A stretch of 62,936 nt of DNA, the filler included, from Octopus bimaculoides (lineage: Eukaryota): assembly GCF_001194135.2 (NCBI RefSeq). It is 8 parts of 8 records of this genome, joined end to end, with 100 filler letters (N's around TTAATTAATTAA, not from the genome) between each part and the next. Parts side by side here need not be neighbours in the genome. Positions count along the whole stretch, not along the records: positions 1 to 14,351 come from NC_068983.1; 7 more parts are not named here. The stretch is one strand, 5' to 3'. The notes beneath the pieces are model-generated. The model was not told the DNA's origin and searched no databases. It saw nothing but the letters and a program-made list of their open reading frames with translations. Shown here piece after piece: positions 1-62,936 of the stretch (positions are counted from its first letter, which is position 1; each line of letters begins with the position of its first letter). The position numbers were made by a program, and so were the translations under genes.

Positions 1-327
1 AATACAAAGACCTGGAAATAGAGATAACTCGAATGTGGAATCTAAAAACAGAAACAATTCCTATCATAGTAGGTGCCTTAGGTATAATAAAAAAATATTC
101 AGACAAATACATAACAAAAACACCAGGACTTACAAATATATATAACATACAGAAAATTGCACTACTGGGTACTGCACACATTCTACGCAAAACACTTTCA
201 ATACAGTAAACATAAGAGCACCACAGCAAACCACAGCACATACCCAAGGCGCACAGAGCTGCGCTCGGTAGTGAAGTGAAAGCACGTTATAAAAATAAAA
301 CTACTGAACAATAATAATAATAATAAT
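1..327 (+). mobile_element. R4/Dong-like non-LTR retrotransposon, 3' end (restriction-like endonuclease C-terminus, 3'UTR, (AAT)6 tail)
   Basis: Frame 3-209 reads YKDLEIEITRMWNLKTETIPIIVGALGIIKKYSDKYITKTPGLTNIYNIQKIALLGTAHILRKTLSIQ*, the typical RLE C-terminus. The element ends in (AAT)6 at 310-327. Confidence 0.85.
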
Positions 328-602
328 GGCGATGATAACTTCTGCTTTAATTTGTCTGAAATTACTGCTTTTGTTTTGATGATTTAGTCTGTTTTCCTAA
401 CTTTAGGCTGCTACCTCTTTTCCTTAATCCTTAATTTAATAAGATCTTATTTGTGTTGTTCCATTATACAAAATCAATAGATTGTTTTCAATATCTTCTA
501 CAAACCATTTTGTCTTCGTATATGTGTGTGTGTTCATGCATGTGTGTACATAAATTAATGTTATTATGTTTATTACATATGCCACATGATATCCAGTGTA
601 TG

Positions 603-640
<38 letters not shown>

Positions 641-1219
641 ATACATTGCTATGTATGCCACATTTTCACATCTTTACAGGATGCATCATAATTGTTATTT
701 TCAGTGTACCATTTTTCAACAAAGAGCACAACACGCATTAATATAAATTATTCATTATTTGAAGTTACAATATAAGATCTACGCAATGATAAAGATAAGT
801 TTAAAAAAGTCAACATGTGATATTTAATATCAAGAAAATGCATATAGCAAGTCTACAGAACGTTCTGTTTTGAGGTGTGTGCAAAAGATAGAATTTCTGT
901 GCCCAGCAGTGTGAGGCTATATACAGGATTAGATGTATATATCTGGTCAAAGCAGGAAAATGAATTGAAAAAAAGACATTTTATATCCAACTCATTGAAA
1001 GTACACTTCTAAGAAAAGCTTCCTCAAAGTGATTGGCATGGAACCTTCTTAGGAGCTCATGTACATAGTAACAAAACACATACTAACTCTGCTGGATGAG
1101 ATTAGTTATAGTGAAGACTTTTTCAGCAAAGTGCTTAATAAATAAATGTCATGTAAATTGGGAATTATTTGGATTCACACACATACACACACTCTCTCTC
1201 TTTCTCTGCTGCTTTCACA

Positions 1220-1560
1220 GAGGTGAACAAGTTTTCTTGAGAACTGCATATTGTCAGGAATCCCAATCTTTTCTGTGAAGTTCAAGATCCGGAAATTAGC
1301 CTTCAGCATTTCATCCTATGTCTTGTGTCTCCCTCTTCTGCAAACACCTTCCACATCTTTACACAGTTCTCCTCATCCATTAAGTATCACATGTCCACAA
1401 CATCAGTCTTCTTTCTTCCACACCACATTTGATTCTTTTATGCCTTGTTTTTCTCTCAGCACATTTATACTTTGTCATTCATGCACATTTACATTGAATG
1501 TCTAGTGAAACATGCTCACTTTATTTATTTCCAGTCTCAAATCCTCTATGTCTCATTACC
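1220..1560 (-). mobile_element. Degraded RTE-clade LINE 3' fragment
   Basis: Minus-strand translation gives IKCGVEERRL...GHVI..DEENCVK...WDEMLKA.FRILNFTEK...QYAVLKKT with stops and frameshifts, resembling the RTE ORF C-terminus. Confidence 0.55.
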
Positions 1561-1908
1561 ATCTAGCATTGCTGTTCTATGTCACACAATCTGTAAATTT
1601 CAGTAAATTTTCTCTGTTTTTGTGCAGCTGAAAATTGCTCTGCATTTTACATTTAATGTAATTCGCATTGCTTAAATAAATGGAATCGCATGAAATGATC
1701 GTACTGCAGTAACCTTCAATATCCTTGTTGCTTATTTTGAAGGGACATTGTACAGTGATCAGTGCTCGTGACAGAGGGGTTTTGTCATTTTGTCATTTTG
1801 GATGTTTGAAGAATAAGAAGAATGATGAGTTTAGAGAGTGGATCAAGGGGAGCAACAGGTAGCAAGGGGGACAACTGGCTCCTTAGTAGATTTTTTTTAA
1901 AAAACTAG

Positions 1909-3045
1909 TCAAAGTTGTATATTGAGGTGTGGTCTGTACTTTTGTATGAACAGGTTTTCCTTGTTTAGGCGTTCTTGTACTGAGATCGAATCTTTGCATT
2001 AGTATAACGGGAAGATAGGTGTTTTTTGGATTGCGCATCTATCAATGTGGTCACTCAGTGCTTTCTGCCTGTATTGAGGGAAACGAATCTTCTTTATGCG
2101 GCGTGACTTTGCGTCTCAAAGTAAGGCTCGTTTGGCCCACATAATTGTGACCACAACCTGAGCAGGTTAGAACATAGATAAGGTTCTGGGAAGCACATGT
2201 GAAGTTGGTCTAAATTGAGAATTTTTGTCCTTGCTGGAATGTGAATTCCGAGCCTTCAGTTAAGTATGGGCATGTACCACAATTAGGTCACCTGCATTTT
2301 TTAACTGTTGATATCGTTTGTATTGAGTATAGTTTTGCATTTGTTAGGAGTCTCTTGAGTGATTTGTCTTGTCTTTTGCATTTTAGTAGTTTGTGTGTAC
2401 TTAGGATGCTGATCATTTTCGGGTCTTGCGTGAGCAGAGGGAGATTTTGTATAATTGTGCTGTATGCTTCATTGTTTCTGGGGTTGTGGGTTGATATGTA
2501 TGGGAGTGATTTAGGGTAAGGTGTGGCGCTATGTTTTGTGTCCAATTTCTTAGCATGTTTAATTCCATGTTCTATAAGTGTAGGTGGGTATTGACGTTCA
2601 GTGAGTGTTATTTTGAGTTCTTGTAGGTGAAGTTCCCAAGTGGTTGTGTCAGATACAATTGTACAGATCCTTTTTGCTAGATTGAATGGGATATTTATTT
2701 TGGTGTGTTTAAGATGGCATGAACTGAAAAGGAGTTACTGTTTTGAGTCTGTTGGTTTGTAGTAAATGTCGGTTGCAATTTGGTTGTTGGACTTTTTTAA
2801 AATCAAAATGTCCAGAAATTGGAGCTGTTCCTTGCTATATTCCATTGTAAATTGGATGTTGGAGTTAATATTGTTCAATGTGGACTTGAAATCCAGGAGT
2901 TTATCATAGGTTTCATTCCAGATGATAAAACAATTGTCTAGGTACCTTTTCCAGTTTTCTCTTATATACTGGTGGAATAGGGTTCCAAATTTTTGGAGCG
3001 AAAGTTCTATATATGTATATATATTCATAGAGATATGGTTTTATA
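1909..3045 (-). mobile_element. Penelope-like element, 5'-truncated: RT (YLDD-type motif), thumb, GIY-YIG endonuclease; pseudogenised
   Basis: RYLDNCFIIW...NIQFTME...LQFLDI...TDIYYKPTDSKQ*LLFSSCHLKHTKINIPFNLAKRICTIVSD, then LPYISTHNP, KKCR*PNCGTCP and NLIYVLTCSGCGHNYVGQT. Several stops and a frameshift. Confidence 0.9.
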
Positions 3046-3059
3046 GGTTTATCACTCAT

Positions 3060-3420
3060 ATATATTTTACACATATTTTTTTCTGTATTCTACCTTCCAC
3101 CCTGCATTTTTCCTGTGAATATATAGACATGTACATGGAACCTTTTCTGTGCACTTGTGGATGTGTGCATGTATGCGGGTACATGCGTATATAGACGTGT
3201 GTGTGCATGCATTCGAGAATGTGCATATGTAGACGTGTTTTATCCTTATTGCTTTTTTACACTTTTTTCTGCATTTTGCCTTTAGCCCTGCTTTTTCTTG
3301 TGCATGTGCATATATAGACGTGTGTATGAACCTTTTTTGCAAGCGCATGTATGTGTGCGAGCGTGTATGCGGGTATGTATATATTTTTAGGCGAAGGTGT
3401 GGGAGTGCATGTGTGTGTTT
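3060..3420. repeat. Diverged ~190-bp tandem duplication at the truncation point of the PLE
   Basis: Two similar units share TTTTACAC..TTTTTCTG.ATT, ATATAGAC.TGT, GAACCTTTT and GTATGCGGGTA. Confidence 0.5.
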
Positions 3421-3434
3421 CCAGTGAGGGTGGA

Positions 3435-3468
<34 letters not shown>

Positions 3469-4423
3469 CGCATGTACCTGGTTGTGCAGGCACGCACGTG
3501 TATGTATGGACTGGTGCACTTACGCGAATACTATGGACATTTTTACTCTCTTACCTTTACTCCCTCCCCTCACTTAGCGGTCGTTCTAATTACTCTTTTG
3601 TCTTAATAACGGTCAACCACACAGTAATTTCCCTTTGTTTAACGGTCATTTTCATAGCATTTTTTCGATGGCCAAATAACTGAAGAGATGGCAGCGTGGG
3701 TTTTCGCCCCGACATCCGGAACTCAGTGTTTTATCATGACAGCCGAATAATTGTCACATATTATTTACAAATAAATTCCTTTATTTACATAATATTGAGG
3801 TCTCTTTCTTTCTTTTGTTGTCTTGCCTTTTCTATCAATATATATATATATATATATANNNNNNNNNNNNNNNNNNNNNNNNNNNNNNNNNNNNNNNNNN
3901 NNNNNNNNNNNNNNNNNNNNNNNNNNNNNNNNNNNNNNNNNNNNNNNNNNNNNNNNNNNNNNNNNNNNNNNNNNNNNNNNNNNNNNNNNNNNNNNNNNNN
4001 NNNNNNNNNNNNNNNNNNNNNNNNNNNNNNNNNNNNNNNNNNNNNNNNNNNNNNNNNNNNNNNNNNNNNNNNNNNNNNNNNNNNNNNNNNNNNNNNNNNN
4101 NNNNNNNNNNNNNNNNNNNNNNNNNNNNNNNNNNNNNNNNNNNNNNNNNNNNNNNNNNNNNNNNNNNNNNNNNNNNNNNNNNNNNNNNNNNNNNNNNNNN
4201 NNNNNNNNNNNNNNNNNNNNNNNNNNNNNNNNNNNNNNNNNNNNNNNNNNNNNNNNNNNNNNNNNNNNNNNNNNNNNNNNNNNNNNNNNNNNNNNNNNNN
4301 NNNNNNNNNNNNNNNNNNNNNNNNNNNNNNNNNNNNNNNNNNNNNNNNNNNNNNNGTAAATAAAATGAGATAACAAAACCAAGGCATTGGGAAATTTCTA
4401 GGACATTTATAAAGAGAAAGGTA

Positions 4424-4470
4424 GTCTTACAACTGTTTCAGCGATATGAGGCTATCCCGTCATCAGAGAC
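4424..4470 (-). ncRNA. Minimal type-I hammerhead ribozyme-like motif (PLE 3' repeat)
   Basis: Minus strand: GTCT CTGATGA C GGGATA gcctca TATCGC T GAAAC agtt GTA AGAC. Helix I is GTCT/AGAC, the cleavage triplet is GUA, and helix II has one mismatch. Confidence 0.6.
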
Positions 4471-4730
4471 GATATGGAGAGAGTTAAATAGAGGGAGATA
4501 GTAGACTAATATAAGAAGTTTTTTGGGGAAGGGAAGTATAAAAATAAATAAGAGAATAAAAACGTATGCTAAATGTTACAGTTGCAGTTCTATTATCCAA
4601 GGAAAGTGCTCTGTAGAATGGGTAGAATTGTCCTTCCATAGTACCTACTGTCTTTCTGTAATACTTACAGAGCCTTACCTCCAATTTGGGCTTTCTGGAT
4701 ACCAAAACTTTTCATATATATATATAAATA

Positions 4731-4785
<55 letters not shown>

Positions 4786-5124
4786 GCACACACACAACTG
4801 CATTATGACTTCTGTTTGTATTTTCGTATGTGCTCATAATTGTGCAGTTTCACAGATTTTGACCCCCAAACTTGGTCCATAGGGTTGTAAATCCATGGAA
4901 TTGTGAATTTATAAGTTTGTGTATATTTTTCTAGGAATCATGTGATGTCATGAATGTGTACAAAGCACAATATATCTGTGTAATGAGAGAACTCAGTATA
5001 AGCTTACGAGAGTGTGTGTCTTTCATACATAATGTTAATAAAATGCATATAATCAGTGTCCAGAGAAGAACTTACTCAGGTTGGTGGGATGGCAAAGTGG
5101 GGGCAGAATTCATGCTTGAAATTT

Positions 5125-5385
5125 CTAAGTATGAATTATTGCTTGGGCATGCTAGGCAAAAAGGTTTCCTCCCTAATGTTTAAAACGTTCATTTTTGATG
5201 TTATGTGATTTAGTTATGCAGTGATGTAGAGCTTGCATTTGCTGCCATGTCCCCTGTATTTACTAGCCTTAGCTATAATGCTCCAGTTTATATGGAGGTT
5301 GCTCATGCCTCTCTCTTTAAGTGTTCATACCATATTGGATGAAGATGCTGTTTTTATCTTGGAACAATCTGCATATATATATGTG
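5125..5385 (-). mobile_element. Penelope-like GIY-YIG endonuclease C-terminal remnant (second PLE lineage)
   Basis: SNMV*TLKERGMSNLHINWSIIAKASKYRGHGSKCKL...NVLNIREETF. Same motif pattern as the remnant at 26430-27130. Confidence 0.6.
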
Positions 5386-6144
5386 TGTGTGTGTAAATTT
5401 ATAGATCCTCCTTTATGTATTTTGTATGAATGCATGTATGTTGCATACTCATAAATTGAAATACATAAAAGTAGTGAGTGTATGAATAAATATATATATA
5501 GAGAGAAAGTCTTTTATTTATAAAATCTGATGGTTGTGTATATATTGCTAAACAGAAACATGAACATAAATCAATAGTCTCACACACACACACACACCTA
5601 CAAATTCAAGACTATTGTCAGATAATGAAAAACTGCTTGATATTTTCAAAACTCATGTTTGGACTTACTTTTCGATGTACATGCATGCATTGCCCCCATA
5701 CACACACACATATATACACATACAAACACACTAGCATATACACACAGATGCGCCTACTCACTGATATGCCTACACACACAATTACACTTGTACAATCATG
5801 CAGAGATGCACCTACACTCTCACCAGCTGTACATATGCATGCATACATTTTGCAGAAGATATTCTAAACTTTAACTAAAGAATAACGTCACCTTGTTAAA
5901 GACCAGATCTTACTTTGTTTCAAAAGGAACACTTAAATAAGATATAGTGAGATAACAAGATGAATGAAAATTTATTGGTCTGCAGCCTGAAGCAAAGTAT
6001 ATACAGTCTTGAATTCTTGTTCTTTTTGTTGTTGAAGAAGACGATAATGATTATTGTTATTGCTGTTGTTGTTGTTGTTGTTGCTGTACAAGTAGATCCA
6101 TCACATTAATGTATCTCCTTTCGTTTTCTTTTTAACATCTTCAG

Positions 6145-6153
6145 CTACCATTT
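6145..6153 (+). CDS. PKC: Candidate 9-nt microexon (Leu-Pro-Phe) in the PKC intron
   Basis: ...ctcctttcgttttctttttaacatcttcag|CTACCATTT|gtaagt: long polypyrimidine tract, CAG acceptor, consensus donor, frame-preserving length. Confidence 0.5.
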
Positions 6154-6210
6154 GTAAGTGAGCTACTTATCATTATTATCATTACTACTACTACAGTTAT
6201 TACTATTATT

Positions 6211-6254
<44 letters not shown>

Positions 6255-6720
6255 TATTATTATTTTAGTGTGATGATATGTGCAAACAATTGGCTCTTCA
6301 TTCAGCTCCCACATTATTTTATTAGACCTAAGAACTTATTATCATTGTTGTTCTGTGCTTGGTCATGAAATATTTTCTCCTCTTCCGAATATTAACCCCC
6401 CTTCCTCCTTTAGTTACTCCAATTCTGAACACTAAACAACAATATATGCACTTTATCTACACTTTTTCCTCCCTTTTATTTTCATTAAAATTAATTACCT
6501 TATATGTATTTATTTCTTTGCAAGAAAATGTCTTATAAGCACCAGAAAATTACATTTGGTTGACTTTTTTTCTTATATATTTCTTTAATTATTATTATGA
6601 TTATTATCTTTATTATTGTTCTCATTATTGTTTTTTTGTGTGTGTGTTTCCTTATAGCAATACTATGGATTCTTTTGCATTTGTGCAGCCAATGAGTTTG
6701 TCTCTTTTTTACTTACTATG

Positions 6721-6759
<39 letters not shown>

Positions 6760-8869
6760 TATTCAGTTCTATAATATTTGTCAACTTCATATGATTGCTC
6801 TTTCCTAGGTCATCTCTTGTTTCATTCACTTGTGGCTTCTCCTTTCGTGCTACTGCACCTCTACATGTAATTTCTGTTTCCAAATGTCTGTTGAAACTTT
6901 CAAATAGCTGTAACTTTTATTCTACCAAAACAAACAGTTTTCACCAGCCCATCAGTGGTCACTTTTGAATATTACTCATATTTGAAGGTCAAATTTAATT
7001 TGAAATAATTAATTGATTTTAATTATTATTATAATTATCATTATTATTATTATTAATTATCCCTTTCATTTTGCTGCTCAATAACTTGGTGATAATTCAA
7101 ATGATAAACTTTTTCCAGTAATGTTTAACTCTTCAGATTACAATCTCCAAATACTTGTATAAATATATTAAAATTATCGCTTTTTTAAAAAATTTCTTTT
7201 GCTATTTTATATAATGTGCAAATTTAAATATTAATTTAAATATTAATTGATTTTTTTTCTAAATTTGTTTGGATTTCATTGATGGATGTGAAATACTTCT
7301 TGTAACAAATTATCTTACTACTGTAATTGCTTTCTTGAAATATTGACCTCTAAAAGGGAACACACATTCTGCTCAATAAACTGTATTCAACTAATCACGT
7401 AGCTATGTGATTGCTTATATCCTCTAACTAAAATCTGGGTATTGGATCTCTTCTTACAAAATCTTTTTCCCAAAGACCCAATCCTCTATGTTGATCTTAT
7501 ATATCATATTTTATTGTCAGAGTGATTGGTTCTCATAATATTTTTTTATTTTATTTCACTGGCTTCCCCTAACAGAAATTCAGATATTATTTCAGGTTTA
7601 ATATTTAAGGAATTAAATTGCTTTTTCTGATGCCTTATTCATTTCATTATTTTTTTTTATTGCATTTTGGCAAATAATTCTACACTGCTCTGTTGTACTG
7701 AATTTCATAAATCTTTTAAAACTTTAAAAAAATTTTCTGAGTTTAGAAATTTTCACAGAAACACAATTCTCTTTTTGAAAGTATATATCAGTTTACTGCT
7801 CTAGGCTCATGAGCATGGTTCATAATTGTTACAACAATATGCTCCTTCTACCTCACTCTTACATGCTGTTTTTTATAAATCAAGGAGCCACTCAATAAGT
7901 TGTTTGTTTCTTGTTGATTTGCCAAAAAAATATAATTGTTTAATATTTTTTTTCGTTGTCCTGCTATCCATTTCAAAATTAGCTTGGTAGATTGGCTGGT
8001 TTTTGCCAACTTAATTTTTTTTCTATCAAAACAAAATTCTTTTTACAATAAATGCATTTGCTAATAATTTATCTGTGAAATAGTAGTGGGGAAACTGATG
8101 TCAGTCAAACAAACACAGATTAGCAAAATAATGTGCTTTGCTTGAAAACAAAGCACATTGGTTGTAACAAAGTTTAAACTCAAGATTTAGCAGTTATTAA
8201 TAATTCAATACTTCACTGCAGCTGTGTTTCATATAAGTTTATGAATATGAACAGTTTAATATGATCTGCTAACTATAATATTCTCTTTTTAAAAACATCA
8301 GTTGTTAATGGGTTTCCTGTATCCTTGTTAAGGAAATGTCCCATCTACACTATTCAGTACATTAATAACCTCAAATTTATGTCATCATTTAGATGGGCTT
8401 GTCTTTTTAATGATGCCAGCAATTGAAATATTTGTTTACTCTCTCTTTAACATAACATACATAGGTGAACTTTTTCCAGGCATTATTCACTGAAATATGC
8501 TAATTTTATATGCCAGTACCTTTATAATATTTACCATCTATTTAGTGACTTTCTTATCATTAGTTCAGCAAGTACAGTGGTGTCTGTTCCTTGCTGAGAA
8601 AATCTAATAAAACTGAAACATATCCAGAATTGACTTGCTGGGATAATTAAAACAACCTTAGTCATTGACTAATATTGTTTTTTTTTTTTTATACCCTATT
8701 TCTGACTAGCTTTTTAATGTTTACTTCATTAAACATGGTAACATTAACTTGGCTATTGTGGGTTTTTGGGCTTCTTTTTTTTAATGTGGAGGGCTCTCCT
8801 GAGTAATTTCTCTCAGTAGTTTTTTTTTCTCTACAAACAGAAAATATGTTAAAAGCAATGCCTTTCATT

Positions 8870-9215
8870 GATGCCCGTGCTAAAATTTAAGGTCAATAAC
8901 AGCTTGCAAGACTCTCACCTACAAAGCCAAGTAGTCTGGAAACAGGCAAGTGCAAGGATCTCTGGCTTTGCAATGAGGTGGGTGTTATTTCAGAATGTCC
9001 TTCTCCTAGAAAGATGTCTAAACAAAGACTAGGGATATCTCATTCCTAGCTGTTTGATGGCTGTTGACTCTGTTGAGATCATCCCTCCTGTCCAACAAAA
9101 ACCATCTTCCTTACCAAGCAGACTCAGTAGGGTTACCAGTTTATTTACTGATGGCCTGATCATGCCACAGGTTGTATTGGGTTACATGTTACCAGTAGCA
9201 CTGAAAGTGACCCAA
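8870..9215 (-). mobile_element. Probable RTE-clade LINE 5' region fragment
   Basis: Minus strand contains CTAGGAGAAGGACATTCTGAAAT, resembling RTE 5'UTR motifs as recalled. No ORF support. Confidence 0.3.
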
Positions 9216-9218
9216 CAT

Positions 9219-9268
<50 letters not shown>

Positions 9269-10170
9269 CATATANNNNNNNNNNNNNNNNNNNNNNNNNN
9301 NNNNNNNNNNNNNNNNNNNNNNNNNNNNNNNNNNNNNNNNNNNNNNNNNNNNNNNNNNNNNNNNNNNNNNNNNNNNNNNNNNNNNNNNNNNNNNNNNNNN
9401 NNNNNNNNNNNNNNNNNNNNNNNNNNNNNNNNNNNNNNNNNNNNNNNNNNNNNNNNNNNNNNNNNNNNNNNNNNNNNNNNNNNNNNNNNNNNNNNNNNNN
9501 NNNNNNNNNNNNNNNNNNNNNNNNNNNNNNNACACACACTGAGACATCTGTTTTTTAAGTCTCCAGAAAATTATGTTCTAATTCTTGCATTAAAAAAAAA
9601 CATTTTTTTTTTACATGATTCTGCTGGTCTCCTCTCAGAAATGTTATCCTTCACCTTGTCATTCTGGCAGGAGACATGAAATTAACACAATTGTATGTCT
9701 TAATTATAGTCCACAATCAATAAAAAAAAAGACTTAATTTATTAAGGTTCATTTTAACTAGATGAGAAATGTTTGCTTCATTTTTGATCTCTAACAACTA
9801 CAACACTCGAGAAAATAAAAACCAATTCCTAGGTTTCCTTTCTTGTAAGCTGATTGCTTATTTATTGTTTCTTGTAGCCCTTGAGCCAAGCACACTTCTC
9901 GGTAAAAATCTTCAGCCATTTTCAAATGTTAACACATCATCAATATTAATGGCTACTTAAGACCACCATATTTGACCTTTGCTAAAATATCTTTAACTTC
10001 TGGATATTACCATTTATTAATCATTCAATTCTTAAGTTTCCTAGATTTGCTGGTTGGTCTGTTTGTTATTTGTTATAAATGCTTATAACTACCATTATAA
10101 CATATCTGCTAGGTCATTACACTTGTGAATGATAAATTCTTTTTTTTTTTCTTATCCATCTTTTCTACAG

Positions 10171-10278
10171 CCTCCATTTGATGGAGAAGATGAAGAAGAA
10201 CTGTTCACCTCCATCACAGACCACAATGTTTCTTACCCCAAGTCTATGTCTCGAGAAGCTGTGTCAATTTGTAAAGGA
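10171..10278 (+). CDS. PKC: Conventional protein kinase C, kinase-domain exon
   Basis: ttttctacag|[36 protein letters not shown]|gtaagc, 108 nt, phase 0/0. Near-identical to PKC-alpha/beta [36 protein letters not shown]. Confidence 0.96.
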
Positions 10279-11118
10279 GTAAGCATTTTGAACAGTATAA
10301 TTTTTTTTACTCAACATATGTCTTTATTCATCATTATCATCATCTTCCCCATCAGCATTGTCCAACCTATGCTTTTCCTTATTGTCATCATCACCATCAT
10401 TATTGTCATCAATAAAAATCAGTAACATCATAAGCATTGTCATAATCACCTGGGGCAGTCTCTAAGTGGCTGCTAGACCTGCTAGAAATATCATTGAAAT
10501 TTCCCTCAAATAACATCCTACTATCTTAAAAAAGTAAAGGATAGCTTCATTTATGTCATCCAACATACCTTCTAAAAACACAGGCTGGTTGCAGCTAGAA
10601 TATCTTCTATCATAAGTTTGCTCAATCAGGGTTGACTGAGGCTAAACAGTAATGCCATCACACCACCACCATCATCATCATCATCATCATCATTGCAATT
10701 GCTACCATAACTATCAATATCATCATCAGTCAGCATCATTAAGGCTTTGTCAACCTTGATTTTCCTTAAGCTTTCATTATTCTACAAAATGCTAATGTAC
10801 CATTATCATCATCATTGTCATTATCATCGTCACCACCGTCATCGTCATCATCATCATCAACTTGTGTTTAAAGCCTGCTCAGATTAACTTTGCCTTTCAC
10901 TCTCCCAAGACATGATAAAACAAGTAATGAGGGATGAGTTGATGTAATCAATGCCTCTTTATGACTTCAATCCACTGATTGAAACAAATAATAGAGTAAA
11001 AGAATACAAACTTCTAAATTCATTTCCATTTTTTAAAATAAATAAATGGCCGAAGTACAAATAAATTTCCCAGTTTTACCAAATATATTTATTATTTCCT
11101 TGTCACTTCATTTTCAAG

Positions 11119-11259
11119 TTACTTACCAAAAACCCCTCCAAGCGTCTTGGCTGCACTAACAACGGTGAACGAGATATCAAAGATCATGCTTTCTTCAGAC
11201 GCATCGATTGGGCAAAGGTGGAAAGTCGAGATGTACAGCCACCATATAAACCGAAAATA
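11119..11259 (+). CDS. PKC: Conventional protein kinase C exon (end of kinase domain, start of AGC C-tail)
   Basis: ttttcaag|[47 protein letters not shown]|gtgagt, 141 nt, phase 0/0. Confidence 0.96.
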
Positions 11260-11640
11260 GTGAGTATATATATCTACACATACATCCATACATTCACCTC
11301 TGACTTCACCTTTTATTAATGGTTCTTGCTTGCTTTCTTCCCTTCTTTATCTGCTGTTTCTTTGAATTTCTGATCATCACATATTCTTGGTTATGCAAGT
11401 TACTGGGTGGCATCAAACATGACCTGACATAAAACGTTATCTTTTATAGTTATCCATTCAATGATGAAATAGGAAACGGTTACATAATGTTTTGCCATGA
11501 AGGCAACTCCTTCTGTTGATATTGCCATCATGTTGTAATTGTTTCAACCACTATCTCCTTTCACAGAGACCAGAGAAATCTACTTACTTATAGGTTAATA
11601 CCTAATTAAGAAATCTTCATTTGTTATAATTAATGAGTAG

Positions 11641-11817
11641 AATGTTTTTAACAGATTCTGTGTGATGATTCACGTTTCGCCGCCCCCTAACTTGGAGATA
11701 ATTCACCACCTGCCTGACTTACCCTATATAGACTACATGGCGATGAAGTTTTCTCTGCAGCCCCAACAATCCACTGGCTTATGCAACTCACCAACATTGT
11801 TTGTTTTTCTCACTTAG
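11641..11817 (+). CDS. Candidate divergent PKC terminal (V5-like) exon
   Basis: After an AG (weak acceptor), phase 0 reads NVFNRFCVMIHVSPPPNLEIIHHLPDLPYIDYMAMKFSLQPQQSTGLCNSPTLFVFLT*. Partly alignable to PKC-betaII NFDRFFTRHPPVLTPPDQEVIRNI. Locally GC/CpG-enriched and followed by UTR-like AT-rich sequence. Confidence 0.35.
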   Translation, partial: NVFNRFCVMIHVSPPPNLEIIHHLPDLPYIDYMAMKFSLQPQQSTGLCNSPTLFVFLT

Positions 11818-13051
11818 ATTGGTTTTTTTTTAATGTATTTTTAATTGTTTGTTGGTAGATATACCAAAACTTGTTATTATGATATGAAAATATGTTTTAT
11901 TAATGTACATTTATGAAAGTTACAACTGTGTTAAATCTAAGTGTAAATGCATTAATAGATGTGTGTGTGCATGCATATGTGTGTGTGTATATATATATAT
12001 TATGTTTGTGTGTGTTTATATACAAAGAAACCTGTATGTTGGCATGTCTAGATATCAAATGTTACATTTGATACCATTTTTTTTGTTAACTCTCAACTCC
12101 ATCTTCTGCTCAAATTACCTAAATGCATTGAATTTGTTCAGTCAAAGCTACCAAGGCTTTCCTTTATGAAATTGCTGTTTGTCAAACATTCTCCAACTGT
12201 TATACCCATACACACTCACATAACACACAGATTTGTGTTTTGTGTTATATATATATGTGTTATAATATACCATGTGTGTATTGTATATAATTCAGTTGAT
12301 TGAATAAATTTGATTCACAAAACTGTACAGTTTGTACAATCTTGTATATAAACTACACAAATTATATTTATAGTTTTGTATATAAAGTTGATAAAGATGA
12401 ATAGATTTTGTATTTTTGATGGCTCTAAATAGTCATTCAATGTACTTCTTCCATCTTTTTACAAGAGTCTCCGCTGTAAGCATCACAATTCAATTCACAC
12501 AGCTTGTTCACTTTTGTGAACTTTAACTTGATATGCATATAACACTCACTCTCACATACACACCACACACACACACACACACACACATACACACACCACA
12601 CACACACACAATACACGCATGCGCACATACACATGCATGCACAGATTGTGTTGTTCCCCAGTATATTTAAATGTATAACTTCACATATTTACAAAACTCT
12701 ATTGTTACTTTATTGAGCACTTTGGCAATTCTTTTATACATTAAAAATATGCAGTATTTTATATANNNNNNNNNNNNNNNNNNNNNNNNNNNNNNNNNNN
12801 NNNNNNNNNNNNNNNNNNNNNNNNNNNNNNNNNNNNNNTTTGTATTTTTTTCATAGCTCCCATGGTTACTGAGATAATCTACTATAATAATACTCTTGTG
12901 TTTATGAATGAGAAAGGAAGGGGTGATAGATGAATAAGGAAGGAAGGAGTGATGTCATACTTGGTAGTGGGATGATGAAAATTGTACGCTGAAAAAAATA
13001 AATCAAACAGCGTTTCAACTCTGTTTGAATATATGTGTGTATGTAAAAGGA

Positions 13052-13087
<36 letters not shown>

Positions 13088-13316
13088 ATGAGCATGCAAT
13101 GGAAGTGGGATGGTTCATATTTGTTCGCTTAGTATTTGGGCTTATTTTTTGATTTGGTTGAATCTTGGTTGGTTTTTTTTAGCATTTTGACAGAAAAAAA
13201 TCATTCTAAAATTGTTTTTTAATGTAAGCATGCCCAAACAAGTCAAATCCTTACACAGAGCATGTTTTACGACCACATCATCCAAACTGACCGGGTGAAA
13301 CTGGGCTTAGCTGCTA

Positions 13317-13357
<41 letters not shown>

Positions 13358-14229
13358 TATATGTATATATCCTATTTATTCTAGTTACATTTTGTTCTGT
13401 AATACATACAATACTGCGTATATAGAGATAAGCATACCACAAGTTGTATAAACACATGGAAAGCAACTTTATGGAGCATTTTTGATGCTAAGGTAAGAAG
13501 AAAAAAATATGTGAGTGAGCAATTACACTTAAAATTACAGCAAAACAGGTTTGGGTCTTATTTCTCAAAGTAGGAAACTCCTGCTCTACGGGCTGTCCTT
13601 TCCTTCTAAACTTACATCTGTGTGGAACAACTCTCTCACTCTTTTCATGTTTATTCTTCAAGCATTAGCTTTCACAAATTCACCCTGGATATTCAACCAC
13701 ATCAATCTCACCGATGTAAGGAAATCATTTAGCGGTCACTAAATGATATGTAGATTGGGGATGACAACATGGATGTGGCACACTGTTCATAGATCACATA
13801 TTTAGATTTATTTTAGAAAATTTCATTCTATTTCCGGACAGATCACATTAGATTCAATTATTCTTAACTGACAGGAATATCATCTACTGCAAGATTCACC
13901 TTTAGTTAACTGACAGTGTTCTATCATTGACACAAGTATTAAACAGTGTTCTTTAAAAGAGATTCCTCAGTGTATTGGAGATATTGACATTTAAACTATT
14001 ATGTAGATGATTTTTTAATTCCTTTTATTGGTTTCAGTTATTAAACTACAATTGAGCTAAGGCACCCACATTTATTGATTCTAATGAATATATCAATCCC
14101 AATACTTATGGGGTTGTTTTATATGTATTTTAGCAATCTCCTTTAATTATCAAATGGATAAAAAAGAAAAAATCTATTGGTATAAAAGGTTGCAGCTATC
14201 TCCTAATTGAGTGATAATTATGTGTGTGT

Positions 14230-14289
<60 letters not shown>

Positions 14290-14639
14290 GTATATATATA
14301 TGTATATATATATATATGTATATATATATGTATATATATATATATGTATATNNNNNNNNNNNNNNNNNNNNNNNNNNNNNNNNNNNNNNNNNNNNTTAAT
14401 TAATTAANNNNNNNNNNNNNNNNNNNNNNNNNNNNNNNNNNNNNNNNNNNNTAAGAAGATCTCCGCAGGAGAAGGGGAGATAATCTCAACAGTCAACATT
14501 TCTCCAAAAGTACATGCCCTGTAAAGGAGAAAGTTAATTTCATTGCCTACCAATAAAAGGAATTTCGTAAGCATCTTATGATACAGACACACATATATAA
14601 GGTGAGCTAGCTTAACCCTTGGCAGTCGGGTAAGAGACT

Positions 14640-14677
14640 CTGATGAGCATTAATTGAATGCGAAATCACTGCTGATC
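14640..14677 (+). ncRNA. Hammerhead ribozyme core motif (helix I decayed)
   Basis: CTGATGA GCAT taattga ATGC GAAA TC actgct GA TC: canonical core, perfect helices II and III, AUC triplet. Helix I pairs at only about 4 of 7 positions. Confidence 0.5.
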
Positions 14678-15024
14678 TGGCTATGCACCGGATGCTATAG
14701 GGAACTTGCCTTCCTTGTCAGTCACAAGATAAATGCTTTCTCATGGCTAAGAGCTGTATTGACTCTTATTTCTAGCAACGCTGGTGCAAACTAGTAACCA
14801 TAATCACCGTAATAGAGTCTATAGTTCTGCATTTTGGTTGTAAATTAAGAATAAGCCACTTTTATTTTATACATACATACATCCGTACATACATATATAC
14901 ACACACATACACAAATACACACACACATATATATAGTTGGAATTTACAGAAAAACAAAAGACGAAGACAGGTGTGTAAACAACAAACAGGTGTATTAGTT
15001 TAACGCTCAGGAAGGTGAGAAAGT

Positions 15025-15060
15025 CTTTTACGTTTCGAGCCTAAGCTCTTCAACAGAAAG
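15025..15060 (-). ncRNA. Atypical minimal hammerhead-like motif in a short PLE-type repeat (~14935-15110)
   Basis: Minus strand: CTTT CTGTTGA A GAGC ttag GCTC GAAAC GTA AAAG. Helix I 4 bp, helix II 4 bp, loopless palindromic helix III (ACGT). A6 is U and there is an extra A after A9. Confidence 0.55.
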
Positions 15061-15241
15061 GAACAAAAGAAAATAAACAGAAAATAAACAAGAAAATACG
15101 TATATGTATACAGAGAGGTGGGGGGAGAGACAGAGAGGGAGACAAAAAATACTTAAATAGATAAATACATAGATAGATAGACTGAGAGACCGATCAAGAG
15201 GTAAATAGAGACAAACAGAGAGACAGACAGACAGACAAACT

Positions 15242-15279
<38 letters not shown>

Positions 15280-16127
15280 CACATACATTTCAGAGAGAAA
15301 GAGAANNNNNNNNNNNNNNNNNNNNNNNNNNNNNNNNNNNNNNNNNNNNNNNNNNNNNNNNNNNNNNNNNNNNNNNNNNNNNNNNNNNNNNNNNNNNNNN
15401 NNNNNNNNNNNNNNNNNNNNNNNNNNNNNNNNNNNNNNNNNNNNNNNNNNNNNNNNNNNNNNNNNNNNNNNNNNNNNNNNNNNNNNNNNNNNNNNNNNNN
15501 NNNNNNNNNNNNNNNNNNNNNNNNNNNNNNNNNNNNNNNNNNNNNNNNNNNNNNNNNNNNNNNNNNNNNNNNNNNNNNNNNNNNNNNNNNNNNNNNNNNN
15601 NNNNNNNNNNNNNNNNNNNNNNNNNNNNNNNNNNNNNNNNNNNNNNNNNNNNNNNNNNNNNNNNNNNNNNNNNNNNNNNNNNNNNNNNNNNNNNNNNNNN
15701 NNNNNNNNNNNNNNNNNNNNNNNNNNNNNNNNNNNNNNNNNNNNNNNNNNNNNNNNNNNNNNNNNNNNNNNNNNNNNNNNNNNNNNNNNNNNNNNNNNNN
15801 NNNNNNNNNNNNNNNNNNNNNNNNNNNNNNNNNNNNNNNNNNNNNNNNNNNNNNNNNNNNNNNNNNNNNNNNNNNNNNNNNNNNNNNNNNNNNNNNNNNN
15901 NNNNNNNNNNNNNNNNNNNNNNNNNNNNNNNNNNNNNNNNNNNNNNNNNNNNNNNNNNNNNNNNNNNNNNNNNNNNNNNNNNNNNNNNNNNNNNNNNNNN
16001 NNNNNNNNNNNNNNNNNNNNNNNNNNNNNNNNNNNNNNNNNNNNNNNNNNNNGGTGGTGAGAGGTGAGGCGGTGGTTATTTTCTCAACATCGCGCTGTCT
16101 GTCGTCTTAGTGTTGCTGTTGTTTATT

Positions 16128-16383
16128 TTGATGACGACGACGACGACGACGATGATGATGATGATGATGATGATGATGGGGTAGGAAGGGGGAAGAGGTC
16201 GGGGGAGAATCAAGCAAAAGGGAAAAGGATGAGGATGATAATCTTGACCATGATGATGATGAGGAGGAGGAGGAGGCAGATGATGATGACAATAATGACG
16301 GTGGTGGTGGTGGTGAGGAGGATGAGGAGGATGGCGATGATAATGTCCATGATGATGGTGATTATGATGGCAAAAATGCGGCT

Positions 16384-16414
<31 letters not shown>

Positions 16415-16810
16415 ATGACGATGACGATGATGATGATGAGTAGAAGGAGTAAGAGGAGGAGGAGGAGTAGAAGGAGTAGAAGGAACAGGAGGAAGAAGAA
16501 TCGGAAGACGACAGTGATGAAGAAGATGACGGTGGTGATGGTTGTGGTGATGATGTTGATAATGTTGATGATTGTGTTCATGACGATAGTGATGACGATG
16601 ATGATGATGCTGACGACGACGACGACGACGATGATAATGATAATAATAATAAAGTTATTGTGCTGATGGCGATGTAGACGAAGATGATGATGTTGATGAT
16701 GATGATGATGAGGAGGAGGAGGAGGAGATGAAGGGTTGATATAGTGTTGGTGATGGTTATGATATTGGCGAAGATGGAGGTGTCGGTGATGATGATGATA
16801 AAGTAGATGA
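16128..16810. repeat. Mosaic trinucleotide microsatellite array (GAC/GAT/GAG/GGT/GCT/AAT blocks)
   Basis: Directly visible; produces low-complexity ORFs in several frames. Confidence 0.9.
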
Positions 16811-17434
16811 TAGTATTGAAAGTGTGTGTGTTTGTGTGACTGTTGTCTGTGTGTCTTAATCTTACATCATTTTCCCCAGTCATGTCTTCTTCCTCCCTGT
16901 CACAAATTGCCTGATAACTGTATCCATTGGTTGCTGACTCTCCCCCGCCAAGCAGTTCTATCTCAAAGCGTCGAAACCGCCAGAGTCCTTTGTGAGACAG
17001 CTGATAATGGCATAATCTTCAGCATGTATATGAATACTTATAAAAGTATGTACACTCCACACCGTTAAATCCCACCCGATGCTTGTCTCTTCACACAGTT
17101 ACTCCACTTTGTATGTATATACCTTCCTAACTCTATTCCCTCTTCATAACTCCTCTCCATAGAACTGCATATCCACCCTGTCCTTAGCCTTTTCTTTTCC
17201 CTCCTTTTCACCACTCTTCTCTTTTTTACCTTTCCTCTTTATACTGACTCTTTGTCCAAAGCGTCGCAGACACCTTTCCTTTTCATTTCTTTTCAAGCGT
17301 GAAACTAATACCTTTATAAAAAAAAAATCTGTCTCGCATTTTTCCTTCTTTTTCTTCAATCATTATATATGTATTATATGTAGTAATGCGTGTGTGTATT
17401 CATAAATGCATATACAATATGCATACGCATACAC

Positions 17435-17477
<43 letters not shown>

Positions 17478-17728
17478 CATACATACATACATACATACAT
17501 ACATACGTACATACATATACACATACATGCATACATCACTGGAACTGTAAAAGTCTATAAAACTTTCCAGAAGTTTATCATTTAGATATATATGAGCATG
17601 TCTAGATATGTAGCTATATGCATGAGAATACATACATAAAACAAAATATACAAATCTGCACGTATACATACATATACACATACATACATATATAATAATA
17701 ATAATAATTTTTATTGGCTGTATATTAC

Positions 17729-17760
<32 letters not shown>

Positions 17761-17874
17761 GCAATAATAATGGGACTCCGAGGAGATGGAGTATCCTATA
17801 TTTTATAATATTTTATAATATTTTATATGTATTAACCATTCTGGATGTTCCATCGAAATGTTCATAGGCCATTT

Positions 17875-17942
<68 letters not shown>

Positions 17943-18619
17943 AAGTATTTTTAANNNNNNNNNNTTTTGAGCTCTATTTAAACTTGATGTATATACATAC
18001 ATACATACATACATACATACAAAAATACCCAGTTGTTGATGTTGAAATTCCAGTGAAGAATCCTTGGATCTGGGTTAAAAGCCGGCTCTTTCTCTATTGG
18101 CGGGAAATCTGGAAATAACTGAATAACAACATACATACATGCATACATACATACATCCATCCATCCATCCATCCATCCATACATACATACATACATACGT
18201 ACATACAAACTTATATACATGCATAAATACATACAAACATTCACACGCATATGGTGGGTGACTCCATCTTCACAAATGATTACCCCGCCCCCCTCTCCTT
18301 TGGCTTCCTCATTAGCAATGGCATTTGCGACTTTCCATTCGCGACCTCTCAGATGTCTATTCATTCCCGTGGTTGCAGAATCGTCTGCACGGCTTGAATC
18401 CTACGTAACAGGCGAACTTTGTAAGTTATTTGTGCTCTACCTCGCTGTTTACGTCTGTACACTTTGCAGACACTTTTTTTTTCCCCACTGGAATTGTCTG
18501 GAGATGGAATGACAAATGAAGTTAGTCAACCAGAGACATTGGTACGACATTGGATTATAGAGATAAACATTTGTATAACACGACTGCCACACACTGCGTC
18601 TTAACGCTTAGTACCGATT

Positions 18620-18690
18620 GACAGGCCGCCATGTTGTTTAATAATAAATAGCGAATATTTACCGATAACGGAAGTTGCCGCTGTCGATAC
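18620..18690 (-). promoter_or_regulatory. CpG-rich promoter-like segment with YY1-type and ETS-type motifs
   Basis: GCCGCCATGTTG (CAACATGGCGGC on minus) near 18625-18636 and CGGAAGT near 18669-18675, in a CpG-enriched island (18250-18700) in AT-rich surroundings. Confidence 0.45.
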
Positions 18691-18885
18691 AATCAAATTT
18701 ATTATGTATGATATTTGTATTAGATATTGTCTTTGCATATGGAAGTATGTGTGTGTGTATGTTTAAACAAATACACACACATACACACACATACACACAT
18801 ATATATATATATGTAAATATGTATATATACATGTGAATATGTATATATGAGTATGTATGCATATATGAGAGCACATGAAAATGTA

Positions 18886-18976
<91 letters not shown>

Positions 18977-19547
18977 NNNNNNNNNNNNNNNNNNNNNNNN
19001 NNNNNNNNNNNNNNNNNNNNNNNNNNNNNNNNNNNNNNNNNNNNNNNNNNNNNNNNNNNNNNNNNNNNNNNNNNNNNNNNNNNNNNNNNNNNNNNNNNNN
19101 NNNNNNNNNNNNNNNNNNNNNNNNNNNNNNNNNNNNNNNNNNNNNNNNNNNNNNNNNNNNNNNNNNNNNNNNNNNNNNNNNNNNNNNNNNNNNNNNNNNN
19201 NNNNNNNNNNNNNNNNNNNNNNNNNNNNNNNNNNNNNNNNNNNNNNNNNNNNNNNNNNNNNNNNNNNNNNNNNNNNNNNNNNNNNNNNNNNNNNNNNNNN
19301 NNNNNNNNNNNNNNNNNNNNNNNNNNNNNNNNNNNNNNNNNNNNNNNNNNNNNNNNNNNNNNNNNNNNNNNNNNNNNNNNNNNNNNNNNNNNNNNNNNNN
19401 NNNNNNNNNNNNNNNNNNNNNNNNNNNNNNNNCCCCCACACACACACACATACATGCACTTACAAAACATAGACACACATAGAGCGATACGCATGCGTTG
19501 ACACATACAAAAGGAGAGACACAGATAAGAAAGAAGAAAGCAAAGGA

Positions 19548-19587
19548 CCACTGATGAGGTCACAGAAGTGTGACGAAAGAACTCTGG
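19548..19587 (+). ncRNA. Weak hammerhead-like motif
   Basis: CCA CTGATGA G GTCACA gaag TGTGAC GAAA G aa C TC TGG. Helix II 6 bp, helix I 3 bp, helix III closes only a 2-nt loop. Confidence 0.3.
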
Positions 19588-20677
19588 CCGAAATATGATT
19601 AATGTAATATAAAGCTGAAGCAAATTAACACCAAATATACAGTGCGTGTGTTTTTATTGGCTAAACTGGCAACATGACCATCCCCAAGTACAACAACATC
19701 TATTTCAACACACGATTTCACATCTATGTATCTATCTATCTATCTATCTCTGTCTGTCTATCTANNNNNNNNNNNNNNNNNNNNNNNNNNNNNNNNNNNN
19801 NNNNNNNNNNNNNNNNNNNNNNNNNNNNNNNNNNNNNNNNNNNNNNNNNNNNNNNNNNNNNNNNNNNNNNNNNNNNNNNNNNNNNNNNNNNNNNNNNNNN
19901 NNNNNNNNNNNNNNNNNNNNNNNNNNNNNNNNNNNNNNNNNNNNNNNNNNNNNNNNNNNNNNNNNNNNNNNNNNNNNNNNNNNNNNNNNNNNNNNNNNNN
20001 NNNNNNNNNNNNNNNNNNNNNNNNNNNNNNNNNNNNNNNNNNNNNNNNNNNNNNNNNNNNNNNNNNNNNNNNNNNNNNNNNNNNNNNNNNNNNNNNNNNN
20101 NNNNNNNNNNNNNNNNNNNNNNNNNNNNNNNNNNNNNNNNNNNNNNNNNNNNNNNNNNNNNNNNNNNNNNNNNNNNNNNNNNNNNNNNNNNNNNNNNNNN
20201 NNNNNNNNNNNNNNNNNNNNNNNNNNNNNNNNNNNNNNNNNNNNNNNNNNNNNNNNNNNNNNNNNNNNNNNNNNNNNNNNNNNNNNNNNNNNNNNNNNNN
20301 NNNNNNNNNNNNNNNNNNNNNNNNNNNNNNNNNNNNNNNNNNNNNNNNNNNNNNNNNNNNNNNNNNNNNNNNNNNNNNNNNNNNNNNNNNNNNNNNNNNN
20401 NNNNNNNNNNNNNNNNNNNNNNNNNNNNNNNNNNNNNNNNNNNNNNNNNNNNNNNNNNNNNNNNNNNNNNNNNNNNNNNNNNNNNNNNNNNNNNNNNNNN
20501 NNNNNNNNNNNNNNNNNNNNNNNNNNNNNNNNNNNNNNNNNNNNNNNNNNNNNNNNNNNNNNNNNNNNNNNNNNNNNNNNNNNNNNNNNNNNNNNNNNNN
20601 NNNNNNNNNNNNNNNNNNNNNNNNNNNNNNNNNNNNNNNNNNNNNNNNNNNNNNNNNNNNNNNNNNNNNNNNNNNNT

Positions 20678-20761
20678 GGTGGTGGTGCCGATGGCCGTGA
20701 TGGTGGCGGTAGCGGTCGTGTTTGAGGTAGTGGTGACGTGATGGTGGTTGTAGTAGTAGTG

Positions 20762-20807
<46 letters not shown>

Positions 20808-21030
20808 TAGTAGTAGTAGTAGTGGTAGTGGTAGTAGTAGTTAGGAGTAGTGGTGGTTGTCGTGGCGGTGGTGGTGGTGGTTGTAATATTAATGCTAGTA
20901 GTAACAGCAGTGGTAGTGGTCGATGTAGAGGTAGCGGTATGAAGGTGGTACAAGTTGCAGTATAGTAGTGTCGATAGTCTCAGCAGCAGCAGTAGTAGTA
21001 GTCGTTGTTGTTGTGGTGGTAGTAGTAAGG
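20678..21030. repeat. Mosaic GGT/AGT/AGC trinucleotide array
   Basis: Directly visible. Confidence 0.9.
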
Positions 21031-21504
21031 TCAAATCGGAGACGAGAAGTGAAATGAATATGAAAATGTGGTTTGTGTTGTAGTTGTGGTGGTGCCGTAA
21101 AACTAATGATGTGTTTGACTGTGACTGGGAATCGAACTCTGCGTGAGATGTATATATATATATATATATATATGTCTGTTTCTCAGCCATCAAAACCAAT
21201 GCGAGTGCGTGTGAGGGTGTGTGGGGGGGTTGGGTGGCGCGTGGAGGGCCTATGCGCGTGTGGGTGTGTATGTGTCAATCTGTGCGTATGTATATCTGTN
21301 NNNNNNNNNNNNNNNNNNNNNNNNNNNNNNNNNNNNNNNNNNNTTAATTAATTAANNNNNNNNNNNNNNNNNNNNNNNNNNNNNNNNNNNNNNNNNNNNA
21401 TATATATATATATATATATATATATACATTCATACATATGACAGGTAGGCTTCTTATGTTTCAATACAACAATTTCTCTCACAAGATATTCGTTTCTACT
21501 CTAG

Positions 21505-21692
21505 GCACAATTTTGGGGGAGGGGGACAGTCGATTAGATCGACCCCAGCATGCAACTGGTACTTAATTCATCGACCCTGAAAAGATGAAAGCCAAAATCA
21601 ATCTCAGTGAAATTTGAACTCAGAACGTAAAGACAGACAAAATACCGCTAAGCATTTCGCCCAGTGTGCTAACATTTCTGCCATCTCGCCAC
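21505..21692 (-). mobile_element. tRNA-derived SINE with Deu/Nin-like central domain (family B)
   Basis: Head GGCGAGATGGCAGAAATGTTAGC...GAGTTCAAAT, then CTTTCATCTTTTCAGGGTCGATGAATTAAGTACCAGTTG. Related copies near 22270-22440(-), 31660-31960(+), 42085-42300(+), 59500-59592(-) and 10870-11000(+). Domain name is from recall. Confidence 0.7.
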
Positions 21693-22599
21693 CTTTTCTC
21701 TCACAAGATATTGGTTGATTCATGGGTGCAGCGTGCAATATTAGCTGACAATATTCATGTAAACTTCTTAGCCAATATCATTGCTACTATTCCCTAGCTT
21801 TTGTTAAAACATGTCTCTAAGAGAAAGAAGGTCACTCTGATATAATACCAGATTTGCAGGGAATGGCATTGAACATTTTGAGAATATTTTGCTTGTACTT
21901 GAGATCGTGGTGCTCCCACATTCCTGAACCTGCAACTGGATATGTTGCCCTGGCTTGTCTCTGGATCATGTCAGTAAGGTGGAGAAAGTCTGTGAGGTGC
22001 TGTGCAAGCCTTATTGGAGCTAAAATTTTAGGTTGTGCAATTGCCAGCAAGATGAATATCTGATGCCGAGTCAAGTAGGAGAGCACCATGGCAAGCTTGG
22101 AAGCAACAGACGCGATCCCAGGTGAAGCTGACTACTGGTGCAATAACTTTATGCCAACTTGAGACTGGTTCTATGGTATAAACTGTTGTTTTAAAATGAT
22201 CTAAAATAAAATCTTTCACCAAAATCTCATGCTATGTCTCAAACACTAGCTTAATAGTTGTTTCTAAATTAGGTACAAAGCCAGCAATTTTTAGGTATGT
22301 GTGTGTGTCAATACCATCAACCTCAGTACTAGGCTGGTACTTTATTTTAACAACCTAGTGGGTACAAATGGCAAAGTCAACCTCAGCAGGATTCAAACTT
22401 AGAACATAAACATCCAGAATAATTATGTAAAGCTGCAATCCCCAACCTTTATTTGCATCACCAACCAGTTTCAAGCAAGACAGTTTTACCATAAACTGGG
22501 AGGGCATGCACATAACAAAACACAATAAATGCATGGTATATAATTTAATTATTACATATACAATACATATATATTATATATGTAATACCTTTTTCTTCT

Positions 22600-23010
22600 T
22601 CTTAGGCCTCTTGATTCCTCAGGGAACATAGGGCTACAACAATATTTTTCCAATGGATGCAGTTCTGGGGGATCCTCTTCAGCTCAGCCCACGTCATTCC
22701 AGCTGCCCTCATCTCTGGGTTAACACTCCTGTACCAAGACTGTTTTGGTTGGCCCACTTTTCACTTCCCCTATGGGTTCCAGTCAAGGGCCTGCTTGGTG
22801 ACATTTGGTGCAGGCTTTCATAGCATGTGGCCTATCCATCCACATTTTCATTGCTTGATATATGTCTCGATTGGGGCTTGCCCTGTCCTGTCCCACAGTT
22901 GTTCATTGGAGATGCCCTCTGGCCACCTGATGTTAAGGATGTTTCTGAGACATCTGTTAGTGAATGTCTGGAGCTTGTGGATGTTAGTCTTGGTCACTCA
23001 CCATGTTTCT
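22600..23010 (-). mobile_element. RTE-clade LINE 3' end
   Basis: ETW*VTKTNIHKLQTFTNRCLRNILNIRWPEGISNEQLWDRTGQAPIET...WIGHML...TKQALDWNP.GK.KVGQPKQSW, then a (GAA)n tail. Confidence 0.85.
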
Positions 23011-23129
23011 GAGCTTCTGATGCAGACTGAAATATTTAATAAAGTAAAAACAAAAAGAATTTGATAAGTGCTAATGCAGGAAACTTCTGACCCTTGAGTC
23101 ACTCTGTTGCTTCTGATAAATATTGATTT

Positions 23130-23445
23130 CAAATTTTGGCACAAGGCCAGCAAGTTCCAAGTAGGGACTTAGTCAATTAAATCAACCTGTGTTCAATAGG
23201 TATTTATTTTATCGATTCTGAAAGGATGAAAGGCAAAGTCAGCCTCAGTGGAATTTGAAATCAGAATGTAATGACTGACACTTCTGCTAAATATTGGTTT
23301 CAGATTTTGGCACAAGACCAGTAATTTTAGTGAGAGTTGGGGTAAATCAACAACATCAACCCTAATGATTGACCAGTAATTATTTTATCAACCCTGAAAG
23401 AATGGAAGGCAATGTTGACCTCGGCAGAATCTAAACTCTGCTAAA
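23130..23445 (-). mobile_element. Two tandem degraded family-B SINE copies
   Basis: Repeated AAATTTTGGCACAAG...ATCGA/ACCCTGAAAG.ATG.AAGGC...CTCAG/GGCAGAAT. Confidence 0.6.
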
Positions 23446-23839
23446 TATAAACAAAAAAAGATATACATAAATGCTCATGTTTTGAATTCTATTTTTCCTG
23501 TTTGCATCACCAAACCTGAAATAAAAATTTTGAAATTCATTCTTTCTATGATATCTGGTACCAAATGTCTTGTGGCCCAGAACTGGTCCATGGCTCAGCA
23601 ATAGGGAACCTCTGCTGTAACCCATTCTATCCAGTGCTCTAGGGATTCTGCCTATTCACTGCTTTACACCAGCTCCCTATTGACTGTTATTTTTTACTAA
23701 ATCCGTCGTTATTTTCAATGTTATTTGAAACAAAAGCATTGCATTTCATGAGAAAGGATAACAAAAGGGTTTCAACTGCAGCTTCACCAACAACACAACT
23801 CTGCATCATCCCTATTACCGCCACCATGTTAGCCACATG

Positions 23840-24064
23840 TGATGATGATGGTGATGATGATGATGATGATGATGATTACGATGACGATGACGACAATGAT
23901 GATGATGACGACAATGATGATGATGATGACAATAATGACAATGATGATGACAATGACAACAATGATGATGATGACAATGATGATGACAATGGTGGTGGTG
24001 GTGGTGGTGGTAGTGGATGTTGGACTCATCTCTGTTGCAACAAACCAAAACTACCCACATCACT

Positions 24065-24095
<31 letters not shown>

Positions 24096-24520
24096 CAAAT
24101 ACCACACACACCACCATGACAACAACATAAACAGAATTGTCACCACCACCACCACCACAATGACAATAGTATCTCCAGCACTATCATCATAAAAACAAAT
24201 ATTACCAGCACCTCCAGCAGCACAACAGCAAAATCACCACCGCCATGACAACACCATTGTCAACACCAACAGCAACACCACCATGACAACAGCATCGCCA
24301 ACGACACCACTCCTACTACTAACACTAACAGCAACACCAACACCACCACCATCACCATCACCACTATGACAAGAGCATCACCACTGACACCACTAACACT
24401 TCTATGACAGCACCATCATTATCATCACCACCACCTCCACCATCACCACCACCACCATGACAACAGCATTATCAATACAACACACCTCTCACCCATGGCA
24501 ACATAACAATAACAAGAACA
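23840..24520. repeat. Mosaic GAT/GAC/GGT then CAC/AAC/CAT trinucleotide array
   Basis: Directly visible. Confidence 0.9.
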
Positions 24521-24605
24521 ACAACATCAGATTAACAAACTGCTATCAGAACTACTGATACCTTAATTCCACTACAGCAACCAATTTCTACTTGAAACTT
24601 CACAT

Positions 24606-24639
<34 letters not shown>

Positions 24640-24755
24640 TCACATTTTGTCAATTATCAAAATTAATATCTCTCCACTATATTATCAACCCTCGCTCTGC
24701 ACCTATACACTCTGATTTGTTTCCTTCCTTATTATATCTACATTGCTCTACATTA

Positions 24756-24847
<92 letters not shown>

Positions 24848-24866
24848 CTGTGAGCATGTGCATGTG

Positions 24867-25195
24867 AAAGCGCATGGCTTAGTGGTTAGAGCATCAGGCT
24901 CACAATCGTGAGGTAGTGAGTTTGATTCCTGGACTGGGCTGTGCATTGTGTTCCTGAGCAAGATACTTTATTTCACATTGCCCCAGTTCACTCAGCTGTA
25001 GAAATCAGTTGCAACATGACAGATACCAAGCTGGCCTTTGCCTTTCCCTTGGATAACATCAGTGGTGTGGAGAGGAGAGGCTGGTATGCATGGGCGAATG
25101 TGCTGGTCTTCCATAAACAATCTTGCCTGGACTTGTGCCTTGGCGGAGAGCTTTCTAGGTGCAATCCCATTATTGACCAAAGGGTGTCTGCAGGA
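24867..25195 (+). mobile_element. tRNA-derived SINE (family C)
   Basis: A-box-like TGGCTTAGTGG and B-box-like GTTTGATTCC, followed by GTGTTCCTGAGCAAGATACTTTATTTCAC...CACTCAGCTGTAGAAAT. Confidence 0.65.
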
Positions 25196-26429
25196 ATGGC
25201 TTTATAGGTGCAGGATTGGCTGTGTGGTAAGTAGCTTGCTTACCAACCACATAGTTCCAGGTTCAGTCCCACTGCGTGGCACCTTGGGCAAGTGTCTTTC
25301 ACTATANNNNNNNNNNNNNNNNNNNNNNNNNNNNNNNNNNNNNNNNNNNNNNNNNNNNNNNNNNNNNNNNNNNNNNNNNNNNNNNNNNNNNNNNNNNNNN
25401 NNNNNNNNNNNNNNNNNNNNNNNNNNNNNNNNNNNNNNNNNNNNNNNNNNNNNNNNNNNNNNNNNNNNNNNNNNNNNNNNNNNNNNNNNNNNNNNNNNNN
25501 NNNNNNNNNNNNNNNNNNNNNNNNNNNNNNNNNNNNNNNNNNNNNNNNNNNNNNNNNNNNNNNNNNNNNNNNNNNNNNNNNNNNNNNNNNNNNNNNNNNN
25601 NNNNNNNNNNNNNNNNNNNNNNNNNNNNNNNNNNNNNNNNNNNNNNNNNNNNNNNNNNNNNNNNNNNNNNNNNNNNNNNNNNNNNNNNNNNNNNNNNNNN
25701 NNNNNNNNNNNNNNNNNNNNNNNNNNNNNNNNNNNNNNNNNNNNNNNNNNNNNNNNNNNNNNNNNNNNNNNNNNNNNNNNNNNNNNNNNNNNNNNNNNNN
25801 NNNNNNNNNNNNNNNNNNNNNNNNNNNNNNNNNNNNNNNNNNNNNNNNNNNATATATAGCATATGAAAGACAGAAGATGGAATATACGAGAATTTATTGT
25901 TAATCATGACAATTGTTTTAACACATCTAGCATCGATTCCTCTTGGGTGGGACACTCAACAACTGATTCAGGAGCATCCAGTGGTGCAGATGTATCTTGT
26001 CAGATGATAAATAAATACAACTTGTTAAAATGACTGTTCTGCAATGTAACTTTCCATTTTGTAGAGAGAAATGCAGCCAGATGGAGGAAATATCTTCATT
26101 TATGTAGAAGATCAAAAAATAAAATCACAGATGGCAAAAAGAGGAACGAAGATGCAATATGGAGAGAAAAGTATTAAAAATAACCCTTAACAGATCATCA
26201 TCAGATATGGATGTATAAACACTCTTGGACAACTTCATGGCTTGAGTATACTCGCTCATACAAGCATCCGCAAAAATGTGAGCATACACACATGTGAGGT
26301 TTGGTGCTCTCATGATCACAAAGCAAGTTTGTTATCTACTTGGTGTTTATAAAAATGAAGCGGTTGAAAGTAAACTTAAGTCATCCATAACTTAAAGTAA
26401 ATTAAGTTAACAGTTACTCAAAATTCATT

Positions 26430-27130
26430 CTCACTGTATTGTGCAAAAGTACATTTATATGCATGTAGGCATCTCGAGTCATTCAGAAATTTGATTAATT
26501 ATCTTCTCTTTAGTCCACAGAATAGACAGGGATTCCTCAAGCAGAGACAGCATCTCCTGGAAATTATATTGTATGGTTTTGCATACCTTACTATGGACCA
26601 ATTAATGTTGTACTTCGTTTTAACCTCCTTCAGTCATCATACAAAATCTGCCAAAGATGTTGAATGTCTCTTATTGATTGTCTTAAAGCTGGCAACATTG
26701 TTACAATAGCGATTCTTAAATGAATCAACTGTCTGCCCAATGTAAACATAGGGAACTCCCCTTGTGTGCATGGTACATTTATATACAAGATTTGTACTCA
26801 TACAGAGATTCATCGAAGGACATTTTAATTTTTCTCTGCATGAGCATTTATCATATTTATTTGTATATAAGGCAGTACCAACTCCATTTACCAGCATTGT
26901 TACCATGCTAGCTGCATCATAAGTATTTCTACTACTACAAATTGGTCATAGTTGGTGTTTATCAATGCGGTTTACATCTCCTTGGTTGTTATTTAGATGC
27001 AAATGTTCACTAGATCCAGTAGGTGGGTTATTAAATCTTTGCTGCATTTTGTTATTGTTTATGCAATGTATAAGCTGCTCTAAATTAGCAGAGTTGGTGT
27101 AGGATACCTTCACGGTGTGTCGATTAAAAA
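26430..27130 (-). mobile_element. Penelope-like element 3' fragment (linker plus GIY-YIG endonuclease), second lineage
   Basis: FNRHTVKVSYTNSANL...CSCREKLKCPSMNLCMSTNLVYKC...YIGQTVDSFKNRY.NNVASFK...STSLADFV**LKE...INWSIVRYAKPY...RCCLCL. Confidence 0.85.
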
Positions 27131-27849
27131 TGTATAGTGTAATTATAAAATATAATCATAAATGGTAATATGAATAAATATAATACCGTATAAATATAAA
27201 TTATTTTAATTTTTATAGGTGCAAGCATGGTTGAGTGGTTGAAAAGCTTGCTTCCTTACCATATGTTCTTAGGTTCAGTCACACTGTACGGTACCTATGA
27301 AAGGTCAAGGTTGGCCAAAGCCCTACGAGTGGATTTGGTAGACAGAAACTGAAAGAAGCTTGTCATATATGCATATATGTGCTTATGTGTGCGTCTGTGT
27401 GTGTGTGTGTGTGTGTATGTTAACATTCATGTTTGTGTTAGTGCACACGTGTGCCATGTGTGTGCGTCTGTGTGTGTGTATGTATGTTCACTAACAAAAT
27501 TCCGTGCAGCAGGGAATTTGTCAGTGAACAGGTCGCTGTCTCAAAGCAACGAAAATATTTTGGCAAATTAAATTTAAATGTTGAAGTGAATCTAACGGTT
27601 TTTGTGTGTTTCTTAAATGGCTTATAAACACCTTCCATGCTGCAATTGTTTTCGTTCCAGCACACGATCTCAGATCAGGTCACTTGCTATGCAAGTACAT
27701 CTCCGTAATATGTGTGTGTATCTGGTGGTGGTGGTGGTGGTGGCGATGATCATCATCATCATTGGTAGCAGGAACAATAGCAGCATACATATGCACACTG
27801 ATACACATATATGCATACATACATACATACATATATACATACATAAACG

Positions 27850-28140
27850 AACTCCTACTTCTAGTCCACAAGTGTGCAGTCTCCTCCCTTTGCTTTTTCT
27901 ATCGATACTTCTACTATAATGGCCTTTGCTCCTTGGAGTTAGTTAAAATCATGCTACCTCCAGTTTGGTATTCCAACTCATCTCTCTTCCCATTACTCTG
28001 CAATGTCCTCCACCACTGCCACCTCTCTCAGCTCCTGCTCAAATCACTTCATCCCGTCCTTTCTCCGAAGAATTTTGGACTTCTGTTACTCCACATCTTT
28101 CCAACCGATGTTGACTTTCAAAAACATCAGTTTTGGAGAA
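27850..28140 (+). mobile_element. CR1/L2-group LINE RT C-terminal fragment
   Basis: LVHKCAVSSLCFFYRYFYYNGLCSLELVKIMLPP. Same family as 33440-34030. Confidence 0.6.
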
Positions 28141-28200
28141 GTTGAAGGCATAGGCTCCACCACCATTCCCCTGACTCAAGAAGTAAAATAATTCACACAT

Positions 28201-28582
28201 AGGCACAGGAATGGCTGTGTGGTAAGTAGCTTGTTTACGAACCACATGGTTCCGGGTTCATTCCCACTGCGTGGTACCTTGGGTAAGTGTCTTCTACTAT
28301 AGCCTCGGGTCTTGTGAGTGAATTTGGTAGACGGAAACTGAAAGAAGCCTGTCGTATATATGTACCTATATATGTATGTGTGTCTGTTTGTCCCCCCAAC
28401 ATCGCTTAACAACCGATGGTGGTGTGTTTACGTCCCTGTAACTTAGCGGTTCGGCAAAATGGACCGATAGAATAAGTACTAGGCTTACAAAGAATAAGTT
28501 GTGGGGTCGATTTGCTGGACTAAAGGCGGTGCTCCAGCATGGCCGCAGTCAAATGACTGAAACAAGTAAAAGAGTAAAGAGT
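28201..28582 (+). mobile_element. tRNA-derived SINE (family A), near full length
   Basis: GGCTGTGTGGTAAGTAGCTTG...GGTTCA.TCCCACTGCGTGG...GGCGGTGCTCCAGCATGGCCGCAGTCAAATGACTGAAACAAGTAAAAGAGT. Partial copies near 25203-25306, 27224-27375, 29915-30065, 31275-31385, 33150-33312 and 39715-39815. Confidence 0.85.
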
Positions 28583-28630
28583 ATACAGATTTGACATTTA
28601 GGAAGTCGTTTTAACCGTGAAGCAATAAGT

Positions 28631-28690
28631 TATCAAGGGAGATAATTAAAATATCAAGGGAGATAATTTAAATATCAAGGGAGATTACTG
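28631..28690. repeat. 21-bp tandem repeat x3 (TATCAAGGGAGATAATTAAAA)
   Basis: Units start at 28631, 28652 and 28673. Confidence 0.85.
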
Positions 28691-28737
28691 ACAAATTACA
28701 AACAAACGCACCACGTGTTCTTTCACNNNNNNNNNNA

Positions 28738-28776
<39 letters not shown>

Positions 28777-29179
28777 AAAATCAGAAGGTATGTATAAATA
28801 TATTTATAACAACCGGCACAAGCATATTAACTGATCTATCAATTAATAGCTGACACATGTATAAATATTAACCGGTAACTATGTAACTAGCTTATTCTAT
28901 TATTATTGAGCTTTTGAAATTTCTTTAGTGTTTATCTTTTCGTTCCATCGCTCTATTGTGGATTGTTAATGTGTGTCTCAGTAATATATTATGCTCTAGC
29001 CAGTTTACAAGGTATTCAGTACTTCCTACACATGTGCTGGTTCTCATTCCTCAATAGTGCTTTCAGTTAGGTTGCCAATACCATAGTATTCCAACTTCCT
29101 AACTCACAGTTCTCCACCCACAAATACGAAAGTGTCCCGTAATTTTAATAAACGAGAATATATATTCGCTACATCAATA

Positions 29180-29223
<44 letters not shown>

Positions 29224-30292
29224 TGCTCTCTATTATAAAGGCAGCAAAATAACAAAGGAGTATCTACGCAGTCGCTCAGCCTGTTAAAAATGATAGACAT
29301 ATCTCCTTTTCATCACACCCTACCGTCATAAATGAAGGATATATTAGACAATCTAATTTCTGAAATGCGGAAAAACGAAATGGTTAGGTTTGCTCGATCG
29401 AAGGTGATCTGGGTCTCAACAAAAAAACTACGCTGAAAGTTTGGTTGCGTAGTAAATGTCTTTTGAAAATGACGATTTTAAATATCCTTTCTCTTTAAGC
29501 CTTCATGTTAAGCATATTAAATCGTTTAAACTGCCTTTTGGGGAGGGGTAGGTCCTGCAAAATGTTATATGCGCGATACTAGCCCCTCCTCTACTGACTT
29601 AGTTTCATGGTTCCATTTGCATGTTGGGTAAGTTACTGAAGGAAGCCTTTTGAGTGTAATGCTACCTCAGTTTCATTCTCAAGTTGCCAAGTTTTATGTC
29701 ATAGGTCCACAGTTGTTTTGGTTAGTGCATCTAATATAGAGTTTGGTTGTAACGTTACTGTTGCCATCAGTCAGCATTTGACGATGTTATTTGTTACTCT
29801 ATTGGGCATTCAGTTAAAATACGAATAGGAACGAATAACTCTGTATGACAATTCCACTCATGTATAGCTATCGTGTTATGTCAAGACAAAGAGATACAAA
29901 TATACACACTTTCACATATGCACACGACAAACTTCTACAAGTTTCCGCCTACCAAATGCACTCACAAAGCTTTAGTCGGCTTGGGGCTATAGTAGAAGAC
30001 ACTTATCCAATCTACCAGTGGGACTGAACCCATGTTACTGGGAAAAAAAACTTCTTAACCATCCCAAAGAATTTATTTATGTCCAAAGCCTACGTCTGCT
30101 TGAAATACCTATTGCTACCTGTACACCAAAGACTTACCTCTACTAAAAATCCAACCCCTACTTTACATTTTTCCAATAATCTATCTCTGTTCAAAGGCGT
30201 AACTTTACTCCAAAAGTATTCATCAACAGTTATATGAGTGAAACACTTTAATAGTTCAGTCTCATTATGTTGCAGGTTGCATAAACATCAGA

Positions 30293-30508
30293 ATGGGAGG
30301 CAACGATGGACCAAAGGAAAAGAGTGGCTGCAAGAGATCACGTACCTATTACAAGAAATGTATGTATAAGAAACGTAAGAAATGGAACTCCATTGATGTT
30401 GGGATGCGAGGTTTTCTGGTGACATGTAATCGCAATGAAAGTCAAGCTGTTAAGGAAATGTATAATCTTCTCAATGAATACGCCGATATATTATATGGAC
30501 CTGAACAT
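30293..30508 (+). CDS. THUMPD1: THUMP domain-containing protein 1, first coding exon (exon starts at 30276)
   Basis: tgttgcag|...ATG GGNDGPKEKSGCKRSRTYYKKCMYKKRKKWNSIDVGMRGFLVTCNRNESQAVKEMYNLLNEYADILYGPEH|gtgagt. The G.L.TCN..E...V.E.Y.LLNEY...YGPE pattern is THUMPD1/Tan1. Possible upstream UTR-exon donor GG|GTAAGT at 29627/29628. Confidence 0.9.
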
Positions 30509-30550
30509 GTGAGTTTTGTTTATTAATAGTATCTTTTGTAAGACGACAGA

Positions 30551-30810
30551 CTGGCAGAATCATTACTGTGCTGGAGAAAATACTTTGCATTCTGAGTTCA
30601 AATGTCACCAAGGTCAACTTTGCCTTTCATTTTTTCAGGGATCAATAAAATAAGTACCAGTTGAGCATTGGGATCGATGTAATAACTAGCCCTCTCTTCA
30701 TATTTCAATCCTTGTGCAAGGTTTGATGACTTTCGTCCTTTCAGGGTCAATAAAATAAATACTAGTAAAATACTGAACTCAATATAGTCCATTGTAACAC
30801 TTCCTATTAT
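30551..30810 (+). mobile_element. Family-B SINE in the THUMPD1 intron
   Basis: CTGGCAGAATCATTAC...GAGTTCAAAT...CTTTCATTTTTTCAGGGATCAATAAAATAAGTACCAGTTG. Confidence 0.7.
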
Positions 30811-30827
30811 TTTGAGATCCTTTTGGT

Positions 30828-31065
30828 CATCATCATCATCACCGTTTAACATTCATTTTCCATGCTGGCATGGGTTGGACGGTTTGACTGAGGTCTAGAG
30901 AGCTAGCGGCTGCACATAGGCTCCAATATGATCTGGCAATGTTTCTACAACTGGATGCCCTTCCTAATGTCAACCACTCCAAGAGTGTAGTGGGTGCTTT
31001 TTACGTGCCACCAGCACGGGAGCCAGTTAGTGGGTACTGGCATTGACCACGTTCGAACTTTTGTT
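30828..31065 (-). mobile_element. RTE-related non-autonomous short element
   Basis: Sense strand TTAGGAAGGGCATCCAGTTGTAGAAAC...CCCATGCCAGCATGGAAAA.GAATGTTAAACGGTGATGATG. Degraded copies near 32850-33130, 34255-34480 and 39000-39090. Confidence 0.65.
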
Positions 31066-31970
31066 TATCCATATTAGCATGGGGTAGATGAATATGTTAC
31101 TGAAGCATTGTTTTACAGCTAGATGCCTTTCTTGTTTCACAAGTATCTCTTATTTCATACCCCTTCAAAAGTGCAAAAGTGAGCAGACTATTTGCTGATT
31201 GGAGAAATGAAGCAATGCCAAGAACTCTGCTTGTAGTTGGTGACTTTCATAGAGCCCAAATGTAAACACACACATACAGGGTTTCCACTTAGTTTTTTGT
31301 CTATCAGATTCACTCATAAGGCTTTGGTTGGTCTGGGGCTATAGCAGAATGCATACCCAAGGTGCTGCACAGTAGAACTAAAGTGGAAATCATTTTCTTT
31401 TTGATTTTGATTTTTTTTACCTTTTTTGTAACTTTTACTTTCCAAGGAAGAGTGTGGATATTTATTTATTTATTCACATCGTTTCAAATTAATCATGAAT
31501 TATCTTGTAGCTTCTAGATCCTGATGACATGTTAGTTTATTTTTAGAATGACATTGAAGGGTAGGTGTGAGGGGCCAGATCTGACCAGTTTGAACATAAA
31601 ACAGGTAGAATATTTTGACCAGATATGGCCAGTTTAAATGCTAAAGTAACTCCAGCTGATTGTTGCTGAGTGGAGTGGAATGAGGATCTCATGTCTGCTT
31701 GTGCTGAGATCAACTTACCTTTTCATCTTTCTGAGATCATTAAAATAAATGATATGTCCTAAGATTGGTGGTATCAACTTATTCTTCCCCACCTCTCAAA
31801 ATTGTTGGTCTTGTGCCTAAATCAGAAACATCTCTTAAAAGGCAGAATCGTTACATCATTTGTCAAACTGCTTTTTACATTCTCAGTTCAAATCCCACTG
31901 AATTCAACATTGACTTTCATCTCTCTGGTATTGATTAAGTAAGGCACCAGTTATGTACTAAGATCTGTTC

Positions 31971-32041
31971 CAGTGGTTTCCAACCCTTTTATTTAAATGA
32001 GTTTTTCCACTGACCCCTTTTAATATGCTTATCCTTAAGTA

Positions 32042-32128
<87 letters not shown>

Positions 32129-32177
32129 ATGTTCATGGACCACCAGGCGTCCACAGACCTCAGGTTGGGAACTACTG
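31971..32177. mobile_element. hAT (Charlie-like) MITE whose interior is largely (TG)n/(TA)n
   Basis: TIRs CAGTGGTTTCCAACC / GGTTGGGAACTACTG. Flanking 8-mers ATCTGTTC / GTCTGTTT match at 6 of 8. Confidence 0.7.
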
Positions 32178-32289
32178 GTCTGTTTAATTGACTGACATTC
32201 CTCCTCTTCCCACCATGTTTAAGGTTTTGGGCCTATTTAAGAAATTAAAATGGCTTTATTTTGTTTTTCTGATATTTTATCTGATTTAG

Positions 32290-32766
32290 ACAGAGGTGAC
32301 ATCAAAGAATTTGGAATCTAATGATGACAAAGAAGATTCAGAAGAATCAGCTGGTGAGATTGAAGATGAACTTGAACGAGAAGTGAAAGCCTTGAAAGAC
32401 GAAAAACCTGCCGAACGGCGGTTCCAACAGGTGGACAGTGGCACAAAGAACTGTCTCTTCATCAAGACTACTCTCGAGAAGCCATGTGAATTAATTCATC
32501 ACATTCTCAGTGATATTTACCAAAGTCAGGTCCAAAAGACTCGTTATAGTCTTCGTGTCCTTCCAGTGAGTACCATTTGTCGTATCGATTTGGCAGACAT
32601 CACAAAGGTAGCCACGGACCTCCTGGATTCATATTTCTCCACACCTTTTGGAACAACAACAACATATGGCATTTCATTTAAGGCTCGTATGACTGCTAGA
32701 GTGACCCGTGATGATGTAATTCGGAATATCTGTCAGATTATTGAAGAGATGAATCCCTTGAATAAG
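32290..32766 (+). CDS. THUMPD1: THUMPD1 second coding exon
   Basis: gatttag|TEVTSK...EIEDELEREVKALK...ERRFQQVDSGTKNCLFIKT...ELIHHILSDI...KTRYSLRVLPVSTIC...YGISFKAR...RDDVIRNICQII..MNPLNK|gttggt, phase 0/0. Start could alternatively be 32296. Confidence 0.9.
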
Positions 32767-33439
32767 GTTGGTGATGTATATAAACCTGTTGCATTAATGT
32801 TTTACAATTTAGTTTAAACATGTTTAAAATTCTGTTTATCATGTTTCAAAACTTGGTTTGCTTATTACCTTGAAAACCTGGTTTGTTTGTTCTTCATTAC
32901 CATCATCATCATCATTTTAATATTCACTTTTCTATGCTTGTGTGGGTTTGATAGTTTATTGATGCAGATTTTCTTCAGCTGGATGCCTCTCCTATCACCA
33001 ACTCTCACCTTCCAAGCAAGGTAATATTTCCCTAAGGCCAAGTATGTTTTTCCAGATTTAGAAATGAATGGCACTACTTGTACAGCAGTGACACTCATTT
33101 ACAACTATCACAAAATGTCAAGACACAAATACACACACAGATACATATATATATACAACAGGCTTCTTTTTGTCTACCAAATTCCCACAAGGCTTTCATT
33201 GCCCTGAGACTATTGTAGAAGATACTTGTCCAAGATGCCATGCAGTGGGATTAAACTTAGAACCATGAGGTTGAGAAGCAAGCTTTTTACCACACAGCCA
33301 AGCCTGCACCTATTTGTCATACCTTTAAAACCAGGATTATGGTTTAAGACTATCACAAATGAATCAGATGTTCTTAAGTGTTAGAAACATCTGATTTATC
33401 TGCAATAATCTTAAACTGAGTTTATTGATGATGTTTTTG

Positions 33440-34030
33440 TTCTGGATACCTTTAAAATCTAGTAATGATGCACTTTAGAAAAGATGTTTTCATATGTTAA
33501 CATATCATTTTTGTATATTTTCTCACCTTACTGGAGTCGACTTATGAAGCTCTCTCTCTCCAGAATCTGTAGTGTATTCTTTGTACTAGTAACATCAAAT
33601 GAAATACCCAATTCTTTATTACAAAAAACATTATTTTTGAATACCTCTTCTTGCTCATGTTCTCATCTTGCTCAATCCCTTACTACCTTTTCATGCACCA
33701 ACACCACTGCTATCATTTTTCTTGGAACAGCTGCAAACATCCAATAAAAAGGCCGTCTAACTGATTGATATCAAATCACTCATTGGCAGATATCAACCTT
33801 TGGCTTGTAGACATGCTGGCATCTCACTCTGTCTTTGCCCTTCTATTATTGAAACACCTGCTCCTCACTTGCAGTGGCTCTTTCACCACTTTCATGAATC
33901 ATACTCACATGCCTTACTTGTCTTTCCTCTATACTGTGTATAACTCCCAAGGTCCTTTCTCTCCAGAACATCAACCCTGTGGAATTCTCTCCCTGCCTAT
34001 GTTTTTCTTGCAATTGTACAAAAAGAACAT
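33440..34030 (+). mobile_element. Degraded CR1/L2-group LINE RT 3' part
   Basis: Frameshifted similarity to L..VQ.KA.RLI....L..L.PL..RR..ASLSLFY...CSSEL...FF.RT..LWNSLP..VF. Confidence 0.55.
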
Positions 34031-34522
34031 CAGCTACATTCTTGGAAGACCTATGAGAGCCATTGGCACAATCCCTTCCAGTTGACCAAACCAGTAAAAA
34101 AAAACTACATTATTATAGGATGATAAAAGTCTTGATAATTATTGAGTTAAACCAGATGCCATGTTGCTGATTAAGATTTGCAGGACTAAAATTTAAACAT
34201 TACAGCAGCCACTGTTATCTTCCACATTTTTTTGCTTTTTTCAGTTTTAAAGTAGGTCACATCACTCATCATTTTAATGTCCACTATTTCATGTTTTCAT
34301 GAGTCAGACACAATTCATTCAGGCAGGTTTTCTATGGTCAGATGCCCCTCATTATTTCCAAGTAAGGTAATATTTCCCTCATGGCAATGCATGTTTTTCA
34401 TGGACGATTGTAAATGAATGGCATCAATTTTATAATGTTGACTCTCATTTACAACTATCATGAGGTGTTAAGATAAGGAGACACTAACGAAAATATATAT
34501 GTATATCTATATCTATCTATCT

Positions 34523-34562
<40 letters not shown>

Positions 34563-34662
34563 NNNNNNNNNNNNNNNNNNNNNNNNNNNNNNNNNNNNNN
34601 NNNNNNTTAATTAATTAANNNNNNNNNNNNNNNNNNNNNNNNNNNNNNNNNNNNNNNNNNNN

Positions 34663-34704
<42 letters not shown>

Positions 34705-35238
34705 ATATTGAAATGAGATTGGTTATTTCAGATTCCTGATTTTAAACTCTCACTAAATTCCAGAACAAGAAAAGTTTTCTTTGAAATGGATATCAAATTA
34801 AGGAGACTGTTTAAAAAGATATTTCTATCAAAATAACATTTTAACTGAAGATTATGAAATATTTTCGTGGTGGAATACCAAATAAAATACTTACCATTGC
34901 ATCAGAACCATGTAATTCTAGAGACGTGGGGAATCTAACATCGTGTAAAGAATATCCAGTGATTGTTGCTTCCATTTTGCATTCATATAAACTAAGAGAA
35001 ACGATGTTTCGAATGGTTTTCTCGTCAAATTTATTCTCTAATATTCGGTGTCTGACCTAAATTGTGCTTCTATTTTTATAAAGATTATTCCTTTAACGAA
35101 TGATAATAATTATCTTGAATTTCATTATCTTTATCAACACAAAGGTTAGTTGTGACACTTTATCAATTACCACCGAGTTAAAACTGTGAATATAATAAAA
35201 AATGGAAAATATGCCATGGAAAGTAATTAACAGTGATT

Positions 35239-35534
35239 AATTAACCCTTTCGTTACCAAACTGCCCAAAGCCGCCCGAAAAAAATTTTGGTTCATGTGAC
35301 CAAGCCGCCCAAAACCGCCCGTAATCACCTATTCATATTTAAATGAGAATATCTGAGCAAATCTCGTTAGTACATTCGTGAAAACACGTGATTATTTGTG
35401 TAAACTGTTCAGCAATAGTTTTGTACGACGATCAACATGTTATTTTAATTTTGTGAATTTTGGGAGATTTTTTTCCAAATTTGTTCCTGTTATGTTTTCA
35501 AAATTTGTAATCCTGACAAAAAAATGGATACGAA
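35239..35534 (+). mobile_element. Possible piggyBac-type MITE left end
   Basis: TTAA followed by CCCTTTCGTTACC, with repeated AAGCCGCCC/AAACCGCCC subterminal motifs. The right end is not seen (gap). Confidence 0.35.
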
Positions 35535-37011
35535 NNNNNNNNNNNNNNNNNNNNNNNNNNNNNNNNNNNNNNNNNNNNNNNNNNNNNNNNNNNNNNNNNN
35601 NNNNNNNNNNNNNNNNNNNNNNNNNNNNNNNNNNNNNNNNNNNNNNNNNNNNNNNNNNNNNNNNNNNNNNNNNNNNNNNNNNNNNNNNNNNNNNNNNNNN
35701 NNNNNNNNNNNNNNNNNNNNNNNNNNNNNNNNNNNNNNNNNNNNNNNNNNNNNNNNNNNNNNNNNNNNNNNNNNNNNNNNNNNNNNNNNNNNNNNNNNNN
35801 NNNNNNNNNNNNNNNNNNNNNNNNNNNNNNNNNNNNNNNNNNNNNNNNNNNNNNNNNNNNNNNNNNNNNNNNNNNNNNNNNNNNNNNNNNNNNNNNNNNN
35901 NNNNNNNNNNNNNNNNNNNNNNNNNNNNNNNNNNNNNNNNNNNNNNNNNNNNNNNNNNNNNNNNNNNNNNNNNNNNTTCCCTTCTTCAGCGTACGACAAT
36001 CGCCGACCTTCGATGCAAAAGATATTCCTTGGCAAATATATATAACTTTTTCCAGTGAAATTATTCACTGATATCGAAAAAGTGAAAACAAGCAATGTTA
36101 AATCTCTGAACGAGGTATTAACAGTAACTGCATGATAAAGTGAAGTATATTTGCCACTTAAATGTGGCTGACCCCGAGGGGTGGATGTTACTGTTGCTTT
36201 TAGCCCCAGGAGGACATCTCCTCCAGCTGGCTATCGACACACATCTGTGTCCTGTCTGTATTTGCCAAGGGAAGTTATCTTTCCCATCTTGATCTACGAT
36301 ATGTACGTACTCCTTCTTAAGTTCAAGGATAGGAATATTTTAATGAGAGCAAATGATCACCAAAGGCTTTGTGAAAAAATGAACTGTCTCTTCTCTAGTT
36401 GTTAGTTTTCTAACATGTTTTACCAATCTACAACAGAAGCTATGGCTGTACGTATCTTCATGTTATCTTTCCATGTCTTCACACCAATCTATCTATGTTT
36501 GTATCGAATCTACATGTAATGCAACAGCTGTGAAGAAATGTGATGTTGATATGAGAAAAGACTCAAACTTAGGTCAGTCATGAGCCTTAGCACTCATAAA
36601 ATTGGATCTTAACCTAGCTTCTATGGTGTATAAGTGACGGAGATTACAACACTCCCCCTGGATGGAATGCCAGTCCATCACAGTGTTAACTCCCCCTTGA
36701 ATGTTCAATTTCTCATATTTCCAAACTGATCTCTCTGTTTTAGTGTCTGTTTGACCACCCTGCACACCAACTTGACAAGTGTTGGTTCGTTTACATCCCT
36801 GTAACATAACAGTTAAACAAAAAACCCATAGACTAAGTTCAAGACTCAAAGAAAAACAACATAAGTAATGCTGTTCATTCGTTTCACTAAGACCCTTCAA
36901 GGTGGAGCCCCAGCATGGCCACAGTCCAAAGACTGAAAAATACCTACCAATATTAATTATATCTAATTATGGCAAAAGTATAACACCATAGCAGTATCGC
37001 TAGCCCAGTGT

Positions 37012-37061
<50 letters not shown>

Positions 37062-37370
37062 TTAATATATGTATATATATATTTATGTAATAAATCTAAT
37101 GAATGAGTTGTAATCAATCAAATATGTATCTAATTAAGGCCGGTCTTTTAATTTAGCTTCATCTATTCCCAGCTTTTGGGAAAACGCCAGCAGTTCCTTT
37201 ACACATATAGCAACACCACAGCTTGTTTCGTTGTTTAAATCAATGTTGTGTGTGAGTCTCTCTATATATATATGCATAAATACACACACACAGATACATT
37301 TATACATGTTATGTACATATAAACTTATCTTTCTGTTCATATCAATCAATCAATCTATCTATCTACAAAT

Positions 37371-37640
37371 TCTTGTATTTACTTCAGTCATTTGACTGTA
37401 GCCATGCTGGAGCACCACCCTTAGTGAAACAAATCTACCCTAGGACCACACACACACACACATATATATACATACAACAGGCTTCTTTCAGTTTCTGTCT
37501 ACCAAATCCACTCACAAGGCTCTGGTCGGCCCGAGGCTATAGTAGAAGACACTTGCTCAAGGTGCCATGCAGTGGGACTGAACCTGGAACCATGTGGTTC
37601 GTAAGCAAGCTACTTACCACACAGACACTCCAAAGCCTAT
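37371..37640 (-). mobile_element. Family-A SINE, internally deleted
   Basis: Head and GGTGGTGCTCCAGCATGGCTACAGTCAAATGACTGAAGTAA tail present. Confidence 0.75.
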
Positions 37641-37649
37641 ATATATTTG

Positions 37650-37703
37650 GTTTTTCTTGTGTCATCTCTTTTATATATATCTAAGAGATGACACAAGAAA
37701 AAC
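37650..37703. repeat. Perfect 21-bp inverted repeat with 12-nt spacer
   Basis: GTTTTTCTTGTGTCATCTCTT (37650-37670) / AAGAGATGACACAAGAAAAAC (37683-37703). Confidence 0.9.
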
Positions 37704-37729
37704 TAAATGTTTTGTAATGAGCTTCCTTA

Positions 37730-37935
37730 GCTTACAACTGTTTCTGCTATGAGATGCAGTGGACTTTTAGTTGAGTAACAGGATAATATCCTAAGGTTTC
37801 ATCAGAGACTAGAACATGAAGTGAATTTTGTTTGGGAAAGTTACATTTTCAGAACATACAGGTGTTATGAGAGAGAAATTTATCCTGGAACTCAACTCAG
37901 AGTTCGCTACATCTTACAGTAGAAACAGTTGTAAG
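37730..37935. repeat. Inverted pair of decayed hammerhead-bearing PLE terminal repeats
   Basis: Minus 37730-37809: GTCT CTGATGA...TTATCCTGTTACTCAACT...GAAACAGTTGTAAG. Plus ~37865-37935: TTATCCTGGAACTCAACT...GAAACAGTTGTAAG. Confidence 0.65.
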
Positions 37936-38106
37936 TAAATGATGTTCATTGCATAACCTTTGTTTTTTTTTCTTCTGGTGGCATCTCTTTGTTTTCTATT
38001 ACTACCTTCTACTCATCTACCATTGTGTTCTGGACCATATGCATACTGAGTTCTACACCAGGTTATTAGCGTCACTATACCCAAGCGAAATGTTAAAGTA
38101 TATATA

Positions 38107-38952
38107 CAGGGTGCAATGGGTAAACTGTTGCCATTTTATATTTTTAATTTCGTGCATGTGCATTGTTTTTGATTTTGTCAATTACACAGTATGGTAGGGT
38201 CAGTTGGGCACTGTCTGTGAGAAAAACAGCACCAGGACACAATTCACTCTGCTAAAAATTTGGAAACATGCTGTATTGTTTTGCATTCATGCCAGAAGCT
38301 CCAGTGCGAATATTTCAGAGTGTTAGGGTGTCAATCTGAAGACATGTACCAAGAGTGATAAAAATCAAACATCCAGTCAACATCATGATGTTTGGAGTGA
38401 TCACTAGTGATGAGATGCTATGCCGCCATTCATCCTCGCATACGGCCTCAGACTTAACATGAAGGCCTACATCAAGTGCTTGGAAGAGGTAGTGCTGCCT
38501 GGGTTAAGAGGATGGCTGCTGGAAGACCCTTTATCTGGTAACAGGACTCTGCACCATGCTACACAAACAGGAGGACCCGGTCATGGCTATCAGACAATTT
38601 TTGCGACCGCATCACCCCTAACTCCCCAGACTTCAAACCTCTTGATCATTATGTGTGGGGCACAGTTGAGTGAGAGACCAACAAAACTCGTAACACCAAA
38701 GATGAACTGAAGGCAAAGATTGCGGTAGCATTCACCAGCTTATACAAGGAGACCGTCCAGAAGAGTTGCAGGAGATTCCAAAGTTGTCTCGAGGCTGTGA
38801 TTGAAGCCAATGGAGATTTTATTGAAGAAATTTACTCTTTAGTATTTCAAGATATTTTTATATAATTTTGGTAAATATATCTATTAAAATGAGATGACAG
38901 TGTTGTTTTCATTTTTGCGTGATTTAGACGACAGTTTATTCCCTGCACCCTA
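38107..38952 (+). mobile_element. Internally deleted Tc1/mariner element (maT/DD37D-like), pseudogenised transposase C-half
   Basis: TA-flanked imperfect TIRs CAGGGTGCAATGGGTAAACTGTTG / CGACAGTTTATTCCCTGCACCCTA. Frameshifted KHPVNIMMFGVITSD..MPPFI...IWQQDSAP...SPDFKPLDHYVWG..E...N.KDELKAKI. Confidence 0.85.
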
Positions 38953-39356
38953 TATATTATATATATATATATAATACTGTTCTTGCTGGATTGTGTGTTC
39001 ATTTCTCAAGGTTTTTATGGTTGGATGCCCTTCCTAATGCCAGCCACTTCACTTTTTATTGGGTGTGTTTTATGTGTCACCAACACTACTTTCTAAATGG
39101 TACCACAGTTTATATGCACACACAAATATTTAGATCCTTCGAATAAAACAAACACCAGTGCAACTTTGTTTAAAATTGTTTCACACCTCATCAATGATAG
39201 AAAGAGGATTCCTCTGTAAAGACATGTATCCCGGCTGGAGTGAGCCTATTTATGACAAACAGCTACACAAGTTACATACACAGCCTACCCAACTAACAAT
39301 TTGGCAATACAAAGAAATATATTAAGCTTCATTTCAGATGAGGACTGGCCTAAAAT

Positions 39357-39475
39357 CAGTGGTTTTCAAACAATTTTTACCTCTGGGCTCCTTTATTACT
39401 TGGATGGACCCGTTGTGGCCATTTGATGTTGCAGAAATCTTAAAATGTTATAGGGATCCCTGTTGAGAAACACTG
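39357..39475. mobile_element. hAT MITE
   Basis: TIRs CAGTGGTTTTCAAAC / GTTGAGAAACACTG. TSD CCTAAAAT / CCTTAAAT matches at 7 of 8. Confidence 0.75.
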
Positions 39476-41885
39476 CCTTAAATGTAATGTTATCTTATCG
39501 ACAAGTTCACCTTTCCATGGAATTCATTGAGGCAGATCTCTTTCTGTGGCCAGATGCTTTTCCTGTTGCCAACCCTTACCTAATTCCAAGCAAGGATATT
39601 TCCCCATGGAGGGACACGTTCCCACAGGAGATTGCAAATGATGGACTGTTTGCACAATGGTCACACTGTGATATCAAAACACCAGAGGATGCATGTGCAC
39701 ACACACACACACACACCAGCCTCGTTTCAGTTTCCATCAACCAAATCTACCGACAAAGTTTTTGGTGGCCTGGAACTATAATACAAGACGTATGCTCAAA
39801 GTGGGACTGAACAGGAGACCAAACTTAACCAAATGGCCATCTCTCCACCTATTCATCGAGGTTTCTGCATTAAGGAAAATACAGAACAACATCTGTTTTC
39901 CATGCTAGCAGGAGCTACATGAGGTTCCCTAGTCTGTTCTGCCAGGATTTCTACAGTTGGAAGCCCTTCTTAACACCAACTACTTTACGGAGTGCTTCTT
40001 ATATCACACCATTCTCGGTGATCTGACTCCAGCACCGGCAGGGTCACCATACTTTACGAGACAAAAAACACTGACTGAGAAGTAGGGAGTATTATCGAGA
40101 TGTGGCCTTGTGGCAGTTGAGAGATTTAAGGTATCGAGGGGACAGATGTAGGTGTCTTGTTTTAGAGTAGATACATGGGTACTCCAGTTGCAGCACTCTT
40201 CGGAGTCTAATCTGGGGAGAAATATAGGCAAAGAGTTTTTTTTTTTTTTTTTTTTTTTTTTGTGAAATACAAAAGAATTACCATATAATAAAATTTAGAA
40301 AAAATATATTTTTGCTGTTTTTAATGTTTAATTTTTTTTTTTTCCGACAAAATATTTATTGAATTTTCCAAGTGTACACACCATCTTACCATCAAGCTAT
40401 TTCGAGCCAGAGAATTCCACTTACCATCCAAGGCTACATCTTCCTGTCACTAACCACAGAGATGACATGAAGTATTGTTACTAAGGCAGCCCATTTTTTT
40501 CAGAAATGTTGGCATATGGGCATGCAAAGGAACCAAGAAGAAGGACAAAGAAAAAAAACAAAACAAAAAATAAACTGAGTGATACAGAAAAACAAACAAA
40601 AAAAAAAACAAAATAGAAAGGTGAGTTGTTAGTTGAAGAATATGAACTGCTGACTGCATAGTTCTGTATTGGATTGAAAGAGGACATTAACAAAAAATAT
40701 GGAAACCACCATGAAGAATGGGATAAAAAAAAAAATTCTTCAGATGTAAAAAACAAAAAACACAAATACACCTGTGTTCAAAACAAATGTTTCAAGGAAA
40801 GAATTTCTCTTTCTTTTCAATTGCTGCCAATATAATATTCCAAAACTATTTAAGTTAAACGATGTTGAGTGTGTGCATGTGTAAATCCATATATATTATA
40901 TATACACACACACATACATACAAAAAATACTAAAGTTTGTTTCTTGTGTTATGTTATCCCTTTTGGCAAAGTATAGTGTGTGTGTGTGTGCGTAAACGAG
41001 TCTGATTTTGATGTTGAATGTTCCCAGTTCGATCAATAGCACTGCCCACTCACTGTCTTATAATGGCTGAGTATACTACAGACACTTGTGTTCTTCACAC
41101 AAACTCTTCAACAGAATCAGAGAGATAGAGTGCGTCAAGGCTGGCACATGGAACTACATGTTACAGTTCACCCTTAAGGGAGGTCATAGTCGGCACCTAC
41201 CTTATTTCACACAGACAAACACACACTAGGGGCTGACCTGTGGCTGGAGTCAAAGACACTTGCCTTAAGCATCTTAGCAGTGAGATTGAAACCAAGGTGT
41301 CAGAATTTGTGAAGAGAATTCTGAACCCCGGCCATGCTGGTAACACACGCACACAAAACCATGCATATACTTAGGTATCTCTAGTAGAGATCAGCATTAT
41401 TAACATTTTGCAGGCCAGTGAAATGATACTGGGACTATTAGGAGAGCGAGTCCCAGTTTAGCTTTTAAATATTTTTACATCATAAAACCAAATTCGTAGT
41501 ATATTGATTCATACTGATCCAAGCATTATCTCACAATCTCATATGTTTATTTGAAAAAAAACAAAAAAAAATACAAACTAAGTTAATTGCCAGAATTTAA
41601 TTAAAAAAGAAAGAAAAAAAAAACACTGTTAAATAAAGTAACATATTAAATCAAGCAGAATGTAAAATGAAAATAGATCTAAAAGAAAAAAAAAAAAAAT
41701 GATGTTACTGAATTAAATTTACACTCAGTTATTTACTAATTTTACTTGAAAACTAATTAAGTGTTCAAAGAGTGGATTTGTGCAGNNNNNNNNNNNNNNN
41801 NNNNNNNNNNNNNNNNNNNNNNNNNNNNNTTAATTAATTAANNNNNNNNNNNNNNNNNNNNNNNNNNNNNNNNNNNNNNNNNNNN

Positions 41886-41944
<59 letters not shown>

Positions 41945-42339
41945 GCTGGGCTTGGTGTCAGAAAGGAGTGGATGTCCTCCTTCCTGACCCCAACCCTCAC
42001 TTGAAAATTCCTCCTCAACAGAATCTCATCTGATTCATACGAGCATGGGAAAGTAAATGTTAAATCAATGAGGATGATTATTTAGGGTGGTGGATTAGCA
42101 GATTAGCAGAATCAGTAGAGCTTCCAACTGATGCCTTGCAATATTTCATTACATCTCTTTACATTGGTTTCAAATCCTTGAATTTGCCTTTTATTATTCT
42201 GAGTTCAATCAAATAAGGTATCAGTCATATAATGGGGTGGATTTAATTATTGTTTTCTTCAAAATGTGTGGTCCTGTACAAATCTTAGAAATTATTATCC
42301 TTGTTTAACACAGCAACTTTGTTAAAGATTGTAACAAGT

Positions 42340-42692
42340 TTTCAGTTGAAAGGCCAAATTTGATCAGTTAGAAAGCGAAATCGTGATGGCACCTGTGCCC
42401 AGCGTCGCCTTCCTGACTCTTGTGCCGGTGGCACGTGTAAGACATTCGAGCGAGATTGTTGCCAGTGCCGCTGAACTGGCTCCTGTGCAGGTGGCACGTA
42501 AAAAATACTATTTGAGCGTGACCGTTGCCAGTACCGCCTGACTGGCCTTCGTGCTGGTGGCACGTAAAAGCACCCACTACACTCTCGGAGTGGTCGGCGT
42601 TAGGAAGGGCATCCAGCTGTAGAAACTTTGCCAAATCAGATTGGAGCCTGGTGTAGCCATCTGGTTCACTAGTCCTCAGTCAAAGTGTCCAA
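42340..42692 (+). mobile_element. RTE-related non-autonomous element with three internal ~70-bp units
   Basis: GGTGGCACGT motif repeated three times, then GGCGTTAGGAAGGGCATCCAGCTGTAGAAAC. Confidence 0.7.
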
Positions 42693-42714
42693 CCTGTGGA
42701 CTGAGATAACACTT

Positions 42715-42965
42715 CAGATTACAAGAACTCTGCTGACGATTTGTGCAGCTCCAAGCATATTTTCTTCAGCTGCTCTGGCTTCACATTTACCCTTGCCTCT
42801 TCAATCCAGTTTCTGAATTTTGTTTCCAAGGCTCCAACAACAATAAGTTTGATGCTCATCTTCTTCGATGACCACAATCTTTTTTATTTGCCTCTTCAAA
42901 TCATCATATTCGGCCTCCTTTGCTTCTTCTCCCAATATTTTGTCATTGCAAGGTCATGTAATATC
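42715..42965 (-). mobile_element. Degraded RLE-type non-LTR retrotransposon 3' fragment (R4/NeSL-like), distinct from the terminal copies
   Basis: DIT.PCNDKILGEEAKEAEYDDLKRQIKK...IKLIVVGALETKFRNWIEEA. Confidence 0.6.
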
Positions 42966-43010
42966 TAGGATTAAGCAAGTTTTTCTTCTCTCTATTCAGA
43001 ATCTCTATAC

Positions 43011-43309
43011 CAGGGATTCTCAACCATTTTTCATCTGAGGACCCCTTTTGATTGCTATTTTATTCTGGTGGACTCCCCCATAGCCATTCAGTGTTTAAAA
43101 ACTAGTTTTATTGAAACTTCTTTCATAATGCCTCTTTTGTTTTTCACGTGTTAACCATAGGTTGAACTACGTAAAATATTGGAGAAAAAAACTTAGCGCT
43201 TTCTTGCAATATATACAACTAATGCACAATTTTTTCAGGGTCCCATAAAATATTATCATGGATCCCTAATTTACTATTTTGTTGCATTGACCCCAGTTGT
43301 GAACCACTG
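43011..43309. mobile_element. hAT MITE
   Basis: TIRs CAGGGATTCTCAACC / AGTTGTGAACCACTG. Flanks CTCTATAC / GTCTATAT fit the NTCTA.AN Charlie-type target. Confidence 0.75.
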
Positions 43310-43482
43310 GTCTATATGTAGATTTTAATGTCCAATTCCATGATTACATTGGATCATTACATTCCTCAGTATCTTTACCTTGTCATTCTCTATTACTCAT
43401 TCTGGAGTTTGCCCATTGCACATCCTTGCTCTGTCGAATCTATACTTGTTACACAGCTCTCAATGAATCGAAATATATATAT

Positions 43483-43790
43483 AATAGCCCAGTGGTTAGG
43501 GCAGCGGACATGCAGTCGAAGGATCGCGGTTTCGATTCCCAGACTGGGCGTTGTGTCTGTTTATTGAACAAAAACACCTAAAGCTCCATAAGATTCTGGC
43601 AGGCGGTGGTGGCGACCCCTCTTGTACACTTTTGGCCCAACTTTCTTTCACTCTTTCTTCCTGTTTCTTGAGTAATGCTGCAATAGACTGGCGTCCCGTC
43701 CAGCTGGGGAGAACACATATGCCATAGAAACCGGGAAACCGAGCCCATGAGCTTGGCTAGGCTTTAAAAGGGCACAAATAAATAAATAAA
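43483..43790 (+). mobile_element. tRNA-derived SINE (family D)
   Basis: TAGCCCAGTGGTTAGGGCAGCGGAC...GGTTTCGATTCCCAGACTGGGCGTTGTG. Homologous to 55032-55349. Confidence 0.75.
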
Positions 43791-44066
43791 ATATATATAG
43801 GTACATATACATGTATATGTATGTGCATGTATATATATATATATATATATATGAATATGTATTAATGCATATACATGTTTATGTATATATGTGTATATAT
43901 GATATTTATAACTATGTACACTTGCACACATACTTATTGACAATTTAATGTAAGAGTATTCAATATAGAGCAGAAATATTTAGAAGACTAGTTCAATTCC
44001 TACTCCTAAGAATTTTGATGATGAATTCTAAAGTTTGACAAGTCTCTTTAAAGTCAACATTTTATG

Positions 44067-44097
<31 letters not shown>

Positions 44098-44916
44098 ATA
44101 TATATGTATATATGCATATATACATATGCACACACACACACATATATACATATATATGTATACATGTGTGTATATGTATGTACATATATGCACACATATA
44201 TACATATGTGGCCATGAGGTTGTCTGTTTGTTTCAACCACTCAGCCCTTTCAGTAAATGTCTTCTATCGTTATTTTGAGTCGAATAAAGCCTGAGAAGTG
44301 AAACTGGGCAGACAAGAACTGTGCAGAATCCCATCAGGTGAATTGTATCTGCTCTTGGGTAGTGTACCCAATGTTTCACCCAGGTTAATTCTGCCAGAAA
44401 GCCTTTAGGTATTTTTAGTAGAATCCAGTCTATTGCAGCTATTCAGATGAGTTCTTCAGTCTGACAATAGAAAATTCAATATCTTTGTCAAACTTGTTCC
44501 TTCAGCAGCAAGCTTCATTCATAGTTCTTTTCTCCAGTCACTGGTGTGTGGTAAAAATCACTGTGCTACCCTATTTCTTCTGACTGCACCATTATAATAT
44601 AAAATAACCTACTTCCCAAATTATACATGAAAAGGGTGTAAGAAATTCTGTTGTGAAAGAGATTTTTCTGTAAAGTAATGAGGAAAAAAAATCAGCCACA
44701 AGAACATCCAAAATCTGTGTAAAGGTGTTTGACTTGATCATGTAATTACTGTCTGTCCAGTATCTGGGCCCCTATTAAAATGGCTTCATTCCAAGTCTTG
44801 AAATATTTCTTCTGCATGAATGAAATGTATTTTATTAAAAATTTGAATATCATTTTGTTTTGTTATATTGTTTTTATTCAATGTGTGTTAAGATATTGTA
44901 GTGGCGCGAAATTATA

Positions 44917-45020
44917 GCCGCCATTGAGGAAGTACTATTCTGCGCATGCGCAAGGGACTTCACCACCGGAAGCCCCTCGAGTGCGCATGCGTAGTAAAAC
45001 TGGTACTTAAAGAGTGAGTT
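44917..45020. promoter_or_regulatory. Housekeeping-type promoter cluster: YY1, NRF1 x2, ETS, and a possible first-exon donor
   Basis: GCCGCCATT 44917-44925, TGCGCATGCGCA 44941-44952, CCGGAAG 44966-44972, TGCGCATGCG 44982-44991, AGA|GTGAGT near 45013. Confidence 0.6.
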
Positions 45021-45478
45021 TCACTTTCTTAGGCAGTTGAGCGATAGACCTTCTACGTGACAACTCCTCGCACCTCAACGAAGCACTCTTCACCTCGATG
45101 CCTTCGATGGTGATAGCTACTTGCTCTTCTAGCATGCATCAAGGAAGCTCTAAACCTTCCAATTACCGATTACAAATTAATCAGCGGCTGCTAAGCTGAG
45201 TGACACAGGAATTGTAAAACCAAGCATCATCAAAAATAAAACTTATTTTTATTATGTTGTTAAATTGTTCTACTGTTCCTTAATATAGAATGCTGTTGAA
45301 AGGTGATAGAGAGAGACTAATTACGATGACAACTAAAAAACATTTACAATATTAAGGCAATGAGGTTATTTTCTTATGCTGTTTCCATGACTTCAAAACC
45401 ATGTTATTTAGGTTATTGTTCATAAATATAGGTAAATAATTATTGGTTTGCTGCAATATGTTCTTCAATTCTTTTCAG

Positions 45479-45537
45479 TGATGAGGATATTGAGGAGGAA
45501 GAGTCTAATGGGTTACAAGCTATGCAGACCCTTTGAG
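45479..45537 (+). CDS. Candidate exon of unknown gene (acidic DEDIEEEESNGLQAMQTL*)
   Basis: ttcttcaattcttttcag| strong acceptor. One frame gives an acidic terminal peptide; parent gene unclear. Confidence 0.25.
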
Positions 45538-46063
45538 GTTGATATGACTGTTCAGTTTAAATATCATAAGCCAACATCTGCAGGAAAAAATGCTGATGAG
45601 AAGGGTTAATGTCCTGAGAAGAAAAGATTGCACCTGGTAGTTAAGTTTGGCAGGTGAGACTCTGTAGAAGTAATAAGAATAGAATAGATATGTGTTTGGA
45701 GGTTGCCGTGGGTGAGCACTGTATTGTATCTAGCAAGTTGAAGTAGTGCTAGAAAGGTAGAGAAAGGAGACAGCATCATTTGCAGGTCAAAAGTTGTAAA
45801 GTGTTGGTGAGTAAGTCTTTTTGCAACTATACCATTTCACATTCAAAATGAGTATAAAAGATACTCTACTTTATTTTTCTCATTTCGAATAAAATTATTC
45901 CATCATGAATGTGAAATGATGTAATTAGTTTAGCCCTTTAGCATTTAAACCGACCATATCCAGTCAAAATATTTTACTTGTTTAATGCTCAAACAAGCCA
46001 TATCTGGTTTCTTACACCTACCCTACAATGCCATACTAAAAGTAAACAATCATATTGTTTACA

Positions 46064-46416
46064 TAGGCACAGAAGTGGCTGTGTGGTAAGTAGCTTGCTT
46101 ACCAATCACATGGTTCCGGGTTCAGTCCCACTGTATGGCACCTTGGGCAAGTGTCTTCGACTATAGCCTCGGGCCGACCAAAGCCTTGTGAGTGGATTTG
46201 GTAGACGGAAACTGAAAGAAGCCCGTCGTATATATGTATGTGTTTGTCCCCCCGATGCTAGTGTGTTTACGTCCCCGTAACCTAGCGGTTCGGCAAAAAG
46301 AAACCGATAGAATAAGTACTAGGCTTACAAAGAATAAGTCCTGGGGTCGATTTGCTCGACTAAAGGCGGTGCTCCAGCATGGCCGCAGTCAAATGACTGA
46401 AACAAGTAAAAGAGTA
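46064..46416 (+). mobile_element. Family-A SINE, near full length
   Basis: Highly similar to 28201-28582. Confidence 0.85.
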
Positions 46417-46756
46417 ATGTGCAAATGATTCTTCCGGTTTTCTCTCTCTCTCTCTCTCTCTTATCTATCTATCTTGTCGTTTTTTACTATTTTTTTGGCA
46501 TTCATATTTTCCTCATCGTTTATATAAAAGGAAATAACTGTACATAAGTATCAGTATGCAAACTTAATCAAGAGATGCACTTCGACACCTTGTGTTTAAA
46601 AGATGTTGCCGAAAGGATATGATACGACATTCAAAGGCATTTTGGATCGATGTTAAAACTCTGCCGCCTTGTTTTCGTTTTAGCTAGAGGCAGTCTACGT
46701 CACTGTTTATGTGGAAATTACGTGCGTTTGTTTGTATTTTTCCGGTTTTCACATCA

Positions 46757-46803
46757 ATGGCTCTCATGAAGCGTCCAATCAAGCAGCCCACATGTTGCTA
46801 TGA
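46757..46803 (+). CDS. Candidate first coding exon of an unidentified membrane-protein gene
   Basis: ATG ALMKRPIKQPTCCY GA|gttact (weak donor, phase 2), in a CpG-rich segment with CCGGAA, TGACGT and CCAAT motifs. Confidence 0.25.
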
Positions 46804-46892
46804 GTTACTGGTACATTGTGGGGCCACTATTTTATTGGTTGCAGAGAGTTCTGGGGTCCAAATTTTCTTTATTCGGCTGTAATATTATTTAG

Positions 46893-46925
46893 TGGCACGT
46901 GTTTTGCTACAGGTGCCATTGTAAT
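46893..46925 (+). CDS. Candidate exon 2 (GTCFATGAIV)
   Basis: atattatttag|T GGC...GTA AT|gtatgt, 33 nt, phase 2/2. Confidence 0.4.
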
Positions 46926-47476
46926 GTATGTATGTTATCAATCAGTTTCATTTCTGTATTTCTTGTCCATAGAGAAAGAGCCGGACTCTAACATAGATTC
47001 AAGGCTCCTTCATTGGAACTTTTATCAACATCATCTAGATATTTGTGTGTGTGTGTGCAGTATTTGGTGTTAGTGTATGCGTAGATTTGTATGTTTGTTT
47101 TATGGATGCGTTTTTATGTATATATTTTCATGTCTAGATGCATACATATGTATTTATGTGCTATGTATGTGTGTGTATAAATGAATGAACGCACGTCCGT
47201 ATGACAGCAAGAAGAGTATTTCAACACATCCTGGCATGACGTCGGAAAGGAAAATTATTAAATGTAGACTGTTGTAAGGGAAAGAACTCAGTAAGTCCTT
47301 AAATTAAAGGGAAGTAACAGCCTACCTCTGCGTTTTTAATGAATCAAATGTGTTGACAGCAGAGATGAAAATGAAGTTATTTCTTCTCAACCTGAAATTA
47401 TTGTCTGTAATACTGAGTCGGGGCCCTGTATGAAGGAATATGTGAAAGAGTTAAAGTCTACTTCCATTTACTTCAG

Positions 47477-47604
47477 TGGAACTTGTCTTGGATTTCTTTT
47501 AGCCATTTGGAAACGATCATCCCAAGACAATCTTTTTCAGCCTTTTTACAACTACGCTCCACTTCGATATTTTAAAGAAAGTGATCCACCACGAACAGAT
47601 GCAG
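47477..47604 (+). CDS. Candidate exon 3 (GTCLGFLLAIWKRSSQDNLFQPFYNYAPLRYFKESDPPRTDA)
   Basis: ccatttacttcag|...GCA G|gtagta, 128 nt, open, phase 2/1. Confidence 0.5.
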
Positions 47605-48439
47605 GTAGTATTCACCGTGTATGTATTCATATTATGTTATAGTTTTTTTTTTTTTTTTTACTTGTTTCATTCATTCATTAGATTGAGGTCATGCCGGGAC
47701 ACGAATTTTTTTTTCCCACGAGAGTTCCGGACTCCAGTAATGAACTCATTTGCATACAACCAATCAGAGCTACCCTTGACCTTGTTGTCACTATTGTTTT
47801 CATTGGCAACACAGGGCCTAACACAGAGGGGACATTACAAGGACAAACAAGCGAACATATAGTGTGGTCATAATGAAAATGACAAATATAATGTAACCGG
47901 ATGGAAATTTTAAAAAATTACAGAAATCGATAAAAAATAAAAATTTCTATTTTTTATATACATCACCGGGTTAGTTAACCCGCCGCCGTTATCCGACGTA
48001 TCCCCATTTGTAGTTGGATGGCTACACTTAACCATTTCCATTCACTCTGATACACACACACACACACACACAGGGATATATATGCAAAGGGTACCTGCTG
48101 GCATGGAGATATTGGGATATGTGAGCGGTACTCGTTTCACTCACCCCAAGAACACACGACCAGGTCACAGACTACGATGCTTCCACCATGAAAATACATG
48201 GACGGTGCATGCACTGCTCCTAAGTCGAAACAAATTGTAGATGTAGTGTGGACAGCAGCTGATGAAAAACGGTCTTTTTGGGAAACGGCACAGAGGATTG
48301 TAAGACAGCTGACCTTGCTTCAACAGACATTGAATCTGAGAAACATGTACCAGTACTCAAGACCACCGCAAACAACAAAAGATCCAGCTTGGCCACCTCT
48401 ACATATGTCAGACCAATGGCCACTACCATCACCCTATAT

Positions 48440-49860
48440 GTCACATCAGTATTCCTGCTGAACATCAAGGGCCTTGTAACGTCCCACTAACCCAAGGTCC
48501 AATATCTGAGAGACTTAGTGACATGTAATCAAGCAATATGCATAATACTAACAGAAACACATTAGAGGCTGAGATACACACCAGAGTATGTTGTATTTTA
48601 GACTGAGAGGAGAGAAAAGACTCTTGGTGAAGTTGTGATGTTCATCCAGGTAGATATCATTCTTGTAGTCCTGCTGTCACATTCAAACTCAGTCTGTGAT
48701 ATTCTCTTGGTACACATTAAACAGATGAAAATGGTAATATGTTCTGCGTATCGCCAGTCGTATGCCCAAATAATGAGGACTGGTGTGAAGAGTGCCTCAA
48801 AAAGATGGAAAAAGTATTAATCAAACTAGATGATAGCCTTCACATACTTCTAGGGGATTCCAACCTCTCTAATGTCGAATAGCCTGAGGGGCGCCTTCTC
48901 TCAGGTATGTCCTTGCATGGTCAGAGGCAAACTGAATCTCTACTTGACCCCACAAACCTGCTCCTCATGGAACAAACAGTTCTCCAGCCAACAAGAGATA
49001 GAAATGATCTGGACCTCAGCTTCACAAATAATACGGCACTCATCCATAATGTTAAGGTAACACCGACGGTTTTCTCGAACCATAACTTAATAGAACTAAC
49101 AATGTATGGTCCGTAGAAAACTGTAGACATGCAGGCTGCTAGAAGTACCCAATTCCTCTCCAGCCTGAACTTTCATAAAGCTGTTTGGAAGGATATTCAG
49201 ACATAAAGCTGCAGCACTCTATAACAGCTATGCATGGCATATGTAGTAAGTTTGTTTCAGAGAGAACGTAATACCAACAGAAAAATATAATTCCCATGGG
49301 TAGGAGACTTTTAACGAGACAACGATCAAAATCTTAAACCGTCTAAATAGGCCACTAAAGAATAGCAAACAAACATTGCTTGAGGTCAAAAATGAACTCA
49401 GACTCTTCCATGAAAAGGACAAAACAGAGAAAGAAGCCAGGGCTGTCAAAAATGTAAAGACAAACCTTAAAGCCGTATATAGATTTACAAAAGAGTCTGC
49501 TTTAATACATGGCCACTGTTCGAGAAAGATGGTTCACTGACTTTAAACTCCAAGAAGTTCAGTGAAATACTGAATGTACAAAACAAATATGTTTGTTACA
49601 CCCCCGTTGGGACGCTAGCTATGCCTGATGCGTTCTTCGCAACCACAGCTCTAAACAAAGAAATGGTAATTATTGATTACTTTAAAATAGTGGAAACTGA
49701 TGTAATATCAGTCATTAATGAAATGAGTTTGAACTCAGCCACAGGCCCTGAGGAATTCTCAGCAATCCTCTTAAAGAAATGCAAAGGAGCTCTTGCAAGA
49801 CCACTATAGATCCTCTTCCAGAGCCTCCTCACAACTGGAAGACTTCTGTCTGCAGTTGAA
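48440..49860 (+). mobile_element. Degraded CR1-group LINE ORF2: APE endonuclease and region N-terminal to RT
   Basis: LLNIKGL...IILTETH...VICSAYR...GDSNL...PTRDRNDLDLSFTN...SNHNLIE...NFHKAVW...SATGPEEFSAILLKKCKGALARPL. Possible ORF1/5'UTR from about 48000. Confidence 0.8.
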
Positions 49861-51207
49861 TGATACGCGTCGGTCGTAAAACATCGAAGTCCTAATCGTG
49901 GCTTAGTTTCCACGTCGCACCTCTTCCGCCAGGACGCATCAATTAACTTTTGCTTCTCCATGTGGAAGACTGCACAGGTTAATTACGACAACGCAACCTT
50001 CGTATTTCACGCCGGAGAAACGTCCAAATGCCATTTTCGATGCAAAGCCGTCTGTAACGGTTTCTTTTCTGATCACCTCTTTTGTTCAACTAAGCTTTAT
50101 CAACTCCACTCTCTTCAGACTAGTTTTTGACGATCTTCCCCCATTAATTCTTTCTTCAGTAGTTCCTGAATTCGGCTTTCCTCATCGATGAATGATGTAT
50201 TTAGTTTCTAATAGCGAGGTTCCTGCCAATGATTTTTTTTTATTAAATTGGCTGTGAAGAACAACCAAAACTGTGGATGCCCTACACCATTCCTGCCTGT
50301 TGTGCAAACAAATACTCTATCGAGACACTTCTGCATCAAGTATATTCGAGTCTCTGTTGGCACCGTCACACAAATCGACATCCCACCCTTAAAGCAAATG
50401 GGCGACGTAGTAGGGTCATAGATGTTGACAGTTGGACCTCGAGGGTTATCCAGGCTCAGTTCGCATTGAAGGTGGTTTTGGTTCTGGACACTTCTCAATA
50501 TTTCTCCGCTTGATAGCACTCATTGTGGTATTCCAGTCCTTCGGTGTTCTATTCAAGTTGGTAAAAAGGTGAAGTCCTCTGACAGCTCGTGAGAGTGGAA
50601 GTTTTCTTCTCCTTCCCTTTGTTGTGACACATAAGCTCCTCTGTGCCGTGCTGTCTGCCCACCTCAACGTACCACGCAATGTCTCATATGTTTTTAAAGA
50701 ACTCTTCCGTCTGCCCTGGCTTAGGGTCTGCACCATTCAAAACTGCTTGTACGTGATCTTCCTCCTGGCATTTTTCAATAGTTTCCTTTCTGGAGAGGAT
50801 ATCAGTCTTGTCTCAATGACATTTTTATCGTATTTTTGCAAGCGATTGCCCAAAGTGTTCTTTCTATATGGGAAAAGTATCCTTTTTGTGTAGGGAATAC
50901 TTTTCTGCTAGTTTTGTTGTTCTCATTGTTTGACAGTTAAGGTCCACATAATCTCATTGTCAAAGTGGTAAAAACTAGAAGAATGCTAAGGGTATCATCT
51001 GAGACAGAAATATCGGAGTGAATCTTCGTGAACTGTTTTCGCAAAGTCTCTAGCCACACCAACTTCCAGTTTTATCTCCAACCGTTTTCACACTGTCTCT
51101 ATTTCTGGATCCAAACGAATCAGTGCAAAAGAATGCAGATGATATTGCACAGATTTTACTCCTCTTAAAACTAACTGATGCGCAAGTCATAATTTTGGGC
51201 CCAACTG

Positions 51208-51413
51208 ACTCTTTTAATCTTTTACTCTTTTACTTGTTTCAGTCATTTGACTGTGGCCATGCTGGAGCACCGCCTTTAGTCGAGCAAATCGACCCCGGGA
51301 CTTATTCTTTGTAAGCCTAGTACTTATTCTATTCTATCGGCCCCTTTTGCCGAACCGCTAAGTGACGGGGACATAAGCACACCAGCATCGGTTGTCAAGC
51401 AATGCTAGGGGGA

Positions 51414-51465
<52 letters not shown>

Positions 51466-51600
51466 CGACGGGCTTCTTTCAGTTTCCGTCTACCAAATCC
51501 ACTCACAAGACTTTGGTCGGCCCGAGGCTATAGTAGAAGACACTTGCCCAAGATGCCACGCAGTGGGACTGAACCCGGAACCATATGTGGTTGGTAAGCA
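51208..51600 (-). mobile_element. Family-A SINE, head truncated
   Basis: Reverse complement of the 46064 copy. Confidence 0.85.
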
Positions 51601-52369
51601 TTTTTTTTTTTTTTGTGATTACAAATAAGACAGCAGATCTTTTGTTGAGGTGGTCAGGTTTGTCTCATGTCTTCGAGTTCTAATTTCGAATCCTTCCATG
51701 ACTTACTAGGGTGGTAGACTTGATGCGTCATCCTGGTTCCTTGAGTGCTTTTAACGGAGACTACTCTTGCAAGCATTCGAGCCAGGATACTTTCCTACTT
51801 CCCACGAGTGTCAGAGACCTTGTTTAAAGTTTATTGGGCACTGCCTTCCATTCTGATTAAATTATTTTTATGTAAACTCCTCTTGTTTTGTATTCACCTC
51901 CATTGTCTTTGAGTTCTTGTGGCCTGCTAGAAACAACATCCAGTCCTTCCTCAAATCATTCCCCAATGTCTTTTTCTAACAATGTGTTGTCTCGGACTAC
52001 ATCGAATAAAGATGCACGAGTTACTGGATAGCTTAACGAATCAGTAGCATGGCCAGGACCGGAACGCTTGTGACTGTACGCCTGCTTAATTAGAGATCAT
52101 CAACTCAACAAAAACAAGAACAACAACTATTGCTGCTGCTACCACCACCACCAATACCACCACCAATACCACCACCACCAATACCACCACCACCACCACC
52201 ACCAATACCACCACCACCATCACCACCAATACCACCACCACCACNNNNNNNNNNNNNNNNNNNNNNNNNNNNNNNNNNNNNNNNNNNNNNNNNNNNNNNN
52301 NNNNNNNNNNNNNNNNNNNNNNNNNNNNNNNNNNNNNNNNNNNNNNNNNNNNNNNNNNNNNNNNNNNNN

Positions 52370-52400
<31 letters not shown>

Positions 52401-52401
<1 letters not shown>

Positions 52402-52580
52402 CGGCGAGCTAGCAGAAGTCCGTCTTTAGATTCTGAGTTCAAATACCGCCGTGGTCGAATTTGCCTTTAATCGTTTCAGAGTCAATAAAATAAGAACCAG
52501 TTGTGTAGTGAGGTTCACTGTAAATGATTTAGCCCTTCCCAAGAAATTGTTATCCCCGTGCCAAAATTTGAAACCATTAT
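52401..52580 (+). mobile_element. Family-B SINE
   Basis: GGCGAGCTAGCAGAA...GAGTTCAAATACCGCCGTGGTCGAATTTGCCTTTAATCGTTTCAGAGTCAATAAAATAAGAACCAGTTG. Confidence 0.7.
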
Positions 52581-52652
52581 TATTATGTTTTGTTTTTTCC
52601 TCTTTCTTCAAATTTTCTTCCATTTCTCGCCGAGTGTTTTCCGTACATCTAG

Positions 52653-52703
52653 GACAAAGAAGCTCATTGTATGCATTCCCAGTTTACACACGCAAATTCA
52701 CAG
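52653..52703 (+). CDS. Candidate exon 4 (GQRSSLYAFPVYTRKFT)
   Basis: cgtacatctag|...ACA G|gtaaaa, 51 nt, phase 1/1, compatible with exon 3. Confidence 0.45.
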
Positions 52704-52767
52704 GTAAAATATGTATTTTAAAAAAAATCAATAAATAAATGAAATTCATGAATGGATGTTTTCACAG

Positions 52768-52832
52768 CGATAATGTTCTCAGTACATGAGTCGTTCCAGT
52801 TAACACGATTTTTTGCACTTTCTGTAGGGATG
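52768..52832 (+). CDS. Candidate exon 5 (AIMFSVHESFQLTRFFALSVGM)
   Basis: tgttttcacag|...ATG|gtaagc, 65 nt, phase 1/0, after a 64-nt intron. Confidence 0.45.
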
Positions 52833-53314
52833 GTAAGCCTGGTATCATTTTCAAATAGGTTTCAGTACCTTTTTTTTTTATCATTCCTAGAGATCCTACA
52901 ATCACTGGTACGGTAGTTGCCTTGAGGTGCTACATTTCTTCAATTTCTATTAGCAAGTCTTTATATTTACTTATTATTATTATTATTATTTTATGTTTGA
53001 CTTTTGTTTTGCATTTGTACAAGTTGGATCCAAGTCTCACCCAGAGACCTCAAGAGACAACAAGTTAGAAGTTCATGTAGGTGTTATGCCTAGGGTACCA
53101 TATATTTGGATTTGTACAATTTTGTTCAAGTGAATGTTTAAGAAACCATAAGAAAATTATGTGTTTGCTTTAAAATTTGAGATCATATAGACAGNNNNNN
53201 NNNNNNNNNNNNNNNNNNNNNNNNNNNNNNNNNNNNNNTTAATTAATTAANNNNNNNNNNNNNNNNNNNNNNNNNNNNNNNNNNNNNNNNNNNNATATAT
53301 GAATAAATGCATGC

Positions 53315-53348
<34 letters not shown>

Positions 53349-53678
53349 ACACACACACGCACACAAATAACGCATCCGCGCGTACATAAACACGCACATA
53401 CATACACAGACACACTGATAAGGAAGGCAGGAACTCCCGCCTCCTTCTCACACTACATCATAATTCTACCTTGAATCCTACGAAGCATTCTGTCATACTA
53501 CAACTATGACTGTGCGCTTTATTAAGCCATGTAGATTGGAGGGCGTCGTCGACTACAATTCATTTGTCCACGCTAATTAAAAAGGTCACCGATTGTTGGT
53601 TGGTGAGTGACCCTGACTCAGAATCGCTTCTTCAACCCGAGTGCCGGGTGTTTGATAATAGAGCGCAATATAGTGATG

Positions 53679-53750
<72 letters not shown>

Positions 53751-54043
53751 TAGACAGCGTGAGAGAAGTTAATTTGTTAATGAACGGGAAGTCATGGCTG
53801 ACGCGTAATAATGGATGGGGGAGGCTGTCTAATTAATATTGCCGTAGCATATTATAAGAGACTATTATTAGATTTACTGTCGAACGGGAAATGTACCGCG
53901 TATGCATCGTAGACATCATACAACACAGAATGGAGACGTATAGCAAGGAATCTCACTACAGCAACAGGTTAGTTTCATTACGTACGAACTTTTTGAGCGT
54001 ATACGTCATTTTACATACGTAAATACACACACACACATATACA

Positions 54044-54074
<31 letters not shown>

Positions 54075-55031
54075 CATCGTATTATATTATATAAATATAT
54101 TATATTATATATATATATATATATATATCGTATTATATTATATAAATATATTATATTATATANNNNNNNNNNNNNNNNNNNNNNNNNNNNNNNNNNNNNN
54201 NNNNNNNNNNNNNNNNNNNNNNNNNNNNNNNNNNNNNNNNNNNNNNNNNNNNNNNNNNNNNNNNNNNNNNNNNNNNNNNNNNNNNNNNNNNNNNNNNNNN
54301 NNNNNNNNNNNNNNNNNNNNNNNNNNNNNNNNNNNNNNNNNNNNNNNNNNNNNNNNNNNNNNNNNNNNNNNNNNNNNNNNNNNNNNNNNNNNNNNNNNNN
54401 NNNNNNNNNNNNNNNNNNNNNNNNNNNNNNNNNNNNNNNNNNNNNNNNNNNNNNNNNNNNNNNNNNNNNNNNNNNNNNNNNNNNNNNNNNNNNNNNNNNN
54501 NNNNNNNNNNNNNNNNNNNNNNNNNNNNNNNNNNNNNNNNNNNNNNNNNNNNNNNNNNNNNNNNNNNNNNNNNNNNNNNNNNNNNNNNNNNNNNNNNNNN
54601 NNNNNNNNNNNNNNNNNNNNNNNNNNNNNNNNNNNNNNNNNNNNNNNNNNNNNNNNNNNNNNNNNNNNNNNNNNNNNNNNNNNNNNNNNNNNNNNNNNNN
54701 NNNNNNNNNNNNNNNNNNNNNNNNNNNNNNNNNNNNNNNNNNNNNNNNNNNNNNNNNNNNNNNNNNNNNNNNNNNNNNNNNNNNNNNNNNNNNNNNNNNN
54801 NNNNNNNNNNNNNNNNNNNNNNNNNNNNNNNNNNNNNNNNNNNNNNNNNNNNNNNNNNNNNNNNNNNNNNNNNNNNNNNNNNNNNNNNNNNNNNNNNNNN
54901 NNNNNNNNNNNNNNNNNNNNNNNNNNNNNNNNNNNNNNNNNNNNNNNNNNNNNNNNNNNNNNNNNNNNNNNNNNNNNNNNNNNNNNNNNNNNNNNNNNNN
55001 NNNNNNNNNNNNNNNNNNNNNNNNNNNNNNN

Positions 55032-55349
55032 AACAGCCTGCTCGTGAAATTAACGTGCAAGTGGCTGAGCACTCCACAGACGCGTGTACCTTTAACGTAA
55101 TCCTCGGGGAGATTCAGCGTGACACGGCTAGCCCTTTGAAATACAGGTACAACAGAAACAAGAAAAAAGAGTTAGATAAAGTCCTGGTGAAAGAGTACAG
55201 CAGGGTTCGCCACCATCCCCTGCCGGAGCCTCGTGGATCTCTAGGTGTTTTCTCTGAATAAACACTCACAACGCCCGGTCTGGGAATCGAAACCGCGAAC
55301 CTTCGACAGCCAGTCCGCTGCGCTAACCACTGGGTCATTGCGCCTCTAC
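55032..55349 (-). mobile_element. Family-D SINE
   Basis: GAGGCGCAATGACCCAGTGGTTAGCGCAGCGGAC...GGTTTCGATTCCCAGACCGGGCGTTGTG. Confidence 0.75.
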
Positions 55350-55591
55350 ACGTTACACACATATTTGTGTGTGTATGTATGTATGTATGTATGTNNNNNN
55401 NNNNNNNNNNNNNNNNNNNNNNNNNNNNNNNNNNNNNNTTAATTAATTAANNNNNNNNNNNNNNNNNNNNNNNNNNNNNNNNNNNNNNNNNNNNGGGCAA
55501 CGCCGGGTTGCTCTGCTAGTATATTTATAAAAAAGAAGTTTGAAAACGCCAATATATAAAAAGTGAATTTTAATTTAAAATTTTGTTAGAG

Positions 55592-55644
55592 ATATTTTTA
55601 ACATGTTTCGGTTCTTATAAAAACGAACCTTATCAAAAATACAT
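55592..55644 (-). ncRNA. Minimal hammerhead-like motif with compensated U3-A8 core, 3' of PLE ORF
   Basis: Minus strand: ATGTATTT TTGATAA GGTTC gtttttataa GAACC GAAAC AT GTT AAAAATAT. Helix II 5 bp perfect, palindromic helix III ACATGT, helix I 7 of 8 pairs, GUU triplet. Confidence 0.6.
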
Positions 55645-55993
55645 ATTTTAATGAAATTATATGAAGAGTTCATACTTGTTCCTTACTGGTGTCAATAGTC
55701 CACGTGGGGGCATTTTTTGTTGGTTGTAGTAGTAGTAGTGACCCTGTTGGTAATGGTAAATGGCAGTGACCTCTGTCCGTGTCAGTAGCAGTAGTTAATT
55801 GGTTGTAGTGGTAGGGGTGGAAGCAGCAGCAGCAGCAGTAGTAGTGACCGAAATAGCAGTAGTAGTAGTGACCGTAATAACAGTAGCAGTAGTAGCAGCA
55901 GCAGTAGTAGTGATAGTAGTAGCAGTGATTGTTAGTAGTTACCTTAATAGTAGTAGTAGTTGTGACCGTAATAACTAATATATGATTTTAATG

Positions 55994-58132
55994 TTACTGG
56001 CTCAGGGTGTTTAAACTTTGCCCGAATTTTCTAATAAAACGAAGCTCTTTGTTTTGACGTTGGGTGAAAGTTGTGTTGTAATTGAATTGGTAAAGTGGGA
56101 AGGTCGTAAACTTTGGATTTTTATTCAGTGTACATCTGCCTATGTGGTCACTGACAGGTACTTCTCTGTATTCAGGATTCCTAATTTGGGATTTATGTAA
56201 TGCCATCCTTTTTTGTAGGCCTATATATTGCCTATTGCATCCTGCGCATGTAATTACATAAATTAGGTTTTCCGATGCACAGGTGAAGTTTTTTGTGATG
56301 ATGAAATAATGGCCTTGTTCTAATGTGTATTCCGACCCTTCTACTAGGATGGTACAAATCCCGCAGTTTAGCCTTCCACACTTTTTGACTGTTGGTTTTG
56401 TGGTAATTATTGGGTGCAGTTTAGCCTGTGTTAAAATCTTCTTTAAGGATTTTGGCTATCGTTTGCTTTTTATGATGGTGTGTGTTTGGAGGATTTGATT
56501 CATCCTTGGGTCTCCCTTGAGTAGGGCTGTGTTTTGGAGTATGGTATTGAAGGCCTCGTTGTTAAGTGGGTTGTGTGTAGAGATGTAGGGTAGGGTTTTT
56601 AATTTTTCATCCCCTTTTGGTTTTGGTTGTCTCAGGTCTTCTANNNNNNNNNNNNNNNNNNNNNNNNNNNNNNNNNNNNNNNNNNNNNNNNNNNNNNNNN
56701 NNNNNNNNNNNNNNNNNNNNNNNNNNNNNNNNNNNNNNNNNNNNNNNNNNNNNNNNNNNNNNNNNNNNNNNNNNNNNNNNNNNNNNNNNNNNNNNNNNNN
56801 NNNNNNNNNNNNNNNNNNNNNNNNNNNNNNNNNNNNNNNNNNNNNNNNNNNNNNNNNNNNNNNNNNNNNNNNNNNNNNNNNNNNNNNNNNNNNNNNNNNN
56901 NNNNNNNNNNNNNNNNNNNNNNNNNNNNNNNNNNNNNNNNNNNNNNNNNNNNNNNNNNNNNNNNNNNNNNNNNNNNNNNNNNNNNNNNNNNNNNNNNNNN
57001 NNNNNNNNNNNNNNNNNNNNNNNNNNNNNNNNNNNNNNNNNNNNNNNNNNNNNNNNNNNNNNNNNNNNNNNNNNNNNNNNNNNNNNNNNNNNNNNNNNNN
57101 NNNNNNNNNNNNNNNNNNNNNNNNNNNNNNNNNNNNNNNNNNNNNNNNNNNNNNNNNNNNNNNNNNNNNNNNNNNNNNNNNNNNNNNNNNNNNNNNNNNN
57201 NNNNNNNNNNNNNNNNNNNNNNNNNNNNNNNNNNNNNNNNNNNNNNNNNNNNNNNNNNNNNNNNNNNNNNNNNNNNNNNNNNNNNNNNNNNNNNNNNNNN
57301 NNNNNNNNNNNNNNNNNNNNNNNNNNNNNNNNNNNNNNNNNNNNNNNNNNNNNNNNNNNNNNNNNNNNNNNNNNNNNNNNNNNNNNNNNNNNNNNNNNNN
57401 NNNNNNNNNNNNNNNNNNNNNNNNNNNNNNNNNNNNNNNNNNNNNNNNNNNNNNNNNNNNNNNNNNNNNNNNNNNNNNNNNNNNNNNNNNNNNNNNNNNN
57501 NNNNNNNNNNNNNNNNNNCACTTGAAGTTGGTGATGTAATCGTACTCCTTGTCTGTGAGTCCTTCTCGGTATGAGTTGAGTAATGTCCTGAGGTTATTCA
57601 TTATTTTTGGTTGATTATAATGTTGGGCTCTTTCGTAGTATGTCTCATCTCCTAATAGGGATAGTACTAAATTTTTATAATCATTTGTGTTCATTAGAAC
57701 TACCGTGTTGCCCTTATCTGCCTTCTTGATCATTATGGTTTTATCTTCTCTTAGTTTGACGAGGTCGTTCCATTCTCTTTTGTTGAAGTTTGGTCTGTAT
57801 TTTTGCCTGTTTGTGAGTTGAAAAGGGAAATTGGTTATGTGGTCACAAAAGCGGTCTAAGGCTTTATTCTTTCCCTTGGTGGGGGTGTAGTCGCTGTTGT
57901 TTCTAGCTATAGATTCGTCATCCATATGTTTTCCATGAAATTCCTCGGCAAGTCTCAATTTCCTACAAAATTCCGAAATATCGTCTTTCATTTCATAGTA
58001 ATTTGGACGTTGTGGGATTGGGGTAAATTTAAGTCCTTTGGATAGTATGCTTATTTTGTTGGGTGTAAGGTCTTTATTTGAGAGATTGATTATTTTAATT
58101 ACCTGTGGTTTCTTTTGTTTGTCCGTTACCAT
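55994..58132 (-). mobile_element. Penelope-like element, near full-length ORF (RT core hidden in an ~876-N gap)
   Basis: N-terminus INLSNKDLT...LSKGLKF.P...IKKADKGNTVVLM. After the gap: LPYISTHNP...KSKR*PKSLKK...KKCGRLNCGICT...NLIYVITCAGCNRQYIG-LQKRMALHKSQI...VSDHI...RQNKELRFIRKF..SLN. One stop and a short in-frame deletion after YIG. Confidence 0.92.
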
Positions 58133-58299
58133 CGTGTATCCCTGTTCCTGTGCGTTAGGTCTAAAAAATGGTTGGTGTTTCTATGTTCAAAAGTACTGTT
58201 TATCTGTCTCCTATTGTTGTAATTTTTAAAGTGAGGTTGTGGTGCTCTATTTTGTGTGTGTGTGTGTGTGTGATCCCCAGTATGTGCAACAATGCATCA

Positions 58300-59220
58300 T
58301 TTCATATGCACATGGAAGCAAAGTGCAGACAACTGGTAGGATGAATACTAAGGACCTTCAAGACAAGAGATCAAAAAGTTATGTTGACCCTGTGGAGGAC
58401 CTTTTTTCTCAGTTGCTCTCAGCTATGATCACCATATAGTGCCAAACTAACAACAGAGCTACACTAAAAAGAGTGAAACAGTGCAGAAGATGGACTACAT
58501 GGAGAAGTTGAAAAATCTCTGACTTTACTTCCTGGAGTGAAGGTGTGACAGATATGTAATAGTCTCCATAAGGAAAGCTCTCAGAGTCACAGACAGTGAA
58601 AGACTCTGAGATTACAGCGCATTCAGATCCTGTATATGTAGGCTGGAGTACCTTTGTGAGTTGATAGTGCAATGTTTGAAACTTTCCAGCATTAAACGGC
58701 ATGTTGCTTACTTCATTCCACTGCTGTATTGCATTCAGGTCTTGTTGTAAGCTTGAAATGTCATTTGGATTTTTATTGCCTGCGATGATTTTGTATCATC
58801 AGTGTAGCTAGTGACAGTGGCTGTCTAAGTGACCATGGGCATGTCTAAAGCCATTATAAACAGTAATGGCCCCGAGATAGTACCCTGTCCCCAAGATAGT
58901 TCATTTAGGATTTGAATTTCTTTAGAAAGGCACCATTGGCTGCACTTGCCTGACTCCTGTCTTTAAGGAAGTCATGCAACCACACTTTCAGTTAACTAGC
59001 AATGCCAAGGTCTCACAGCTTATGACATATCCTTTTATATTCTACCTTATATCTGAATAGTCGAGCAGCTGTTTCAAAACCCAGTCATAGTGCTGTAAGA
59101 GCTGTGTGAAGCAGCTTCTTCCTAGACGGAAGCCATACTGTGTATTGTTCAGTAAGTCATTTTCTTCTAGAAATATTATCAGTTTCTTTCTGATGATTCA
59201 TTTCATGACTTAACTAATAT
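58300..59220 (-). mobile_element. Degraded CR1-group LINE reverse transcriptase fragment
   Basis: LEENDLLNNTQYGFRLGRSCFTQLLQHYDWV...GQGTISGPLLF...SYTDDTK...LQQDLNAIQQW...MPFNAGKFQ. Confidence 0.8.
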
Positions 59221-59594
59221 GTAAAGTCAAGGATTGGCCTGTATTGTATGGCTTCTGCTTTGCTCCCACCATCTGTGGATGGGGCATATAATGCCTTCTT
59301 TTAGGAAGTTGATCACTTGCAAGGAAACACTAGAAAAGTATCTGGCAAAAGAGACTGATAGAATCAGTACTTGGCATACAAAAACAATAAGTCCTGGGTT
59401 GATTTGTTCAACTAAAACCTTTCAAAGTGGTGCCACAGCTTGGCCACCGTCAAATGACTGAAACAAGTAAAAGATAAAAGTTATATATATAATACTTTCT
59501 TTTCTACTACAGGCACACGGCCTGAAATTTGGAGGAAGGGGATAGTCGATTACATCGACCCCAGTACTCAACTGGTACTTAATTTATTTGCTTC

Positions 59595-60641
59595 ATGTCG
59601 TTGATGTCCCATCTTTAACATAACCCCATAAAAAAAAGGTCCAAAATAGTGATATCTGGGGAATGAGGTGGCCAGGGAATTGGGCATCCCTTCCAATCAA
59701 CCAATCTGGAAATGTTTGATTTAGGAACCCATGAACATGTAGTCCCCAATGTTGCAGTGCACTATACTGGGAAATAATGGTTGGTTGATGGTCATGCATT
59801 TGTGGTGCCACATATTCAGTCAAAATGTCAAGGTAAACATTTGCAGAAATTAATCTTTGTATAAAGAAAGATGGACCAACAATTTGAATGCACATCATCC
59901 CACACCAGACATTCACCTTTGGTCTATCTCAGTGAAGTTTCCTAGTCACATAGGGGCATGCTGATCCCAGATCCTTTCATTATGTGTTCAGTTTCCCTGA
60001 AACATGAAAAGTTGTCTCATCACTAAAATGAACTCAGGTGAGGAACAACTGCATCCTCAAAAATTCATTCCAGTATGTTAACTACTAACTCCTTTCATCT
60101 TGGTTTATCATTTGGTTTGAATAAGAGTTGCACTTTGTAAGTGTACAGTTGCAAATACTTGTGGAGGGCTTTGTGCACTGTTGAACGTGGTATCTGTAAC
60201 TGTCAGGCAGCAGTACATATGGACTTTGTAGGAGGACTAGCAAAGTCTTGTCTTACATGATCGATGTTTTCCTGGGATTATTTTGGTCCTCCACTCCTCT
60301 CTTTATTCAACACTGGTCTTGTTTCCAAAAATTTCTTGTGCCATACACAAATTGACAGAAGTAACGGTGGGTTTTTTCCTGTAGTTTTGCTGGGTCTGCC
60401 TGTCCAATTTTGTTTCAGTAAACCACAATGTGCATTGTGTCTTTTCTTAAGGAGTAGCCATTTTTAAGGGTTTCGTTTAACAGAAACTTTTCCATCATCA
60501 GGGAACCTGAAAAACACAAATGCAATGTGGTTTAAAATTTTGATAACCACTGAGTACATAGAACAAATCTGATAAACATATCCCATGAATTGCCTTTGTA
60601 ATAAATTTTACAAATTGTAAACAGACTTTATGAATACCTTG
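59595..60641 (-). mobile_element. Tc1/mariner element (rosa/DD41D-like), 3'-truncated, pseudogenised
   Basis: TA plus TIR CAAGGTATTCATAAAGTCTGTTTACAATT at 60641. MATP*EKTQC.LWF.ETK...RSG.P...IPRSTVHK...FSDETTFHVSGKLN...KVNVWCG..IVGPSFF...NVYLDIL...HWGLHV..FL...FP...IGRD...FFLWGYVKD. Confidence 0.85.
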
Positions 60642-60875
60642 TATATATATAAATATATATATATATGTATATTTCAATAATAATAAAAAGGTAAAATTAA
60701 TCAATTAATTAATTAATAATTAATAATTTTACCAAGTAGTTTGGTACATTAAAATAACATTTTTTAAGTAAAATTATATGTGCGTTACTGTCTGGGAGAT
60801 CTTTATGGTAGCGAAAAAGGCATTGTAACTCCTATTTCTAAATTTGGTGCGTGGCAAAGCAATTAACTGACCTCT

Positions 60876-61140
60876 CATCATCATCATCATCATCATCGTT
60901 TAACATCCGCTTTCCATGCTAGCATGGGTTGGACGATTTGACTGAGGACTGGTGAAACCGGATGGCAACACCAGGCTCCAGTCTGATTTGGCAGAGTTTC
61001 TACAGCTGGATGCCCTTCCTAACGCCAACCACTCAGAGAGTGTAGTGGGTGCTTTTACGTGTCACCCGCACGAAAACGGCCACGCTCGAAATGGTGTCTT
61101 TTATGTGCCACCCGCACAAGCCAGTCCAGGGGCACTGGCA
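60876..61140 (-). mobile_element. RTE-related non-autonomous short element
   Basis: Same family as 30828 and 42340, with a (GAT)n tail. Confidence 0.75.
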
Positions 61141-61676
61141 NNNNNNNNNNNNNNNNNNNNNNNNNNNNNNNNNNNNNNNNNNNNTTAATTAATTAANNNN
61201 NNNNNNNNNNNNNNNNNNNNNNNNNNNNNNNNNNNNNNNNGGAGAAAGAGGAAAATGGTACCGATGCCCACGAGGTTACATTGTGAAATACATATATGCA
61301 CGTGAATGTATCATGATCAGAAAAAGACGAATATCCATAGAGAGACAGACATAGAGAGGGTGTAGATAATTGCGATTTTCATGCACACGTGTGTATATAA
61401 GTATGAGAGCGGAATTTCCTAATCCGACGATATCTCAATCACACACACACACACACACACACACATAAATATGCGCGCATATATGCTAATACAAACGAAT
61501 ACGCGCTTGCGTGTGATTACCCATTATGAAGTTGCATGTCCGCTTTGTTACTGGAAATTCAGGCCAAAGTGCAGAAATGCCGGACAAGGAAACAATAAAC
61601 GACATGGCGCAAGCGCGTGCAACAATTTGTTAGACTGTACGGCATATATATATATAAGCGGACTTGTATGCACGAG

Positions 61677-61708
<32 letters not shown>

Positions 61709-61725
61709 GTCTATCTATCTATGTC

Positions 61726-61770
<45 letters not shown>

Positions 61771-61800
61771 GGTCATTACATCTTTTTCCTTTTTTTAGAG

Positions 61801-61864
<64 letters not shown>

Positions 61865-62164
61865 ATATGTATGTATGCACGTGTGTATGTGCGCGTGTGA
61901 CTGTATGTATACAGAGCGAGAGAGAGAGAGAGAGAGAAAGGTGGGGGGGGAAGGAGAAGGAGAAGGATAGCCGAATTATGAAATCTTCCACACAATGTAA
62001 ATTAGAGGATGGTGAACGAGGTGAAGAAAAGGAGATGAGGGGGGGGGGAACTGGCTTCTGGTGTCTGGTCGAGGAGATGGGTGAGACTTCAAGTGCCAGA
62101 TCTCAGCAGAATAGTGTCATTCAATTTGGGCTACAAAGATCTTCGTTGTTATTCATAAAAAAAA

Positions 62165-62168
62165 AATG

Positions 62169-62202
<34 letters not shown>

Positions 62203-62450
62203 TTACTACTACTACTACTACTACTACTACTATTACTACTATTACTACTACTACTACTACTATAATTAGCTATTGCTATCGCCACCACCACCACCACCAT
62301 CTCTTCTACTACGCCATCACTACCTCCATCATCATTGCTGTTATTAACCTTCACCAATTCCTCCACCACCACCACCACCACCACTACTACTACTACATCT
62401 ACCACTAGCACCACCACCATTAGTACTATTGCCATCACCGCCGCCGCCGC
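62165..62450. repeat. Mosaic ACT/ACC/GCC trinucleotide array
   Basis: Directly visible. Similar arrays at 52110-52400 and 55720-55970. Confidence 0.9.
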
Positions 62451-62557
62451 CGCTACAGCTTCTTAAGTGGATCCGTTTGCGGATTCTTCAAATACCGTCG
62501 GTCGGTTCGTTTTGTTCGGCAAGCATGATGAATCAACTCTTGATACAACAATCGTAT

Positions 62558-62936
62558 TAATAATAATAATAATAATAATACTAATGAAGGCAAATAGACC
62601 AGATATAGTTGTCAAAGATCATGAAGAAAAAAAATGCTTTCTAATTGATGTATCAATACCAGCAGATGACAACGTTTCTCTAAAAGAAATGAAAAAACTT
62701 TCAAAATACAAAGACCAGGAAATAGAGATAACTCGAATGTGGAATCTAAAAACAGAAACAATTCCTATCATAGTAGGTGCCTTAGGTATAATGAAAAAAT
62801 GTTCAGACAAATACATAACAAAAATACCAGGACTTACAAATATATATAACATACAGAAAATTGCACTACTGGGTACTGCACACATTCTACGCAAAACACT
62901 TTCAATACAGTAAACATAAGAGCACCACAGCAAACC
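62558..62936 (+). mobile_element. R4/Dong-like non-LTR retrotransposon, 5'-truncated copy beginning in (TAA)n
   Basis: (TAA)7 at 62558-62578, then KANRPDIVVKDHEEKKCFLIDVSIPADDNVSLKEMKKLSKYKDQEIEITRMWNLKTETIPIIVGALG...LRKTLSIQ* (PD..D..K RLE motif), stop at 62913. Confidence 0.88.

Follow-up and report, generated by a model that had tools for sequence, protein, structure and literature searches.

Does a nine-nucleotide stretch within an intron of the octopus classical protein kinase C (cPKC) gene constitute a genuine exon, and what might the three residues it encodes do to the kinase? We addressed these questions in a window of 62,936 nucleotides of Octopus bimaculoides DNA (the whole stretch analysed, eight parts joined with filler), whose first piece, positions 1 to 14,351, comes from NC_068983.1. 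In this piece, positions 6142-6159 read CAG, CTACCATTT and GTAAGT without interruption, and a pyrimidine tract precedes them. The original prediction had described the polypyrimidine tract with its CAG, the 9-mer and the GTAAGT donor, and our direct reading of 6122-6159 agrees with that description to the base. We conclude that 6145-6153 is probably a genuine cassette microexon of 9 nt, of which the octopus cPKC gene makes alternative use, a reading to which we assign a probability of about 0.7. The features on which the argument draws are listed below.

1-6144, + strand: upstream part of the cPKC intron, following the exon that ends ...YEMLAGQ, which lies outside the piece.
6060-6087, + strand: (TGT/GTT)n microsatellite, ~60-85 nt upstream of the microexon acceptor, from direct reading.
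6106-6110, + strand: candidate branch point TTAAT (yUnAy) from a motif scan, its A ~35 nt upstream of the AG.
6122-6144, + strand: 3' splice site of the putative microexon, a pyrimidine tract plus CAG acceptor, cgttttctttttaacatcttcag.
6132-6136, + strand: second branch-point candidate, TTAAC, from the motif scan; probably too near the AG.
6145-6153, + strand: probable cassette microexon of 9 nt, CTA CCA TTT = Leu-Pro-Phe (LPF), phase 0-0.
6154-6159, + strand: 5' splice site GTAAGT of the putative microexon, a perfect intronic consensus, followed by gag.
6154-10170, + strand: downstream intron segment of 4,017 nt, from the microexon to the next exon; includes the assembly gap at 9275-9531.
6167-6264, + strand: (TTA)n microsatellite (Tandem Repeats Finder: period 3, 32.7 copies), starting 14 nt past the donor.
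10171-10278, + strand: constitutive cPKC exon A, 108 nt, phase 0-0, encoding the αF-αG loop and helix αG onward.
11119-11259, + strand: constitutive cPKC exon B, 141 nt, phase 0-0, matching octopus cPKC proteins.

The immediate surroundings of the 9-mer are those expected of a microexon. Its length is a multiple of 3 and it is open in the frame of the host; canonical 3' and 5' splice sites flank it directly, in the sense orientation, and it lies inside an intron of the host gene. The pyrimidine tract, cgttttctttttaacatctt, occupies 6122-6141 and the CAG acceptor 6142-6144, and over positions -23 to -4 this acceptor is 80% pyrimidine, compared to 85% for the two constitutive exons. Within the window, the two microsatellites listed above are the sole repeats in the flanks of the microexon. 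No PKC coding segment was found in any frame upstream of 6145, reading from position 1 of the piece. The host intron exceeds 10 kb in the piece, and the O. sinensis cPKC gene spans 385.5 kb, indicating that its introns are very long; the corresponding genes of Argonauta and Sepia pharaonis cover 269 kb and 119 kb. Assembly gaps of 497, 257 and 73 N occur at 3859-4355, 9275-9531 and 12766-12838, respectively; TA-rich or TA/TG microsatellite sequence borders each of the three, and the contigs measure 1.5-5 kb, a pattern suggestive of scaffolds assembled from short reads. Two open reading frames resemble transposon remnants, one at 33-209 on the + strand (...IPIIVGALGIIKK...IQKIALLGTAHILRK...) and one at 2735-3028 on the - strand (...FLDILILKK...DIYYKPTDSKQ), and neither has a Pfam match or an entry in the protein collection. 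No match was obtained when the window and its longer ORFs were scanned for Rfam families, tRNAs and Pfam domains.

The two constitutive exons identify the host. Exon A begins CCTCCATTTG behind ...ttttctacag, and gtaagc follows its end at 10278. Exons A and B each match, at 100% identity, the proteins annotated as 'calcium-dependent protein kinase C' in O. sinensis, O. bimaculoides, O. vulgaris and Argonauta hians, and these matching proteins carry the domains C1, C2, Pkinase and Pkinase_C. Judged from these sequence matches, the host of the microexon is a classical (Ca2+-dependent) protein kinase C gene. Between exons A and B, the intron contains (CAT/CAC)n microsatellites at 10650-10860, which yield poly-His ORFs in one frame and represent ordinary low-complexity sequence.

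Annotated isoforms of O. sinensis bear directly on the use of the 9-mer. Full-length isoforms were retrieved with a five-fold tandem of the octopus peptide, in a search that lists proteins no longer than 1.75 times the query. The cPKC isoform X1 (XP_029634364.1; P0374, 661 aa) carries the insert as EMLAGQ-LPF-PPFDG, and isoform X3 (XP_029634366.1; P0375, 658 aa) carries the same insert at the same junction; isoforms X2 (XP_029634365.1) and X4 (XP_029634367.1), corresponding to P0368 and P0369, are skipping forms devoid of LPF. In these annotated isoforms LPF combines with either of the alternative C-terminal (V5) endings. The frame-preserving 9-nt PKC microexon that had been proposed, giving GQ-LPF-PPFDGED, is therefore found residue for residue in XP_029634364.1 and XP_029634366.1, and the assignment to PKC and to phase 0, which had been assumed, is confirmed by the O. 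sinensis isoforms and by the genomic junction of an outgroup described below. It had also been claimed that read-through of the donor would give a truncated form: the translation does run as claimed, LPFVSELLIIIIITTTTVITIII...LV and a stop codon, but no truncated form was present among the isoforms retrieved.

These isoforms are RefSeq model proteins, computer-predicted, from one species, and as such they point indirectly to the presence of both inclusion and skipping products in mRNA. Among the 314 junction-containing proteins retrieved, only two bear LPF, both from O. sinensis. Since the insert is absent from the homologues, protein homology cannot have generated the O. sinensis models. NCBI Gnomon calls for transcript or RNA-seq support before an alternative variant is modelled; given this rule and the lack of the insert in homologues, the LPF models must rest on transcript evidence.

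We likewise asked how widely the LPF form is distributed. It was absent among the retrieved models of O. bimaculoides (XP_052822467.1 and XP_052822468.1, and the older XP_014777445 and XP_014777446), O. vulgaris (CAI9720544.1), Argonauta hians (GAB1600386.1) and Sepia pharaonis (CAE1171680.1). The decapod transcript contig P0490 (Logan) contains the skipping junction, without LPF, and was the sole cephalopod transcript fragment in the protein collection to span this junction. That LPF is missing from these other cephalopod models suggests that its inclusion may be low or species-limited. On three genomic contigs from other cephalopods (L001-L003), no xPF microexon was found in the 0.7-1.7 kb upstream of exon A, a range to be read against the 4 kb that separate the octopus microexon from this exon.

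A more distant comparison was provided by two near-identical outgroup contigs, L004 (8424-15280) and L005 (325-6868; both ENA ERZ25069853), which hold a compact cPKC gene with exon boundaries as in octopus. The contigs come from an animal of lophotrochozoan grade, and the identity of its cPKC is 77-79% whether the comparison is with molluscs or with annelids. At the relevant junction the upstream exon ends ...GCTGGACAG before gtaagt (...GGACAG, then gtaagt), and exon A starts after cag with CCTCCGTTTGAT (cag, then CCTCCG). The same phase-0 junction in the outgroup indicates that the phase-0 intron is old, while the 801-nt orthologous intron of L004/L005 contains no xPF microexon, indicating that the microexon is lineage-restricted. 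Its distribution appears to be limited to octopods. A single other insert at the same junction was seen among the 314 proteins, in the Owenia fusiformis model P0476 (EMLAGQ-PPFRVNRDVLFF-PPFDG); it is 12 residues long, unrelated to LPF, and also starts with the first residues of the next exon. This insert may stem from an error of annotation or represent a duplicate of the next exon that has decayed.

The position of the insert in the kinase domain was defined by two alignments, with residues numbered as in the LPF isoform, where LPF is 523-525. Across 69 cPKCs, from molluscs to mammals, the residues preceding the insert are invariant at D507, W508, W509, A510, G512, V513, L514, L515, E517, M518, L519, A520, G521 and Q522, as are those following it at P526, P527, F528, D529, G530, E531, D532 and E533. 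Alignment to the catalytic domains of PKCα (3IW4, 4RA4, 8U37) and PKCβII (2I0E, 3PFQ) places a three-residue gap exactly between Q and PPF, and none of the solved cPKC structures aligned has extra residues there. Both alignments bear out the earlier placement of LPF in the αF-αG loop. For the whole LPF isoform, AlphaFold2 gave a model of low confidence (mean pLDDT 48, pTM 0.32), and we used its secondary structure alone, in which a helix at 509-520 (αF) and a helix at 533-541 (αG) are predicted to enclose a coil at 521-532 that holds LPF. We take the insert to fall between the equivalents of PKA Tyr235 and Pro236. In PKA, Tyr235-Phe239 of the αF-αG segment form the hydrophobic docking pocket for PKI and the R subunits.

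Might the splice-flanked 9-mer be a coincidence, the LPF of the O. sinensis isoforms being encoded elsewhere in the intron or by an alternative donor or acceptor? Four 9-mers in the window's portion of the intron encode LPF by chance, which lends this idea some substance; yet only the one at 6145-6153 has AG and GT at its flanks. Moreover, nine nucleotides added to the upstream exon would open with GTN (Val) and nine added ahead of exon A would close with NAG, so that the GT-AG rule bars LPF from an extension of either neighbouring exon, rules out alternative donor or acceptor use as its source, and leaves a separate 9-nt exon. We also screened the piece for a YAG with at least 75% pyrimidines ahead of it and with GTRAGT after a further 3-30 nt. 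The 6145-6153 site was the sole match on both strands of the 14.35-kb piece, and simulations of this intron yielded 0.013 (Markov order-1) and 0.047 (order-3) expected frame-open candidates. The joint chance that such a pseudo-microexon (0.01-0.05 per intron) would in addition encode exactly LPF is well below 1e-4, and we regard a coincidence as highly improbable. Comparably improbable, in our estimation, is that the sequence is a recursive-splicing exon, serving as a stepping stone for the two-step removal of a very long intron and normally spliced out itself. An intron that exceeds 10 kb here, within a gene of 385 kb, is a plausible setting for such a device, as is the juxtaposition of strong 3' and 5' splice sites. 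However, the exon would have to begin GTRAGT to regenerate a 5' splice site; it begins CTACCA, which excludes a recursive-splicing exon of the classic kind, and it is retained in annotated mRNAs.

Splicing noise is a serious rival, if on balance an unlikely one. Here the 9-mer would be a cryptic pseudo-exon with good splice sites and low inclusion, annotated once, and the kinase it yields would be neutral or slightly defective. LPF is annotated in one of the five cephalopod gene sets retrieved, a similar insert is found in none of the 314 homologues or the solved structures, and the insert breaks a run of residues invariant in 69 cPKCs and could simply damage the kinase. The UGC enhancer motif is absent nearby, and microsatellites lie on both sides of the 9-mer, as they would in an ordinary intron. 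These points are countered by an exon that keeps the frame, contains no stop and is followed by a perfect donor hexamer, by inserted residues that resemble the following PPF, as a tolerated insertion would, and by annotated inclusion with both C-terminal variants. In addition, the O. bimaculoides window represents a second species in which the exon and both of its splice sites are intact. We consequently favor a genuine, alternatively used microexon.

How inclusion of this microexon might be controlled was considered next to the sequence of its flanks. The 60 nt ahead of the acceptor are free of TGC/UGC, the nearest TGC being at -63 from the exon start, and the UGC enhancer within ~40 nt upstream of the acceptor that marks Srrm4/eMIC targets is accordingly missing. 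A UGCAUG motif (Rbfox-type) occurs once in the 400 nt to either side of the microexon, in ATGCATGCATA at 5836-5846, 309 nt upstream. With no UGC close by and UGCAUG at this distance, the flanks give no positive sign of Srrm4-type or Rbfox-type control. The strong flanking splice sites may let the spliceosome define the tiny exon, and the flanking (TGT)n and (TTA)n tracts could provide sites for splicing regulators that bind GU-rich or AU-rich elements.

The microexon resembles the start of exon A, as had been observed in the original prediction: 8 of 10 exonic bases match between the CTACCATTT site and CCTCCATTTG, or 14 of 17 positions if the comparison is anchored at the acceptor. On both strands, 13 10-mers with at most 2 mismatches from CCTCCATTTG were found against 11.3 expected, or ~4e-4 per position. 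A resemblance at this one site is unlikely to be due to chance, with the proviso that it was spotted post hoc. A wider, 129-nt local alignment of the microexon region with the exon A region was not significant, 25% of control windows scoring as high, and the similarity ends at the donor. On these sequence comparisons, an origin of the microexon by duplication of the 5' end of exon A is possible. We also noted that P0345, a 65-aa ORF from the representative search, contains part of exon A in two tandem copies, with Y or H at one residue, indicating that partial duplications of exon A occur somewhere.

We suggest that inclusion of the microexon would lengthen the αF-αG loop by three residues, immediately ahead of PPF, which is invariant, and of the acidic patch DGEDEEE. 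Since LPF mimics PPF, the result would be a tandem xPF-PPF. The hydrophobic anchor can then be retained by one of the two copies, and the acidic patch would be displaced, along with αG, relative to αF. The likely outcome would be altered C-lobe docking of substrates, pseudosubstrate or partners, or altered maturation or stability, as opposed to altered catalytic chemistry. The fullest version of this proposal, which we offer tentatively and consider doubtful as a whole, is that the octopod-specific microexon arose when the 5' end of exon A was partly duplicated, is regulated by tissue, and re-tunes the αF-αG docking surface (for substrate, pseudosubstrate or partner binding) in particular neurons. 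If true, a duplicate-derived microexon would turn the invariant GQ-PPF of octopod cPKC into GQ-LPF-PPF; among the PKC sequences and structures searched, we found no other optional insertion between GQ and PPF.

In molluscs, classical PKC is among the kinases central to synaptic plasticity, and the microexon is a candidate means by which the octopus lineage tunes signalling in its nervous system. An optional three-residue insertion at an invariant stretch would, moreover, offer a naturally occurring test of the surface that AGC kinases present for docking between αF and αG. No new class of mechanism is implied: cassette microexons are an already known class of feature, and this one sits, uncharacterised, in one automated annotation, that of O. 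sinensis. A search of the literature for microexons in octopus or other cephalopods, and for splice variants of PKC at this position, returned no relevant paper. Gene models of O. bimaculoides, O. vulgaris and Argonauta seem to lack the exon, a gap in annotation to which we draw attention. The junctions by which transcripts can be recognised are ...GGNCAR-CTACCATTT-CCTCCATTTGATGG for inclusion (k-mer CTACCATTTCCTCCATTTGATGGAGAAG) and ...GGNCAR joined to CCTCCATTTGATGG for skipping.

Animal cassette microexons (3-27 nt) include those of a neural programme reportedly directed by Srrm4/nSR100 (eMIC-domain) proteins (Irimia et al. 2014; Torres-Méndez et al. 2019). Like them, the octopus exon, at 9 nt, is a multiple of three, has no stop and is bounded by strong splice sites; it likewise adds a few residues to a surface loop beside an interaction surface of a signalling protein, and it has both inclusion and skipping forms, as represented by model isoforms. 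It differs from Srrm4-type neural microexons in that the final 60 nt of the intron ahead of it lack UGC, and from many deeply conserved neural microexons in that it seems to be restricted to octopods.

For LPF itself, no counterpart was found among the homologous sequences and solved PKC structures searched. By alignment of DWWA.GVL.YEM.AG-[Y/Q]-PPF, the octopus insert lies inside the segment equivalent to the αF-αG docking surface of PKA. In contrast to PKA, no experiment is known to tie the αF-αG loop of cPKCs to a specific partner, and the effect that LPF would have is deduced from its position. In the atypical PKCs (PKCι/ζ) this loop is longer, PKCι chains spanning 129 residues here compared to 122 for the LPF form and 119 for cPKCs, indicating that the fold tolerates extra length at this site. 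The additional residues of the atypical enzymes presumably follow the xPF motif and are constitutive, whereas those of octopus precede PPF and are optional.

Finally, the octopus gene resembles vertebrate PKCβ (βI/βII) in the alternative splicing of a classical PKC to two V5 endings. The octopus endings are KSKKDVSNFDREFT...PEFVISV, which is βI-like, and HDSRKAENFDKMFT...QIQSDS. Following ...PPYKPKI, the proteins continue with HDSRKAENFDKMFTSKDVKMTPTDSLIIMNIDDSAFRNFSFVNPFFSQIQSDS or KSKKDVSNFDREFTSEAPKLTPTDKLFIMNLDQTEFAGFSYINPEFVISV (P0368/P0371 versus P0369/P0372/P0375), from exons that both lie outside the window, and we take the ending KSKKDVSNFDREFTSEAPKLTPTDKLFIMNLDQTEFAGFSYINPEFVISV to be a close likeness of vertebrate PKCβI. 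These sequences suggest that the βI/βII-type choice of V5 is old. The two events nevertheless act on different parts of the enzyme: the V5 choice of vertebrate PKCβ swaps a tail of ~50 residues that controls localisation and stability, whereas LPF in octopus is a three-residue insertion in the catalytic core.
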